Source of the DNA: Candidatus Doudnabacteria bacterium RIFCSPHIGHO2_01_FULL_46_14
GTDB taxonomy: Bacteria; Patescibacteriota; Doudnabacteria; UBA920; 2-01-FULL-46-14
Direction of reading: 5' to 3'
DNA: 64,000 nt
Assembly: GCA_001779925.1 (NCBI GenBank)
Contig: MFEK01000014.1
Coordinates: 152,168 to 216,167 of the forward strand
Shown here piece after piece: positions 1 through 64,000 of this stretch (position 1 is its first letter; every line of letters begins with the position of its first letter). The translations under genes were made by a program, and so were the position numbers. The notes below the pieces were generated by a model, which searched no databases, was not told the origin of the DNA, and worked only from the letters and a program-made list of their open reading frames with translations.

Positions 1-2777
1 CGAGTGTTTCGACCAAGCTCAACATAAAAAACGCCAAACGGCAGGTGCAAAGTTGGGGCGTAGGTTTTGATTGGTCGCGCGAGATAAATACCACTGATCC
101 GGAATATTACAAATGGACACAGTGGATTTTCCTGCAGTTCTACAAAGCGGGACTCGCGTACGAAGCCGCGGGGCTTATCAACTGGTGTCCGCAGGACAAA
201 ACAGGACTCGCGAACGAAGAGGTGATAGACGGCAAATGCGAACGTTGCGGAACAGTGGTTGAGAAAAAAGAACTGCGCCAATGGTATCTGAAAATCACAG
301 CGTACGCCGAAAAGCTTCTTGAGGGATTGAAAAATCTTCCCGAATGGCCGGATCAGGTCAAGCTCCAGCAGGAAAACTGGATCGGGAAAAGCGAGGGCGC
401 GGAAATTGATTTTCCATTATTTGTTATTCCGGCCGCCGAGCCGGAATCCAGTCCGCCTCAGGCGGATGGATCCCGAAGACCCAAGTCCGGGATGACAAAC
501 TTTTTAATTCTCCATGGGTACACGGGCTCGGCAGGCAGGAATTTTATACCCTGGCTGAAAACAGAGCTTGAAAAACAGGGTTATAAAGTGCAAACACCTG
601 AGCTGCCGAATTCTGATGACCCAAAAGAATCTGAGCAGGTTGATTATATTTTAAAAAAATGCAGCATTGATGAGAATACGATTATAGTTGGTCATAGCCT
701 TGGCTGTATAGTCGCCATGAAAGCCCTGCAAAAATACGGAAAATCCGTTAAGGGGTTAATATTGCTGGATGCGGCCGTAGATCCTGCGTTTTCTGGCGCT
801 ACGCCTCGACCGTTCCACAAGAATTTTTCCTGGAATTTCGACTACGAAAGGTTAAAAAAATACGCACCTGCGCGGACCATACTTTCAGATTTAAAAGAGG
901 GCGAGCCGCGGGTGGGATATCTGAAAACTTTATCAAAGAAACTGGATGCGCAATTGATAACTGGGCGATCAACGGAGAATCACTTCACAGCTGAGCGAGA
1001 ACCATTGGTGTTAGAAATTCTCACCCCTCCCTCAATCCCTCCCCATCAAGGGGAGGGAAGAGGGGAAGGGATAAAAATTTTTACCACCAGGGTTGATACT
1101 TTACCAGGTGCGACCTTTATTGTAATTGCCCCGGAGCACCCTCTTATACAGAATTTTGCCTCAAGGATTTCGAATTTCAGCGAGGTGAGTAAATATATCG
1201 AGGAGGCAAAAAAGAAAACTGATATTGTCCGCTCCGCCAGGGACAAAGAAAAAACCGGGGTGGAATTGAAAGGTGTTAAAGTGGTTAATCCGGTTAATGG
1301 TGAAAAATTGCCGATTTGGGTTGCGGACTATGCTTTGATGGATTTTGGCACAGGCGCGTTATTTGGCGATGCGCACGACGAACGCGATCAAGCATTCGCC
1401 AAGAAATATAAAATTCCTTTAAAAGTAACTCTGAAGCCTGCAAACGGACGCGATGATTCAAAAATTCGGAATTTAGAAGAAGTCTTTATCGATGATGGTG
1501 TTTTGTATAATTCCGGAGAGTTCGATGGTCTATCTTCTGAAGAGGCTCGAAAAGTAATAACTAAATGGTTGGTAGATAAAAAATCAGGACGAGCGACTGT
1601 TTCTTACAAACTCCGCGATTGGGTGTTTTCCAGGCAGAGATATTGGGGCGAGCCGATTCCTATCATTCACTGCCCTGCGTGCGGAATAGTACCAGTACCG
1701 GAAAAAGATTTGCCGGTTCGGCTTCCGAACGTGAAAAAATATGAACCAACCGGAACAGGGGAATCGCCGCTCGCCGCGATAGACAAATGGGTGAAAGTGA
1801 AATGTCCAAACTGCAAAGGCCCAGCCAAACGCGAAACCAATACCATGCCGCAGTGGGCCGGCAGCTCTTGGTATTATTTGCGATACACTGACCCGAAAAA
1901 CAAGAACGAATTGGCAGATGATGAATTGATGAAACATTGGCTGCCGGTTGATGTGTATTTTGGCGGCACGGAACATACGACGCTTCACCTTTTGTATTCG
2001 CGTTTTTGGAATTTGTTTTTGCATGATCAGGGAATCGTGCCGGTAAGCGAGCCGTATACAAAGCGCGTGCCGCACGGGATTATTCTCGCCGAAGACGGGG
2101 AGAAGATGAGCAAAAGCCGGGGCAATGTAGTGAACCCTGATGAAATTGTGAACATATACGGCGCAGACACTTTGCGGATGTATGAGCTATTTTTGGGACC
2201 GCATGGGCAGACTGTTAGTTGGCATAGTCGCGGGATAATCGGTGTAAGGAGATTTTTGGAGAAAGTTTGGCGTCTCGCAAGCATAAAAGAATCATCAACA
2301 TCGCGGATTCAGAGTGATAAATTAGAGAGCATTATTCACAAGACTATTAAAAAAGTTACCGACGATATCGAAAATTTTCGTTTTAACACTGCGGTATCCG
2401 CACTGATGATTTTGGCGAATGAAATGGAAGGAAAACAAGTAAGCAAAAATGACATAACAAGACTGTTGAAATTATTAGCTCCATTTGCCCCCCATATGGC
2501 CGAAGATCTGTGGCGCGAATTGGGAAACAAAGTTTCAATTCATCTCGCACAGTGGCCGGAACATGATCCTGCTTTAGCTAAAGATGAATTTGTAAATGTT
2601 GCAGTGCAGATCAATGGCCGGGTTCGGGATACAGTGCGGATTGCAGTCGCGGCCAGCGAAGCCGAAGCAAGAAATTTTGCAGAAGCAAGCTCCCAAGTTC
2701 AAAAGCATCTGGTCGGTAAGCAAGTTGGGAAATTTATTTATATTCCCGGAAAAATTATTAATTTCGTCGTGAAATAA
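1..2777 (+). CDS. leuS: Leucyl-tRNA synthetase, 5'-truncated by the window edge; carries an inserted alpha/beta-hydrolase domain before the CP1 editing domain
   Basis: The frame is open from nt 3, so the N-terminus lies upstream of the window. Class-I LeuRS motifs are present: GFDWSRE, WCPQD, the CP1 entry motif FTTRxDTL, a KMSKS-like MSKSRGN, and a conserved C-terminal region. An extra stretch of about 220 aa lies between EGAEIDF and IFTTR. Confidence 0.9.
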   Translation, partial: SVSTKLNIKNAKRQVQSWGVGFDWSREINTTDPEYYKWTQWIFLQFYKAGLAYEAAGLINWCPQDKTGLANEEVIDGKCERCGTVVEKKELRQWYLKITAYAEKLLEGLKNLPEWPDQVKLQQENWIGKSEGAEIDFPLFVIPAAEPESSPPQADGSRRPKSGMTNFLILHGYTGSAGRNFIPWLKTELEKQGYKVQTPELPNSDDPKESEQVDYILKKCSIDENTIIVGHSLGCIVAMKALQKYGKSVKGLILLDAAVDPAFSGATPRPFHKNFSWNFDYERLKKYAPARTILSDLKEGEPRVGYLKTLSKKLDAQLITGRSTENHFTAEREPLVLEILTPPSIPPHQGEGRGEGIKIFTTRVDTLPGATFIVIAPEHPLIQNFASRISNFSEVSKYIEEAKKKTDIVRSARDKEKTGVELKGVKVVNPVNGEKLPIWVADYALMDFGTGALFGDAHDERDQAFAKKYKIPLKVTLKPANGRDDSKIRNLEEVFIDDGVLYNSGEFDGLSSEEARKVITKWLVDKKSGRATVSYKLRDWVFSRQRYWGEPIPIIHCPACGIVPVPEKDLPVRLPNVKKYEPTGTGESPLAAIDKWVKVKCPNCKGPAKRETNTMPQWAGSSWYYLRYTDPKNKNELADDELMKHWLPVDVYFGGTEHTTLHLLYSRFWNLFLHDQGIVPVSEPYTKRVPHGIILAEDGEKMSKSRGNVVNPDEIVNIYGADTLRMYELFLGPHGQTVSWHSRGIIGVRRFLEKVWRLASIKESSTSRIQSDKLESIIHKTIKKVTDDIENFRFNTAVSALMILANEMEGKQVSKNDITRLLKLLAPFAPHMAEDLWRELGNKVSIHLAQWPEHDPALAKDEFVNVAVQINGRVRDTVRIAVAASEAEARNFAEASSQVQKHLVGKQVGKFIYIPGKIINFVVK

Positions 2778-3451
2778 TGCAGGCTGTAATATTGGCTGCA
2801 GGATTCGGCACGCGAATGGGCGAGTTGACCAAAACCACGCCGAAGCCTCTTCTAAAAATCGGGAATAAAACCATTCTCGAACATAATCTTGAACAGCTTC
2901 CGGAAGAAATCGAAGAGGTGATTTTGGTTACTGGTTATTTGGGTGGACAAATTAAAAAAGCGATCGGGAATAATTTTGCGGGTAAAAAAATCACCTATGT
3001 AGATCAAAAAGAACTAAAGGGAACTGCTCACGCGCTTTATCAGAGCAAAGATTTGATTCGCGGGCGGTTTTTGGTGCTCATGGGCGATGATCTATATCAC
3101 AAACGCGATCTGGAAAAGCTTATTAAATATCCCCTGGCGATTCTTGTATGGCAGCTGCAAAATGGTGAAAGCGGGGAGGACCGGCACGCAATCGTGAAGG
3201 TCGATGAGGCTGGGGAACTTAGTGATATTGTCGAGCGACAACCTGCAAGAGAAGGGTCCCTAGTTAACACAGCGGCCTATATTTTAAATCAGAATTATTT
3301 CAACTACCCACTCGTTGGCGCTGGCATACCCGCGAAAGAATTTGGATTGCCTCAGACATTTTTGCAGATGGTTCGCGATGGCGCAAAATTTGCCGTAGTT
3401 CCTGCGGAAAAATGGCACAAGGTTGCTTCTCCTGAAGATTTAAAATTGTAA
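2777..3451 (+). CDS. Sugar-phosphate nucleotidyltransferase (NTP-transferase domain protein)
   Basis: The N-terminus MQAVILAAGFGTRMGELTKTTPKPLL matches the G-x-G-T-R nucleotidyltransferase signature. The ATG overlaps the leuS stop. Confidence 0.7.
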   Translation: MQAVILAAGFGTRMGELTKTTPKPLLKIGNKTILEHNLEQLPEEIEEVILVTGYLGGQIKKAIGNNFAGKKITYVDQKELKGTAHALYQSKDLIRGRFLVLMGDDLYHKRDLEKLIKYPLAILVWQLQNGESGEDRHAIVKVDEAGELSDIVERQPAREGSLVNTAAYILNQNYFNYPLVGAGIPAKEFGLPQTFLQMVRDGAKFAVVPAEKWHKVASPEDLKL

Positions 3452-3500
3452 TTCCCATTTTTGACGCAATTGCGTATATTTTGGGAATGATTTTATATTT

Positions 3501-4214
3501 ATGAATAAAGAACAAATAAGAATTGCTATTAATTACGTTAAAAATGGAAAGGCGGTGGTGTTTCCCACGGATACCGCCTATGGTCTTGGCGTGGATGCGA
3601 CGAACTCGAAAGCAGTAATGAGATTATTTAAGATTAAGAAGCGACGACCGACAAAACCGGTGCATATTGTAGTTTCAGGATTCGCAATGGCGAAGCGTTA
3701 TGCCAAGTTTTCGCCGCAGGCAGAGAAATTATTTAGAAAGTTTTTACCGGGAAAATTGACTTTGATTTTACCGTTCAAACCCCCTCCCTCCAGCCTTCGC
3801 GCGAGGCTACGGCGGACGCGGTCAGTCCCTCCCCAGATGGGGGAGGGAAGTTCATATCGAACTCTTTCCGCTGGCACCGGCACAATTGGTATCCGCATGC
3901 CGAAAGACAAGATTGCTCTGGGATTGGTGAAAAAATTGGGCAGGCCGATTACGGCAACCAGCGCCAATATATCCAGCGCGCCGACAGCTTATTCTGTTTC
4001 GCAAATAAAATGGCAGTATCGCAATAAAAAATTGAAACCGGATTTTTACCTGGATGGTGGAAAACTAAATAAGGTCAGGCCATCCACTATGGTAAGATTA
4101 ACTGGTAGCCGAATTGAAATTCTCAGACGCGGGCCGATAACCAAGAAGCAAATACTAAAATGTATCATTTCCGTTTCCCCCAATATTTCTCAATCTCGCC
4201 GAACCGCGAAGTAA
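3501..4214 (+). CDS. tsaC: L-threonylcarbamoyladenylate synthase (YrdC/Sua5 family), with an in-frame insertion of about 20 aa encoded by a palindromic repeat
   Basis: YrdC motifs are present: VVFPTDTAYGLG, KxRxxxKP and TSANxS. Relative to E. coli YrdC, an extra segment PPPSSLRARLRRTRSVPPQMGEGSS is encoded by the GC-rich palindrome at 3780-3850. Confidence 0.75.
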   Translation: MNKEQIRIAINYVKNGKAVVFPTDTAYGLGVDATNSKAVMRLFKIKKRRPTKPVHIVVSGFAMAKRYAKFSPQAEKLFRKFLPGKLTLILPFKPPPSSLRARLRRTRSVPPQMGEGSSYRTLSAGTGTIGIRMPKDKIALGLVKKLGRPITATSANISSAPTAYSVSQIKWQYRNKKLKPDFYLDGGKLNKVRPSTMVRLTGSRIEILRRGPITKKQILKCIISVSPNISQSRRTAK

Positions 4215-4258
4215 CTGAGGTCTACTGGTTCACGATCATTTCCAACCTGGCTTTGTCC

Positions 4259-5317
4259 ATGGTTTTTATTTTCGAGCCGATCTATCTCTATACCCTCGGC
4301 TACAGCCTCATAAAAATCATGGTGTTTTATCTCATGCTTTATGCCTGGTACCTGGTGCTGATCGGCTTTGGTGCGAAATTTGCCAGCCGTTTCGGATACA
4401 AACACTCGATTTTTTTGTCTACCATTTTTTTTGTCCTGTTTTGGTTCGCGCTTTATTTTACAAAAATCCATCCTTTTCTTTTTTATGTCGCGCCTTTTTT
4501 ATTCGCGATGCAAAAATCCTGGTTTTGGCCGGCGTATGATACTGACATGTCGCTTTTTTCCGCTAAGACTCAGCGCGGGCGCGAGGTGGGTGTGCTTTTC
4601 TCTTTGGTGCAAATTGCGTTTATCGCCGGCCCGTTTCTAGGTGGCATGATTTCGGAAAATTTCGGTTTTATGACCCTCTTTGTTTGCTCCTCGATATTAA
4701 TGATTCTCTCCGCGTACCCGCTCTTTTCCAGTCCGGAAATCTATTCGCCTCATCAATTCCGATTCACCAATCTCTGGAAAATGTTTCGGCTTTATCCTTC
4801 CAATTTTTTCGGCTATTGGGGTTATGCCGAGGATTTGATGCTTATGAGTTTGTGGCCGATCTTTATGTATACGGTTGTCGGTGATTTTCAGAGTATGGGC
4901 TTTATTACGACCATTGCGACCATAATCGGAACTGTTATAATGCTCTATGTGGGCAAGCTTATTGACCGCCGCGGCCACAGGCACCGACTCATCGAAAAAT
5001 CCGCCATAGTGTACGGGGTGACCTGGGTTTTGCGGTTTACCGCAAAAGTTCTCCCAATCGTTTTGTTGTTTGATATTTTGACCAAGACTGCCAAGAATAT
5101 CGTGGACGTGCCTATGTATTCTGTTACTTTTGAGAGAGCCTCCGAGCGCGACCCGGATCATGCCATCGCTTATAGCGTATTTTACGAATTCAGCTCGTCA
5201 GTTGGTAAGGTTATCACAGCTCTCGGGGCGATCGGTATTCTTGCCTGGACTGGAAACATTTTTTACGTTTTTGCTTTTGCTGGAGTCTTAACAATGTTTT
5301 ACGGGTTTCTCAAGTAG
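4259..5317 (+). CDS. Multi-pass membrane protein, MFS-transporter-like
   Basis: The whole ORF is strongly hydrophobic with about 10 predicted TM segments. The ORF-track start at 4160 overlaps tsaC; the internal Met at 4259 is the more likely start, but this is uncertain. Confidence 0.5.
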   Translation: MVFIFEPIYLYTLGYSLIKIMVFYLMLYAWYLVLIGFGAKFASRFGYKHSIFLSTIFFVLFWFALYFTKIHPFLFYVAPFLFAMQKSWFWPAYDTDMSLFSAKTQRGREVGVLFSLVQIAFIAGPFLGGMISENFGFMTLFVCSSILMILSAYPLFSSPEIYSPHQFRFTNLWKMFRLYPSNFFGYWGYAEDLMLMSLWPIFMYTVVGDFQSMGFITTIATIIGTVIMLYVGKLIDRRGHRHRLIEKSAIVYGVTWVLRFTAKVLPIVLLFDILTKTAKNIVDVPMYSVTFERASERDPDHAIAYSVFYEFSSSVGKVITALGAIGILAWTGNIFYVFAFAGVLTMFYGFLK

Positions 5318-5502
5318 CGACCCTAATTTACGAATCACATCCGAATGTCACGAATAAAGATCAAAAAACTGAATTTGAAAATACTGCCCTTTGTGTGAAA
5401 CAATCTCGCAACCCTCGCCCGTAATCGGGAGAGGGGGGAACTCCGATCCAGATCGGGGGTGGGTGAGGGTTTGGGGGGTAATATTATTAAATTTGAATCA
5501 AC

Positions 5503-6837
5503 ATGAAATATGAAGCACTAAAAAAAGAGGATCCGGAGATTTATGGTCTGATCCAAAAAGAAGCGAGGCGACAAAAAGAGGGTTTGGAAATGATTCCCTC
5601 GGAAAATTATGCTTCGTCCGCGGTTCTTGAAGCAATGGGTAGCATCCTCAACGTTAAATATGCTGAAGGCTATCCGGGAAAAAGATATTATGGAGGCAAC
5701 ATTTACATTGACGAGATTGAGAGGCTTTGCCAGAAGCGGGCACTCAAGGCGTTTGGGGCCGAAGGTTATCACGTCAATGTTCAGCCGCTTTCGGGAAGCC
5801 CGGCAAACCTGGCCGTGTATTTTGCGCTGCTCACACCCGGGGACACGATAATGTCACTCAAGCTCGATCACGGTGGACATCTCACGCATGGTTCCCCGAC
5901 GAATTTTTCCGGAAAAAATTATAACTTCGTCTTTTATCCTGTCGATCCGAAATTGGAAACACTTGATTATGACGTGATTGAAAAACTCGCGGCCGAACAC
6001 AAGCCGAAAATTATCCTTTCCGGTTATACGGCTTATCCGCGGAGCATCGATTTCGAGCGTATCGCAAAAATCGCCAAGCAAGTCGGAGCGATTTCTATGG
6101 CTGATATCTCACATATTTCGGGCCTGATCGTCGGCGGGGTTCATTCGTCACCGTTTCCATACACCGACGTGGTCATGACCACCACTCATAAAACTCTCCG
6201 TGGTCCGCGGGCGGCCATGCTTTTTTGCCGCGAGGAGTTCAAAGATCAGATCGATAAAGCCGTATTTCCCGGTATGCAGGGCGGTCCCCACGAGCATACG
6301 ATCGCCGGTATCGCTGTTGCTCTGCGCGAGGCGATGACAGATGGATTCAAAGAGTATGTGGCACAGATCTTGAAAAACGCTACAACCTTGGCCAAAAGTC
6401 TGCAGGGCCAGGGTTTGAAGCTTGTCACTGACGGGACTGATAATCATTTGATGTTGATCGACCTGCGGCCGTTTGCCGCAGGGAGTGGAATTTTCGTGGA
6501 AAAAGCTCTCGAAGAAGCGGAAATCAGCGTAAATAAAACCACAGTACCGAATGACCCGATGCCGCCGTACTATCCTTCCGGCATCAGATTAGGGCCGCCG
6601 GCTTTGACCAGCCGGGGTATGAAAGAGCAAGAAATGGAGCAAGCTGGTAAATTGATCGCGCGAATTGTCAAAGAGTTCGCAAAAATCAAATTGCCGGAAG
6701 AGAAAGAAAAACGCGCAGCATCCGTCAAAGAATTCTCAGCCAAGCTCGCGGATAACTCCTTGATTAAAGAGGTTAAATCACAAGTCATTGAACTTGCTAG
6801 TAAATTTCCCGTTCCGGGAATAGATTTACCCCATTAG
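5503..6837 (+). CDS. glyA: Serine hydroxymethyltransferase
   Basis: Full-length SHMT with the motifs SENY, YPGKRYYGG and the PLP-site HKTLRGPR. Confidence 0.95.
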   Translation: MKYEALKKEDPEIYGLIQKEARRQKEGLEMIPSENYASSAVLEAMGSILNVKYAEGYPGKRYYGGNIYIDEIERLCQKRALKAFGAEGYHVNVQPLSGSPANLAVYFALLTPGDTIMSLKLDHGGHLTHGSPTNFSGKNYNFVFYPVDPKLETLDYDVIEKLAAEHKPKIILSGYTAYPRSIDFERIAKIAKQVGAISMADISHISGLIVGGVHSSPFPYTDVVMTTTHKTLRGPRAAMLFCREEFKDQIDKAVFPGMQGGPHEHTIAGIAVALREAMTDGFKEYVAQILKNATTLAKSLQGQGLKLVTDGTDNHLMLIDLRPFAAGSGIFVEKALEEAEISVNKTTVPNDPMPPYYPSGIRLGPPALTSRGMKEQEMEQAGKLIARIVKEFAKIKLPEEKEKRAASVKEFSAKLADNSLIKEVKSQVIELASKFPVPGIDLPH

Positions 6838-6892
6838 ATAAGTTTGGAAAATGACCGATGATTCTACAAAATTAAAATATCTAACGGGGTAA

Positions 6893-7405
6893 ATGCGCAA
6901 TTTCGATCTTCAAGTTTTCGAGTATATTAATGGCCTTGCCCTGAAATATCCGCTCTGGGACAAGGTCGTCATTTACGCCAACGAGTATGGCCTTTATGTT
7001 TTCGCTGGGATTGTCGCGATACTGTTTTTCGTCAATCGCCGAGCTTTCTGGGGTGCTGCGATTTCCTCAATTCTTGCCCGCGGAATCATTACAGAGATCA
7101 TTCGCTATGCGTATAAACGGCCGAGGCCATTTGTCAACGATCAGTTGGAAAACGTCCGACAGCTTGTTGTAAAAAGTGTGATCAACGATTCATTTCCTTC
7201 GGGGCACGCCGCGTTCTATTTCGCAATTGCTTTCGCCGTGTATTTCCAGAACCGCAAGGCCGGTGCTGTTTTGATTATTCTGGCGGTGATTCTGGGAACG
7301 ACCCGAATCTACACGGGAATTCATTATCCATCAGATATTCTGGGGGGCGCTCTGATTGGTTTTGCTTCAGCGTGGGTTGCGGGTAAGCTGCTTTTTCGCC
7401 GGTAA
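6893..7405 (+). CDS. PAP2-family phosphatase, likely undecaprenyl/lipid-phosphate phosphatase
   Basis: PAP2 motifs KRPRPF, PSGH and SRxxxxxHxxxD are present in a membrane protein. Confidence 0.75.
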   Translation: MRNFDLQVFEYINGLALKYPLWDKVVIYANEYGLYVFAGIVAILFFVNRRAFWGAAISSILARGIITEIIRYAYKRPRPFVNDQLENVRQLVVKSVINDSFPSGHAAFYFAIAFAVYFQNRKAGAVLIILAVILGTTRIYTGIHYPSDILGGALIGFASAWVAGKLLFRR

Positions 7406-7451
7406 AAACTGTGCTAGTCTAAGAATAGACACGAGTAAAGAATCGCCAGAA

Positions 7452-7853
7452 ATGAAACAAAATCAACAATCCCTGCCAATTCTGTTTTTTGCTTGGTTTT
7501 TTGTTGCCCAGCCCGGTAAAATAATCGCCAGCGGTAAGAACACCATGCATTGGGTCTGGCAGTATTTTTCTATCGGCTTTTTACTGCCGCGGCTGTTTGC
7601 GTCCTGGCATCGGGATATTACCTCATACGGCCGCGGTTTTGATTTGAAGCGTTCCTTGCACGCGCTTGGCTGGAACATGATTTCCCGCGTAATCGGCGCG
7701 TTTCTGCGGGTGGTGTTTATCATTCTGGGATTGGCTTTTGAGCTTTGTGTTCTGATAGGAACAATTTTCGCGCTGGTCTTATGGTACTCTTTTCCTATTA
7801 TTGTCCTGTTTTTAGCCATTGGTAAAATCTCGCTCGAGATTCTTCAAACATGA
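7452..7853 (+). CDS. Hypothetical membrane protein
   Basis: An ORF with predicted TM segments; the start was chosen at the MKQNQQ Met. No recognisable family. Confidence 0.35.
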   Translation: MKQNQQSLPILFFAWFFVAQPGKIIASGKNTMHWVWQYFSIGFLLPRLFASWHRDITSYGRGFDLKRSLHALGWNMISRVIGAFLRVVFIILGLAFELCVLIGTIFALVLWYSFPIIVLFLAIGKISLEILQT

Positions 7854-7965
7854 CCACGTAATACATTTTGAGTTTACCAAGTAAGTATTAAAATATGTAT
7901 TTAAGTATAACTAATTCAGGATCAGCTTTTGTTCTCCGGCAGCAGTCGAAGATCTCCCAAGGCTG

Positions 7966-10425
7966 ATGTACGAGATGAATGATTATCTAAAACAATCCGG
8001 ATATCTTGGCGCGGCTCATTTGGAAAAAATATTTCCACGGCAGATCACTGCTGTCATGACAACCGTGTGCTTGGTAGCGGTTCTGGCTTGCGCTGTCATT
8101 GCGGTTATTTTGGGCAGCAAGTCTTTGTTCACAGTTGCGCTACTGCTGCTAGTTTTATTTTATTTTCTGGCAGCTTATTTCTTGTTTACAAATTTTTTGC
8201 AGGAAGATCGCAGTCTTAGCGCGAATGAAATCGCAGAGGCGCGTGCGGCAAAAAAGCTTGGCATGATTTTAAATTTCTCAGCTGTTCAGGTTTTGGAGAC
8301 AAGCGTGCAAGGGAATACTCTAAAGCTCTATGATTTTTTTAATCATACATTCAAGCTTCCGGAATTTGTCTGGATTTTACGCCGGCTGAACATTCTGCCT
8401 CAGGATTTTCAAAAAAGAGTTTTGATGAGCTGTGATACAAACTCAACCATGCTGATGACAGACGTGCTCGAAACTGCCTGGCAAATAGCCTTGTCGGCAA
8501 ACCATCTGAATATCAGCGAGTACGAGATTCTGGCCGCAGTTTACGAGCTTGATAAGAATTTTCAAAAAGTTCTTTTTAGTTTTGAGGCAGAACAGAAAGA
8601 TTTTTTCGAAGTGATATATTGGAGGCGCAGAAAAGACTTAGAGACGAAAATCAGGCGTCTCGATATCAAAGGCATTGGCAAAGATTGGTCAGGCGGATAT
8701 ACGGTTCAGCTCGACGAAACTGCGACAGATATAACAGCGGCTCTGGAAACCAGGCGCGTACCTTCGCATTTATACGGACAAAGCGCCAATCTTGAGCTTT
8801 TACAGCGAATGCTGGTGCGCGGAGCGGGATCCAGCAATGTCGTGCTGGTGGGACCGCCCGGCGTGGGTAAACATCATTTGATCGACGCTCTAGCGGAGCT
8901 CATCAATTCCGGGCAGACGTTCCCGTCCCTTCGTTATATGAGGCTGCTGCAAATCGATTCTTCCTCTCTTATTGCCGGCACGCTTTCGCCAAACCAGATT
9001 CTCTCTAAAATTGGAGCATTATTTATGGAAGCGTACGCCGCCGGAAACGTGATATTGGTGGTCAATGATATTGACGCGCTTCTTGATTCGGGACGGGACG
9101 CCGTGGGGCGCGTTAACGCCACGGAAGCGTTGCTGCGCTTTTTCCAGTCCAGCTTGCATATAATTGGTCTTACGACGCCTAGCGGATACCAAAATACAAT
9201 TGGTCGTAATCCCATGTTGCAAAAACTTATTGCCAAGCTGGAGCTTGATGAGCCGACGAACGCTGAGACCCTGATGATTTTGCAGGACCACGCGGTCCAA
9301 TTGGAAAGGGATTCAGGCTTATTTTTCACGCACCAGGCTTTGCAACAAATCGTGTTGCTTGCAGGCAAGCTGATCCAAAACCTGCCCAATCCGGAAAAGT
9401 CTCTTGAAGTGCTTTCCGAAACTGCGGTTTACGTTGCGGTTGATATTTCGTCACGGATCGTTTTGCCGGAGCATGTGCAGCATGTGGTTGCTGAGAAAAC
9501 CAAGGTTCCCGTGGAAAAAATTTCCATGGGAGAAAAAGATAAACTTCTAAACCTTGAGGAGATTTTGCATCGCAGGATAATTGGCCAGGATGAGGCTGTT
9601 AGGGAGCTCGCCGATTCTCTGCGGCGTGCACGGTCAGGCATTCGTTCCGAGAAAAAACCAATCGGTAGTTTTCTTTTCTTGGGGCCGACCGGCGTTGGCA
9701 AAACCGAAACTACTAAGGCGCTCGCGGAAACATATTTTGGCGACTATTCAAAGATCCTACGCTTTGATATGTCAGAATTTCAGGAAATTCATGCACTGAA
9801 CCGGCTCATTGGCGATGCTGATACCGGAACAGGCGGTCTGCTCACCGAGCAGGTCGTCGCAAATCCGTTTTCGTTGGTACTTCTTGATGAGCTGGAAAAA
9901 GCTCATCCCAAGATTCTCGATTTATTTTTGCAGGTTCTCGATGACGGCATCCTTACGGATTTTTTGGGCAGGAAAATCAGTTTTATTAACACCATGATAA
10001 TTGCGACCTCGAACGCCGGCTCGGAGATGATCCGCAATATAGTGAAAGAAGGGAACGACCCTCAGGCTTTCCGTGAACAGATTTTAGGCTCCTTGCAGAG
10101 CCAAAATATTTTCCGTCCGGAATTTCTAAATCGTTTTGACGGAGTGGTAATTTTCAAACCGCTCTCCCCGGAAGATCTCCTTCGTGTGGCTGGATTGCTT
10201 CTTGCCGAACTAAACAGCAGGCTGGCGGAAAAAGAGATTCAGGTCGAGATAACAGACGAGCTTTGTCAGACTGTAGTTTCCGGCGGTTATCAGCCCGAAT
10301 TTGGCGCGCGGCCCCTGCGGCGCTACATTCAGGAGCATTTGGAAAATTTTGTCGCCCGCGGCCTCATTGACGGCTCAATCAAAAAAGGCGATACGATAAG
10401 AATTGATCCGGGTCAATTGTCTTGA
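7966..10425 (+). CDS. Clp/Hsp100-family AAA+ ATPase (ClpB/ClpC-like) with an N-terminal transmembrane anchor and a degenerate first nucleotide-binding domain
   Basis: Two AAA modules are present. D2 is canonical: RIIGQDEAV, GPTGVGKTE, LLDELEKAH, a sensor region and ATSNAG. D1 has GPPGVGKH in place of GKT and VVNDID in place of the hhhhDE Walker-B motif. The first roughly 75 aa are hydrophobic (TM). There is no long M-domain coiled coil and no IGF loop. Confidence 0.8.
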   Translation: MYEMNDYLKQSGYLGAAHLEKIFPRQITAVMTTVCLVAVLACAVIAVILGSKSLFTVALLLLVLFYFLAAYFLFTNFLQEDRSLSANEIAEARAAKKLGMILNFSAVQVLETSVQGNTLKLYDFFNHTFKLPEFVWILRRLNILPQDFQKRVLMSCDTNSTMLMTDVLETAWQIALSANHLNISEYEILAAVYELDKNFQKVLFSFEAEQKDFFEVIYWRRRKDLETKIRRLDIKGIGKDWSGGYTVQLDETATDITAALETRRVPSHLYGQSANLELLQRMLVRGAGSSNVVLVGPPGVGKHHLIDALAELINSGQTFPSLRYMRLLQIDSSSLIAGTLSPNQILSKIGALFMEAYAAGNVILVVNDIDALLDSGRDAVGRVNATEALLRFFQSSLHIIGLTTPSGYQNTIGRNPMLQKLIAKLELDEPTNAETLMILQDHAVQLERDSGLFFTHQALQQIVLLAGKLIQNLPNPEKSLEVLSETAVYVAVDISSRIVLPEHVQHVVAEKTKVPVEKISMGEKDKLLNLEEILHRRIIGQDEAVRELADSLRRARSGIRSEKKPIGSFLFLGPTGVGKTETTKALAETYFGDYSKILRFDMSEFQEIHALNRLIGDADTGTGGLLTEQVVANPFSLVLLDELEKAHPKILDLFLQVLDDGILTDFLGRKISFINTMIIATSNAGSEMIRNIVKEGNDPQAFREQILGSLQSQNIFRPEFLNRFDGVVIFKPLSPEDLLRVAGLLLAELNSRLAEKEIQVEITDELCQTVVSGGYQPEFGARPLRRYIQEHLENFVARGLIDGSIKKGDTIRIDPGQLS

Positions 10426-10519
10426 TCTAAGAGCGGAATTTTGATAAAGTATTTAAACGATTATCATCCAGACCGAGGCTGGTAAAGTGGCGCTGGTAGA
10501 TTTACCCCGTACAGCTGGT

Positions 10520-10606
10520 GCCCGGGTGGCGGAACTGGCAGACGCAATGGACTCAAAATCCATCGGTCGCAAGATCATGAGGGTTCGACTCCCTCCTCGG
10601 GCACCA
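10520..10606 (+). tRNA. tRNA-Leu (anticodon CAA), type II with a long variable arm; CCA is encoded
   Basis: A 7-bp acceptor stem (one G-U pair), D-arm GGCGGAACTGGCAGACGC, anticodon loop CTCAAAA, a long variable arm, T-arm GAGGGTTCGACTCCCTC and 3' ACCA. The ORF track's 10487 ORF translates across this tRNA. Confidence 0.9.
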
Positions 10607-10672
10607 TTTGTACAGGACTCTTTACCCGCCTCTGGCGAGCCTCCTCGGGCACCGAAGTGCTATACTATATGC

Positions 10673-11578
10673 ATGGTATTTAATCCGCAAAATTTTAATT
10701 TTTCCAATATGCAAAACCGTTCCAAAAACCCAATAGGGTCGCTAGTTAGCACACTCATTTTTTTCTTTATTATTGCCACAGTGATTTCAGAAACTGGATT
10801 CGTCAGCGGCACGTCCGTGTTTGTACTGGTGATCGTTTTGCTGGTTTTAGTCTTCTTGCTTGGGGGACTGCGCATTGTTGACCAGTACGAGAGGGGAGTA
10901 GTACTAACCTTGGGAAAATATACAGGCACCAGGTCGCCGGGACTGACCTGGATTTTCATGGGTATTCAGCAGATGCAAAAGGTTGACCTGCGTATCACTA
11001 CAGTGGATATTCCCCAGCAGGAGGTTATCACTAAAGACAATGTGCCGGTCGGCATTAACGCAGTGGTTTATTTCCAGGTTGAATCTGCCGAACATGCCAT
11101 TCTCAATATCAAAGATTACACGCTGGCTGTTTCACAGTACGCGCAGGCTGCGCTTCGCGACGTTATCGGCGGCATCGAGCTTGATCCGCTTCTCTCTGAG
11201 CGCGAGCATATTTCTGAGGCCATCAAAAAAATCGTGGACGAAGCCACCAAGGTTTGGGGCATTAATATCACTGACATAAAGATCCAGGATATAGAGCTTC
11301 CGGCAGACATGAAACGCATCATGGCCAAACAGGCCGAGTCCGAGCGGGAACGCCGGGCTACGATAATCCGCGCGGAAGGCGAATTTGCCGCTGCTGAAAG
11401 GCTCGCCCAGGCGGCCGAGCGGCTAAGCCAGGTTCCAGGCGGTCTGTCCATGCGAACCTTGCAGACCATAGAGCGAATCAATCCTGATCCGTCCAAGACC
11501 GTGATCTTTGCCCTGCCCATAGAGTTTATGGAAGGCGTAAAATCGCTTACCGAGTACATGAGAAACAAGGTAAAGTAG
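10673..11578 (+). CDS. SPFH/Band-7 (stomatin/prohibitin-like) membrane protein
   Basis: An N-terminal TM segment precedes an SPFH domain (RIVDQYERGVVLTLGKY...) and a coiled-coil C-terminus. The start was moved to the first ATG downstream of the tRNA. Confidence 0.8.
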   Translation: MVFNPQNFNFSNMQNRSKNPIGSLVSTLIFFFIIATVISETGFVSGTSVFVLVIVLLVLVFLLGGLRIVDQYERGVVLTLGKYTGTRSPGLTWIFMGIQQMQKVDLRITTVDIPQQEVITKDNVPVGINAVVYFQVESAEHAILNIKDYTLAVSQYAQAALRDVIGGIELDPLLSEREHISEAIKKIVDEATKVWGINITDIKIQDIELPADMKRIMAKQAESERERRATIIRAEGEFAAAERLAQAAERLSQVPGGLSMRTLQTIERINPDPSKTVIFALPIEFMEGVKSLTEYMRNKVK

Positions 11579-11793
11579 ATGGATGGAATTTATTTAGCTG
11601 TTATCGTTATTCTTATGTTGTCCTTAGTTTTTTATCGCAGTCGAAAAAAACCTCTTTAGTAAATGAGAAGAAAGCCCAGCTGAAAAGCCTTCATAGGCAG
11701 GAGGTATTTTTTTTATGCGATGCTGCAGAAGAGCTTGGTGAAAATCTTATACAATTATATGGCGAACCTTTTGGGACGGCTGTTCGCCCTGGT

Positions 11794-11994
11794 ATGAAAA
11801 TTGTCGGCCCGAACGGCGTTCAGTACACAATCAAAGAAGTTTATTCAGATGATGATACTCCAAATGAGCCCGATGTGGAAATCCCGAATGGAACCGTAAA
11901 TTCAGCGATTGTTATTCAAACAGACCATTGGGACTGGACAAGTTTTCGGGAAAATAAAAAAAGGGAGGGTGTAATTGCGCTTAAATTAGGCTAG
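11794..11994 (+). CDS. Small hypothetical protein, possibly the C-terminal remnant of an NfeD-like partner of the Band-7 gene
   Basis: A 66-aa ORF with a weak RBS. Its reading frame is open with no start codon all the way back to the Band-7 stop (11579-11793). Confidence 0.25.
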   Translation: MKIVGPNGVQYTIKEVYSDDDTPNEPDVEIPNGTVNSAIVIQTDHWDWTSFRENKKREGVIALKLG

Positions 11995-11999
11995 GAGTT

Positions 12000-12701
12000 T
12001 CATTTGATTTCTTTGAGAAAATCCTCAATCAGACTAACGGTTTCTGAAGTGCTCTGAAAAACGGTTTTCCAGATGACGACTATGTCAGCGTCATTAAAGA
12101 TCGACCGCTGGACCTCGCGGATCGTGTCTCCGCCCGCGATAGAAATCATAATGTCATAAGCCCCCTTGATCCGCCGGATCTCATGAAGGGGAATTTGTTT
12201 TTCTCGGTTAAACTGCTCTTCGTCCACGCCGCGGTGGAGGATGACCACGGGCGGGAGTTTTTTGAGCTTGGAGAGAGTGTTTACCGGGTATTCAACATTC
12301 ATCATGTCAATCATGGCATCAATCCCAGCGCGTTCGCAGTTTTCCACAAATGAATTCAGAGTTTCAACCGGTGCGCTTCCGAGGGCAATGGCGGCCGTCG
12401 CTCCGGCATTGGCCGCAATATCCACCTCAGTGCTACCGCGGTCCATGGTTTTGAGGTCTGCGACCACATAAGGGGGAATCGGAACCTCGGCGTTTGCCAA
12501 GTGGCTCTGGTACCAATGAGTAATTTGTTCAATGCCGCGCGCGCCATAGCGCTTGATGAGCGGCGTTCCAGCCTCAACAATGATCCGATCGCTAAGCGGC
12601 AGATGTGAGATAATATTTTGCGCATCATCCAGCGTGCCGTTGAGCGCGATCTGCAAATACCGCTTTCGCTTGTCGAGTTTTGATTGTGGTGCAAAACGCA
12701 T
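12000..12701 (-). CDS. 3-hexulose-6-phosphate synthase-like (OMP-decarboxylase/KGPDC family)
   Basis: Motifs IIVEAGTPLIK and DLKTMD match the HPS/KGPDC TIM-barrel family. Confidence 0.55.
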   Translation of the reverse strand: MRFAPQSKLDKRKRYLQIALNGTLDDAQNIISHLPLSDRIIVEAGTPLIKRYGARGIEQITHWYQSHLANAEVPIPPYVVADLKTMDRGSTEVDIAANAGATAAIALGSAPVETLNSFVENCERAGIDAMIDMMNVEYPVNTLSKLKKLPPVVILHRGVDEEQFNREKQIPLHEIRRIKGAYDIMISIAGGDTIREVQRSIFNDADIVVIWKTVFQSTSETVSLIEDFLKEIK

Positions 12702-12782
12702 GAAATAATTATATATAAAAAATCAGAGTCCTGCGAGCGTGAAGCAAGCAGGACTCTTGAGATCCAATTTGGCGAACATTAC

Positions 12783-13265
12783 TCATTGCGGCGGCCGCCT
12801 CTGCTGGCGGCGGTTCATTTCCCGCATGGCATGAAGTCCATCGTGAACTTCGGGGTTATGGCGGTGGCATACCGATATACCCGAAATAAAGGCAATAGCG
12901 AACGCTGTGTCAGCTAAACTGGTAATTACCGCTGGGACCTTGATCCCCATCTTGATTATTACCGAGAACAGCAATGCCCCTGTTGCGCTAATGCTGAGAG
13001 CGAGCATGGTGCCACCGATCGGACCGTGGCTCAAAGAATACGGTCCGACGAGCAAGGCGCTCGCCATGATCCAGGGGATAAGACCGCCGATTGCTTTTGC
13101 CTTTTCGAATAGACAGATGACAACCATTAACCCCAAAAGCGCCATTGTGCTGACTATCATGAGGATCTGCAATGGCAAGACGAGGCTGTGAAAATCAGTG
13201 GTTAGCTTCTGTAAAAGCCATAAGATCACCAAGGCTAACATGAAAACCAAATGCTTCTTTTTCAT
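12783..13265 (-). CDS. Hypothetical membrane protein
   Basis: A 160-aa ORF with four predicted TM helices; family unknown. Confidence 0.4.
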   Translation of the reverse strand: MKKKHLVFMLALVILWLLQKLTTDFHSLVLPLQILMIVSTMALLGLMVVICLFEKAKAIGGLIPWIMASALLVGPYSLSHGPIGGTMLALSISATGALLFSVIIKMGIKVPAVITSLADTAFAIAFISGISVCHRHNPEVHDGLHAMREMNRRQQRRPPQ

Positions 13266-13366
13266 TGTTCATCTCCTCCTTTAGGATTTGCTTACTTTGG
13301 TTTATCAGAATTCCCACCTTAGGTCAAATTTGCTATATTATTACATCAATGTGCTAAGGAGGATAT

Positions 13367-13948
13367 ATGGACGAGAATATTCCCTATAGAGCAAGGCATC
13401 TGTATGAAAGAGCCGCGCTTTTTATTAAGCAAGATATGGAATTGTGCGCTGAATCATACCTTGTTGAGGCAATCGAAATCGAGCCTAATTACAATGAGGC
13501 TCTTTTGACACTGGCCATCATATATTGCCGTTTCCAATCATGGACTAAAACCAAAAACCTTTTGGAAAAGGCAGTGAAGCGCGGAGCAGAAGAGACCATG
13601 ATATTAACGCTTTACGCTCTAGCTTGTTGGCAGACAGGATTACTCTCGGAAGCTGAAAGCGTATGCAGGCGGGCATTGCAAATCCACGAAGCTGATTATC
13701 ATGCCAATTACATTCTGGGCATGATCATGATCGAGGCTGGAGCTTACCATACCGGCATAGTTTATCTACTGCGAGCTGTTCGTGTATTTTCCCGATTTGG
13801 TTACACGTGGTATGGCTTGGCTGTGGGATACTCAAAAGTCGGGCAAAACTCTACAGCTTGCCGTTGTTTGGCAAAAGCGCGGGCTTTATTGCCGGGATAT
13901 TATCCGATCGCCATGTTCGCCACTGAGCTGGGCATGGACAAGAATTAG
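13367..13948 (+). CDS. TPR-repeat protein
   Basis: Repeated 34-aa helical units with A/L/Y spacing typical of TPR repeats (e.g. EALLTLAIIYCRF, ACWQTG). Confidence 0.4.
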   Translation: MDENIPYRARHLYERAALFIKQDMELCAESYLVEAIEIEPNYNEALLTLAIIYCRFQSWTKTKNLLEKAVKRGAEETMILTLYALACWQTGLLSEAESVCRRALQIHEADYHANYILGMIMIEAGAYHTGIVYLLRAVRVFSRFGYTWYGLAVGYSKVGQNSTACRCLAKARALLPGYYPIAMFATELGMDKN

Positions 13949-14189
13949 GAGTGCGACATGCAAAGACAAAAGCTCCCGCTGGAACTGTTCATTCTGCTCG
14001 CCCTTGATAAGGAGGATTGGGATCAGTTTAGCGTTCTTTTAACCTGCGAGTTTCGTTCGCGGCCGCCGGGGTACTTTCCCAGGCGGTCTTTTTTTGCCCA
14101 CCCGAGACGGACAAGCTATAATAATTAACCAAATCCGGTATGGATTTGATGTTGTTTTACGCAGTTTTACATGCCAAAGGAGAGAACAT

Positions 14190-15644
14190 ATGGAGATGCA
14201 TGAAGTCAGAACAGCGCTCAACACCACTCTGCCTGGAAACCCTCGTTATCAACCCAAGCAGTTGGTTCCTTACTTCGGGTACGATTACACTTATAGAGGT
14301 GTTGGAGAGGTGGAGATTGCCACGATTCAGGTACTCGGTGATATTGAGGTGATTCCCAAGGGAGAAATCGAATTGCTGACGGCTGACTTGATCGAGGCCG
14401 TCCTTCGGATTACCGCGACGGAAGTTGATCACATCGAGAGAACTATCACAAAGCATGATATGCGAGCTTGGGTTAGAGCGGCTCAAGCCGTTGTGCAGAA
14501 TCGTCTGGGACAGTGGTTTCATATCCCATTGACCAGTTACGATCCTTTGACGACTGGCCGCGCTCTGCAGTTCCTGAGAGCGTATCGCGAAGTGATTCGG
14601 AAATCGCTCAAGGAAGTGATCACCCTGTTCGCCAAAATGACTCATGATTTCGCCGGTGACATTCAGATTGGCAGGACTCACGGCCGCCATGCTTTACCGA
14701 TCACTGTTGGTTTCTGGCTGGCTACTATTCTCGATCGGATTATTTTCAATTACGAAAAAATCGAACAGCATTCTCGCGAGCTCGTCGGCAAGATTTCTGG
14801 TGCTGTTGGGGCTAACAATGCTGTATTCGGTCTGAAGATCGCCGAGAAATGCGGCACGAAGAGCTTTGAGAATCGGGTGCTGGAAAAACTCGGCCTCCCG
14901 GCGCCGCGTATCAGTACTCAGATTGCCCCGCCCGAATCGCTTGCCTATTTCTTGTTTTCACATTGCATGCTCTCGGCCTCATTCGCGCAGTTCGGCGATG
15001 ATGCCCGCAATCTCATGCGCAGTGAAATAGACGAGCTTGCCGAGGGGTTTGACGCCACCCAAGTTGCCTCCTCGACCATGGCCCACAAACGCAATCCCTG
15101 GAATCTTGAGGAACTCGTGGGGCAGTGGATCAGGACAAAAAATGAGTTCGGCAAGGTTATGGATACGCTTAACTCTGGGCATCAACGCGATCTGATCGCT
15201 AGCTGTGTTTATCGGGATTTTCCGATCATTATGGTCAACGTTCAGGTGCAGATGAATAAAATGCTCGAGCGCGGCGATAAGGATGTGCCTTTTTTGTCCA
15301 GGCTGACCATTGATCGGCAAATCTGCCGAAGGAATTTCGATCACAGCGCCCACCTCATCTTGGCGGAGCCAATTTATATCGCTCTGCAAATGGCAGGCTA
15401 CCCTAAAGATGCTCATTTGTTGGTGGCGAAGAAACTCATGCCAGTCGCGGAAAAAAGACATATCTTGCTGGTGGAAGCTCTAGAGGAATTTGCAGCGCAG
15501 GATCCGGAAGTTGCAACCGCGCTGAGTGATATTCCGCCAGCTATAATAGAGCTTTTCCGTCATCCTGAGCAATACATAGGAAACGCGGAACAAAAGGCTA
15601 TTGAAATAGCGGAGTTGGCAGAATCGGTTGCGAATGAAATGTAA
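14190..15644 (+). CDS. purB: Adenylosuccinate lyase (fumarate-lyase family)
   Basis: Signatures HALPITVG, GKISGAVG and SSTMAHKRNP (the SSxMPxKxN lyase signature) are present. The start was set to the ATG at 14190, which follows an AAGGAG RBS. Confidence 0.8.
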   Translation: MEMHEVRTALNTTLPGNPRYQPKQLVPYFGYDYTYRGVGEVEIATIQVLGDIEVIPKGEIELLTADLIEAVLRITATEVDHIERTITKHDMRAWVRAAQAVVQNRLGQWFHIPLTSYDPLTTGRALQFLRAYREVIRKSLKEVITLFAKMTHDFAGDIQIGRTHGRHALPITVGFWLATILDRIIFNYEKIEQHSRELVGKISGAVGANNAVFGLKIAEKCGTKSFENRVLEKLGLPAPRISTQIAPPESLAYFLFSHCMLSASFAQFGDDARNLMRSEIDELAEGFDATQVASSTMAHKRNPWNLEELVGQWIRTKNEFGKVMDTLNSGHQRDLIASCVYRDFPIIMVNVQVQMNKMLERGDKDVPFLSRLTIDRQICRRNFDHSAHLILAEPIYIALQMAGYPKDAHLLVAKKLMPVAEKRHILLVEALEEFAAQDPEVATALSDIPPAIIELFRHPEQYIGNAEQKAIEIAELAESVANEM

Positions 15645-15687
15645 ACCCGAGCGCTCCGGCGCTCAAACTAACTGAAAGGAGAAGAAT

Positions 15688-16239
15688 GTGGACAAGCCAG
15701 AGTTCAGAGTTTTTATTGTTTTGGGAAGTGAGACGGATGATAAAATTTTAATTGAGTCCAAAATGACCGATATGCTGGATGCGGTCGGTTTGTATTGGGA
15801 AGTATGGATAGCTTCATCTCATCGGCACCTTCGAGAGCTCACAGAAGCGATTAACCTTAACAAGAGAACCTCGCAAGCCGCTAAATCAATCTTCGTTTCT
15901 GCAGCCAGCATGTCTGCTGCGTTACCAGGCGTGATGGAAGCAATCCTTGAAGGCGGTTGGCCGGTTATTGGCATAGCTTTGCCTTCGCCAGAGTTTCCCA
16001 ATGCCATGGATGCACTGCTTTCCATGGTGAGAATGCCGGGACGAATGCCAGTGATGTGCGCTGGCATTGGAAAATCCGGGTTCGTAAACGCCGCTACGAT
16101 CGCGTGTCAGCTTGTCGCATTTGCCGACTCGGATTTCGTAGGAGTTTTGGAAAGGAATCAACGGGATGCAAGCGAGGAAAAGCCGGCGAAAATCCCACTG
16201 CGTATTTCAACAAGAGTAATCCCAGGAGGAGGCGAGTGA
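15688..16239 (+). CDS. purE: PurE-family (N5-)carboxyaminoimidazole ribonucleotide mutase/carboxylase
   Basis: PurE motifs are present: VLGSETD, SSHRHL and AASMSAALPGV. The start codon is GTG. Confidence 0.7.
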   Translation: MDKPEFRVFIVLGSETDDKILIESKMTDMLDAVGLYWEVWIASSHRHLRELTEAINLNKRTSQAAKSIFVSAASMSAALPGVMEAILEGGWPVIGIALPSPEFPNAMDALLSMVRMPGRMPVMCAGIGKSGFVNAATIACQLVAFADSDFVGVLERNQRDASEEKPAKIPLRISTRVIPGGGE

Positions 16240-16299
16240 TGGCGTGAATACTGCCGCAAGCGGTTTAGAGCGGGAAAACGGAGGAAAGAGCTTATTTAT

Positions 16300-16362
16300 C
16301 TGGAGGAAAAGGGGACGGATTTTTGCAAAGCGCAATTCGCGCCGTGCAATCGTCTGCCCCTT
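16300..16362 (+). terminator. Rho-independent terminator after purE
   Basis: An A-run, a GGGGACGG...CGTCTGCCCC hairpin and a T6 tract. Confidence 0.5.
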
Positions 16363-16428
16363 TTTTCGTTAATTAAATTATTTGAAACTCCAAGCAATTG
16401 CCGGGTTTTTAAATATGTTTATGTTTGT

Positions 16429-16543
16429 GTAAAATTCGCGCGGCCACGCGAATTTTACACTTGGGGTTCAAAATTTCTATTGTACAATTCTAGCGAATTG
16501 TACAATGTCCGCAGTCAACGGCTCAAATCTGTTTGAGCCGTTG
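16429..16543. promoter_or_regulatory. Three consecutive perfect palindromes upstream of parB (candidate centromere/operator sites)
   Basis: GTAAAATTCGCG-N6-CGCGAATTTTAC at 16429-16458, TTGTACAATTC-N4-GAATTGTACAA at 16480-16505, and CAACGGCTCAAA-N4-TTTGAGCCGTTG at 16516-16543. Confidence 0.45.
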
Positions 16544-16583
16544 AATTGCTCTTTGCCAGTATTTTTGATAAGTTTAATTCACT

Positions 16584-17642
16584 ATGCCAGACGATGTTTT
16601 TAAATTGGGCAATTTCGAGGATTTAACCGGTTCGGACATGAAGGACGAGTTTGATAAATTCGACAAGCTCGACCAGGACATGTCGCAGGAGGTGGCCGCG
16701 GATATGCAGAGGATTGAGGATAGGCTGGAGGAGGCAGATTCTACACCTCCCGGCCATACGGTCATTCTCCCCTCTGACAAGGAGAGGGAAACAAGGAATG
16801 TAACTTTGCATTCAAAGATCAAAGCTGATCCGCAGGCCAAGTTTCGCTCGCCCTGGGACGGCCAGGCTCTTTTGGAAATAGATGTCAATAATATCGTGCC
16901 CAATGAATTTCAGCCGCGACGGATATTCAATCCCGAAAAACTTCAGGAGCTGGCGGAATCCATAAAAGAACACGGCATCATCCAGCCGATGGTTGTGACA
17001 GAGCGTGATGACGGCAAATACGAAATCCTTGTGGGGGAACGGCGGTTTCGCGCCTCCAAGCTGGCAGGACTCACGAAAGTCCCCGCTTTGGTCTCGCCAA
17101 AGATTAACGCAGAGCAGAAATTAGAAATCGCGCTTATTGAAAACGTCCAGCGCGCAGAGCTCAATCCCATTGAAGAAGCAAAGGCTTATGAGAGGCTGAT
17201 TAACGAATTTGGCTTGAAGGTTATTGATATTGCCAAACGCGTAGGTAAAAATCAATCGACTGTGTCGAATTTACTCCGCTTGCTTAACCTCCCTGTTGAG
17301 GTTCAGCGTGCGCTTATTGAGGAGAAAATCGCTGAGGGTCAAGCCCGGCCGCTCTTAACGCTGCGCGATAAAGAAGAGATGCTGGAAATGTTCAAGGTCG
17401 TTATGCGAGAGGGGATGAAGGTTCGGGACATCGAGGCCAAGGTTCGCGAGATTTCCCGGCGTAAAATCAAAGTGCGGGAAATGTTCACAGCAGACCCTTT
17501 CCTGACCTCGCTTGAGAACATGCTCCGAGGCAAGCTCGGTACTCGCGTTGAGGTCAGCAAAGGCGCAAAAGGCGCGGGTAGAATTACTATTGAGTTTTTC
17601 TCAGATGAAGAATTGAATAATATTGTGGGAAAAATTTCTTGA
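16584..17642 (+). CDS. parB: ParB/Spo0J-family partition protein with an acidic N-terminal extension; no adjacent parA
   Basis: ParB box motifs GERRFRAS and ENVQR, and an HTH segment KNQSTVSNLLRLL. Confidence 0.8.
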   Translation: MPDDVFKLGNFEDLTGSDMKDEFDKFDKLDQDMSQEVAADMQRIEDRLEEADSTPPGHTVILPSDKERETRNVTLHSKIKADPQAKFRSPWDGQALLEIDVNNIVPNEFQPRRIFNPEKLQELAESIKEHGIIQPMVVTERDDGKYEILVGERRFRASKLAGLTKVPALVSPKINAEQKLEIALIENVQRAELNPIEEAKAYERLINEFGLKVIDIAKRVGKNQSTVSNLLRLLNLPVEVQRALIEEKIAEGQARPLLTLRDKEEMLEMFKVVMREGMKVRDIEAKVREISRRKIKVREMFTADPFLTSLENMLRGKLGTRVEVSKGAKGAGRITIEFFSDEELNNIVGKIS

Positions 17643-17645
17643 TTT

Positions 17646-17736
17646 AATTTCCCCTCCTCATGAGGAGGGGCAGGGGAGGTCTGTGATTGCTCTGCGACCC
17701 CCTCTTAATCTCCCCCTCATGAGGGGGAGAAAACGG
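17646..17736. repeat. GC-rich double-hairpin repeat element (copy 1, directly after the parB stop)
   Basis: Contains the hairpins CCCCTCCTCATGAGGAGGGG and CTCCCCCTCATGAGGGGGAG. It is about 80% identical to 62091-62180. Confidence 0.7.
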
Positions 17737-18009
17737 ATTGAGATTGTGTTTATACCCTGTTTATATCTTGTGGAAAAGCTGTGAATTTGTGCTTGACGCC
17801 TCTCCTTGCTGCTGTTAATATTGCCATCAGAGATTAACTAATAGCGCAGAATGAAAGAGTTTCGCCACATTGTAGTCGCTACCCGCAAGCCGAGCATTCT
17901 CGGTCTTGTTGAGTTTCGGCTGCATTATCGCGGAACCTAAAATCTTAGCTAAAAGCTAATCCCGCAGCAAAAACCAAGGTTCCGCCAAAAGCGGAATTTT
18001 GGTTAATAT

Positions 18010-18081
18010 GACGAGATAGTTCAATTGGTAGAACGGCGGCTTCCAAGCCGTAGGTTGTAGGTTCGATGCCTGCTCTCGTCG
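18010..18081 (+). tRNA. tRNA with a non-canonical anticodon loop: probably Trp(CCA), alternatively Gly(UCC)
   Basis: A perfect 7-bp acceptor stem GACGAGA/TCTCGTC, a tRNA-Trp-like D-arm TAGTTCAATTGGTAGAAC and a T-arm GTAGGTTCGATGCCTGC. The anticodon region GGCGGCTTCCAAGCCGT folds only with a 6- or 8/9-nt loop. Confidence 0.6.
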
Positions 18082-18199
18082 TTCAAGCAGTACATCTCAC
18101 CCCTAAAGGAGGACAAATTTAGTTTCGAGAAAGAAGTATTCGCACTGCCCAGCAACATCGGGTTCACGTTAACATTCGAAAGTAGGATTAGCAGGGCTT

Positions 18200-18340
18200 A
18201 TGGCGTCACAAGGAATACAACAGGTAGGAAAAGCTGAACCGTTGGAAATTAACGGACACAAAGTCAAATGGTGTCGAGGTGAAACCAGCGGCACCGTTCG
18301 CACTCCAGGCGTTTTTCAGTGCCAGAAATGCGGCGAGTAA
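18200..18340 (+). CDS. Small zinc-ribbon protein (46 aa, absent from the ORF track)
   Basis: Translation MASQGIQQVGKAEPLEINGHKVKWCRGETSGTVRTPGVFQCQKCGE contains a CxxG...CxxC zinc-ribbon pattern. Confidence 0.35.
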   Translation: MASQGIQQVGKAEPLEINGHKVKWCRGETSGTVRTPGVFQCQKCGE

Positions 18341-18450
18341 CACAAGGATACGAAGCATTTTGAAAGCGAGCGCTGCCCAAAAATTCAGCCAAATCATTCG
18401 GTCGGTAAAATGTACATCGCGGAATAGAATACGGAGGAAAAGAAGCAGAA

Positions 18451-18753
18451 ATGGATCAAAGAATCACAATCCCTACTGAGTTGTTAAGGCAAATCGAGAC
18501 CAGAGAATCTCCCGATCTCGAGGCCTGGCTGAACAAAAGTGAGAAGATATTGCAGAATGTTCAGGATTACATTGTCCGTTTGGAATCGAAAGGTGATCCA
18601 CGTCATAAAGGCTCAATAGCGTACTTACAACCACGCTGTGATCGTCGGAAGCTGATGAATGAGCACATGCGTCGGGTCCTCAAGGAGCGGAATGATTCAG
18701 AAACCACCACACAACCGGCGCTAACTCTGAATTTTCGCGCCGCTGAAACTTAG
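18451..18753 (+). CDS. Hypothetical protein (100 aa)
   Basis: Preceded by a good GGAGG RBS 8 nt upstream of the ATG; no recognisable domain. Confidence 0.45.
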   Translation: MDQRITIPTELLRQIETRESPDLEAWLNKSEKILQNVQDYIVRLESKGDPRHKGSIAYLQPRCDRRKLMNEHMRRVLKERNDSETTTQPALTLNFRAAET

Positions 18754-18764
18754 AAAGGAGAATC

Positions 18765-18953
18765 ATGCGAACGACAGTGCAGAAAAGTCCGGAAGAAGAG
18801 CTGCGCGAAATTGACAGCAAGCTCGCAAGAATCTGTTTGCAGCTCCAGAGCCCCAGGACAAAAGTATGTCGACTTACACTTTTGAACGATCGCCAACATC
18901 GTCTGAACCTTGAAGCCGCAAAGTTAGCGAAGCAATTGCGATTTGTTAACTAA
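18765..18953 (+). CDS. Hypothetical small protein (62 aa), helical/coiled-coil
   Basis: Preceded by an AAAGGAG RBS; the start lies 12 nt after the previous stop. Confidence 0.4.
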   Translation: MRTTVQKSPEEELREIDSKLARICLQLQSPRTKVCRLTLLNDRQHRLNLEAAKLAKQLRFVN

Positions 18954-19004
18954 CAGACTTCGCCTGGTCTCGAAACAATACATAGCGTTTAGGCGCTGGC
19001 GGCC

Positions 19005-19055
19005 GCATGATTTTGGATGATTCCAAAATTGAGCGGCCGTTTCTCTTTTTTTATT
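19005..19055 (+). terminator. Rho-independent terminator
   Basis: A GGCGGCCGC...GAGCGGCCG hairpin with an inner ATTTTGG/CCAAAAT stem, followed by TTTCTCTTTTTTT. Confidence 0.55.
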
Positions 19056-19132
19056 GGTATAAAAATGATAAAATGACGAAGTCATTCTCGCGAAAGTGGG
19101 AATCCATCTCCTGATCGCAGTCGAGGACAAGT

Positions 19133-19161
19133 CTGGATTCCGGATCAAGTCCGGAATGACA
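19133..19161. repeat. 29-bp hairpin repeat CTGGATTCCGGATCAAGTCCGGAATGACA (copy 1)
   Basis: Identical 29-mer to 33515-33543; contains the hairpin TTCCGGA-N5-TCCGGAA. Confidence 0.8.
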
Positions 19162-19169
19162 ATACATGA

Positions 19170-19243
19170 CGGGCTGTCGTATAGTGGTAGTACGCATGCA
19201 TGGGGTGCATGTAGTCCGAGTTCGATTCTCGGCAGCCCGACCA
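19170..19243 (+). tRNA. tRNA-Pro (anticodon GGG); CCA is encoded
   Basis: Acceptor CGGGCTG/CAGCCCG with a C1:G72 pair, anticodon arm CATGC-ATGGGGT-GCATG, T-arm CCGAGTTCGATTCTCGG and 3' ACCA. Confidence 0.85.
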
Positions 19244-19265
19244 AAGGTGAATTAAGTTATTTAGC

Positions 19266-20453
19266 ATGAGCAAATACTTAGCAGATTATGGAGATAACAC
19301 AAATTTCGTGGACGGCGAAGGTTGTTTTTTGATTGATAAGAATGGTAAAAAATATATTGATTTTCTCGGCGGGTGGTGCGTTTCCACGGTAGGCTGGAAG
19401 CATCCGAAAATGATGGAGGTCTTGCAAAGCACGGGGAATCGCGGGTTCTATATCCCTCCTTCTTACAGTTGGCCGGAATGGGAGAGTTTTGCAAAACTTT
19501 TGGCAGATATCACACCTGGTAAATTGCAAAAAGTATTTCGCACAACGTCTGGATCAGAAGCAGTGGAGATGGCCATAAAAATTGCGAGAGCCGCAACTGG
19601 CAGAAAAAAAATCGTCTCTATTGATGAGGAGTACCATGGTCATACATACGGCGCGTTATCAGTCGGCTCGGCTTTGACCTCTGCTATTGCTCCAGGCGTG
19701 CCGGAGATGCTCAAGCTTCCGCTGCCGAACGTGGGCAACGCCGAGGACGTAATCGCGCAGTTTGAAAAAATAGCCAGTGCCGGAGATCTGGCCGCCTTTC
19801 TGGGCGAGCCGGTTTTTACGAACAGTGGTACATTTGTTCCCCCGGCAGATTTTTACCCGCGCATTGCTGAGATTTGTAAACAAAACGGCACCCTGTTCGT
19901 CATGGATGAGGTGGCAACCGGCTTTGGCAGAACAGGAAAATTGTTTGCCTCCGAGCATTGGAATCTCGAGCCAGACATTATGTGTCTGGCAAAAGGTTTT
20001 TCCGGCGGGTATGCAACCATTGGCGCTACCATTGTTACCGAGGAGGTGGCAAATAGAGTTTTTGAAAAAGGCGGATATTTTCCGTATTACTCGACCTTTG
20101 GGTGGATGCCTGATGATATGATTATAACCCGCAAGAATGTTGAGCTGGTTTGCGAGCTGAAACTTTGGGAAAACGCGGAATCGGTCGGAAAATATTTACT
20201 GACACTGCTCAAGCCACTCGAGGATCTCGCGAAAGTCAAAGAGGTCAGAGGTATCGGCATGTTGTTTGCTATTGAGCTAAAAGATAAAAGTTTAACAGGG
20301 AAGATTTCTTCTGAAGTTTTAAAAAATGGTCTGGTGGTAGATACTGCTTCACCGGAAATTTTATTTTTCAGCCCGCCGCTGATCATGGATAAGGAAACTG
20401 CGACAAAAGGCGCGAGGATTTTATCGGAAGTAATTAAAAAACACTGCTCATGA
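19266..20453 (+). CDS. Class-III PLP-dependent aminotransferase
   Basis: Motifs EEYHGHT, DEVATGFGRTGKLFA and the PLP-lysine context CLAKGFSGG. Confidence 0.8.
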   Translation: MSKYLADYGDNTNFVDGEGCFLIDKNGKKYIDFLGGWCVSTVGWKHPKMMEVLQSTGNRGFYIPPSYSWPEWESFAKLLADITPGKLQKVFRTTSGSEAVEMAIKIARAATGRKKIVSIDEEYHGHTYGALSVGSALTSAIAPGVPEMLKLPLPNVGNAEDVIAQFEKIASAGDLAAFLGEPVFTNSGTFVPPADFYPRIAEICKQNGTLFVMDEVATGFGRTGKLFASEHWNLEPDIMCLAKGFSGGYATIGATIVTEEVANRVFEKGGYFPYYSTFGWMPDDMIITRKNVELVCELKLWENAESVGKYLLTLLKPLEDLAKVKEVRGIGMLFAIELKDKSLTGKISSEVLKNGLVVDTASPEILFFSPPLIMDKETATKGARILSEVIKKHCS

Positions 20454-21652
20454 GAAATAAGATTATAATTGCAATATTAGGATTAGTAGTCGCAGGAATG
20501 GTTGCATACAAGATAACCTCCCTCAGCCATGTTCCTTCCCGAGGAGGGGAGAAGGAGGGAGCCGCGGAGTCTGTTCAGGATTTTGTAAATCAAACTTTCG
20601 TGGATAACAGGGGGGCGGATGTTGCGACTTCGACAACCCCCTCCCAACCCTCACACCGGCCGAATACAGCCGATCCCTCTCCCGAACCGGGAGAGGGTAA
20701 TAATGTTGCCGGTGCTGTGTGCACCGGCGCTGAACAGTCGGACTTTGATTGCTACCAGCTCTATTATCAGGGCATTGTCAAAGATCAGGGCTTGGCCATA
20801 GCTTTCGCAGATTTGCGTAAACGCTATGGCGAGAACAGTTATGTGCAGTCCCAATGCCACCCCTTAACGCACGTCATCGGCAATGAGGCTGCCAAAAAAT
20901 TCGCAGATGTGGCCGATGCATACGCGCAAGGCGATGCGTTTTGCTGGTCAGGTTATTATCACGGCGTACTCGAAGGAATCATCGGCCGAATTGGCCTCGG
21001 GAAACTCAATTCGCAAATGGATGATATCTGTAAATCGCTAGCGCAAAAAAGCCGTTATTCTTTTGACCATTACAACTGCGTGCACGGTTTAGGTCATGGG
21101 GTTATGGCAATTTATGATAATGAGCTATTTGAATCACTCGAGGTTTGCGATAAAGTCTCGGACAGCTGGGAGCGTTCTTCCTGCTGGAGCGGGGCGTTTA
21201 TGGAAAACGTAATCGTGGATAATAAATACCATTTTTCAAAATATTTGAAACCTGAGGATCCGCTTTATCCGTGCAATGCCGTGGGCGAGAATTACCGCGG
21301 AATCTGCTACCTCATGCAGACCTCATACATGCTCAAGGTCACCAACGGCGATTTTGCGCGGGTTTTTGAGCTGTGTTCCACAGTGGAAGAAATTCACCGC
21401 AATACCTGTTACCAGAGCCTTGGTCGTGATGTGTCAGGTCGCAGTCTTTCCAATGTCGCGCAGACCAAACTCAACTGCGGTCTCGGCAAAACCATAGATC
21501 AGCGGGAGCACTGCATCATTGGCGCGGTGAAAGATTTCATTTCATATCTGCATGATGATGTGCGCGCCAAAGAGCTTTGCGAGGTCATGGACGAGCAAAA
21601 ATTAAAAGACACCTGCTACAGTACCGCAGACTCGTACTACAAACTTTTTTGA
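20450..21652 (+). CDS. Secreted/membrane-anchored cysteine-rich protein with three internal domain repeats
   Basis: An N-terminal TM/signal segment, a Pro/Ser-rich linker, and three roughly 80-aa repeats each carrying C..H..G and C.S/W patterns. Confidence 0.5.
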   Translation: MRNKIIIAILGLVVAGMVAYKITSLSHVPSRGGEKEGAAESVQDFVNQTFVDNRGADVATSTTPSQPSHRPNTADPSPEPGEGNNVAGAVCTGAEQSDFDCYQLYYQGIVKDQGLAIAFADLRKRYGENSYVQSQCHPLTHVIGNEAAKKFADVADAYAQGDAFCWSGYYHGVLEGIIGRIGLGKLNSQMDDICKSLAQKSRYSFDHYNCVHGLGHGVMAIYDNELFESLEVCDKVSDSWERSSCWSGAFMENVIVDNKYHFSKYLKPEDPLYPCNAVGENYRGICYLMQTSYMLKVTNGDFARVFELCSTVEEIHRNTCYQSLGRDVSGRSLSNVAQTKLNCGLGKTIDQREHCIIGAVKDFISYLHDDVRAKELCEVMDEQKLKDTCYSTADSYYKLF

Positions 21653-22827
21653 AGGCGGCGGCGAAACCGCCATTCGTTGAGAAAATCCGCGAACAGAACA
21701 GTGAGGCCGGCGACTATTGACTCGGTAGAGCCGATACCTGCCAAAACCCAGCCGTTATGCATGAGTCCTGAGAGCGCGCCTGCGATGCCCATGAAAGGAG
21801 CAAGGCCAGCTCCCAACAACAGCCCCAGCCGGGCAGGGTTGGTAAAGTCTTGGCGGAGGGCGAGCCGGGCCAAGGAAGTGTTTCTGTTGGTTACAACCTT
21901 TCCTTCAATGGAGAGTTTTTTTAGGTTGGATAAATACATGAAATAGGACTGGATTGCCGTGGTTAGAGACAAAGCCACAGCAGACAGACCAAAGACAACA
22001 CCTGCGAGGATTAGCCTATCATGCTCAATAAAGCCTTCCACGGAAAAAGCGCCCCATGTAGCCAGTGCAAATACCGGAATAAGTATGCGCGATCTTTTAG
22101 CGAGTTGTTTCCAGGTAAATCCGCTTCCGCGCAGGGCGGAAAGTTCTGCGGTTTCGCCTAAAAGGTCGTCAGCGCTAGCCGCAAAGATTTTGCCGATCCC
22201 AGCCGCGAATTTTTCCAGGATATGGGCAACAGGACCGATGATCAAAAGCGCTTTGATGATGCCCTGGGCAATGCGGGTGCGCTCGCGCGCGTTGTCCGCA
22301 ACTACGCGGAACACCGAATAATCGATCGCGAGCGGGTAAATTATCTCGGAAAGCTCGGTCATGAATTGCTGTTCGTTTGGGGTGATGCCGATGTTTTCTT
22401 CGTCAATGAGCACGAGTCTTTTAAATCGCAGACGGTCGCGCAATATCGTTTCGACTGCTTTTTCCAGATTTTCGCCGCGCTCATTGGCTGCTTCCAAATC
22501 CTGGCGTATAAAAACCGGGCGGTGCTTGCTGCGCAGAAGCTCCGGAAGCCAGGTGATGATGTAATTGCCCTGGCTATGGACGCTGATGGTATGCACGGCC
22601 TGTAGAATATTTTCCGGCGTCCGGAGCACTGTACGAACGCCTATCGCTTTGCCCTCAGAGAGGATTTTTTTAATCCGGGGCTGGTACTGCGGATATTTTC
22701 TGAGAATGTATTGAATCTCGATAGGCAGATCGATTTCAAAATCGAGTTCTTCCGGCAGAGAAACCACGTCCACGCGGTATGTTCCGGCAGGCGATATTTT
22801 TTTTGGTCTAGTGAAGCGTTCGAGCAT
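21637..22827 (-). CDS. Hypothetical protein with a soluble N-domain and a C-terminal multi-TM region
   Basis: A 396-aa ORF, hydrophobic over its C-terminal roughly 200 aa; no recognised family. Confidence 0.5.
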   Translation of the reverse strand: MLERFTRPKKISPAGTYRVDVVSLPEELDFEIDLPIEIQYILRKYPQYQPRIKKILSEGKAIGVRTVLRTPENILQAVHTISVHSQGNYIITWLPELLRSKHRPVFIRQDLEAANERGENLEKAVETILRDRLRFKRLVLIDEENIGITPNEQQFMTELSEIIYPLAIDYSVFRVVADNARERTRIAQGIIKALLIIGPVAHILEKFAAGIGKIFAASADDLLGETAELSALRGSGFTWKQLAKRSRILIPVFALATWGAFSVEGFIEHDRLILAGVVFGLSAVALSLTTAIQSYFMYLSNLKKLSIEGKVVTNRNTSLARLALRQDFTNPARLGLLLGAGLAPFMGIAGALSGLMHNGWVLAGIGSTESIVAGLTVLFADFLNEWRFRRRLQKSL

Positions 22828-22938
22828 TTACCCGCCTAAATTTCCTGAATAAGTTGATGGAAAATTTTGATCATTGTATCTTTGTAAATTGCCCCGCCCC
22901 TCAAATTAAATCGCAAGGAAATTTTGGAGGGTAAATCA

Positions 22939-22960
22939 AATACCCCGTTAAACGGGGTAT
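22939..22960 (-). terminator. Terminator hairpin after rpmB
   Basis: ATACCCCG-TTAA-ACGGGGTAT, a perfect 8-bp stem flanked by A and T tracts. Confidence 0.5.
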
Positions 22961-23167
22961 TTATGCTGGCTGCAGGGTTTTAATTTTGCCAGCGGTAAAA
23001 GATTTGATACATTTGGTGCAGGCCTTGATTCTCTTGCCTGGGGCGATGGTCAGCCACTGAAGATTGACCTGCTGGCGTCTGATCGTTGCCTGCATTGAAT
23101 GTGAGCGGTCAAAAATTTTTTTGTATCCTTTGCCGCAGAGTCTGCAAGCTTTATTAGGTGTAATCAT
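22961..23167 (-). CDS. rpmB: 50S ribosomal protein L28
   Basis: C-terminal 68 aa MITPNKACRLCGKGYKK...SHSMQATIRRQQVNLQ... matches L28 (CxxCGKG, SHS, NLQ). The ORF-track N-terminal extension to 23299 is not supported. Confidence 0.75.
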   Translation of the reverse strand: MITPNKACRLCGKGYKKIFDRSHSMQATIRRQQVNLQWLTIAPGKRIKACTKCIKSFTAGKIKTLQPA

Positions 23168-23298
23168 AATTGTTCGTATATAATAACTAATGTTGGGGTT
23201 TTTGTAAAGTGCGAGCATTAACTTAGAACTCATAAGCTCAGATGTCAAAACATAATTCAAAGTTCTGAGTTCTGACATATAAGATTTAACATAAGCCA

Positions 23299-23916
23299 AT
23301 GGAAATCATAATCACGTTAGTCATTCTCTTATTTTCTGCAGTCATCCACGAGGTCTGCCACGGCGTTATGGCTTACCGGCTTGGAGATGACACTGCAAAG
23401 ATGTCCGGACGGCTGACCCTAAACCCTATTCCCCATCTCGACCCATTCGCCTCGATCTTACTCCCTCTTTTTCTCGTCTGGGCTGGTTCCCCGATCATTT
23501 TCGGTTCGGCCAAACCCGTGCCAGTAAATTTTTTCAACCTCAGAAATCCCAAGCGCGACATGGCGCTTGTGTCGCTTGCGGGTCCTGCGTCCAATTTTCT
23601 CCTAGCCCTGGCATTCGCAATTCCCATTCGTTTGGGATTTATTGATAGTTCCACTCTCGGTTACGCAATCCTCATTCAGGCCGTGATTTTGAATCTTTCT
23701 TTGGGGATTTTCAATCTCCTACCCATCCCGCCTCTCGACGGCTCGAAAATTTTTGCCAGTTTTCTGCCAGGGAATATGATGTACCAGATTCTAAGCCTGG
23801 AGCGGTTCGGATTTATTTTGATAATTTTATTTCTCTACACCGGAATCATCCACAGTGTTCTCATCCCGATTTTGAATTTTTTTCTTCAGCTTTTCGCGGG
23901 GATTTCGATTTTTTAA
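23299..23916 (+). CDS. Site-2 protease family (M50) membrane metalloprotease
   Basis: HEVCHG (HExxH) and the NLLPIPPLDGSKI motif in a multi-TM protein. Confidence 0.8.
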   Translation: MEIIITLVILLFSAVIHEVCHGVMAYRLGDDTAKMSGRLTLNPIPHLDPFASILLPLFLVWAGSPIIFGSAKPVPVNFFNLRNPKRDMALVSLAGPASNFLLALAFAIPIRLGFIDSSTLGYAILIQAVILNLSLGIFNLLPIPPLDGSKIFASFLPGNMMYQILSLERFGFILIILFLYTGIIHSVLIPILNFFLQLFAGISIF

Positions 23917-23990
23917 ACCTAAAATGACATAGTACAATTCCCTCCAAAGGCGGGCAAGCGCGCGAGTTGTACTATGCACAAAAAAATAAA

Positions 23991-24030
23991 AAACGGCCTT
24001 CAAGCATACTGTTTTAGCGAAGGCCGTTTT
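23991..24030. terminator. Bidirectional terminator between convergent genes
   Basis: ACGGCCTTC...GAAGGCCGT hairpin followed by TTTT. Confidence 0.55.
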
Positions 24031-24040
24031 GTAGTTGATA

Positions 24041-25573
24041 CTAGAGAGCGCTTTTTACGCGGCGGTTGAGTTCCGCGTCCGTTGCGGAAAGCGCGAGGCT
24101 TTTCGGCAGGGGAACCAGGTCATAACCGAAATGCTTCCGGCGCAGAGCGCGGTAGTCAGCGGCTGAATCCAGGCGGATGCGCCACACGCCGCCGGACATG
24201 GGATGAATGTGTTTGTGTCCCATGAACCGATTGAAAATCTGGAAAGCCCCCCCTTGCAGGCAAATGGAATCGAATTTGTTGCGCCCGAATCTCCGTAGCA
24301 TAGTCGCGCCCAGATGTGGCAGGGAATAAAACCTGCGGTAGCTTTCAAACAGCAGATCGTCGAGCTCGGTGCTGGAGAGATCGTGTTTCCAGGTGAGAGT
24401 CGTGGCATCGAAGCGGTCCAGGTTTGGCTCGGTGATCCGGCCTTCTGCCAGGAACTCGTCGTACTGCGCTGTGCCCGGGATCGGACAGAGGATGTAAAAC
24501 GAGACGATGTCAGGATCGATTTCACGCAGAATACGATTGTGATCGAGGATATCTTGGCGGCTCTGCCCGGGAAACCCGATGATGTTGGAAAAGTGGGTGG
24601 TAATGCCGTTTTCGCGGCATAGACGGACGATGTTTTTGTATTGACTGGGATGATTTTGGGTTTTGTGCGCGGCCAGCAAAACATCCCGCCGGAACGATTC
24701 CACCCCGACAAACATCTGGAAACAGCCGGCCCGTCCCAGCAGCCGCACCAGATTTTCATCCTTTGATATCTGAGTATCGCATTGCACGAAAAACGGAATG
24801 TTGATCTGTTCGGCAATCATCTGTTCGAGGAGTTCTTCTATTTCCGCGTATTTGTTGGCATTGTCCGAAACGAACGCGACCATTCGAATTTTAGCCGTTT
24901 TTGCCGCGCGGAGACTTGCCATGGTTGTTTCCACGCTTTGACTACGGATCTGCCGCCCCGCGATTTTGATCACGGAACAGAAATTGCATGTGAATGGGCA
25001 GCCGCGTGCCGGGTAAATCCCAAGCATCGGTACCACGTAGCGCCGCAGGGCCTCCCGGGAAGGCGGGATGAGCACTGGCGCATCAAGTTCTTTGGCCCAT
25101 CTCTGCGCGGCGCCGTAAACTGGCTGGAGCTGGCCGCGGATTGCATCTCTCAAAATCGTTGGCCAGATTGTTTCCGCTTCAGCGAGGGCAAAACTCACGC
25201 CACGGTTTTGGAGCATGCTGGTATCGCAAGTCATCGCATGCGGCCCGCCGATCACACAGTTTTGCACCCCGCTCTCGCGAGCCAAGGCCGCCAGGTCAAG
25301 CGATCGCTGGAATTGGTGGGACTGAGCCCCGACCACAGCCAGCAGAGTGGGGGTCGCTGGGTTTTTTAGCAGATCCAGGTAAGCGAGATCTGTCTGGACG
25401 TATTCATCGATAGAGTGCGTGTTTATCAGCACGCTATCCACCACGTCCGGAGTCATGCTCCGAATATACGGGACCGTGCTGTTCGGCATGAAACCTTTGA
25501 GGAATCTTTCAACATAGCCATCCGGTCCGTACTTGCTGGGTTTCAGGATCACTACATCTAGTGTCTGTTTCAT
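24041..25573 (-). CDS. B12-binding-domain radical SAM protein
   Basis: A CPFTCNFC (CxxxCxxC) radical SAM cluster motif preceded by a B12-binding-like N-domain. The start was set to the Met preceded by a GGAGG RBS. Confidence 0.75.
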   Translation of the reverse strand: MKQTLDVVILKPSKYGPDGYVERFLKGFMPNSTVPYIRSMTPDVVDSVLINTHSIDEYVQTDLAYLDLLKNPATPTLLAVVGAQSHQFQRSLDLAALARESGVQNCVIGGPHAMTCDTSMLQNRGVSFALAEAETIWPTILRDAIRGQLQPVYGAAQRWAKELDAPVLIPPSREALRRYVVPMLGIYPARGCPFTCNFCSVIKIAGRQIRSQSVETTMASLRAAKTAKIRMVAFVSDNANKYAEIEELLEQMIAEQINIPFFVQCDTQISKDENLVRLLGRAGCFQMFVGVESFRRDVLLAAHKTQNHPSQYKNIVRLCRENGITTHFSNIIGFPGQSRQDILDHNRILREIDPDIVSFYILCPIPGTAQYDEFLAEGRITEPNLDRFDATTLTWKHDLSSTELDDLLFESYRRFYSLPHLGATMLRRFGRNKFDSICLQGGAFQIFNRFMGHKHIHPMSGGVWRIRLDSAADYRALRRKHFGYDLVPLPKSLALSATDAELNRRVKSAL

Positions 25574-25730
25574 TATTGCCTCCTTGGGCAAAGGTTGTAC
25601 TGGCACAATCGTCCCATAAAATCGCCATATATACAAGATTTTTAACACCTCAACCGCTGGATGAGGCGTTGCTTCTACTGCTGGTATTTGCTAGTATTGT
25701 TTCTTGTTGACAAAAAAAGGGGGATTTGTG

Positions 25731-25952
25731 ATGGACGCAAAAATGAGCAGTTTGGAAAAAAAGGTGACCGTGGGCTTTGTATTCATGGGTTTCGGTTTGG
25801 GAGGGCTGGTAGGCATCGCAACCGTCGTCCTCTTCACCAATATAAAAGATCTATTGTCTGCGATTCTGGCCTCGCTGGCATCAGCCATCGTTGTGTCCTG
25901 GGTATTTACCGCAATGATGGTGCCAAGGCTGAAACGATTGAATCTGAAATGA
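25731..25952 (+). CDS. Small membrane protein
   Basis: Two predicted TM helices; preceded by an AAAGGGGGA RBS. Confidence 0.4.
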   Translation: MDAKMSSLEKKVTVGFVFMGFGLGGLVGIATVVLFTNIKDLLSAILASLASAIVVSWVFTAMMVPRLKRLNLK

Positions 25953-26241
25953 GAAAAAGGAGGTAAACGCGAATCGAACCAGACTTTGTTTTCCGAATGT
26001 GCCGCATGAGCGTACGCTAATGCGGCACTAATTTTATTATTGACAGCGTGGTATGTTATTTGTATAATATCTCTAATTGAATAAGAAACCCCTTAATTTA
26101 TTAAGGAAATCACTTTTTCAGTCGATTTTTCTGGGAATACATTATCCCGCGGTTTCGGGAGAGTACCAGCAAAACGAAATAGGCGAGAGCTGACTCGAGT
26201 CAGTTTTTATTACGCCCAACATCTAATCAATAAAGAACAGA

Positions 26242-26661
26242 ATGCCTACAATAAACCAGTTAATTCGAAAAAAGCGCCGGCCGCTGATTGCCAAATCAAA
26301 ATCTCCGGCTATGATGCGCGCCCTGAACCTGATCCACAACCGACCAGTGCTGTTGAAATTTGGCAGTCCGTTCAAACGCGGCGTCTGTCTCAAGGTCACT
26401 ACCACTACCCCGAAAAAGCCAAACTCTGCTCTCCGGAAGATTGCTCGTGTCCGATTGACCAATGGCATGGAGGTTACAGCTTACATTCCCGGAGTCGGAC
26501 ATAATCTCCAGGAACACTCAGTAGTAATGATCCGCGGCGGCCGCGTGAAAGATTTGCCGGGCGTTCGTTATCACATTGTCAGAGGAAAACTTGATGCCGC
26601 CGGAGTCGACGGGCGCAGACGCGGACGAAGCAAATACGGAACCAAGAGACCCAAACAATAA
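26242..26661 (+). CDS. rpsL: 30S ribosomal protein S12
   Basis: Near-universal S12 sequence: [11 protein letters not shown]...[10 protein letters not shown]. Confidence 0.97.
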
Positions 26662-26733
26662 GGCAGTAGGTGGTAGCTGGTAGTCAGTAGGAAATTCCTA
26701 CAAGCTACAAGCTAATCCCTACAAGCTAAACAT

Positions 26734-27219
26734 ATGCCACGCAAAGCACGATCATATAAAAAACATAAGATAGACCCAGATCCGAAATACAATAATGTTA
26801 AGGTTGCCAAATTCATCAACAACATTATGGAACGCGGCAAAAAATCTGTCGCGCAAAAAATCGTTTATGAGTCTTTCAATTACATTAAGGAAAAAATGAG
26901 CACAGAGCCGCGCCAGGTTTTTGACACAGCCCTCAAAAACGTCAGTCCGATTTTAGAAGTAAAAAGCAGGCGCATCGGCGGCGCCAATTACCAGGTGCCG
27001 CTTGAGGTTACAGAGCCGAGAAAAACCACTCTCGGCATGCGTTGGTTGATAAAAGCTGCGCGTTCCCAAAAAGGCAAGCCAATGCATATCAAGCTTGGCG
27101 AAGAAATAATGTCTGCTTACAAGAACGAAGGTGCAGCTATCAAAAAGAAAGAAGATACTCACAAAATGGCAGAAGCGAATAGAGCGTTCGCGCATTTCGC
27201 AAGATTTCAAAGAAAATAA
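26734..27219 (+). CDS. rpsG: 30S ribosomal protein S7
   Basis: S7 motifs, including the N-terminus [10 protein letters not shown]. Confidence 0.95.
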
Positions 27220-27227
27220 TTAAACCT

Positions 27228-27285
27228 CTCTCCCGTCCCTCGGTAAGCTCGGGACGGCACTCTCTCCTCGTCAGGAGAGAGTAAT
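27228..27285. repeat. Double-hairpin GC-rich element between rpsG and fusA
   Basis: CCGTCCCTCGG-TAAGC-TCGGGACGG and CTCTCTCCTCG-TC-AGGAGAGAG. Confidence 0.5.
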
Positions 27286-27299
27286 AATGAATAATACTA

Positions 27300-29435
27300 A
27301 TGCCTCGCGAAATACCAATAGAACAAACACGTAATATAGGAATCATTGCTCATATTGATGCCGGAAAAACTACTGTAACTGAGGGCATTTTGTATAACAC
27401 GGGTCTTATACACACAATTGGTTCAGTGCACGAGGGCGAAACCACCACAGACTGGATGGAACAGGAGCGCGAGCGCGGCATCACTATAACCGCCGCGGCG
27501 GTGACCTGTTTTTGGACGCCGAAATGGAGCTCTTCGACGGGCTCAGAGCAGGCAAAGAAGCACAAGATCAACATCATTGATACCCCAGGCCACGTCGATT
27601 TTACGGTAGAGGTTGAACGTAGCCTTCGCGTGCTCGACGGCGCGGTCGTGGTTTTTGACGGCAAAATGGGCGTAGAGCCCCAGTCCGAGACTGTCTGGCG
27701 CCAGGCAGATAAATATCATGTGCCGCGCATGTGTTTCATCAACAAGATCAACCAGACCGGCGGCGATTTTTATAAATCACTCGATTCCATACACAAACGC
27801 TTGTCTGAGGACGCACACCCGATCCAGATCCCCATTGGTTTTGAAAAAGAAATAGTCGGCTTCGTGGACCTCGTGCAGATGAAAGGCTATACGTACAAAG
27901 ACTACACTGACAAAGAGTTCACCATTGTTGATATTCCCGCTGACATGAAAGAGAAAGCCGAAAAGTACCGCCACAACCTTTTGGAAAAAGTTTTGGAGAG
28001 CGATGACGTGCTCATGGAAAAATATTTGGCCGGCGGCGAGATCACAGAAAAAGAATTTCTCGGCGCGATCCGCAAAGCTACGCAGTCCGGTAAATTTTTT
28101 CCAGTACTCGGCGGAGACGGTCGCGGCATTATCGTTCAGACCATTCTCGATGGCGTAACCAATTTTTTACCAAACCCCATTGATAAGGGAGCGGTGAAGG
28201 GAATCGATCTGAACACTCAGGTCGAAATTGAACGCCAGCCGAACGACAGCGAGCCTTTCGCCGCGTTGGCTTTTAAAATCGCGACTGATCCGTTCGTGGG
28301 CAAGCTGGCGTTTTTCCGAGTTTATTCTGGCACGCTCGCCGCAGGAAGCTACGTGCTCAATGGTCGCTCGCAAAATAAAGAACGTGTGGGCCGCATCGTG
28401 CGTATGCACGCGGACAGCCGCGAGGAGATTAAAGAAGTTTTTGCCGGAGATATTGCCGCGCTTGTCGGTCCGAAAGATACTTTCACGGGCGACACGCTTT
28501 GTGACATTGATAAACCAGTAGCGCTGGAAAATATTACTTTCCCTGAGCCGGTCATTTCCCAAGCCATTGAACCAAAAACTAAAGCTGACCAGGAGAAAAT
28601 GGGTATTGCCCTGCAAAAACTCGGCGAAGAAGACCCGACTTTTCATATCAAATCTGACGAGGAAACCGGGCAGACGATTATTTCCGGAATGGGCGAGCTG
28701 CATCTCGAAATCATTGTGGACCGGATGAAGCGCGAGTTCAAGGTGGAGGCTAATGTGGGCGCTCCCCAAGTGGCTTACAAGGAAACCTTCCGCAAAACTG
28801 TGGAGGTCGAAGGCAAATACATTCGCCAAACCGGCGGGCGCGGACAATACGGACATGTTTGGTTGCGCCTTGAGCCGCAAGAGCCAGGTCTTGGCCGCGA
28901 GTTTGTGGACGAGATTGTTGGAGGCACTATTCCCAAAGAATATATTCCCGCGGTCGGCAAAGGCATTATGGAAGCCGCGGACAACGGCGTAATCGCCGGG
29001 TTTCCGGTGGTAGATTTCAAGGTCGCGTTATATGACGGCTCTTTCCATGAGGTTGATTCTTCAGAAATCGCTTTCAAAATCGCAGGCAGCAAAGCTTTCC
29101 AGGAAGGCATGAAGCGCGCGGGTCCTGTGATCCTGGAGCCGGTTATGAAGGTAGAGGTTATCACGCCCGAAGAATATATGGGCGACGTGATGGGAGACAT
29201 CTCTGCCAAGCGCGGTGAAATAAAAGAAATGGCAGATCGTGGCAAAAACAAAATCATCACCGCCACAGTGCCTCTGGGCAGTATGTTTGGCTATGCTACC
29301 ACGATAAGAAGCATGTCCCAGGGACAGGCTTCTTATGTCATGGAATTTTCTCATTACGCCGAAGTGCCAAAGAATGTGGCCGAGAAGATCATAGGCGAAG
29401 GTGCAAAGATCCGCGTCGGCCAGGTTGGAAATTAA
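27300..29435 (+). CDS. fusA: Elongation factor G
   Basis: The G-domain signature AHIDAGKTT plus full-length EF-G domains. Confidence 0.97.
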
Positions 29436-29446
29436 AATCCAGAGTT

Positions 29447-29773
29447 ATGGAACTGAAAAATCTCGTAAATATTTTACGATTCGGCGGACGGTTTATCATC
29501 ATTGATACTGATGGTAATCCCAAGGCAGTACTCATGAGTTATCAAGAGTTTGAAGAGCTTATGGTTGATAAGGTCGCCGGAAAACTGATTGACGAACTCA
29601 AAGAGGTAGAGCGAGTCAACGAAGAGATAACCCGCGCCCAGCTCACTGATCTGCGCGAAGAGGTACTCAAAGAAGATTTCGTGATCACCACCCAGCAAAC
29701 CATGGCCTTTTCTCAATATCCTGAAATCCGCGTTGAACCCCTGCCTGACAACATCGAAGAAGAATTTGATTAA
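29447..29773 (+). CDS. Phd/YefM-antitoxin-like small protein with an acidic C-terminal tail; no cognate toxin
   Basis: The N-terminal region GRFIIIDTDGNPKAVLMSYQEFEEL resembles the YefM/Phd fold signature. It starts 11 nt after the fusA stop. Confidence 0.45.
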   Translation: MELKNLVNILRFGGRFIIIDTDGNPKAVLMSYQEFEELMVDKVAGKLIDELKEVERVNEEITRAQLTDLREEVLKEDFVITTQQTMAFSQYPEIRVEPLPDNIEEEFD

Positions 29774-29776
29774 AGC

Positions 29777-29803
29777 AAAACCCGCCGATGAGGCGGGTTT
29801 TAT
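29777..29803 (+). terminator. Rho-independent terminator
   Basis: AAAACCCGCC-GATG-AGGCGGGTTTT. Confidence 0.8.
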
Positions 29804-29857
29804 CATGCCCTATTTGGTGTTATACTCTGATTTATGTTTCAGACCAAAGGAGGTCAA

Positions 29858-30337
29858 ATGCTCGAAGACATGCTTGCTAATATGGACGACGGATTTTTGA
29901 TCCGGCAAAGCACTGCCATCGGTTCGGATAGTATCGGATACATTGATGAAGCTCGCAGCTTTCTCACTGTGCGCGCGAGGCCTGTATTTATTTTCCTCAC
30001 ATTCATCAATTCTGTCCTTAACGAGGCTGGAGTTATGGGTTGTTTGGTGATGGTGACAATGCTGAGGCGACAGCAACAATCTACCACGGACAGCAATTGG
30101 CTTGAGGATATACTTCCGCGATTGGATCACGATACCTGCATTCGCTATGCTGGGGAAATCGGTCAAGATCTGAAGATGTTTTCCGAATCTGTAAGACAAT
30201 TGATAGACAACAGGGCGGGTGCATTCAAAGCAGTGCTATCATGCATGACTCAGGTTTTTGGCGATGAATTCCTTGTCGGTGCTTTGGTCATGCTCGAAAT
30301 GATCCGCCGTGCCGAAGCAATGAAGGTGAATACTTGA
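29858..30337 (+). CDS. Hypothetical protein (island gene B)
   Basis: AAAGGAGG RBS 6 nt upstream of the ATG; no recognised domain. Confidence 0.5.
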   Translation: MLEDMLANMDDGFLIRQSTAIGSDSIGYIDEARSFLTVRARPVFIFLTFINSVLNEAGVMGCLVMVTMLRRQQQSTTDSNWLEDILPRLDHDTCIRYAGEIGQDLKMFSESVRQLIDNRAGAFKAVLSCMTQVFGDEFLVGALVMLEMIRRAEAMKVNT

Positions 30338-30437
30338 AAACAATGGATTCATTGAACGCGGTGCCACAATGCCCGCGTTTTTTTCACCCTTGTACCGCAC
30401 TTTAACCGATCGCGTAAACTGCAGTATATCCTAGCTA

Positions 30438-30475
30438 CCCTGCCAGTAATCCTCGGCCGAGGATTACTGGCAGGG
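30438..30475. repeat. 38-bp perfect palindrome with no spacer: CCCTGCCAGTAATCCTCGG|CCGAGGATTACTGGCAGGG
   Basis: Read directly from the sequence: two exact 19-bp reverse-complement arms with no spacer. Confidence 0.9.
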
Positions 30476-30494
30476 TGTTCCTGCAAAATCTTGG

Positions 30495-30559
30495 GCAAAA
30501 TAAAAAAAGCTGTCTCGCGTCGTGCGAAACAGCTTTTTAAAAACGAATCAAACTCCTCC
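30495..30559. terminator. Bidirectional terminator module (copy 1 of a roughly 65-bp direct repeat)
   Basis: A-run, GCTGTCTCGCG...GCGAAACAGC hairpin and T-run. It is nearly identical to 31419-31481. Confidence 0.7.
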
Positions 30560-30568
30560 GTAAAAACG

Positions 30569-31330
30569 TCAACGCACAATACTTAAATCGTGCAGATACT
30601 GCTTGCGGAACTCGAATATTTCGCTTAGCCGCCTTCCATCAAACTCGCGGCCGAATCGGAACACTATGGTATCGTCGGGAATTTCGTAGGAATAGACTCC
30701 GTTGACACCTCCGCCCACTACTTTCCAGCCCTCCATCCGAGATTCATCTATCTGGTTTGAGTATACGAGGACTGAAAATTCGGTTCCTTTGAAGAAGCGG
30801 GTTCGCCCAAGTTCAGCTTCATCAGCTTTTTCTTCGCTCCAGAGCATAATGGAATTGGGGACCTGCGGGTCCTGACTTTTTTTAGGGTAGAACACGAGAG
30901 TTCCGTCCCTCCTCCATAGCAAAGGTTGATTTCGGTTAAGGCCAACGTTCAGAAGATTTGGCCATAGCGCGTGCAGTGTTACCACGATCTTGTCGTGATG
31001 TTCGGCGAACCATCCCGAGAGAATCATAGGAAACGAGAACATCATGTTTTCATTCTTTCCGACAGACTCGCGGAGCCTCTTGCTCGTCAAGGCGGCCATG
31101 ACTCCATTGTTTTCTTCTTCTGTTTTGCGCTGGCAGACGCACAAACAGCATATGATCATAGACGCAAGTGTGTCATGACCGTACGTTACCAATAGACTCA
31201 ACGCCCACGCCAGAGTTGTGAATCCTTGCGTTTGAACCGTTTCTCGTATTTTCCTGCTATATAGCATGGCTTCTCTCCTCCTTCGGAGATTCTTTATGTA
31301 ATTCTGTTCTGTAATCCGTCCAATGGACAT
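30569..31330 (-). CDS. Hypothetical protein (island gene C)
   Basis: The start was set at the ATG at 31330 (GAGGA RBS, plus an upstream TTGCTT-17-TATTAT promoter-like sequence). A strong-RBS ATG at 31267 is an alternative. The ORF-track start at 31483 reads through the terminator repeat. Confidence 0.5.
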   Translation of the reverse strand: MSIGRITEQNYIKNLRRRREAMLYSRKIRETVQTQGFTTLAWALSLLVTYGHDTLASMIICCLCVCQRKTEEENNGVMAALTSKRLRESVGKNENMMFSFPMILSGWFAEHHDKIVVTLHALWPNLLNVGLNRNQPLLWRRDGTLVFYPKKSQDPQVPNSIMLWSEEKADEAELGRTRFFKGTEFSVLVYSNQIDESRMEGWKVVGGGVNGVYSYEIPDDTIVFRFGREFDGRRLSEIFEFRKQYLHDLSIVR

Positions 31331-31418
31331 TGGATCGGTGTCCTCACTATCTTCAGAATTAACAAAATATAATACATCGTTTTTCCCAAAAAAGCAAGGG
31401 CACAGTTTTCTCGACTTT

Positions 31419-31481
31419 GGCAAAATAAAAAAGCTGTCTCGCGTCGTGCGAAACAGCTTTTTAAAACGATCAAACTCCTCC
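31419..31481. terminator. Bidirectional terminator module (copy 2)
   Basis: Same A-run/hairpin/T-run sequence as 30495-30559; it ends the minus-strand operon. Confidence 0.7.
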
Positions 31482-31492
31482 ATAGAGTTTTG

Positions 31493-31690
31493 TTAGTAAG
31501 CTCCGACCGGGTTTCGAAGCCAATCAGCGCACTCCTTTCGATCGCGGCCGATATAGATCTCAGCACCGTTGAGAGAATGATCAACGATCACGAACGTTCC
31601 GTCGGTCGCGTTTTCAATCGTGCATTCGAGTGCGTTCCAGTGAGCCTGAAACTCAGGTGGGTACACAAATCCGAATTGTTTGTTTTCCAT
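31493..31690 (-). CDS. Hypothetical small protein (island gene G)
   Basis: A 65-aa ORF 22 nt downstream of gene F with a GAGGT RBS. Confidence 0.4.
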   Translation of the reverse strand: MENKQFGFVYPPEFQAHWNALECTIENATDGTFVIVDHSLNGAEIYIGRDRKECADWLRNPVGAY

Positions 31691-31712
31691 TTCTGGACCT
31701 CGTTTTTTGGGA

Positions 31713-32021
31713 TTACCAAGGTTTGATTTTCCAGTCGTCGGCTTGACCGGCTGTGGTGGCGAGAAAAGCAGATTTGAAGCTTTCGTAGTCAGCCCGCGTT
31801 AGTTCATCGTGTTGCCCGTACCCATCGATCGTCAGCCTTTCCGGCACGGTCTCACCTTCTCTCACGAGAAAATGATGTTTGCTGTACAGGTAGTCCCGAA
31901 GAGCCGGAAACTCGCCGATAGCGCCATTCCTTAGACTACTGAGCGCAAATAAGGCATCGTTGAATTGCTTGCGGTCTCGGGCCTTTGCGTCCTGGTTATT
32001 CCAAAATCTTCTGGCGTTCAT
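31713..32021 (-). CDS. Hypothetical protein (island gene F)
   Basis: GAGGAGG RBS; a 102-aa ORF with no recognised domain. Confidence 0.5.
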   Translation of the reverse strand: MNARRFWNNQDAKARDRKQFNDALFALSSLRNGAIGEFPALRDYLYSKHHFLVREGETVPERLTIDGYGQHDELTRADYESFKSAFLATTAGQADDWKIKPW

Positions 32022-32052
32022 GTGTCCTCCTCTAGAAAATTAGGGATCGTCT

Positions 32053-32137
32053 TTCTCCCTTCAAAATCCACTTTAGAAAAATGAACTTGGAAGGTCATAG
32101 AGCGAACCGCACGAATTGCGCGATTCGCTCTGTTGGG
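32053..32137. promoter_or_regulatory. Repeated operator-like module, copy 1
   Basis: An IR CCCTTCAAA-N-TTGGAAGG plus the nested palindrome AGAGCGAACCGC-N-GCGATTCGCTCT at 32098-32130. Confidence 0.5.
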
Positions 32138-32139
32138 TA

Positions 32140-32457
32140 TCACTGCGTTGGCTGGCTCGAGAGAATTCTGATGCTCAAAAACAAGAACACGACCCAGACT
32201 CCGTAAAACTTTATCCGGAACCAGAAGGCGGCGTTTCGCAGATTCTGGATTTCCATCCAAGCGCGGCCTGGGTTGGCGACTATCCAAGCCTGGGCTGGAT
32301 CAGCGGCTGGATGGCAAAGTGCCGTGAGCGACCGGCGAAGTCGCCGCTGGAAATGCATTTCAAAGACGATCGTGGCTGTCATGGTCGTGACTGCGAGAGC
32401 CATGACGTACCACAAGATTCCCGAAAGCCGGATTACATCTTCCATTTTCTCCTCCAA
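32140..32457 (-). CDS. Hypothetical small membrane protein (island gene E)
   Basis: GGAGG RBS; central TM helices. Confidence 0.45.
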   Translation of the reverse strand: MEEKMEDVIRLSGILWYVMALAVTTMTATIVFEMHFQRRLRRSLTALCHPAADPAQAWIVANPGRAWMEIQNLRNAAFWFRIKFYGVWVVFLFLSIRILSSQPTQ

Positions 32458-32479
32458 ACAATTGAATTTAGGTTTGCTG

Positions 32480-32571
32480 TCCCTTCCAAACCCACCTTAC
32501 TTAAATTTAAAAGTTGAACTTGGAAGGGTCACAGAGCGAATCGCAAATTGCGCGATTCGCTCTGTTGTGTT
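32480..32571. promoter_or_regulatory. Repeated operator-like module, copy 2
   Basis: An IR CCCTTCCAAA-N30-TTGGAAGGG plus the palindrome AGAGCGAATCGC-AAATTGC-GCGATTCGCTCT at 32533-32563, which overlaps the gene D stop. Confidence 0.5.
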
Positions 32572-33049
32572 ACTTGGTCGTTCGAGACATGAGCGCGAAA
32601 ATTTTTCCTGAACCGTCGCTGTAAAGGCCGCTTTTCTTGTTGCTATAGTGCGCGGTCAGAATAACTTTTCGTTTTGCCGGGATCAGGGTTGGGATGCCGC
32701 TCGCGTATACCCAGCCGGTATTAGCTCCCAAAGGGTAATTTGTCCCATTAGCCATGATTTCGAAATTGAGCGTACGCTCATGGGCGCAGACCTGCAGCAA
32801 GACTGCAGCGTCAGCGTATTGAAAACCCACAGGGCGCATCCAATCTCTCTCCACCTCCCACATGGGCCGATGGAAACGGCAGATCAAAACTTCCCGATTC
32901 ACGACTCCATGTCCCCAGTTGCGGAAATGTCCGAAGTGCTGGTCATCGAAATAATCAAAGGTGTCGACGATCTCAGCTTTTAAGAGCATTTCAGGAATTG
33001 TAAGGTCATAGTCAACGTGGCCAAAAAGTCTTGCCAATTTTTCAATCAT
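32570..33049 (-). CDS. Hypothetical protein (island gene D)
   Basis: The start was set at the Met preceded by AAAGGAG; His/Trp-rich; no confident family. Confidence 0.45.
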   Translation of the reverse strand: MIEKLARLFGHVDYDLTIPEMLLKAEIVDTFDYFDDQHFGHFRNWGHGVVNREVLICRFHRPMWEVERDWMRPVGFQYADAAVLLQVCAHERTLNFEIMANGTNYPLGANTGWVYASGIPTLIPAKRKVILTAHYSNKKSGLYSDGSGKIFALMSRTTK

Positions 33050-33218
33050 TTGGAATCTCCTTTCAAATTCAGACTTCACAGGTGCACTATGCACCTCCGT
33101 CCAAACCCTATTCAGAAACTCCGCAAAAAAAGTTTCGAAGGTGCTGTTTTAGAATATCCTCATTTTCATCTATACTAGGTCATGATTTCCTCCTTTAGAA
33201 AATCTCGGGTTTTGCATT

Positions 33219-33262
33219 CTCCTTTCCAAATTCACTAAACTCTTGTAGCAAACTTGGAAGGA
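33219..33262. promoter_or_regulatory. Repeated operator-like module, copy 3 (IR part only)
   Basis: CCTTTCCAAA-N-ACTTGGAAGG upstream of gene D. Confidence 0.4.
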
Positions 33263-33514
33263 AAAACGACTTCCAATCCTAGCATATTTTTGCGGTTTTG
33301 TCGAGCGGGGCTCCATCCTTCATAATCTCCCCCTTATCATGGGGGAGAGAACAGCGGAACATCAAAAAACCCGCCTAATTGGCGGATTGGGATTTTTGGG
33401 CACAGAGTATTATTTTACTCCTTTTTGGCGGTATTGTCAATACTCGAGTTGCTGCTTTTGGCTTAGATAAGCGAAAAGGGAACTTTATTTTGGCTAGGGT
33501 TAGCCAAAAGATGC

Positions 33515-33543
33515 CTGGATTCCGGATCAAGTCCGGAATGACA
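33515..33543. repeat. 29-bp hairpin repeat (copy 2)
   Basis: Identical to 19133-19161. Confidence 0.8.
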
Positions 33544-33670
33544 GGAATTAGGGGGAGAAAATAGCGGAAATCCTTGACTCTGCTGTTCGGAACTGCTATA
33601 TTTTGACAGTTAGCCTGAATTTAATTATAATCTTTAAACAATATTAATCTTTTAGGAGTTACATAAACGC

Positions 33671-34861
33671 ATGGCTGAAGGGAAATTTTCACGAAATAAG
33701 CCCCACATCAACGTTGGAACCATTGGACACGTTGACCACGGCAAGACCACGCTGACCGCAGCGATTACGCATTATTTGGTGTCCAAGGGCATTGCCGGAA
33801 ACAAAGAGCGCTCTTATGACTCCATTGATAACGCGCCGGAAGAAAAGGCTCGCGGCATCACTATCAACACCTCGCACGTCGAATACGAGAGCGAAAAGCG
33901 CCACTACGCGCACGTTGACGCTCCGGGACATGCTGATTACATCAAAAACATGATCACTGGCGCGGCCCAAATGGACGGCGCGGTTTTGGTCGTGTCTGCC
34001 GCTGACGGCCCAATGCCGCAGACTCGCGAACACATTCTGCTTGCGAGACAGGTAGGCGTGCCGCACATCATTGTGTTCCTCAACAAAGTAGACATGGTTG
34101 ATGATAAAGAACTTATTGACCTCGTAGAAGAAGAGGTCCGCGATTTGCTTAACAAATATCAGTACCCGGGTAAAGACACTCCGATCATCCGCGGCTCTGC
34201 TCTCAAAGCTGTTGAAAACGATGCTGCCGGCCTCGAATCTATCGGCAAGCTTGTCGAAACCATGGACACTTATTTCCCAGAGCCGACACGTGACACTGAC
34301 AAGCCGTTCCTCATGCCGATCGAAGACATTTTTTCCATTGAAGGACGCGGCACTGTGGTTACCGGAAGAATCGAGCGTGGCATGATCAAGCTTAACGATG
34401 AGGTGGAAATCATCGGTCTCAAAGACACACAGAAGACTGTGGTGACCGGCATTGAAATGTTCAACAAATCCCTGGACGAAGGCAGAGCTGGCGACAACGC
34501 CGGCATCCTTATCCGCGGCACCAAAAAAGAAGACGTGGAACGAGGCCAGGTTTTGGCCAAGCCCGGTTCAATCACTCCGCATACCGAGTTCGAAGCTGAG
34601 GTATACATTCTGACCAAAGAAGAAGGCGGCAGACATACAGCATTCTTTTCCGGTTACAAACCGCAGTTTTATATCCGCACCACTGATGTTACCGGTGATG
34701 TTACCTTGGCTGCCGGCAAAGAAATGGTTATGCCTGGCGATACAGTTAACCTTACAATCAAGCTCATCAGCCCGGTTGCTTTGGAAGAGAAATCCAAATT
34801 CGCCATCCGCGAAGGCGGGCACACTGTCGGCGCGGGCGTTGTAACCAAGATTCTGAAATAA
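33671..34861 (+). CDS. tuf: Elongation factor Tu
   Basis: [17 protein letters not shown] and NKVD motifs; full-length EF-Tu. Confidence 0.98.
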
Positions 34862-34865
34862 CACA

Positions 34866-35204
34866 GTGAGCGCCAAGGCAAAAATAGCAACAGAAGAGGC
34901 AGTTCAGCGGATTCGGATTAAGATCCGGGCATATGACCACAAACTCATAGATCAAAGCGCAAAGCAGATTGTGGATACCGCGCGCAAAAGCGGTGCCTCG
35001 ATCGCAGGACCAGTGCCGTTGCCGACCGAAAAAACCAAATACACGGTTCTGAAATCCACGTTTGTGCACAAAGATTCCCGAGATCAGTATGAGATGCGCA
35101 TTCATAAACGTCTTATAGATATTCTTTCTCCAACGCAAAAAACTATTGATTCGCTAACAAACCTGAATCTCCCGGCGGGCGTGGATGTAGAGATAAAAAT
35201 GTAG
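34866..35204 (+). CDS. rpsJ: 30S ribosomal protein S10
   Basis: The [16 protein letters not shown] motif; GTG start. Confidence 0.95.
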
Positions 35205-35401
35205 TAAGCTTGACGAATTACGAATAGGTGCGAATATATAATCCGTACCAAAGTAAGTAGGTTCTAAGAAGATTTAGTTTAGAAAACTCTTCTTCTCAGA
35301 TAACGATTTACTGGTGATAAAATCTGACATTCAAGATTTATTGCTGGTCGATCATGACCAGCTTTTTCGTAAATTCATAAACATTCGTTATTCCTAAAAC
35401 T

Positions 35402-35965
35402 ATGGATAAATATATCCAAGCAAAAAAAGTAAATATGACCCAGGTGTGGACAGCAGAAGGCAAGGTTGTGCCAGTGACGGTGTTGCACGTTGACGCAGGC
35501 TCTGAAATTTCTGATCTGCAACCAGGAACAGTCATTCACATCAGCGGGCGTAGCCGCGGCCGCGGTTTTGCCGGGCCGGTAAAGCGGCATGGGTTTCATG
35601 GTGCTCCGGCATCCCACGGACATGACCATCCTCGAGCTGTCGGGTCTATTGGTAACCGCTTTCCCCAGCACACTAGGCCTGGGATGCGCATGGCCGGCCG
35701 CATGGGCGGGAAGAACGCGACTGTAAAAAATTCGATTGTCATTACCGTGGATGTGGAAAACAAGCTCATTGTTGTTAAAGGCGGAGTGCCGGGGCACCCG
35801 GAGAGTAAGGTTAAAATCGGCGTAACTGCAGAAAAAAAGACTGCTCCGGAGATAGTGAAATACGTGACAGCACCGACCAGCCAAACCTTTCTCACTGAAA
35901 CCAAAGCTCAGACTGAGGTTCCAGAGAGTCCGAAAGCTCAAGAAGGAGAAGCAAATGCAAGCTAA
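35402..35965 (+). CDS. rplC: 50S ribosomal protein L3
   Basis: KVNMTQVW...GKVVPVTV, matching the L3 N-terminus. Confidence 0.9.
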   Translation: MDKYIQAKKVNMTQVWTAEGKVVPVTVLHVDAGSEISDLQPGTVIHISGRSRGRGFAGPVKRHGFHGAPASHGHDHPRAVGSIGNRFPQHTRPGMRMAGRMGGKNATVKNSIVITVDVENKLIVVKGGVPGHPESKVKIGVTAEKKTAPEIVKYVTAPTSQTFLTETKAQTEVPESPKAQEGEANAS

Positions 35966-36620
35966 GGTTTATAGTCAATCAGGTGAAGATAAAGGCACGG
36001 TCGAGCTGAACTCGAAGATCTTTGGCTTGGAAAAAATTAAACCAGAGGTCGTGCATCAGACAGTAACGAGCTTACTGTCTTCGAGGCGTAATGTAGTAGC
36101 CAGCACTAAAACCAAAGGCGAGGTCAGAGGCGGCGGCAAAAAACCGCACCAGCAAAAAGGCACGGGACGGGCGCGCGCCGGTTCGATTCGTTCTCCATTG
36201 TGGCGCGGCGGCGGTATCACTTTCGGACCGCGGGCCAATCGTAATTTTGAGCGCAAGATTAATAAAAAAGAGAAGATTCTCACATTGTTTTCTGTTTTGA
36301 GCGATAAAGCCAAAAGCGGACAGCTCGTGGTTCTTGATGACCTCGCACTTTCAGCCCCGAAAACCAAGGAGCTGGCAGGTAAGCTCAAAGACTTGCAGGC
36401 CAAAATTCCGGCTCTCGGCCGTTCACTTACTATTGTTATTTCCGAGAAGCAAAAGGATTTGGTCAGAGCAGGAAAAAATCTGCCGAACATTAATATATTA
36501 TCGGCTTCGAGCCTGAATATTTTACAGCTTTTGTCAGCGCAGGGAGTTGTGGTCATGCAGGACGCGCTCGCTGGCATTGAAAAAACTTATTTAAGGAATA
36601 AGGCAGCTAAGGGTAATTAG
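35955..36620 (+). CDS. rplD: 50S ribosomal protein L4
   Basis: L4 family similarity and the expected position after rplC. Confidence 0.9.
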   Translation: MQAKVYSQSGEDKGTVELNSKIFGLEKIKPEVVHQTVTSLLSSRRNVVASTKTKGEVRGGGKKPHQQKGTGRARAGSIRSPLWRGGGITFGPRANRNFERKINKKEKILTLFSVLSDKAKSGQLVVLDDLALSAPKTKELAGKLKDLQAKIPALGRSLTIVISEKQKDLVRAGKNLPNINILSASSLNILQLLSAQGVVVMQDALAGIEKTYLRNKAAKGN

Positions 36621-36626
36621 GGAAAT

Positions 36627-37031
36627 ATGGGACTATTTGATAAATTCAAAAAGAAACCAGAGATCAAACCAGCGCAGACGGGCGGAGAAGGCGTGCCTTC
36701 GGCAGTGCCTGCTTCTTCAGAAAAAAAGGCTGATATCGTCTCACATGCCTCCGAAGTTTTAGTTAAACCGTTGTTGTCTGAGAAAGGCACGCACCTTGCA
36801 AGCACCGGACGTTACGTGTTTATGGTAAAAAAACAGGCCAACAAGCCGGAAATCAAGAAAAGCATTCAGCGAGTCTATAAGGTCCATGTGGAAGGCATAA
36901 GAATCGTGAACTTGCCGGCGAAAAAACGCCGCTATGGCCGAGCGAGCGGGCAAACTTCGGAACACAAGAAAGCCATCATCACCCTTAAGAAAGGGGAAAA
37001 GATCCCCGGCATCATTGAATCAGTAGGATGA
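36627..37031 (+). CDS. rplW: 50S ribosomal protein L23 with an N-terminal extension of about 35 aa
   Basis: The L23 core (VLVKPLLSEKG...) and its position between rplD and rplB. Confidence 0.85.
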   Translation: MGLFDKFKKKPEIKPAQTGGEGVPSAVPASSEKKADIVSHASEVLVKPLLSEKGTHLASTGRYVFMVKKQANKPEIKKSIQRVYKVHVEGIRIVNLPAKKRRYGRASGQTSEHKKAIITLKKGEKIPGIIESVG

Positions 37032-37108
37032 ATTAGCGAGCAGCGATAAGCAATCAGCGAGTGGGGAAGCACAAATCGCTCATCGCCGGTCGCTCATCGC
37101 AAACAATT

Positions 37109-37945
37109 ATGGCAATTAAAATCTACAAACCAACAACGGCAGGCAGACGCAAACATTCGGTTACGGATTATTCCGTTCTGCGCTCCACATCCAAAGCCCC
37201 TCGAGGTTTGTTTGTGGCGAAAAAACGTAGCGGCGGCCGTAATTCCAGCGGTAAAATAACAGTCCGGCATATTGGCGGCGGATTCAAAAAAATGCTGCGT
37301 GTTATTGACAGCAAACGCGACAAACTCGATATACCGGCCAGAGTTGCCTCCCTGGAATATGATCCGGGAAGAAGCGCATTTCTTTCTTTGCTTGTTTACC
37401 GCGACGGGGAAAAGCGTTATATTATATCACCGGCAGGAGTGAAAATCGGCGATACAATCATGGCCTCAGAAAAGTCTGTGGAAATCAAACCAGGCAACCG
37501 TTCCCGATTAGGCAACATGCCTGGAGGCACATTTGTGCATGATATTGAGCTGACCGCAGGCCGCGGCGGGCAAATGGCCAGGGGGGCCGGGAACTACGCC
37601 ATCGTTACAGCGGTTGAGGGCGGTATGGTGATATTGAAACTTCCCTCCGGCGAGATTCGCCGCGTGTTTGCAAACAACATGGCCACTATCGGTCAAGCTT
37701 CCAACACTGACCACATGAATGTTCGCATTGGCAAAGCCGGCCGTTCGCGCCTTATGGGGATACGTCCAACGGTTCGCGGCAAGGCTATGAACCCGGTTGA
37801 TCACCCGCACGGTGGTGGCGAAGGCCGCAACCCGATCGGTATGAAATATCCGAAAACTCCATGGGGCAAACACGCGCTCGGGGTTCATACTCGCAAAAAG
37901 AAGAAATCTTCCAGTAAATTTATAGTTCAGCGCAGAAAGAAATAA
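37109..37945 (+). CDS. rplB: 50S ribosomal protein L2
   Basis: The start was set at MAIKIYKPTTAGRR; the GMKYPKTPWGK motif is present. Confidence 0.95.
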   Translation: MAIKIYKPTTAGRRKHSVTDYSVLRSTSKAPRGLFVAKKRSGGRNSSGKITVRHIGGGFKKMLRVIDSKRDKLDIPARVASLEYDPGRSAFLSLLVYRDGEKRYIISPAGVKIGDTIMASEKSVEIKPGNRSRLGNMPGGTFVHDIELTAGRGGQMARGAGNYAIVTAVEGGMVILKLPSGEIRRVFANNMATIGQASNTDHMNVRIGKAGRSRLMGIRPTVRGKAMNPVDHPHGGGEGRNPIGMKYPKTPWGKHALGVHTRKKKKSSSKFIVQRRKK

Positions 37946-38047
37946 TTAACCCACCAAAATTTTTAAACTATGATTAAATTGATTAACATCCCAGTAAATA
38001 ACCCTAGAAATATGCTTTATTTTAGAATTAAAAATTTAGGCGGGTAA
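37946..38047 (+). promoter_or_regulatory. Leader repeat, family 1 copy A (upstream of rpsS)
   Basis: A roughly 100-bp element ending in AATTTAGGCGGGTAAATG, about 85% identical to 40961-41062. Its ends are complementary (ACCCACC / GGCGGGT). Confidence 0.6.
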
Positions 38048-38383
38048 ATGTCGAGATCACTGAAAAAAGGTCCATATGTTGACCCAAGGCTTCTCAAAAA
38101 GATGGCGAACCTCAAGCCGGGCGTGAAAACCGCGATTAAAACCTGGTCGCGCGACTCTACGATCACTCCGGAAATGGTGGGCTTTACCTTTGCGGTTCAC
38201 AATGGCAAGATTTTTATAGATGTGTTCGTTACAGAAGACATGGTGGGCTATAAACTCGGCAGTTTTGCGCTTACTCGTAAATTCACGAGACACGGCGGAA
38301 GAATGGCCCGCGAAGAAGCAGCTGCAGCCGCGGAAGCGGACAAAGCCAAACTGGCTGCAGTTCAGGCTGAGCCGAAAAAGTAA
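38048..38383 (+). CDS. rpsS: 30S ribosomal protein S19 with an Ala/Lys-rich C-terminal tail
   Basis: S19 core ([11 protein letters not shown]...). Confidence 0.95.
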
Positions 38384-38416
38384 CTTATAACTGATAATTG
38401 ATAACTCATAACTAAC

Positions 38417-38977
38417 ATGGCGGAAGAAGTAAAGAAAACCACAGAAGTCAAAGCATTTGCACGCGGCATTCACATGTCCGCGCGCAAAGTCAGGCTCGTG
38501 GCAAATCTGCTTCGAAACATGCCGGTTGACGAAGCCCTCAATAATCTGACATTCATGACCAAAAAAGCCGCATTACCGATCAGAAAGCTTGTTGATTCCG
38601 GCGTGGCCAATGCCAAGCATAACTTTCAGGTTGAAATGGAAAGATTGTTTGTAAAAAGTTTGACCGTTGATTCCGGGCAGGTTATGAAACGGTTCCGGCC
38701 ACGAGCGCAAGGACGAGCTTTCCCGGTGCGTCGCCGCACCAGCCATATCAATTTGGTTTTAGGGGTCTTGGAAAAGGCGCGTGCACCCAAGCGCAAAGTC
38801 GTCGAAGCTCCGAAATCTGATAAGCCAAAGCCGGTAAAGACTCCCGCTGCTGAGGAGCCCAAGAGCAGGTTTGGCATTTTTAGGCCCAAGACCGAAGGAC
38901 ACACTGAACAGAAACCCGCCAAATTGGATCCAGAAGGCAAACATTATACTTCATTTGATAGAAGGGCGGGCGAGTAA
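38417..38977 (+). CDS. rplV: 50S ribosomal protein L22 with a long basic C-terminal extension
   Basis: L22 core (ARGIHMSARKVRLVANLLRNMPV). Confidence 0.9.
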   Translation: MAEEVKKTTEVKAFARGIHMSARKVRLVANLLRNMPVDEALNNLTFMTKKAALPIRKLVDSGVANAKHNFQVEMERLFVKSLTVDSGQVMKRFRPRAQGRAFPVRRRTSHINLVLGVLEKARAPKRKVVEAPKSDKPKPVKTPAAEEPKSRFGIFRPKTEGHTEQKPAKLDPEGKHYTSFDRRAGE

Positions 38978-38979
38978 AT

Positions 38980-39660
38980 ATGGGTCATAAAGTCAATCCG
39001 CAAAGTTTTAGAATGAAAATCACTGATACGTGGAAATCACGGTGGTTTGCTCGTGGTAAAAAATTCTCGACTGCTCTCCGGGAAGATAATTCGATTCGCG
39101 ACATGGTTGTAAAGAAAATGTCACGTGCGGGATTGGTACGAGTGGATATCGAACGGCTGAATCGCGAAATCAATGTGATCATTCATTCCACCAGACCGGG
39201 GATGATTATCGGCAAGGGCGGTGCTGGCATTGAGGATCTCAAAAAGCAGCTTAAAAAAATGTTGAAGCTTAAAACCGATCTGAAGGTCACTATTGAGGAA
39301 TCAAAGAATATTAATCTTGAATCACAGGTTTGGGCCAATACTCTTGCCGAGCAGATTGAAAAACGCATGTCTTTTCGGCGCATTGTAAAAAACGCTTTGG
39401 AACAAATTATGGATGCCGGCGCTCAGGGCGTAAAGATCGCGGTTTCCGGCAGGCTTGGCGGTGCTGAGATTGCCCGCACTGAATGGCTGTACCGCGGCAA
39501 ATTGCCACTACACACGTTGAGAGCTAATATTGATTTTGCCCGCGCCACAGCATTTACTACATACGGCACGGTCGGAATCAAAGTCTGGATTAATAAGGGG
39601 GAGGTTTTTTCCGCCCAAGGTGGATCGGCCTCTGGCCGGGAAAAGGCCGGGTTGAAATAA
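38980..39660 (+). CDS. rpsC: 30S ribosomal protein S3
   Basis: KH/S3 motifs: [11 protein letters not shown] and [12 protein letters not shown]. Confidence 0.95.
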
Positions 39661-39661
39661 T

Positions 39662-40075
39662 ATGCTTATTCCAAAAAAATTAAAACACCGCAAAGCGCAT
39701 CGCGGTCATACCAAGGGCAAAGCCACTGCAGGAAACTATCTCAGCTTTGGCCAGTATGGACTGCGAGCGCTTTCCAACGGCTGGGTAACGTCTCGGCAGA
39801 TCGAGGCGGCCCGCAGAGCCATGACCCGTTATGTTCAACGCGGGGGCAAGATTTGGATTCGGATTTTTCCCGATAAACCCATTACCATGAAAGGCAATGA
39901 AATTCCTATGGGCGGGGGTAAAGGCGCGGTGGATCATTTTGTGGCGATTGTAAAAAAAGGTAGAATGCTTTTTGAAATCGACGGGGTAACGCCGCCTCAG
40001 GCCCGTGAAGCCATGAGGCTAGCCAGCCACAAATTGCCGGTTGAAACACGTTTTGAAGAAAGGAAGTCCGTATGA
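39662..40075 (+). CDS. rplP: 50S ribosomal protein L16
   Basis: [15 protein letters not shown], matching the L16 N-terminus. Confidence 0.95.
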
Positions 40076-40269
40076 GCCAAGCGGCGGATATTAGAAAGAA
40101 ATCTGAAAGCGATCTGAAAAAAATGCTTGTCGAAATGCAGGCTAGCGTTCGCGATCTGCGTTTTCGCAACGCAGCTAAAGAGCTGAAGAATCATCAGCAA
40201 ATGCGTGGTGTACGCAAAGACATAGCGCGCATCCTCACGATTTTAAAAGAGAAAGGGGCAAAGTTATGA
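40072..40269 (+). CDS. rpmC: 50S ribosomal protein L29
   Basis: Size, helical character and position between rplP and rpsQ. Confidence 0.85.
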
Positions 40270-40502
40270 GCAGCCGCAAAATGACAGGCACGGTAGTCAG
40301 CGACAAAATGACCAAGACTGTAGTGGTCAAAGTCACAACCCACAAGCGCCACCCCAAATATTTCAAACAGTATTCTGTTTCTAAAAAATATAAAGCCCAT
40401 GATGAGAAAGCCGAGTATCACACAGGCGACATGGTAGAGATACAGGAAACCAAGCCTATGTCCAAGGAAAAAAAATGGGTTGTTACGAGAAAGATTAAAT
40501 AA
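40266..40502 (+). CDS. rpsQ: 30S ribosomal protein S17
   Basis: GTVVSDKMTKTVVVKV, matching the S17 OB-fold. Confidence 0.9.
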   Translation: MSSRKMTGTVVSDKMTKTVVVKVTTHKRHPKYFKQYSVSKKYKAHDEKAEYHTGDMVEIQETKPMSKEKKWVVTRKIK

Positions 40503-40588
40503 TCCACCCACCAAAATTTCTCCGGTGGGAGAGCAAATACTATGAATTACGTTCAAACAATAATTAATCAAGAAATTTAGGCGGGTAA
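40503..40588 (+). promoter_or_regulatory. Leader repeat, family 1 copy B (upstream of rplN, shorter)
   Basis: Shares the CCACCCACCAAAATTT start and the AATTTAGGCGGGTAAATG end with copies A and C; contains the hairpin CCCACC-N11-GGTGGG. Confidence 0.55.
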
Positions 40589-40960
40589 ATGCTTCATTTA
40601 CGTAGTAGGTTAAAAGTCGCGGATAATACAGGCGCAAGAGAGATAGCTTTGTTCAGCATGTCCGGAAAGAACGGCCAGCGCCATGTGCGGCTTGGCGATG
40701 TAGTTGTGGCTTCGGTAAAGATCGCTGCGCCAACCGGCAGTGTAAAAAAAGGTGAAAAAGTCTACGCAGTGATTGTCCGTACCCGCAAAGAGGTGCGAAG
40801 GTCTGACGGTTCTTACATTCGATTTGATGAAAATGCGGCCGTGCTCATTAATAAGGAATCCAAAGAACCGAAAGGTACTCGCATTTTTGGACCGATCCCC
40901 AGGGAGCTACGAGACCTTGGGTTTACCAAGATCGTTAGCCTTGCCCCAGAGGTAATTTAA
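40589..40960 (+). CDS. rplN: 50S ribosomal protein L14
   Basis: [13 protein letters not shown], matching the L14 signature. Confidence 0.95.
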
Positions 40961-41062
40961 TTCACCCACCAAAATTTCCCAATTATGATTATACTGATTA
41001 ACATCCAAGTAAATAACCCAAGAAATATGCCTTATATTAGAAGTAAAAATTTAGGCGGGTAA
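40961..41062 (+). promoter_or_regulatory. Leader repeat, family 1 copy C (upstream of rplX)
   Basis: About 85% identical to 37946-38047 over roughly 105 bp. Confidence 0.6.
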
Positions 41063-41377
41063 ATGACCCACATCAAAAAAGGCGACATGGTAAAAATATT
41101 GTCAGGAAAGGACCGTACAAAAACCGGGAAGGTTTTGTCTGTGGACGGCCAGCAAGGCAAAGCAATCGTGGAAGGACGAAATATCATGACCCGCCATGAA
41201 CGACCAAAAAAATCCGGACAAAAAGGCCAAAAGGTTCAGTTCCCGGGAGCGATTAATATTTCTAACCTAACTATTATTTGCCCAAACTGCGGTAAACCGA
41301 CAAGAGCTGGAAGTAAAATTGATGATAAGAGTGTTAAGGTTCGTATTTGTAAAAAGTGCGGGAAGGGGATCAAATGA
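41063..41377 (+). CDS. rplX: 50S ribosomal protein L24 with a C-terminal CxxC...CxxC zinc-ribbon extension
   Basis: KOW motif KKGDMVKILSGKD; the C-terminal segment reads CPNCGKPTRAG...CKKCGKG. Confidence 0.9.
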   Translation: MTHIKKGDMVKILSGKDRTKTGKVLSVDGQQGKAIVEGRNIMTRHERPKKSGQKGQKVQFPGAINISNLTIICPNCGKPTRAGSKIDDKSVKVRICKKCGKGIK

Positions 41378-41928
41378 GCAGATTAATCCAGCAATATAAA
41401 GAAAAAATTCTGCCTGAGCTCAAAGAAGAGCTAAAGGTTAGCAATATACATGCTGTACCGCGCATTGAAAAGATTGTTATTAACGCAGGTATTGGTAAGG
41501 TCCTCCAGCAGAATCCTAAAGCGCTCGATACACTGACAGAGACTTTTCGTAAGATTACCGGACAGCAGCCGGTGGTGACCCGTGCTTCCAAAGCAATCGC
41601 GGGGTTTAAAATCAGGCAAGGGCAGACGGTTGGCCTGACTGTTACGCTACGCAGCAAGCGAATGTATGACTTTTTGGATAAATTTATTAACGTAGTAATG
41701 CCTCGTACGCGAGATTTTCGGGGATTGTCACCTAAAGGTTTTGACGGGCGAGGCAATTATAACTGCGGAATAAAAGAAGTGCTGGTATTCCCGGAAGCTG
41801 GAGAAACAGCAGAAGCGAGTTTTGGTCTCGAGATAACGATCGTCACGACCGCCAAGAGTAACGCCCAAGGTTTTGCCCTTCTTAAAAAATTTGGCTTTCC
41901 ATTTAACGATTCAGTAACTCAAAAATAG
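41374..41928 (+). CDS. rplE: 50S ribosomal protein L5
   Basis: The start was set at [11 protein letters not shown], overlapping the rplX stop; L5 family. Confidence 0.9.
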
Positions 41929-41929
41929 T

Positions 41930-42115
41930 ATGGCTACTAAATCACAGATCGCAAAATCGAAAAGAAAGCCAAAGTTCTCCACTAGGCTAGTCAGGCGTTG
42001 CAACCGCTGCGGCCGGCACCGCGGTTATATGCGTGATTTTGACATTTGCAGAATTTGTTTTCGCGAATTGGCAAGCAAAGGGGAAATTCCCGGTATTATT
42101 AAATCAAGCTGGTAA
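41930..42115 (+). CDS. rpsN: 30S ribosomal protein S14, zinc-binding (type Z)
   Basis: [23 protein letters not shown], a 61-aa Zn-ribbon S14. Confidence 0.95.
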
Positions 42116-42120
42116 AAAAT

Positions 42121-42510
42121 ATGGATCCAATATCAGATATGCTAACAAGAATACGAAATGCCCTTGCTGTGAAAAAAACAGAGGTGGTGCTTCCGTATTC
42201 GAAGCTGAAATTCAATCTGGCCCAGGTTTTACAGAGAAGCGGATGGATTGGAAAGGTTGCCGATGACCAGGAAGGCAAGATGAAAGTATTGCGCATCGGG
42301 CTGCGCTATGACGAAACAGGTATGCCGACAATCTCCGGAATCACAAGGCTTTCCAAGCCTGGCCAGCGGATTTATTCTAAGGTGACAAAAATCCCGCGCG
42401 TGACCTTGGGAAGTGGTGCGACCATTGTTTCGACCTCAAAGGGACTGATGACCTCTGACCAGGCGCGTAAAGAAAAACTCGGCGGCGAATTAATCTGCCA
42501 GATATGGTAA
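42121..42510 (+). CDS. rpsH: 30S ribosomal protein S8
   Basis: MDPISDMLTRIRNA, matching the S8 N-terminus. Confidence 0.95.
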   Translation: MDPISDMLTRIRNALAVKKTEVVLPYSKLKFNLAQVLQRSGWIGKVADDQEGKMKVLRIGLRYDETGMPTISGITRLSKPGQRIYSKVTKIPRVTLGSGATIVSTSKGLMTSDQARKEKLGGELICQIW

Positions 42511-42576
42511 GATAGTAGTTCGTAGCCAGTAGACAGTAAAAATTGTTAACTAGCTACATCTCCACCACCTACAAAT

Positions 42577-43125
42577 ATGTCCAAAATTGGCAAAAAAATA
42601 ATAGTTATTCCAGACAGCGTGCAGACCACTGTGAGCGATCAAATCGTGTCTTTCAAGGGTCCAAAAGGAGAGCTTAGCGTCGTGGTGCATCCCAAAGTAA
42701 AGGCCGTACTCGCAGATTCACAGCTTCAGGTCAGCGTTAAAAACCCCGATGACCGTCGTCAAAAAGCTTTGTGGGGTACGTTTCGTTCTCTTCTCAACAA
42801 CGCGCTCGTTGGGGTGACCGCCGGTTTTGGGAAAAAGCTGGAAATTGTCGGCGTGGGGTACAAGGCGCAGGCTACTGCTGACAAACTCACATTGAACCTT
42901 GGATATTCCCATCCGATAGAGCTTTCAGTGCCGAAAGGACTGGAGGTTAAGGTTGAAAAAAATACAATCACTGTGGGGGGCATTGATAAGCAACTGGTCG
43001 GTGAGTTTTCGGCACTCATCCGCAGCAAGCGTAAACCAGAACCGTATAAGGGCAAGGGGATTAAATATTCCGACGAAGTGATCCGCCGCAAGGCAGGAAA
43101 AGTTGTTAAAGCAGTCGGAGGATAG
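42577..43125 (+). CDS. rplF: 50S ribosomal protein L6
   Basis: SKIGKKIIVIPDSV, matching the L6 N-terminus. Confidence 0.95.
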   Translation: MSKIGKKIIVIPDSVQTTVSDQIVSFKGPKGELSVVVHPKVKAVLADSQLQVSVKNPDDRRQKALWGTFRSLLNNALVGVTAGFGKKLEIVGVGYKAQATADKLTLNLGYSHPIELSVPKGLEVKVEKNTITVGGIDKQLVGEFSALIRSKRKPEPYKGKGIKYSDEVIRRKAGKVVKAVGG

Positions 43126-43199
43126 AGAGCGAATAGCGATAAGCTATCAGCGATCAGAAAAACAGTCGCTCATCGCTCGTCGCCGATTGCAAAGATATT

Positions 43200-43514
43200 A
43201 TGAATAATAAACGCAACAAGAGAATAACAAGACACAGAAGGATCCGAGCAAAGGTTCACGGTACTGCTTCTCGTCCGCGCTTGGCGGTTTTTCGAAGCAA
43301 TAAGCATTTGCATCTTCAGCTTATCGATGACGCGGCCAGTAAAACGCTTGCCTCAGCCTCCACGCTCAAGAGCAAGGATGTCGCCAAAGCTCTTTCCGAT
43401 AAGGCCGACTCCTTGGGAATAAAAGAGATAGTATTTGATAGAGGCGGCTATCAATATCATGGGCGGATTACAAAAATTGCAGAAGCGCTTCGCGGTTCAG
43501 GATTAAAATTTTAA
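43200..43514 (+). CDS. rplR: 50S ribosomal protein L18
   Basis: [20 protein letters not shown], matching L18. Confidence 0.9.
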
Positions 43515-43516
43515 AC

Positions 43517-44029
43517 ATGAGACCAAGAGATCAAAAACGAGACGGCAGAGAATTTGTCAAGAGGGAATTCGAAACCAAGGTAGTAGAGATTAAACGTGTT
43601 ACTCGCGTAGTTGCCGGTGGCAAGCGCATGCGTTTTCGCGCGTTGGTTGTAATCGGAGACCGCAATGGCCGAGTTGGCATTGGCCTGAAAAAAGGCACGG
43701 ATGTTGCGGAGGCGGTCGCCAAAGCTACCTCGCAAGCCAAAAAAACCATGGTGCGGGTGCTAATCAAAGAAGGCACGATCCCGCATGCGGTGAAGCTCAA
43801 ATATAAAGCCGCAGTAGTGTTCCTAAAACCTGCAAGGACCGGATCAGGTATTACTGCCGGCGGCCCGGTTCGTGCTGTTGTGAATCTCGCGGGAATCAAG
43901 AATATCTCGAGTAAGATGTTAGGTGCATCTAACAAGGTTAGCAACGTGAGAGCTACATTCGAGGCATTAAAGACATTTAAGAATAAGGAATCTGAAATTA
44001 CGAATCAAGGGCAAAGCCTTAATTCTTAA
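43517..44029 (+). CDS. rpsE: 30S ribosomal protein S5
   Basis: KRVTRVVAGGKRMRFRALVVIGD, matching S5. Confidence 0.95.
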   Translation: MRPRDQKRDGREFVKREFETKVVEIKRVTRVVAGGKRMRFRALVVIGDRNGRVGIGLKKGTDVAEAVAKATSQAKKTMVRVLIKEGTIPHAVKLKYKAAVVFLKPARTGSGITAGGPVRAVVNLAGIKNISSKMLGASNKVSNVRATFEALKTFKNKESEITNQGQSLNS

Positions 44030-44053
44030 TTCTTACCTCATAATTTTAAAGCT

Positions 44054-44491
44054 ATGTTCAATCTTTCAAACCTCAAGCCGAAAATAAAAAAACCTAAACA
44101 GGTGCGGCGCGGGCGGGGACTCGGCAGCGGACGCGGTGCATATTCTGGACGCGGTATCAAGGGGCAGAAGGCCCGCACAGGCGGCAATATCAAGCCTGGT
44201 TTTGAAGGCGGTCGTCAGCCAATGATCCGGCAGATGCCGAAAATCAAAGGCTTCCGCTCAATGCATAGTAAATCCCAGACTGTGGATTTGGCCTTGCTGG
44301 CTAAAGCGTTTGCGGACGGAGCGCTCGTTTCCCCTAAAACTCTTGAAAGCAAAGGACTCATCCGATCTGCTGGAAAACCAATCAAAATATTGGGCAAGAC
44401 GGAATTAACGCGGCGTTTTCAGTTCGAAGGCGTACGCTTTTCTGAATCTGCAAAAGCCGCGATAACTAAGGCTGGCGGAACAATCAAATAG
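44054..44491 (+). CDS. rplO: 50S ribosomal protein L15; no L30 gene lies between rpsE and rplO
   Basis: [17 protein letters not shown], matching L15. Confidence 0.9.
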
Positions 44492-44501
44492 TAGAATACT
44501 A

Positions 44502-45785
44502 ATGATCAAAAAGTTTTTTCAAATCTGGCGACTGGCTGACCTGAGGAAAAAGATCCTTATGGTTCTATTTTTACTCGCCGCGACCAGGGTGCTAGCCGCG
44601 ATCCCGATTCCCGGGGTCAACGCGGGCGCTCTTCAGCAGTTTTTTGCGCAAAACCAGCTTTTTGGGCTTTTGGATATTTTTTCCGGCGGCGGTCTTTCCA
44701 ATTTTTCCATTGCCATGCTTGGCGTGGGGCCCTACATTACCGCCTCGATCATAATGCAGCTTTTGGCCATCATTGTGCCGTCACTGGCAGAACTGCAAAA
44801 GGAAGGAGAACAGGGCCGCGCCAAGGTTAACCAGTACACGCGTTATCTTGCAGTGCCTTTGGCTATTCTCCAGGGCTTCGGCACGATTTCGCTCATTGCT
44901 AGAGGCGCGGGCGGTGGGCCGAGAGTTCTGGGCCTTTTAACGCCGATTGACTGGGCAGTGATTCTTGTCTCCATTACTGCCGGTACCATGATCCTGATGT
45001 GGATCGGCGAGCTTATTACCGAATATGGCATTGGCAACGGACTGTCACTGATAATTTTCGCAGGTATAGTTGCACAAGTTCCGACATTTATTTCTCAGAC
45101 TGCTTTGACCTTCAACCCTTCTCTACTCCCTACAATAATCGGTTTTGTGTTGATTAGCGCGGTCGTGATTCTGGCTGTGGTGGTGATGACAGAAGCCACG
45201 CGCAATATTCCGATTTCGTACGCCAAACGCGTGCGCGGCAACAAGCTTTATGGGGGCGTTGATACGCATCTGCCGATCCGACTCAATACTGCGGGCGTTA
45301 TCCCTATAATTTTTGCGATTTCTGTTTTGCTGTTTCCGGGAGTGATCGCCAATTTTTTGGTTAACGCCAAGACTCCGGCGATCGCGGATTTTGCCCAGAA
45401 AATTACCGCGCTTTTTCAAAACCAGACTTTTTACGGCATCGCATATTTTGTATTGGTCATTGCTTTTACCTATTTTTATACTGCGGTTATTTTTAACCCT
45501 CAGGATATTTCAGAAAATATTCAAAAACAGGGCGGGTTTATCCCGGGATTGCGTCCCGGACAGCAGACTGCCGCGTTTTTGTACCGGGTTTTGAATCGCA
45601 TTACTCTGGCGGGAGCAATTTTTTTGGGACTTATAGCTGTCCTGCCGTTTCTGATGCAGGTTGTGACCAAGAGCCAAGCCCTGACCCTGGGCGGAACTTC
45701 CTTGCTCATCGTGGTCGCGGTTGTAATCGAAACTGTCAAACAAATCGAATCCCAGCTCGTCATGCGCGATTACGAGGGGTTCTAG
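44502..45785 (+). CDS. secY: Preprotein translocase subunit SecY
   Basis: Ten TM helices and SecY-conserved segments (GVNAGALQ..., SQLVMRDYEGF). Confidence 0.95.
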   Translation: MIKKFFQIWRLADLRKKILMVLFLLAATRVLAAIPIPGVNAGALQQFFAQNQLFGLLDIFSGGGLSNFSIAMLGVGPYITASIIMQLLAIIVPSLAELQKEGEQGRAKVNQYTRYLAVPLAILQGFGTISLIARGAGGGPRVLGLLTPIDWAVILVSITAGTMILMWIGELITEYGIGNGLSLIIFAGIVAQVPTFISQTALTFNPSLLPTIIGFVLISAVVILAVVVMTEATRNIPISYAKRVRGNKLYGGVDTHLPIRLNTAGVIPIIFAISVLLFPGVIANFLVNAKTPAIADFAQKITALFQNQTFYGIAYFVLVIAFTYFYTAVIFNPQDISENIQKQGGFIPGLRPGQQTAAFLYRVLNRITLAGAIFLGLIAVLPFLMQVVTKSQALTLGGTSLLIVVAVVIETVKQIESQLVMRDYEGF

Positions 45786-45812
45786 GCCAAGCGCCAACAA
45801 ATAACCGATAAC

Positions 45813-45838
45813 AAACCCGCCAACCATGTTTGGCGGGT
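45813..45838 (+). terminator. Rho-independent terminator after secY
   Basis: AACCCGCCAA-CCATG-TTTGGCGGGTT. Confidence 0.7.
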
Positions 45839-46021
45839 TAAATTAGTATAAGAAGTTAGTCGCAAGGCCAATGAGGTTGCTTTCAGCTAGCCCCCGGGAA
45901 GCTTTTCATTTTCAATAGTCATCAGACGGCGCGAATGACACATTCTACGCCAATTTGAATTTGACCGTCAACATCTTAACCACGGTTGAGGTGTTTGTTT
46001 TTTCACGGTATAATTGTACGC

Positions 46022-46591
46022 ATGGACAAGCCTTTAAATTTAATAATTCTCGGACCGCAAGGATCAGGCAAGGGAACGCAGGCGCAGATGCTGGCCAAGC
46101 GATTCAATTTGGCATTTCTGGGTTCTGGTGATTTACTGCGCGAGATTGCCAAAACCGACACACTGCTAGGGCGAGAAGTGCACCAAACGATTAATGTCGA
46201 AGGGCGCCACATGCGATCCGAGGTTATCTCCCAGGTGATAAAGGAAAAATTGCATGCACTGCCCAGAGATCAAGGCGTGATCCTCGAAAGCTACCCGCGC
46301 AACCTTGAGCAGTACGAAGAATTTAAAAAATTCTGGCCGGAAACCGAACGGGGCGATTATCTTATTCTCTATATTCATCTCTCGGAAGAGGAATCGATCA
46401 AAAGAATGATGCTCCGCAAGCGGCTTGACGATACAGATGACACTATCCATAAACGTTTGGAATTGTTTAATAGCCTGACAAAGCCTATGATTGAAGAAAT
46501 GGACAAGCAGAATCGAGTGATCCGCATAGACGGCGCGCCGTCAATCGAGCAGGTCAATGAGGAAATATTGTCGAAACTAAATGAAAAATAA
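46022..46591 (+). CDS. adk: Adenylate kinase
   Basis: The start was set at MDKPLNLIILGPQGSGKGTQ (P-loop). A TTGAGG-17-TATAAT promoter ends 8 nt before the ATG, so the mRNA is probably leaderless or nearly so. Confidence 0.85.
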   Translation: MDKPLNLIILGPQGSGKGTQAQMLAKRFNLAFLGSGDLLREIAKTDTLLGREVHQTINVEGRHMRSEVISQVIKEKLHALPRDQGVILESYPRNLEQYEEFKKFWPETERGDYLILYIHLSEEESIKRMMLRKRLDDTDDTIHKRLELFNSLTKPMIEEMDKQNRVIRIDGAPSIEQVNEEILSKLNEK

Positions 46592-47156
46592 AAACTCAAT
46601 TACTTTAGTGCTTTTAGGCGACATTGCGGCAGGCAAGGGCACGCAGGCCAAGATTTTAGCAAAAACATACAAGCTGAAATATATCGGAGTGGGCGATTTT
46701 TCCCGCAAAATGGCTCGCAAAAACTCCAGCTTTACTCGAATCAACAAAGGAGTGCTGGCGCCCTCGGATGCGGTGCAGAGCTATCTCAAATCTCAAATTT
46801 CAAAACTCAAAACTAATCAAGGCGTGCTCGTGGACGGCGGAAAGATGCCGGCTGAGGCAAGGCTCATCCGAGATTTGTTGCGAAAGCAGAAGCGCAGAGT
46901 CTTAGTAATTTATCTGAACCTTTCTCATAAAGAAAGTTTTCGACGCACCGCGGGGCGCCTCAAACACCAGGGCCGTGCAGACGATACGCCGCAAGCCCTC
47001 CGAAACCGTATCAAATATTACCGGCTGGTGTATTCCAAGACCGTGAGATTTTGGCAGAAACAGGGGGTATTACGAAGAGTAAGCGGTCTAGGTACTGTCG
47101 AGTCGGCGACTCAAAGATTGAAAGGAATCATAAATAAATATTGTGGCGATAATTAA
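46581..47156 (+). CDS. Adenylate-kinase-like paralog (divergent second P-loop NMP kinase)
   Basis: Motifs LLGDIAAGKGTQ, VDGGKMP and ADDTPQALRNR; in tandem with and overlapping adk. Confidence 0.7.
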   Translation: MKNKNSITLVLLGDIAAGKGTQAKILAKTYKLKYIGVGDFSRKMARKNSSFTRINKGVLAPSDAVQSYLKSQISKLKTNQGVLVDGGKMPAEARLIRDLLRKQKRRVLVIYLNLSHKESFRRTAGRLKHQGRADDTPQALRNRIKYYRLVYSKTVRFWQKQGVLRRVSGLGTVESATQRLKGIINKYCGDN

Positions 47157-47910
47157 AACCGCGAAAGAAATTGAGCTGCTCGCTGAAGGCGGCAAAATCC
47201 TCGCCGATATTTTACATACAGTGGCCGCGGCTGTAAAACCGGGCGTATCGACTCTGGATTTGGATCATCTTGCCCGCGAGGAAATGAAAAAATTCGGGGT
47301 AAAGCCGGCTTTCGAAGGTTATCGGATGGGCAACCAGGGGCCTAAATACCCTGCCGTGCTTTGCTCTTCAGTAGATCACGAGGTTGTACATGGGATACCT
47401 AGCCATAAGAAAATTTTAAAGGAAGGGCAAATAATAGGGCTTGATCTTGGAATAATTCATAAAGAACTATATACAGATTCGGCGCTATCAGTGGCTGTTG
47501 GTAAAGCGAGCAAGGAGAATGAAAAATTACTGCGGGTCACACGTGAAGCGTTAGAGGCAGGAATTGCCCAGGTAAGGCCTGGAAATAAAATCGGGGACAT
47601 AGCACATGCGATTCAATCGTGTGCAAAAAAAGCGGGATTTGCCGTGATTCGGGATCTCATCGGGCACGGTGTGGGACATGAATTGCATGAAAAACCAGAT
47701 GTGCCAAACTATGGCCGTGCAGGTACGCTTGAAGAACTAATGCCCGGTATGGTCATTGCCATCGAGCCAATGTTTACGAGAGGGGATTGGCGCATTACTT
47801 TTTTGGACGATGGTTGGACAGTGGTCACAGCTGACGGTAGTCCTTCAGCGCATTTTGAACATACAGTGGCAGTTACAACAGCAGGTCATAAGGTCTTGAC
47901 AGCAAAATAA
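47143..47910 (+). CDS. map: Type I methionine aminopeptidase
   Basis: MetAP pita-bread motifs, including the GHGVGHELHE metal-site context; GTG start. Confidence 0.9.
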   Translation: MAIIKTAKEIELLAEGGKILADILHTVAAAVKPGVSTLDLDHLAREEMKKFGVKPAFEGYRMGNQGPKYPAVLCSSVDHEVVHGIPSHKKILKEGQIIGLDLGIIHKELYTDSALSVAVGKASKENEKLLRVTREALEAGIAQVRPGNKIGDIAHAIQSCAKKAGFAVIRDLIGHGVGHELHEKPDVPNYGRAGTLEELMPGMVIAIEPMFTRGDWRITFLDDGWTVVTADGSPSAHFEHTVAVTTAGHKVLTAK

Positions 47911-47983
47911 ACCCCTTTCAGACAGTCTCCGGTAATGTTATTCTATGGGTACAAAGTCCACATTTGAGAAGGAGGTCCCAACT

Positions 47984-48190
47984 ATGCGTCGAGATATATC
48001 TTGGCAGTTTTTACGGGTTGCCCTGTTCGTCCTTTCTGTGTTTGTTGGCATTCAGTTTGGCAAGTCTCTTCAGAAACAGAACGCCCAAGCGCAGATTGCG
48101 AAACCTGTTTCAGTAAGTTTCACTATCCAAGTTCCACCTCATGTTGCCGCTCAGATTGCCGAACAATTTGTGAGGCAAAATGAGCGTTAG
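47984..48190 (+). CDS. Small membrane protein
   Basis: GAAGGAGG RBS; one TM helix. Confidence 0.4.
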   Translation: MRRDISWQFLRVALFVLSVFVGIQFGKSLQKQNAQAQIAKPVSVSFTIQVPPHVAAQIAEQFVRQNER

Positions 48191-48344
48191 ACCTCGACCA
48201 TATTGGAAAGCAGTAGAAAGGCATGTCTTTTCTACTGCTACGCTTCTCAAAAAAAAAGCGGCAAAAAAAGAAGGCGAGCTCGTGGAGGCCGCCTTCTTTG
48301 GATTGTGTGTGAGAATTTATTTCTCTCCTCTGGAAGCTGTTCGT

Positions 48345-48650
48345 TCATGTCCTCTCTGCGGGCCGTTTGGAAGGCTGTACGCGGACTTTTGTGGGACTAA
48401 CATGCCGTGAAATAGAGATCGAAGGCTTATCTGTAGTTGTGGGATGAGTCATCACGCAGACCAGCCCCGAGCCCTTGGTATTTAGCAGTTCGCGTTTGTC
48501 TCTCGGCGCCCTCCAGACACCGTTCTCAACAAAGAGTTTTGTAAAATACTCTTCTCCAAAAGACATCTTTTCGCAAGGTATCACGTAGCCGGGGTTCCCC
48601 GGGTAGGTAATCACCATACCAACATTAGGCAGTTTCCGATTCAGCTCCAT
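48345..48650 (-). CDS. Hypothetical protein
   Basis: GGAGG RBS; a hairpin terminator at about 48257-48300 lies downstream of the stop. Confidence 0.4.
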   Translation of the reverse strand: MELNRKLPNVGMVITYPGNPGYVIPCEKMSFGEEYFTKLFVENGVWRAPRDKRELLNTKGSGLVCVMTHPTTTDKPSISISRHVSPTKVRVQPSKRPAERT

Positions 48651-48659
48651 GTTTAATCC

Positions 48660-49460
48660 TCCGTTTTTAGTAGTCGTGCCAGTTATTTTGCCCTTTAATT
48701 CCCAAGCTTAGCTTAAAGAGGTTGTTTCGTCAAAAGTGTTTCGTAATCTCCACGGACACGGACATCATTCCTGCGATTTTAGATGCCATTTCTCTAGGCA
48801 AAGCCGTAATTTACGCTGAAGGCTAATTCATCCGATACCAAAATTATCACCAAAGATATGTTAACCTCTTGTTTAAAAATAAATAGGTTGAGCATAAATT
48901 AAATTAGTCTTTTGCCAGGACGTTTTGATACGCCGGACAAAACATGAAATTGCGCAGTGTGGTGCAAAACGAACTGTATGCGTTTCGCCGAGCCCTCTCT
49001 GACAAGATTTCTTACGTACCATACCGCCATTCCTGGGCTCACTCTGACAAAATGAATCCGTTCGCTGAAATCATATTCAGGAACGGATTTTGAGAAATTG
49101 AGCGGTTGAGGTTCAAGGGGAATTTGGGCTAAAGAAAGAGAAAAATCAAGGAGAGGGTGTCCCAACTTTAGAAAAGAGAATAGAGAGTAGTGGTTTTGGC
49201 CATCTCTCTTCTATTGCTCCTCCTTGCTCATTTTAGGGGCTTCCAAGCTCAGCTTGGAGATTTACGGGGTTTTCCCACAAACTTAAAGCTTCGAGAATAG
49301 CGTCATTTAAGCCGCTACCCTGGTATGGGCAGGCCGGTTACGAATCCCCGGGGCTTTTATCTTCCCCGGGCGACCTGGAAGAACAGTGCAGGGTAAGGAG
49401 AAGGGGGAGTCAAGGGAGTTTTAGTATTGGCATAGGGAGTTATTTTATATAAGATTAACT
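48660..49460. ncRNA. ORF-poor, hairpin-dense region of about 800 bp; candidate structured RNA gene(s), identity unresolved
   Basis: There is no convincing ORF. GC-rich stems include TCCAAG-CTCAG-CTTGGA and CCCGGGG-N10-CCCCGGG, plus the segments GGGCAGGCCGGTTACG and AACAGTGCAGGGTAAGG. Weak resemblance to RNase P and SRP consensus motifs was noted; no assignment could be made. Confidence 0.3.
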
Positions 49461-49461
49461 T

Positions 49462-49671
49462 ATGATGTATTACATTTGTACTGGCGGGTGCCACGGGGAA
49501 TCAGACGTCCCTGGAACTTGTCAGGCCATAATCAGCCCCAAACATGGTCAGCCTCTCACCGCGTGCGATTGTAGGGATGGCAAGCACTACGGCCGCATGG
49601 ACCAGGATACGGCTTCCGGCCTCGACTCGTCTCAGCGAGGCGGGCAAACACCGTCTGAACCGAAATCATGA
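49462..49671 (+). CDS. Small cysteine-rich, putative metal-binding protein
   Basis: ICTGGCHG...C...CDC Cys pattern; the stop overlaps the next start. Confidence 0.45.
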   Translation: MMYYICTGGCHGESDVPGTCQAIISPKHGQPLTACDCRDGKHYGRMDQDTASGLDSSQRGGQTPSEPKS

Positions 49672-50228
49672 CCAGAAAATATCTCCTCGTTTCTCTGCTG
49701 ATAATCATCGCGGCCGCAGTGATTCTGTTGGCTATGGGACGGATTCCGTTTTGTAAATGCGGGGTTATCAGCATCTGGTCGAGCGACGTAACCTCCAACC
49801 AGCAGTCCCAGCAGTTTGCTGATCCCTATACCGTGACGCACATATTGCACGGCACTATTTTATATTTGTTCATCTGGATAGCGTTTGGCAGGCGTTTGTC
49901 TGTCGGGCAGCGCCTAGTCCTTGCCGTAGCCGTTGAAGGGGTATGGGAGATTCTGGAAAATACGGATTTTATCATCAATCGTTACCGCGAACAGACATTT
50001 TCTTATGACTATTACGGAGATAGCGTGTTCAACTCGGTTGGCGATATTATTGCCATGATGATTGGTTTCATAGCGGCCGCCAAGCTGCCAGTGAAGGTAT
50101 CTGTTATCTGCTCGATCCTTCTCGATCTAGCACTTTTGTTTTTAATCCGAGACAGTTTAGCTGTAAATATCATCATGCTTATCCATCCGATTGAGGCAAT
50201 TAAAACTTGGCAGCTGGGGAAACTATGA
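49668..50228 (+). CDS. Membrane protein (DUF2585/UPF0314-like)
   Basis: Four or five TM helices; translationally coupled to its neighbours. Confidence 0.5.
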   Translation: MTRKYLLVSLLIIIAAAVILLAMGRIPFCKCGVISIWSSDVTSNQQSQQFADPYTVTHILHGTILYLFIWIAFGRRLSVGQRLVLAVAVEGVWEILENTDFIINRYREQTFSYDYYGDSVFNSVGDIIAMMIGFIAAAKLPVKVSVICSILLDLALLFLIRDSLAVNIIMLIHPIEAIKTWQLGKL

Positions 50229-50758
50229 TAAAAACCATTGCCTTTGGCGGCGGGTGTTTTTGGTGTACCGAGGCGGTTTTTAAAATGCTCAAAGGCGTTT
50301 CATCTGTATTGCCGGGGTACTCGGGCGGGCAGTCAGCAAATCCGACTTATGAACAAATTTCCACAGGTAGCACCGGCCATGTTGAGGTGGCAAAGGTCGA
50401 TTACGACCCTTCGCTGGTGTCATTTCGGGATTTACTGACAGTATTTTTTTCTTCGCATGACCCTACAACCCTGGATCGCCAAGGTGATGACATTGGATCC
50501 CAGTACCGGTCAGTTATTTTTTATGAGGACCCAGAGCAGAAACGGGAGATTGAAAAATTCATCGCTGAATTGAATGCTGCAAACGAACACGGAGCACCTA
50601 TAATCACCCAAATCGAGCAGTTGGGAAAATTTTATCCAGCGGAGGATTACCACCGGGATTATTACGCTCAAAACTCAGACAAGCCGTACTGTCAGATTGT
50701 CATTAACCCGAAACTCGCCAAACTTCGAGGAAAATTTGCCAAGCTCTTGAAAGGTTGA
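50225..50758 (+). CDS. msrA: Peptide methionine sulfoxide reductase MsrA
   Basis: GGGCFWC active-site motif; the start was set at MIKTIAF. Confidence 0.9.
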   Translation: MIKTIAFGGGCFWCTEAVFKMLKGVSSVLPGYSGGQSANPTYEQISTGSTGHVEVAKVDYDPSLVSFRDLLTVFFSSHDPTTLDRQGDDIGSQYRSVIFYEDPEQKREIEKFIAELNAANEHGAPIITQIEQLGKFYPAEDYHRDYYAQNSDKPYCQIVINPKLAKLRGKFAKLLKG

Positions 50759-50855
50759 GTGGTTTAATATATGAGCCACGTATGGAATCTAAAGTTGCTA
50801 ACGGGAGGAGGAAATGAGGCTTCTAATTAACTAAGATTACAGGATTTTTAACAGA

Positions 50856-51692
50856 GTGAAGCACTTCAAACTTTTCGTGATACTAGTCTTTATCCTAGTT
50901 GGTTTTACCCTCAAGGACCGTTTCACTTTGCCCAAGGTGGAATATCTTGGCGCTCGGATAGATGATCTGGAAAAACGGATTTCCACGTCTGATCCTTTGC
51001 GCGCTGGTGGAGATTCCCCAGCCGCTTTTCTCACACGCGCCGGGATCATAAAACACACGAATGACCATCGCCAGGAAAACGGTTTGGCGATATTGCTGGG
51101 AAATACAAAACTCAATGAAGCTGCCAGCAAAAAGGTTCAGGATATGTTTGCTGGCCAGTATTTTGCCCATGTTTCGCCGGAAGGCAAACAAGCTTCGGAT
51201 TTGGCGACATTTGTTGGTTATGAATACATTGCCATAGGCGAGAACCTCGCGCTTGGTAATTTTGAAAATGACCAGGTTCTTGTCCAGGCTTGGATGGATT
51301 CCCCAGGACACCGAGCAAACATTTTAGATAAAAAATTTCAAGAGATTGGGGTGGCGGCATCCAAAGGAATTTTTGAAGGAAAGAGCACATGGCTGGCGGT
51401 GCAGATTTTTGGTTTATCCAAATCGGCTTGCCCAACACCAAACTCTGACCTAAAAACCAGAATCGATAATAACGAAAAAACCTTAAAAGAAATACAGACA
51501 CAGCTCGTAGAGTTGAAAAACGAAATTGAAGCGAGTGGATGGTCGCCGCGCCGCAGGGACGAATACAATCAAAAAGTCAAAGAGTACAACGATCTGGCGG
51601 AGAAATATAATTCTCTTTTGGAAATGACCAAAAATTTAATCGAACAGTACAACGAACAGGCAAAGGCGTTTAATTCTTGCGTAAAAAGGTAG
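50856..51692 (+). CDS. CAP/SCP/PR-1-domain secreted protein with a C-terminal coiled coil
   Basis: N-terminal signal/TM segment; CAP motifs GHRANIL and FQEIGVA. Confidence 0.7.
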   Translation: MKHFKLFVILVFILVGFTLKDRFTLPKVEYLGARIDDLEKRISTSDPLRAGGDSPAAFLTRAGIIKHTNDHRQENGLAILLGNTKLNEAASKKVQDMFAGQYFAHVSPEGKQASDLATFVGYEYIAIGENLALGNFENDQVLVQAWMDSPGHRANILDKKFQEIGVAASKGIFEGKSTWLAVQIFGLSKSACPTPNSDLKTRIDNNEKTLKEIQTQLVELKNEIEASGWSPRRRDEYNQKVKEYNDLAEKYNSLLEMTKNLIEQYNEQAKAFNSCVKR

Positions 51693-51825
51693 TCAGATTT
51701 TGACATTGCGCGCACGCCAAACCAGCGAGATTCGTCGTTGCGCGGTACATGGTGGAATCTGATTCCCGAGCATCTCCATTTTTTTGAGTTTTTTGAGTTT
51801 TGTGTTATAGTTTATTTTACTTGTT

Positions 51826-53028
51826 ATGATAGAAAACGAAACAAAACCGTCGGAAAACCCAATAAAAAAACCCATTAATCCAAGACAACTCACGGCCTTG
51901 ATCGGTATAGTTGCGGGTTTTGCAGGTGGGGTTATCGGCTCGCTCTATTTGGCCCCGTGGTACCAGCAGAATATTCTTCACCAGATGCCAGGCCAGTCTG
52001 TCGAGCGCAAGCAGGTAGTAATTGACGAGCAATCAGCGATTATCAGCGCGGTAGAAAAGGTGAACCCGAGCGTGGTTTCGATAGTTATCAGCAAGGATTT
52101 GCCCGAGTTTGAACAGTTCGGCTCTCCGTTCGGATTTTTTCGGGCGCCATCGGGCGAAATTCAGGAACAACAGATCGGCGCTGGCAGTGGATTTATTATT
52201 ACTGCAGACGGGATGATCGTGACCAACAAGCATGTGGTTTCCGATACAGAAGCAGAATACACAGTTGTAACCAACGATAACAAAAAATATCCAGCCCGCG
52301 TGGTCGCGACCGATCCCGTTAACGATGTGGCAGTAGTCAAGATTGAGGTAAAAAATTTGCCGGTTGTGACCTTTGGCGATTCAGACAAACTCAAACTCGG
52401 GCAAGGAGTGGTGGCCATAGGAAATGCGCTCGGCGAGTTTCAGAATACCGTTACCTCAGGCGTGGTTTCGGGAATCGGTCGCAATATTACAGCGGGCGGC
52501 GGCGCGCAGACAGAGAATCTCTTGGAGGTCATCCAGACTGACGCGGCCATCAATCCAGGCAATTCCGGAGGGCCGCTTGCAGATATGGATGGCAATGTCA
52601 TTGGGGTGAACTCGGCGGTCAGCATGCAAGGGCAGCTTATTGGTTTTGCGATTCCCATAAACCAAGTGAAAAAAGCTGTGGATGATATCAAGCAGTTTGG
52701 AAAAGTGCGCCGGGCGTTTCTTGGCGTACGGTATGTCATTGTGACTGAATCTGTGGCTCGCGAAGAAAATCTGTCGGTAGATTATGGAGCGCTTATCCTT
52801 CGCGGGCAAAACCCACGCCAGCCCGGGGTCGTGCCGGACAGCCCGGCGGACAAATCAGGCCTCAGGGAAAGAGATATCATTTTAGAGGTTGATGCTCAGA
52901 AAATTACCGCAGACAATACGCTTTCCGAGATTATGAGGGACTACAATCCGGGAGACAGAGCGACTCTGAAAATCAGAAGAGAAGCCAGGGAAATGTCTGT
53001 GGCAGTAATTTTGGGAGATGCTGAGTAG
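51826..53028 (+). CDS. htrA: HtrA/DegP-family serine protease with a PDZ domain
   Basis: Catalytic context TNKHVV, D..., GNSGGPL; a C-terminal PDZ domain. Confidence 0.9.
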   Translation: MIENETKPSENPIKKPINPRQLTALIGIVAGFAGGVIGSLYLAPWYQQNILHQMPGQSVERKQVVIDEQSAIISAVEKVNPSVVSIVISKDLPEFEQFGSPFGFFRAPSGEIQEQQIGAGSGFIITADGMIVTNKHVVSDTEAEYTVVTNDNKKYPARVVATDPVNDVAVVKIEVKNLPVVTFGDSDKLKLGQGVVAIGNALGEFQNTVTSGVVSGIGRNITAGGGAQTENLLEVIQTDAAINPGNSGGPLADMDGNVIGVNSAVSMQGQLIGFAIPINQVKKAVDDIKQFGKVRRAFLGVRYVIVTESVAREENLSVDYGALILRGQNPRQPGVVPDSPADKSGLRERDIILEVDAQKITADNTLSEIMRDYNPGDRATLKIRREAREMSVAVILGDAE

Positions 53029-53052
53029 TTTTAAGAAACTTATAACTAATAA

Positions 53053-53445
53053 TTGATAACTTATAACTTGGGCAGGATATTAGCTTTAGATTACGGCACG
53101 AAAAGAATAGGGATCGCAGTTACCGATGAAACAAAAACCATAAGCATCCCCAAACCTTATATTTTAAATGCTGAAAAAGAAAAATTAAATGAATTCGTCA
53201 AAGAAAATGAAGTGGAAGAAATTTTGCTCGGGTTGCCATTGGGCCTCTCCGGCCAGGAAACTGAATCAACGAAAAAAGTGCGCGAGTTTGGAGCTTGGCT
53301 GAAAGAAACAATCAATTTACCGGTGAGACTTATTGACGAAAGACTGACTACTCAGGAAATAAGAAGAACAGAAACAAATAAAGAATTAATTGACAGTTTG
53401 GTGGCGCAAAAAATGCTGGAAAGATATTTGGAAAAAATAAGATGA
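53053..53445 (+). CDS. ruvX: Holliday-junction resolvase-like YqgF/RuvX
   Basis: ALDYGTKRIGIAV, matching the YqgF N-terminal motif. Confidence 0.8.
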   Translation: MITYNLGRILALDYGTKRIGIAVTDETKTISIPKPYILNAEKEKLNEFVKENEVEEILLGLPLGLSGQETESTKKVREFGAWLKETINLPVRLIDERLTTQEIRRTETNKELIDSLVAQKMLERYLEKIR

Positions 53446-54437
53446 GTGAATTTCGCCAAGATATCGTCACAAAAAATTGGGTTTTGATCGCACAAGGCCG
53501 GGATAAACGACCTACGGATTTCAAACAGCTGGCAGCAAGCCCCATCGAAATGCCGGAAATTTCCAAAGAATGTGCGTTTTGTCCTGGTAATGAGGAAAAG
53601 ACAGGCCAGGAAATAGTGCGCTATCCGGAGACCGGTGATTGGCAGGTTCGTGTCGTTCCTAACAAATATGAAGCAGTCGGCCATATAATCGGCAAACGTA
53701 CTGAGGATTTTTATATCTCCCGACCGGGAATCGGCGATCACGAAGTGGTTATTTCCAGGTATCATAATCAGCCCGTTGCCCAGCAAGATATAGAACTCAT
53801 AGACACAACCCTGCGAGCGTACATTGACCGTTATCATGACCTTGCGCTTCATGATGAGGTGCAGTATATTCACATCATTCAAAATCACGGTATGCAGGCC
53901 GGCGCTTCGGTTGTGCATCCGCATTCTCAGATTTTTGCGATTCCGTTTTTCCCCCACCGCATCTCCGGGGAGATTTCCGGAACGCGGGATTTTTTTGAAG
54001 TAAATAACGCTTGCGTTTATTGCGAGATGATCATGTTCGAAATGAAGGAAGGGTCGCGGGTGATTTTTGATACCCCGGATTTTTTAGTAGTCGCCCCGTA
54101 CGCTTCAAAAATGCCTTTTGAGATTCACATTCTGCCGAAAATTCACCGCTCGTCTTTCAGCAAGATCACCATTTCAGAACGAAAAGCCTTGGCGTGGGTC
54201 ATGAAAGACGTATTTGGGCGGCTTTATGAACGCATGAAAAATCCTGCGTATAATTATTACATCCACACTTTACCTACCAGGCTCAGCTCGGGACGGCGTA
54301 CATTTTCTGATCAGGAATGCTATCATTGGCATATTGTTGTTTTGCCGCGCGTAAATGTCTGGGCGGGCTTTGAGCTTGGCACAGAGGTGTACGTCAACCC
54401 CATGCCTCCGGAAAAAGCCGCGAAGTTTTTTCATTAA
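53442..54437 (+). CDS. GalT-family hexose-1-phosphate uridylyltransferase (HIT superfamily)
   Basis: CAFCPGNE zinc motif and the HPHSQI (HxHxQ) active site. Confidence 0.75.
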   Translation: MSEFRQDIVTKNWVLIAQGRDKRPTDFKQLAASPIEMPEISKECAFCPGNEEKTGQEIVRYPETGDWQVRVVPNKYEAVGHIIGKRTEDFYISRPGIGDHEVVISRYHNQPVAQQDIELIDTTLRAYIDRYHDLALHDEVQYIHIIQNHGMQAGASVVHPHSQIFAIPFFPHRISGEISGTRDFFEVNNACVYCEMIMFEMKEGSRVIFDTPDFLVVAPYASKMPFEIHILPKIHRSSFSKITISERKALAWVMKDVFGRLYERMKNPAYNYYIHTLPTRLSSGRRTFSDQECYHWHIVVLPRVNVWAGFELGTEVYVNPMPPEKAAKFFH

Positions 54438-55184
54438 TTGAATACAATGCGTTTAATCGCCGCAAATTGGAAAATGAATCCGCAGACCATGGAAGAAGCA
54501 AGGCGTCTTGCTTCGCAGATGGAGCATGGCAGCATGCATGAGAGCCACAAGGTGGAAATTGCGCTATGCGTGCCGTTCGTATTTCTGACTGCGCTGAAGC
54601 ACACGGTCCATCACGTGAAACTTGGCGCGCAAAACATGAGCGAGCACGAGAAAGGACCGCATACCGGGGAAATTTCTGCACTCCAGCTCAAACATCTGGG
54701 AATAAAATATGTAATCGTCGGTCATTCGGAGCGCAGAGCGCTTGGCGAAGACGATGAATTCATCAGTAATAAATTGAAAATGGCGCACGCACACAAGCTT
54801 CATCCGATTTTGTGCGTAGGTTACGGCACTACCCAAAAAACCATGTTCACTGCGGAAAAAAAACTTCTAACCAAACAGTTGCAAGCTGCGCTCAAAGGCG
54901 TAAATTTTGAGCGCGGAGGTTTGACGATTGCTTATGAGCCGGCTTGGACTATCAGCCGGGGCTTAGGCACCGCAAAGCCTGTGGCTGCCGAGCGCTCTGC
55001 CAGCGTTATCGAATTTATTAAAGATAAATACCCGGAAGCGCGGGTCATCTATGGAGCGAGTGTTACGGGCGAGAATGTTGATACGCTTTCCAGATTTCGA
55101 GTCATCGAAGGAGCGCTCGTGGGCGGCGCAAGCCTTGATGCTATACAATTTCTAAAAATTATTAAATCGTTTGCAAAGGAGTAA
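54438..55184 (+). CDS. tpiA: Triosephosphate isomerase
   Basis: Motifs NWKMN, GHSERR and AYEPAWTI. Confidence 0.9.
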   Translation: MNTMRLIAANWKMNPQTMEEARRLASQMEHGSMHESHKVEIALCVPFVFLTALKHTVHHVKLGAQNMSEHEKGPHTGEISALQLKHLGIKYVIVGHSERRALGEDDEFISNKLKMAHAHKLHPILCVGYGTTQKTMFTAEKKLLTKQLQAALKGVNFERGGLTIAYEPAWTISRGLGTAKPVAAERSASVIEFIKDKYPEARVIYGASVTGENVDTLSRFRVIEGALVGGASLDAIQFLKIIKSFAKE

Positions 55185-55187
55185 AAT

Positions 55188-55631
55188 ATGGTTTATTTAG
55201 GGGCAGATCACAGGGGGTTCAAACACAAAGAAAAATTAAAAGCGTTTCTGGATGAGCAGGGTTACCAAGTAACGGACATTGGCACCAATTCGGAAAAATC
55301 CGTGGACTATCCGGTAATCGCGCAAAAGGTAGCCAAGAAAGTTTCCGAGGATCCAAACAACCGCGGCATTTTGCTGTGTGGTTCAGGCGTGGGCGTGTGT
55401 ATTGCGGCCAACAAATTCAAAGGCATCCGCGCAGGCAGCGCCTGGACAGAAGAGGTGGCAAGATCCGCGCGTGCGGATGACAATGTCAATGTTCTCTGTT
55501 TGGCCGCTGATGATATTACCGTTGATGATACCAAGCAAATTGCGCGTGCTTTTCTAAATACCTCGTTTCGTGGTGAGGACCGTTACAAGCGCCGCATCGC
55601 ACAGATTGAGGAAATAGAGAAGGGAAATTAA
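55188..55631 (+). CDS. rpiB: Ribose-5-phosphate isomerase B
   Basis: RpiB/LacAB motifs GADHRGF and LLCGSGVGV. Confidence 0.9.
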   Translation: MVYLGADHRGFKHKEKLKAFLDEQGYQVTDIGTNSEKSVDYPVIAQKVAKKVSEDPNNRGILLCGSGVGVCIAANKFKGIRAGSAWTEEVARSARADDNVNVLCLAADDITVDDTKQIARAFLNTSFRGEDRYKRRIAQIEEIEKGN

Positions 55632-55743
55632 CAATTTCTAATTACTCTAATTTCTAATTGACCTAAATAATGACCCAAATTCCAATTTCCCAAGCATTAA
55701 ACACTAGTTATTATTTAGAAATTAGGTCAATTAGAAATTCATC

Positions 55744-56391
55744 ATGGCTCAATTAATTCCTGCAATTCTATCTAAAGAAGTAAGTGAGGTGGAGGAAAAA
55801 ATCCGCTTCCTGGAACAGATCCCCGAGATCACCGAGGTTCATATTGATTTTGAAGACGGGCTGTTTGTGCCGAATGACACGGTTTTGCCAAAAGATCTTT
55901 TTGGCATTAAAACCCGCCTTGCGATTGACGCGCACATGATGGTCGTGAGTCCGCAGGATTATTTTCATGACCTTGAACATCTGGGAGCATCTGCCGCTGA
56001 CATTCATTTCGAAAGTTTCATCGGATTTACTGAGCTCCTCAATGCAGTGAGTAATCTTCACACCATGAAAATAAAGGTTGGCGTGGTGGTGAACCCGGAG
56101 ACAGATGTGGAAATATTTAAAAGTTTGATTCCGGAAATTGACGTCGCGTTTATTATGAGCGTGTATCCCGGGTTCCAGGGCAAGCCTTTTTTACCGCAGA
56201 GCCTTGATAGGTGTTCTGTTTTGCGAAAAAGCTATCCGAATGCCATAATACAAATAGATGGCGGCGTGAGCAAAGCCAATATTGAAGCCGTTCGCGCGCA
56301 CGGCGCGGACCGCATCGTGGTAGGTAGCGGCATCTGGAAGAATCTCGATCCGAAACAAACAATTTATGAACTATTGGAAAAGATTAAATAG
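55744..56391 (+). CDS. rpe: Ribulose-phosphate 3-epimerase
   Basis: RPE motifs: HIDFEDG, MSVYPGFQGKPF and IQIDGGV. Confidence 0.85.
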   Translation: MAQLIPAILSKEVSEVEEKIRFLEQIPEITEVHIDFEDGLFVPNDTVLPKDLFGIKTRLAIDAHMMVVSPQDYFHDLEHLGASAADIHFESFIGFTELLNAVSNLHTMKIKVGVVVNPETDVEIFKSLIPEIDVAFIMSVYPGFQGKPFLPQSLDRCSVLRKSYPNAIIQIDGGVSKANIEAVRAHGADRIVVGSGIWKNLDPKQTIYELLEKIK

Positions 56392-56453
56392 GAGCATGTC
56401 ATCCTGAGGTACTTGCGAAGGATCATGAGTTTCTTCGGCGATTACGCTTCAGA

Positions 56454-57668
56454 ATGACAGATAAAAAAATGGAAACACAAACACCAATTCAAACACAAAA
56501 CCCTGTGATCATAACCCCACCTCCTCCTGAGGTTCCTCTACTTTCCAAGGAGGGGCCTAGTGAGGTAAAACCGCATCACCACATCACCTCCTGGGTGGCT
56601 TTGGTGATCATTGCTACAATCGCAGCTACGACTGGTTATCTGCTCTGGGCCAAATCTCAGGAAGCCTGGCCGTTTGATTTTGACGGGCCGTGGAGTGAGG
56701 TCAAGAGAATAGGTTCTCAAAGTGAAACTGCAGGGTGGAACATATGCAAGAATGAGGCTTACGGTTTTGAGGTAAAATATCCTCCGAATTGGAAAGTATG
56801 GAGAGTTGGCGCTCCTGAAGCAAGCGTAAGCTCGTGCGAAGTTGGCTTGCGAACTGCAGGATTTTCGCCTAATCTCCTTGAATTGTCTCTTGAAACGATA
56901 CAACAAATTAATGTTGACGTTGATAGCGAGACGGTAAAAACAATCGAAGATTATAGAGCCAAGCACCCCGAGTTTTTCTATTTTAACGAGATAACTCGAG
57001 AGTCCACTATTGATGGACAGAAGCTGTACTGGTTTGGAGAGAGACTAGCGATTACTTTTTACGATGGCAAGATGTTCAGATTTAGTATGATTCAAAACAT
57101 TGACGAGTCAACCCTCAATCTTTTTTTCTCTACTTTTAAATTTATTAAACAGACCCCGAAGGTGAATGCTTCGAATTGGAATGAGTACTACTATGAAGAT
57201 CAGTTTGAGATACGGTACCCTACAGATTTTCGTTTTATTGATGCCGATGATTCAGGTACTTATCATAATAATTTTTTTCCAAATGACGGCATTGTCATGG
57301 GAACAATTTTGTTTCCCGATCAAAAAGGAACAAATCTTTCCAGCGCTTCAATCAGCATGGCCCGCTATGATGGGTATTTGACCGCAGAAGATTGTAAACT
57401 GTATCGCAACGTCGACAAAATTTCAAAAATGACAGAAACAGAAACTGTTGAATATGAGTTTTATAAGGCAACGATAACTGGTGCAGCAGCTGGTACAAAA
57501 GTTACCCAGTATATTTATCGGCTTTACAATAGCAATTGTTTTGAAATTTCCTTGGATATACGCGTAGGCAACATTGCAAATTATGAGACGGGAACAGTTA
57601 ATGAAGTTGATGAAGACACAATCCTGGATCAATTTAAATCTATATTATCAACCGTTGGAATAATATGA
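56454..57668 (+). CDS. Hypothetical membrane-anchored protein, AT-rich
   Basis: N-terminal TM helix; no recognised domain; noticeably lower GC than its neighbours. Confidence 0.5.
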   Translation: MTDKKMETQTPIQTQNPVIITPPPPEVPLLSKEGPSEVKPHHHITSWVALVIIATIAATTGYLLWAKSQEAWPFDFDGPWSEVKRIGSQSETAGWNICKNEAYGFEVKYPPNWKVWRVGAPEASVSSCEVGLRTAGFSPNLLELSLETIQQINVDVDSETVKTIEDYRAKHPEFFYFNEITRESTIDGQKLYWFGERLAITFYDGKMFRFSMIQNIDESTLNLFFSTFKFIKQTPKVNASNWNEYYYEDQFEIRYPTDFRFIDADDSGTYHNNFFPNDGIVMGTILFPDQKGTNLSSASISMARYDGYLTAEDCKLYRNVDKISKMTETETVEYEFYKATITGAAAGTKVTQYIYRLYNSNCFEISLDIRVGNIANYETGTVNEVDEDTILDQFKSILSTVGII

Positions 57669-58534
57669 TCGGCGAAGACATACACGAAAAGAAAATAAAA
57701 AAGCTTGAAAAGATCGCGAACCAGATTCGCGAGGATATTATTGTCGCGCTTCTGAATGCCAAATCTGGTCATTCTGCGGGACCTTTGGGTATGGCTGATG
57801 TTTTTACCGCGTTATATTTTCACGTTTTAAATATCCGTCCCAAACAGCCGAAATGGGAGGATCGCGACCGGCTAACGCTATCGTGCGGGCACATTAACCC
57901 TGTGCTGTACGCTGCTTTGGCCAATGCAGGATATTTTTCGCGTGATGAGTTCCGGAAAACACTTCGCCGGTTTGGTACGCGCCTTCACGGGCACCCGCAT
58001 AACCTTGTGACTCCTGGCGTGGAAAATTCTTCTGGCCCTTTGGGACAGGGGCTGTCGCAGGCGATTGGTATGGCACTTGCTGCCAAAATGGACGGCAAGA
58101 AGCGCCAGATTTACTGCATCATGTCTGATGGGGAACAGCAGGAAGGGCAGATCTGGGAAGCTGTGATGTTTGCCGGCAAAAACCGCCTGGACAACCTCAC
58201 CGCGATTATGGATCGCAATAGCATTCAGATCGATGGCTTTACTGAGGATGTTATGCCGCTCGAGCCTCTGCGTGCCAAATACGAAGCCTTCAACTGGCAT
58301 GTCATTGAAATTGATGGCAATAACATTCGTCAGGTGGTGGAAGCTTGTAACCAGGCTTATGGTATTTACGAGCGTCCGGTTTTGATTATCGCTCACACAG
58401 TACCGGGCAAGGGCGTGGATTTTATGGAGCAGGATTATAAATGGCATGGAAATCCGCCGAATAAAGATCAGGCTGGCGAGGCGCTAAAACAACTGCGCAC
58501 TTTGGGCGGAAAAATTAAATCCGAGCACGAATAA
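57665..58534 (+). CDS. Transketolase, N-terminal subunit (split tkt)
   Basis: TPP-binding motifs GHSAGPLGMAD, DGEQQEG and NLTAIMDRN. Confidence 0.9.
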   Translation: MIGEDIHEKKIKKLEKIANQIREDIIVALLNAKSGHSAGPLGMADVFTALYFHVLNIRPKQPKWEDRDRLTLSCGHINPVLYAALANAGYFSRDEFRKTLRRFGTRLHGHPHNLVTPGVENSSGPLGQGLSQAIGMALAAKMDGKKRQIYCIMSDGEQQEGQIWEAVMFAGKNRLDNLTAIMDRNSIQIDGFTEDVMPLEPLRAKYEAFNWHVIEIDGNNIRQVVEACNQAYGIYERPVLIIAHTVPGKGVDFMEQDYKWHGNPPNKDQAGEALKQLRTLGGKIKSEHE

Positions 58535-60274
58535 ATGACTGTATTAGTTTTATTTTTGGTAATTTTTTGTTTGATGTGGATCGCGCGGCTTAGCGGCCGG
58601 TTAAGCGATTTGGAAAAGGAAAGGTCTCCCGCGCAGACAAAACAAGGAGCATCCGCGTCTATAGCACCTTCTATCCCACAGGCGCCGGTCACGCAGCCGA
58701 TGTCTAAGCAGGAAGCCGCTGCTCCAAAGCCGCAAACAGAAAAGCGTGCGGAGGAGGAGATTGCCACCAATTGGCTGACAAGGATCGGGGTAGTGGCCTT
58801 GCTCTTTGGCGTGGGCTTTTTTTTGAAATACGCGATTGACCAAGGCTGGATCAATGAGCTTATGCGCGTCATGATTGGTGTTTCAGTAGGTGTGCTCCTC
58901 ATCATCCTCGGCGAGATATGGAAATCAAAATATCGAGATTACGCGCTCAGCCTTTCCGGCGGCGGAATTGGCATTTTATATTTCAGCGTTACCGCGGCTT
59001 ACCAGTTTTACGGGCTTGTTTCACATGGCGCAGCTTTCGGGCTTGCGATTCTGATCACCCTGGTGGCTGCGTTTTTAGCGTATCGTTATCAGAGCCTGCC
59101 GCTCGCCCTTCTTTCTACTATTGGCAGCTACGCCTCGCCGCTCTTGCTTTATTCTGGCAGAGACCAGCAGATCCAACTTTTTTTTTACATGACGATTCTC
59201 AATATGGGAATACTTACTGTTCTGGTAAAAAAATACTGGTTCGAGCTTTTGTACGTGGCGTTTATCGGCACGGGTTTGAATTTTTTGGTTTGGGTTTTGA
59301 GATTTTCCAATTCCGATAACACCCTGGAAAGCGTAGTATTTTTGCTAACCACTCTCGCCCTATTCTGGGTGATCACTATGCTTCTCCTGCGGCTCCATGA
59401 AACCGAACAACCCCTGCAAAAAAGTGCGGACGACAAGCAGGGTATGTTTATGGTGTTGAGCGCGATTTATTTTGTGATTGCTGTGTTTACCCTGCTTTAT
59501 GGCAATTTCCATCATCGCCTAGCTCTTGTTTCTTTTTTGGAAGCCGCAGTAGCGCTCGTTACCTATCTTTTTGCAGCTAGACAAAACTGGCCTGTGACGC
59601 GTTATACCGCGGCCTTTAGTGCATTTGTGTTGTTCGTAATGTTTAATTTTTGGCAGTTTGACGGAGCAGGAACAGATGTTTCAATTTTCGTATTGGCAAT
59701 AGCAGGAATCTTTGCCGGGGCTTTTCTCGGCAAACCAGAGCTGCGCGTGGCAGGCGTATCAACGCTCTTTTTCGGCATGATCAAGACTTTTGCCAATTCA
59801 TACGAAATGCAATCGTATACCTTTCTTTTAAATGAAAAGTTTTCGCTTTCTGCCTTATATATTGTTGGCGGTTGGATTGTTTCCCGATTCTGGAACCGGG
59901 ATGGTCAAAAAATCAAAGCAATTTCGGCTTTGGCTTTATGGTTTGCAGTAACCTGGGAAATCGTGGCGTATTTCCAGCAATTCCCTGGTTCAGGTAATAG
60001 TTTAAACCTGTCTATCAGTATATGGTGGATTACCTACGCGGTTGTTGTATTGATATATGGGGTGATGATGCGCGACGCGTTTTTCCGCAAACTTGCAATA
60101 ATCTTATTCGGGCTGAGTATAGTGAAAGTTTTTGTTTATGATGTGCAAAGTCTTGACACGGGATACCGCATCGTTTCATTTATAACGCTCGGTGTGATTT
60201 TATTGTCCGTATCATTTGCCTATCACAAAAATAAAGAAAAAATCACGTTTTTTTTGGAAGGTAAAAGCAAATGA
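58535..60274 (+). CDS. Large polytopic membrane protein (DUF2339-like)
   Basis: At least 12 TM helices and an N-terminal Pro/Ala/Gln-rich region; the start directly abuts the tktN stop. Confidence 0.6.
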   Translation: MTVLVLFLVIFCLMWIARLSGRLSDLEKERSPAQTKQGASASIAPSIPQAPVTQPMSKQEAAAPKPQTEKRAEEEIATNWLTRIGVVALLFGVGFFLKYAIDQGWINELMRVMIGVSVGVLLIILGEIWKSKYRDYALSLSGGGIGILYFSVTAAYQFYGLVSHGAAFGLAILITLVAAFLAYRYQSLPLALLSTIGSYASPLLLYSGRDQQIQLFFYMTILNMGILTVLVKKYWFELLYVAFIGTGLNFLVWVLRFSNSDNTLESVVFLLTTLALFWVITMLLLRLHETEQPLQKSADDKQGMFMVLSAIYFVIAVFTLLYGNFHHRLALVSFLEAAVALVTYLFAARQNWPVTRYTAAFSAFVLFVMFNFWQFDGAGTDVSIFVLAIAGIFAGAFLGKPELRVAGVSTLFFGMIKTFANSYEMQSYTFLLNEKFSLSALYIVGGWIVSRFWNRDGQKIKAISALALWFAVTWEIVAYFQQFPGSGNSLNLSISIWWITYAVVVLIYGVMMRDAFFRKLAIILFGLSIVKVFVYDVQSLDTGYRIVSFITLGVILLSVSFAYHKNKEKITFFLEGKSK

Positions 60275-60576
60275 GCAGCCACGGCCCGAGCTGGTACAAA
60301 GTTTTTGCTACCGGCCTCGCGATTACCTATCTGTTTTTTCTCATCATGGTTTCGCAGTGCACATTTTCTCTTTCCGATCCAATCTCGCTTTTCAACACAT
60401 TTCTCTGTGTGCTGTACGTCGGATTTTCCTTGCTTTGTTTGATTATGGGGCTGGCAGTATCATTGGTCGGCTTTGAACATGCAAAAAAACAGGGAAAAAA
60501 CCGGGGTTTTTATCTGATGTTGATGGTTTATTTAATCGCAGGTTTGTTTGCCATCATTTTTTATCGCTTCCTATGA
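60271..60576 (+). CDS. Small membrane protein
   Basis: Three TM helices; overlapping start and stop (ATGA) with its neighbours. Confidence 0.45.
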   Translation: MSSHGPSWYKVFATGLAITYLFFLIMVSQCTFSLSDPISLFNTFLCVLYVGFSLLCLIMGLAVSLVGFEHAKKQGKNRGFYLMLMVYLIAGLFAIIFYRFL

Positions 60577-60818
60577 GTATTCAGATAACGCAAAATGACA
60601 AAAAGGTCATCAGCGCTGCCCTGCTTGCTGTGGTTTTACTCGTCGGACTATTCTATGCGGAACGCGCAAGGAAAGAGCAGTCAAAGAGCGTTAAAAATGA
60701 TATGATATGCATACAGGTCGTCACGAAGGCCCGCAATCCCAAAACTGGAGAGATTCGAGAATTTTCCACTCCGTGTGATGTGCCTGTCGGCTGGATTAAA
60801 TCGGGTATTAATAATTAA
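60573..60818 (+). CDS. Small membrane-anchored protein
   Basis: One TM helix; overlapping start. Confidence 0.45.
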   Translation: MSIQITQNDKKVISAALLAVVLLVGLFYAERARKEQSKSVKNDMICIQVVTKARNPKTGEIREFSTPCDVPVGWIKSGINN

Positions 60819-60832
60819 TTGACAATTAACCC

Positions 60833-60905
60833 CGTTAGAAATCTAAGCAAGATCTTTAGCGGCATCTCACGTTTTTAGGACCTCTAGCCACAGAGATTTC
60901 TAACG
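60833..60905. promoter_or_regulatory. 12-bp inverted repeat whose 3' arm overlaps the RBS of the next gene
   Basis: Arms CGTTAGAAATCT (60833-60844) and AGATTTCTAACG (60894-60905). Confidence 0.5.
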
Positions 60906-60907
60906 AG

Positions 60908-61096
60908 GTGAATCAAAATAAAATGAAAGCAATGAAAAAAAATCTATCGCCGGAATTCTGGGTTACGACCATTGTTCTTGCTGCGTTTATGGCCGGATTT
61001 GTGGTCTGGACAAAGACCGCCGCGTTAGCAAGCGATGATTTTGGCAGCTTTACTTATCATAAAAAACTGCTCCCCAAAAAAGCCAGCAGAAGATAA
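60908..61096 (+). CDS. Small membrane protein
   Basis: One TM helix; GAGGTG RBS. Confidence 0.4.
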   Translation: MNQNKMKAMKKNLSPEFWVTTIVLAAFMAGFVVWTKTAALASDDFGSFTYHKKLLPKKASRR

Positions 61097-62083
61097 ATGC
61101 TTAGCGCAAAGGCAAAACTTTCAAAAAAAATTTTTCACGGCGGCATTGATATGTTGCCGACCCGAGATGGGTATGGCCTCGGCTTGGTTTGGCTTGGGGA
61201 AAACAACCCGAACGTTGTTGTATTGACTGGGGATTTGTCAGAGTCAACAAGGTCCAGCTGGTTCGCGGAAAAATTTCCAAAACGGTTTATCGAGGTTGGC
61301 GTGGCCGAGCAGAATATGATGGGCATTGCCGCGGGTCTAGCGCTATCAGGGAAGATTCCGTTTGTCTCCTCTTATGCGACGTTTAACCCTGGCCGCAATT
61401 GGGATCAGTTGCGAGTCTCGGTTTGTTACAGCGGAGCAAACGTAAAAATCGCAGGAGCGCATGCCGGTATTTCAGTGGGTCCGGACGGCGCGACTCACCA
61501 GGCTTTGGAGGATATTGCGATTACGCGCGTCCTGCCCGATCTGGTGGTAATCGTTCCCTGTGACAAAATAGAAGCGCAGAAAGCCACGATTGCTATGGCG
61601 GTAGAGATAAAAGGACCCGCATACATTCGTTTTGGCCGGGAAAAGAGTCCGGTTTTTACCACAGAAGATACGCCTTTTAAAATCGGCCGGGCAGAGGTTT
61701 TTCGGGAGGGAGATGATGTTGCCATCATTGGCAGTGGGATGCTAGTTTATAACGCGCTCCAGGCAGCTGAGGAGTTACATAAAGAAGGGATTAGCTGTCA
61801 GGTAGTCAACAACCATACTATCAAGCCGATTGACCGAAAAACCATTGCTGCGGCAGCTAGGAAATGCGGCGCAGTGGTGACAGTCGAGGAACATCAGATA
61901 AACGGGGGAGCCGGGAGCGCAGTCATCGAGGTTCTCGCTGAGGAATATCCTGTCCCAGTGGAGCGGGTAGGCATGCCTGACAGTTTTGGGCAGTCAGGCC
62001 AGCCGGCGGAGCTCATTGAACATTATGGCATGGGCAAGAGTGCTATAATCAAAGCAGTGAAGAAAGTGTTAAAGAGAAAATAA
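61097..62083 (+). CDS. Transketolase, C-terminal subunit (split tkt)
   Basis: Pyrimidine-binding/C-terminal domain motifs GADGATHQ and MPDSFGQSG; the internal ATG at 61151 is an alternative start. Confidence 0.9.
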   Translation: MLSAKAKLSKKIFHGGIDMLPTRDGYGLGLVWLGENNPNVVVLTGDLSESTRSSWFAEKFPKRFIEVGVAEQNMMGIAAGLALSGKIPFVSSYATFNPGRNWDQLRVSVCYSGANVKIAGAHAGISVGPDGATHQALEDIAITRVLPDLVVIVPCDKIEAQKATIAMAVEIKGPAYIRFGREKSPVFTTEDTPFKIGRAEVFREGDDVAIIGSGMLVYNALQAAEELHKEGISCQVVNNHTIKPIDRKTIAAAARKCGAVVTVEEHQINGGAGSAVIEVLAEEYPVPVERVGMPDSFGQSGQPAELIEHYGMGKSAIIKAVKKVLKRK

Positions 62084-62090
62084 TCTCAAT

Positions 62091-62180
62091 TAATTTCCCC
62101 TCCTTATGAGGAGGGGTTAGGGGAGGTCAAAGTGATTCGCTATGACCCCCTCTCAATCTCCCCCTCATGAGAGGGAGAAG
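62091..62180. repeat. GC-rich double-hairpin repeat element (copy 2, directly after the tktC stop)
   Basis: About 80% identical to 17646-17736. Confidence 0.7.
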
Positions 62181-62191
62181 GAAAGGCAAAA

Positions 62192-62932
62192 ATGGAACCG
62201 CCAAAAGTCGGAGAGCTTTTCAAACAAGCCTGGGAAATATTCAAACAAAAAATAAAACCTTTGGTGCTTATTCAACTACCTTCCTTTGTGGTCGGCACTT
62301 TATTCGGCGGGTTTATTGGTTTCGCAGGGTTTGTTGACGTTAATGGTAGATTTGTGATGCCAGCGGTCTGGGACGAGAAAACAATCGCAATCGCGTCGAT
62401 TGGGGGCGTGTTGGCGATCGCTACCTTGGTAGTATCGATCTGGACGCAGATGGCCACAATGGTAGCGATAAAAGATTTAGATACTGTATTGAGTTTTAGA
62501 GAAGCCTACAAACAGAGCTCCGGTCTGATCTTATCGTCTCTTGTAATCTCAATACTAACCGGACTGGCTTTAATGGGAGGGTTTATTCTTTTGGTGATAC
62601 CGGGGATTATTTTCCTAGTGTGGTTTTCTTTTGGAAATTACGTTCTGGTCAACGAAGGCAAAAAAGGCAGCGAGGCTTTACAAGCGAGCAAGGAATACGT
62701 GAAAGGTAATTTTTGGGCAGTACTGGGCAGGTACATTGTGCTCATTTTGGTGGCAATCGTTGTTTTTGCGGTCCCTTCAGGGATTTTGAGCATGACCGGT
62801 TTAAAAATCCTCGAGGATGTCTACACGACAGTTGCGTCCCTGTTTTTTTCACCGCTCGCTGTAATATATACTTTTCTGATGTATCGAAGCTTGCGTGATA
62901 TGAAATTAACCCCAACTCTACACAGTGTCTAA
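62192..62932 (+). CDS. Hypothetical multi-TM membrane protein
   Basis: Five or six TM helices; no recognised family. Confidence 0.5.
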   Translation: MEPPKVGELFKQAWEIFKQKIKPLVLIQLPSFVVGTLFGGFIGFAGFVDVNGRFVMPAVWDEKTIAIASIGGVLAIATLVVSIWTQMATMVAIKDLDTVLSFREAYKQSSGLILSSLVISILTGLALMGGFILLVIPGIIFLVWFSFGNYVLVNEGKKGSEALQASKEYVKGNFWAVLGRYIVLILVAIVVFAVPSGILSMTGLKILEDVYTTVASLFFSPLAVIYTFLMYRSLRDMKLTPTLHSV

Positions 62933-63917
62933 AAAATACGATCTGATTTCCATAGGCGACACGACGATTGATGCTTTTATTAGACTCCACGAAGCATCAA
63001 TCCATTGCGATATCAACAAAAAGAACTGCCAGATCTGCATGTCTTTTGCTGACAAAATTCCCTACGAAACTCTGGACGTTGTCCCGGCTGTGGGCAATTC
63101 TTCAAATGTCGCGGTTGGTGTCGCGAGGTTAGGACTCAAATCCGCGCCTTTTACTGCTGTAGGCGGCGATGTTTTTGGTAAGCAAATTTTGGATACCTAC
63201 CACAAAGAAAAGGTCAGCACAGAGTTTGTAAAGATTAATCCCAAAGCCCAGACTAATTATCATTTTGTCCTAAATTTTCAAGCAGAGCGAACCATCCTCA
63301 TCAAACATAACGAGTTTCAATATTTTGACGTAAAGAAAATCGGGGACACGCCATGGGTTTATTTTTCCTCCATGCCGCCGAATTTGTTTTCCTTTCACGA
63401 AAAACTAGCAACCTATCTGGTGAAACATCCAAAAATCAAAATGGGCTTCAATCCTGGAAACCAGATGAAACTTGGTGTGGAAAAAATAAAGAAAGTTTAC
63501 CGTCAGACCCATGTGCTTTTTGTGAACCGCGAGGAAGCGCAAAAAATACTGAAAATAAAAAATCCCAACCCAAAGGTTTTATTCGCTGGCCTGCACAAGC
63601 TTGGTCCGAAAATCATTCTCATCACTGACGGTCCGGACGGCTCGTATGTTTCTGACGGCAAAGATGCATTCTACATGCCAATTTACCCTGATCCCAAGCC
63701 GCCGATCTCCCGGACTGGGGCAGGGGATGCCTCTTCAAGCAGTTTTATGGCCGCCTTGATTTACGGATTGTCGCCTGTGGAGGCAGCTCAGTGGGCGCCG
63801 ATCAACAGCATGAATGTAGTTCAGCACATTGGCGCGCAAAAAGGATTACTGACGAAATCCCAACTTTTAAGTCTGCTCAAAAAATCCCCGAAGAATTATT
63901 TGCCGAAAAAAATATGA
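62925..63917 (+). CDS. PfkB-family carbohydrate kinase (ribokinase-like)
   Basis: C-terminal TGAGDA ATP-binding motif and N-terminal sugar-binding region. Confidence 0.8.
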   Translation: MSKKYDLISIGDTTIDAFIRLHEASIHCDINKKNCQICMSFADKIPYETLDVVPAVGNSSNVAVGVARLGLKSAPFTAVGGDVFGKQILDTYHKEKVSTEFVKINPKAQTNYHFVLNFQAERTILIKHNEFQYFDVKKIGDTPWVYFSSMPPNLFSFHEKLATYLVKHPKIKMGFNPGNQMKLGVEKIKKVYRQTHVLFVNREEAQKILKIKNPNPKVLFAGLHKLGPKIILITDGPDGSYVSDGKDAFYMPIYPDPKPPISRTGAGDASSSSFMAALIYGLSPVEAAQWAPINSMNVVQHIGAQKGLLTKSQLLSLLKKSPKNYLPKKI

Positions 63918-64000
63918 AAAAATATATCGGAATCGTACCCCTGATTTTAAGTCTCGTGATGTCCTATCAAGCTTTCTACTCGCGCGATGCAAGCGCTGAT

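Follow-up and report, generated by a model that had tools for sequence, protein, structure and literature searches.

Arc3A (PA5114) of Pseudomonas aeruginosa stops the build-up of lysophospholipids after phospholipase attack (Ting et al. 2022, PMC8926400), a function that was confirmed in PMC12663445. Homologues from other species complement P. aeruginosa, and the partner protein Arc3B is reported only from Gram-negative phyla (PMC8926400). Arc3A homologues are defined in that work by a match to Pfam family PF10101 above the gathering threshold. Here a member of this family (DUF2339) is described from inside the split transketolase operon of a bacterium of the Patescibacteria (CPR), a group whose lysolipids and dependence on lipids are treated in PMC7242380.

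A split transketolase has the ThDP-binding domain (PF00456) in one subunit and the pyrimidine-binding and C-terminal domains (PF02779 and PF02780) in the other. A literature search on split transketolase in CPR bacteria found nothing relevant. A control set was used to determine the spacing of the two genes, tktN and tktC. It consisted of 80 metagenome loci that contain a TktN homologue, and in 68 of them tktC is downstream. In 66 of these 68 loci tktC lies within about 200 nt of tktN. Thus the subunit genes are usually neighbours, as a preliminary description of this DNA had it, and the clade described below departs from this layout.

Results

The transketolase genes and the genes between them

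The window, i.e., the whole 64,000-nt stretch of DNA that was analysed, carries a co-directional array, htrA-ruvX-galT-tpiA-rpiB-rpe-tktN|tktC-pfkB-gap-pgk-pgm. The genes given here and the hairpin described below are all on the forward strand. tktN (57665..58534) encodes the 289-aa N-terminal, ThDP-binding subunit (PF00456, E 9e-57), and tktC (61097..62083) the 328-aa subunit with the pyrimidine-binding and C-terminal domains (Transket_pyr, PF02779, E 1e-38; Transketolase_C, PF02780, E 8e-36). NCBIfam transketolase models span positions 12-281 and 316-625 of 627. The split point and the domain content are those of the canonical split transketolase operon, and rpe lies upstream and pfkB downstream, as in the sister lineage L088. 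However, the two halves are separated by 2562 nt in the window, and by 0.3-3.6 kb with one to four membrane-protein genes between them across its clade.

The first gene between the halves (58535..60274) encodes a 579-aa polytopic membrane protein of the DUF2339/Arc3A family. It is followed by s101 (60271..60576; 101 aa), s81 (60573..60818; 81 aa, an N-terminal TM anchor and a two-cysteine module, CIQVVTKARNPKTGEIREFSTPCDVPVGW) and s62 (60908/60923..61096), a putative ORF of 54-62 aa. Hydropathy gives three, one and one TM segments for s101, s81 and s62, which agrees with the three small membrane proteins seen earlier, s62 being only a putative gene. The coordinates of the six ORFs are exactly those of the preliminary description, and the junctions read from the sequence are also as it gave them: the tktN stop abuts the DUF2339 start (TAA|ATG), and ATGA overlaps follow at DUF2339/s101 and s101/s81. 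The s62 stop likewise abuts the tktC ATG as TAA|ATG. The tktC start at 61097 is backed by the N-terminal peptide MxxxKAKLSKKxF, conserved in L166 and L176; the tktC called in L001-L003, at 310 aa, probably falls short.

Contigs of five separate assemblies or sequencing runs share the arrangement, which therefore is not an assembly artefact. Three contigs span the whole tkt block, with 1, 1 and 6 differences from the window in 4.4 kb, and a fourth, which begins at DUF2339, has 1 difference. The clustering of tpiA, rpiB and rpe with tkt that had been pointed out before was confirmed by Pfam search and contig comparison.

Two other junctions of the array are also occupied in the window. Between rpe and tktN is a gene (56454..57668) for a 404-aa protein with one N-terminal TM helix and no Pfam family. 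It overlaps tktN by ATGA and is missing from most relatives. L173 and L176 have other junction genes with domains weakly similar to this protein. Between tktC and pfkB is another junction-resident membrane gene (62192..62932), common to the window and L172, which encodes a 246-aa 5-TM protein with weak UPF0259/YciC similarity below the cutoff.

The Arc3A-family protein

The 579-aa protein, described earlier as DUF2339-like, matches PF10101 with E 8.8e-71 and 240 bits, compared to a gathering cutoff of 33.6, and is thus an Arc3A homologue by the published definition. The PF10101 domain is present in all 111 DUF2339 homologues found. A TM helix at the N-terminus of the protein is followed by a disordered linker (residues 30-68) and then by about 18 packed helices. 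Its AF2 model (pLDDT 79.7) has 20 helical elements over 579 aa, and the hydropathy profile has at least 14 peaks. As in Arc3A, the TM helices are unusually many and there is no recognisable catalytic motif. Comparison of the model with PDB structures returned only designed helical-repeat proteins and solenoids, with no natural solved relative and no natural enzyme or transporter fold.

There are differences from Arc3A, however. The Pseudomonas protein has 35 predicted TM segments, compared to about 19 helices here. The gene of the window has no aas neighbour and no Gac/Rsm control, and it lies within a sugar-metabolism operon, where the two halves of a split enzyme flank it. No match to Arc3B (PF13163) was found among the neighbouring ORFs, which is expected because Arc3B is reported in Gram-negative phyla only (PMC8926400). 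Pseudomonas Arc3A is stress-induced, whereas the gene order here makes DUF2339 appear to be expressed constitutively along with core carbon metabolism. No split tkt lies next to DUF2339 in about 70 other loci, which are from Chloroflexota, Bacteroidota and other CPR bacteria; one 46%-identical DUF2339 follows a Memo-family gene and not tktN.

Conservation of the occupied junction

The preliminary description had proposed that tktN/tktC synteny be checked in relatives, and the same arrangement was found in other lineages. DUF2339 follows tktN in 16 lineages, and tktC is downstream in all 15 whose contig reaches far enough. Besides the window, tktN-DUF2339-tktC, with or without a further gene before tktC, is found in L006-L013, L016, L166 and L168-L171; in L086 the contig ends after DUF2339 and before tktC. 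The whole sugar-metabolism array is syntenic across the tktN-DUF2339-tktC loci. Identity among the 16 lineages is 28-65% for DUF2339 and 61-95% for Tkt (28-56% and 64-83% across 11 of these loci), and the DUF2339 and Tkt identities are correlated (Mantel r 0.49, p 0.01). TktN is 61-95% identical to that of relatives, and a dN/dS of about 0.02 for tktN, relative to L166, indicates purifying selection.

At least one membrane-protein gene is present in the tktN-tktC junction of all 19 measurable loci of clades W and D, where the spacer is at least 306 nt. Sister lineages L087-L089 keep tktN and tktC adjacent, and the membrane genes are therefore an insertion relative to the usual layout. Clade W has a bootstrap of 199/200 in an NJ tree of TktN+TktC. 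The W+D group has a weak bootstrap of 30/200 in this type of tree, which is compatible with one gain and later losses or with several gains. The DUF2339 carriers are monophyletic in only 34% of replicates of the first tree, and a single origin of DUF2339 at the tkt junction is weakly indicated.

The idea that the four genes form one membrane complex does not hold, as they are of three ages: DUF2339 is found in 16 lineages, s101 in six, and s81, the hairpin and s62 in one species. All three small genes are missing from 13 DUF2339-only loci, which eliminates one conserved complex.

Elsewhere in the array, relatives have genes in the junction spacers only sporadically: pilin-like genes, 23S-IVP genes, or unrelated genes that belong to no Pfam family. 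These scattered fillers, together with an s81-like gene after rpiB in L177, fit a "landing pad" of a general kind, as opposed to a partnership specific to tkt. Genes for 23S rRNA-IVP/four-helix-bundle proteins occupy the same kind of CPR junctions; a copy in L090 is exactly between tktN and tktC, and by resemblance, remnants are probably present between tktN and DUF2339 in L006 and L007. However, these proteins are soluble and unrelated to those of the window block, and none is in the junction of the window. In L171 DUF2339 and tktC have a gene on the minus strand between them, and co-transcription of the two tkt halves is thus dispensable.

Signs of mobility were looked for at the block. There is no transposase or integrase by Pfam search, no terminal or direct repeat at the block ends, and no tRNA nearby. 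There is also no sharp composition break; GC is somewhat lower at 59750-61000. Thus the locus does not have the makeup of a mobile element or genomic island, and the same site is filled in relatives.

s101, a new family of 3-TM proteins

s101 is the founding member of a new small membrane-protein family, which has 17 cluster representatives among 1.84 billion. In the family alignment C30, C46 and G67 are invariant, and E69, inside a G-x-E-H-A-K/R motif, is nearly so. The AF2 model is a three-helix bundle with a pLDDT of 92. The protein diverges fast, being only 40% identical where TktN is 86% identical; a dN/dS of about 0.07 relative to L166 indicates purifying selection. In all six lineages with readable context s101 is located between tktN and tktC. 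Two of these, the window and L166, also have DUF2339, and four (L172, L173/L174, L175 and L176) do not. A profile HMM of s101 found no match across about 80 other DUF2339 loci.

Several assignments of s101 were rejected. It is not a remnant or duplicated piece of DUF2339 (hhalign probability 0.6%). Its last two helices weakly match the YiaA/YiaB two-helix domain (PF05360, E 0.0011), but the 19.6 bits are below the gathering cutoff of 26.6, only three of the 17 family members match at E ≤ 0.05, and a third helix and two invariant cysteines set s101 apart; membership in YiaAB is not supported. SemiSWEETs, which are of about 100 aa with three TM helices, resemble s101 in size and topology, and the sugar-metabolism surroundings would also suit. 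However, there is no MtN3/PQ-loop Pfam match and no SemiSWEET among the Foldseek results against the PDB, where the s101 model has no significant match (best E 0.75).

The species-specific segment and its hairpin

A segment of about 0.5 kb with s81, the hairpin and s62 (60577..61096, unstranded) was delimited by pairwise DNA alignment with L166 and is found in the species of the window only. At this place L166, the closest relative, has a 35-nt spacer between s101 and tktC, and s81 is not present. No direct repeats flank the segment, either by repeat search or in the alignment. Homologue searches with s81 gave almost no matches. The s81 module does recur in P0113, in L177 the gene that follows rpiB, and in a protein of 252 aa that L176 encodes between s101 and tktC. 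s62 is an orphan ORF: a search of 5.8 billion protein clusters matched only s62 itself. Where it starts is uncertain, with GTG 60908, ATG 60923 and ATG 60932 as candidates, and it is called by some gene callers and omitted by others.

The s81-s62 spacer has a long imperfect hairpin (60825..60913), detected by inverted-repeat search and RNA folding. The arms, 60825-60844 and 60894-60913, are 90% complementary, and the RNA fold has -28 kcal/mol (z = -4.0), with none of 200 shuffles folding as well. The 3′ arm contains GAGGTG (60905-60910), a Shine-Dalgarno-like motif before s62; an inverted repeat that overlaps the ribosome-binding site of the last small gene, as had been reported, is thus present. 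There is no Rfam match at E ≤ 1 and no close second copy of the element within the window, and it was rejected as a known RNA family, repeated element or MITE. It has no U-tract and is absent from the scored terminator-like sites. The 25-nt 5′ portion, comprising the 5′ arm and the start of the loop, has no match in viral contigs, and the hairpin is confined to one species. Motifs of 11 nt related to the hairpin arms are at 6824-6894 and 22943-22959.

Discussion

The locus is probably a variant gene order of the split-transketolase operon that is old and inherited and is present in one clade of Patescibacteria (CPR); envelope genes would ride there in a housekeeping operon. The split of tkt would have created an extra intergenic junction within a long co-directional housekeeping array, and this junction would then have been colonised by envelope genes. 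The Arc3A-family DUF2339 would be one long-term resident, and the ~100-aa 3-TM s101 family, in the subclade of the window, a second. Other small membrane-anchored genes would have been gained and lost, here s81, the hairpin and the doubtful s62 as one 0.5-kb segment.

It is also possible, but unlikely, that the split transketolase has s101 and/or DUF2339 as dedicated partners in the membrane, which would tether it, help in its assembly or belong to a membrane-associated pentose-phosphate metabolon; selection would then act on where their genes lie between tktN and tktC. The occurrence of a membrane gene in 19 of 19 W+D loci, in an array whose other junctions are filled sporadically, and of s101 in six of six lineages only at this junction could mean that the genes are truly tied to transketolase and were not just passively inherited. 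The gene junctions are also tight and of the coupling type. In addition, the positively charged, conserved G-x-E-H-A-K/R-K loop of s101 could by the positive-inside rule face the cytoplasm, within reach of a soluble partner. However, the occupant varies by subclade (DUF2339 only, s101 only, or both) and the families of the two occupants are not related to each other. Elsewhere, most DUF2339 genes are not near a split tkt, and the one after the Memo-family gene has that gene in place of tktN. Sister lineages with 60-68% identical Tkt work without the insert, the C-terminus of TktN (…SEHE) is the same with or without it, and the L171 junction has the opposite-strand gene. It is quite improbable that assembly of the enzyme takes place at the membrane of these ultra-small cells, or that the enzyme is tethered there, with s101 and possibly the Arc3A-like protein as dedicated partners.

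Exchange of cassettes among related CPR bacteria, with the conserved tktN and tktC as homology arms for recombination that swaps the cargo, would yield a patchy DUF2339/s101 pattern and many unrelated extras. Junction content is indeed highly variable, and clade W is patchy: DUF2339 is in the window, L166 and L086, and not in L172, L173, L175 and L176. The L086 DUF2339 is a long form with its best scores against clade-D proteins (L169, L010), and is about 35% identical to that of the window, though TktN is 87% identical. However, all DUF2339 pairs are about 30-45% identical, such that a closest relative is not resolved by these scores, and the positive correlation between DUF2339 and Tkt identities is as under vertical descent. 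s101 also diverges fast, and rapid vertical evolution with losses explains the same data. Cassette exchange is thus an unlikely account.

A recent entry into the tkt operon of a 2.6-kb block that was mobile or acquired horizontally is highly improbable: the adjacent layout is the normal one, the s81-hairpin-s62 indel is truly recent and species-specific, and GC is somewhat lowered, but DUF2339 and s101 are kept at the same site across deep divergence, the synteny in 16 lineages and the lack of transposase, integrase, end repeats and a nearby tRNA rule it out for these two genes, and the hairpin element has neither a close copy in the window nor, for its 5′ portion, a match in viral contigs. 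The insertion proposed in the preliminary description thus stands relative to the adjacent layout, but for DUF2339 and s101, as judged from sequence comparison, it is ancient and conserved and not recent, and it has no marks of mobility. That description had also named what would count against its reading, and this largely applies: relatives have the same arrangement, and the family of the main inserted gene has a published function (PMC8926400, PMC12663445).

In the inherited gene-order variant that is preferred here, the abutting stops and starts and the overlaps of 4 nt suggest translational coupling of the membrane genes on one transcript with tktN and tktC. Such coupling would tie their expression, constitutively, to core sugar metabolism. 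DUF2339 may have a role like that of Arc3A: as an inner-membrane protein dense in helices, it would limit the accumulation of lysophospholipids or the damage they do. Pfam membership makes this role plausible in CPR bacteria, as does the biology of cells that are unable to make lipids and whose membranes are lysolipid-rich. s101 and s81 would be independent small envelope proteins, and a catalytic role of the membrane genes in the pentose-phosphate pathway would not be expected. As for the hairpin, its most likely role is to mask the ribosome-binding site of s62, or else to stabilise the mRNA or serve in its processing at the edge of the most recent addition.

The locus illustrates how a gene split can produce a junction that later gathers cargo. 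It is of use in the annotation of CPR genomes, in which s62 and the start of tktC are treated differently by different gene callers. If the link between the membrane genes and tkt is only positional, the arrangement is an evolutionary curiosity of moderate interest; if a membrane-tethered transketolase were true, a CPR clade would have a membrane-associated pentose-phosphate module all its own. s101 is a new, confidently modelled family whose sole known address is inside a split enzyme gene, and it is a candidate for a protein-enzyme partnership. The Arc3A/DUF2339 family gains a second and very different genomic setting, in lipid-auxotrophic CPR bacteria and beside core carbon metabolism, and its apparent constitutive co-expression hints that DUF2339 may have a housekeeping role in lysolipid-rich membranes.

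Structure of the tkt gene block

The two subunit genes of a split transketolase (Tkt), tktN (57665-58534; Pfam Transketolase_N) and tktC (61097-62083; Transket_pyr and Transketolase_C), are separated by a DUF2339 gene of 579 aa (58535-60274; Pfam E 9e-71) and three small open reading frames, all on the forward strand. These are s101 (101 aa, 60271-60576), s81 (81 aa, 60573-60818) and s62 (62 aa, 60908-61096), with three, one and one transmembrane (TM) segments by hydropathy, respectively; s62 is doubtful as a gene. The preliminary description of this block was correct: its coordinates match the ORF map exactly, and both the DUF2339-like protein and the membrane character of the small ORFs were found as it had them. 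The start of DUF2339 abuts the tktN stop (TAA then ATG, read also at s62/tktC) and ATGA overlaps follow at DUF2339/s101 and s101/s81, as it had stated; another ATGA overlap joins an upstream 404-aa gene to tktN.

The same arrangement is present on contigs of five separate assemblies or sequencing runs, and the three that carry the whole tkt block show 1, 1 and 6 differences from the window over 4.4 kb. Thus the block is not a chimera. In one assembly (L003 2771-3640, window 58324-58344), five substitutions in 21 nt of tktN create a stop codon; this is probably an error of assembly or sequencing at that spot rather than a pseudogene. In three assemblies (L001-L003) TktC is called with 310 aa, starting at a later ATG (61151 instead of 61097), and s62 is left out; the other two have a 328-aa TktC and a 54-aa s62. 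Alignment supports the 328-aa form, as first described, since the N-terminal peptide from ATG 61097 is conserved in the related loci L166 and L176.

Conservation and phylogeny

Metagenome contigs were scanned with a TktN alignment and the best 80 loci (47-87% identity) were kept as a control set. tktC lies downstream of tktN in 68, and within about 200 nt in 66 of the 68; the two halves are thus normally adjacent, as had been assumed, and their separation is unusual. In the two exceptions the gap contains rpe (L106 5118-5765, an unrelated lineage from a metagenome) or, in L090, a 23S-rRNA-IVP four-helix-bundle gene. A further locus of the best 80, L086, has DUF2339 after tktN. In L093, a rare case, a 298-aa opposite-strand gene (1129-2025, minus strand) follows a tktN that shares 56% identity with that of the window, tktC is absent within 2 kb, and the halves are wholly unlinked.

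Scanning genomes with a DUF2339 alignment and then running tblastn yielded nine species-level MAGs (L006-L013 and L016) named Candidatus Saccharibacteria or Doudnabacteria, i.e., CPR/Patescibacteria. All nine have the order htrA-ruvX-galT-tpiA-rpiB-rpe-tktN-DUF2339-tktC, and pfkB is next in 7/9, which are all those whose sequence extends so far. Context look-ups added L166 and L168, L169, L170 and L171, so that the synteny check proposed for relatives finds the tktN-DUF2339 order in 16 lineages, window and L086 counted. Identities among 11 of the 16 loci are 64-83% for Tkt and 28-56% for DUF2339, which makes the insertion ancient and the DUF2339 protein fast-evolving. None of about 70 other DUF2339 loci (Chloroflexota, Bacteroidota, other CPR) adjoins split tkt. 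In L167 (4065-5909), a DUF2339 gene with 46% identity to that of the window lies after a Memo-family gene and one of 1049 aa, not after tktN; a short inverted duplicate of it at the contig end is probably an assembly artefact.

In a neighbor-joining tree of TktN+TktC (200 bootstrap replicates), the window forms a clade (W) with L166, L086, L172, L173, L175 and L176, supported by 199/200. The best tree joins clade W to 13 DUF2339-only loci (group D), with support of 30/200 for the join, and places L090 and the adjacent-gene lineages L087-L089 outside W+D. The simplest history would be a single DUF2339 gain, with a gain of s101 and several losses of DUF2339 in clade W.

A new small membrane protein family

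An unexpected result is that s101 belongs to a previously undescribed family. When all 1.84 billion representatives were scanned with HMMER, 17 proteins emerged, mostly of about 100-116 aa, in which alignment shows C30, C46 and G67 invariant and a conserved G-x-E-H-A-K/R motif. Every member with readable context sits between tktN and tktC, either after DUF2339 (window, L166) or without any DUF2339 (L172, L173/L174, L175, L176). L166 is the closest relative (TktN 95%, DUF2339 65%, s101 70% identity), and a dN/dS of about 0.07 against it, with dS saturated, indicates purifying selection on s101. The model is a confident three-helix bundle (pLDDT 92) with no relative found among solved structures. 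The structure search showed no similarity to SemiSWEET, s101 is not homologous to DUF2339, and a YiaAB match was weak and below cutoff.

None of the three small ORFs occurs in the 13 DUF2339-only loci. In L166, tktC begins 35 nt after s101 and the s81-hairpin-s62 segment (approximately 60577-61096) is missing from the alignment, so this segment is an indel specific to the window's species. Thus the small genes do not share a single history. s81 consists of a TM anchor and a two-cysteine module that recurs in protein P0113, encoded after rpiB, and in a 252-aa L176 protein between s101 and tktC. A homologue search with s62 found none at all.

Hairpin between s81 and s62

The inverted repeat noted at the ribosome-binding site of the last small gene was recovered by repeat search and RNA folding, with arms at 60825-60844 and 60894-60913 (forward strand); the 3′ arm includes the GAGGTG motif preceding s62. 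The energy of its RNA fold is -28 kcal/mol (z = -4.0). It is confined to one species and has no Rfam match, no U-tract and no close second copy within the 64-kb window. Its stem motif ACCCCGTT/AACGGGGT is common to hairpins at 6824-6894 and 22943-22959, and the window holds 6 copies of the 11-nt arm motif, where 1.06 would be expected. The hairpin at 6824-6894 (-19.7 kcal/mol, z -2.95) runs up to the start codon of a gene for a 170-aa membrane protein, possibly PAP2-like, by motif alone; that at 22943-22959 is tight and terminator-like. The most likely role of the s81-s62 hairpin would be to mask the s62 ribosome-binding site, or to stabilise or process the mRNA at the border of the newest insertion.

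Membrane genes at the tkt junction

Other junctions of the array are sporadically occupied in relatives, by 23S-IVP genes, pilin-like genes or unrelated genes that match no Pfam family. The window itself has a 404-aa protein with one TM anchor (56454-57668, forward) between rpe and tktN, with no Pfam or NCBIfam family, and a 246-aa 5-TM protein (62192-62932, forward) between tktC and pfkB, which has weak UPF0259/YciC similarity below cutoff and is common to L172 at 43% identity. The 404-aa protein has weakly similar segments in two L173 genes (27-31% over about 60-110 residues) and, by eye alone, shares a YxVxYPxxW motif with the C-terminal part of an L176 junction protein. IVP/bAvd-like four-helix-bundle genes are at array junctions in L090 (8893-9255, exactly between tktN and tktC) and L170 (1846-2232), and short ORFs in L006 (9589-9762) and L007 (9647-9950) look in sequence like remnants of such genes. 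In L171 a minus-strand 385-aa gene without a Pfam family (7204-8361) lies between DUF2339 and tktC; tktC there must have its own promoter, and the halves need not be co-transcribed.

The filled junctions, the window's 404-aa and 5-TM genes and the L171 gene favour a positional explanation, a “landing pad”, which we regard as probable, though by no means certain: envelope genes would ride on a housekeeping polycistron, to which the tkt split would merely add one more permissive junction. Opposed to a purely passive role is the retention of a membrane gene in the tkt junction at 19/19 measurable W+D loci, and s101 is known from no other location. The same two observations speak for a real partnership of these proteins with Tkt, but the unrelated occupants of other junctions and the dispensable co-transcription in L171 speak against it, and it is unlikely. 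Cassette exchange, in which the conserved halves of tkt would serve as homology arms, is quite improbable, and DUF2339 may have been gained repeatedly instead of once; the long-form DUF2339 of L086, which shares about 35% identity with each of the other copies, suits either, but the correlation of DUF2339 and Tkt identities (Mantel r 0.49, p 0.01) fits vertical descent.

A member of the Arc3A family in a transketolase operon

The DUF2339 family is the Arc3A family, of which the 579-aa protein is a new member. Its AF2 model (pLDDT 79.7) shows an N-terminal helix and a disordered linker, followed by about 19 helices in an array. P. aeruginosa relies chiefly on Arc3A for defence against the phospholipase toxin Tle3; the protein prevents LPE/MLCL accumulation and can be replaced by homologues of other species (PMC8926400); its role against lipase effectors was confirmed independently (PMC12663445). 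CPR bacteria are without lipid synthesis and appear lysolipid-rich (PMC7242380), which makes it attractive to suppose that the DUF2339 protein may act as a lysolipid buffer. The tktN-membrane genes-tktC feature is genuine, conserved and non-mobile, and adds a new variant to the known split-transketolase operons. It holds this new Arc3A family member and, with s101, a small membrane protein family that had not been described before.
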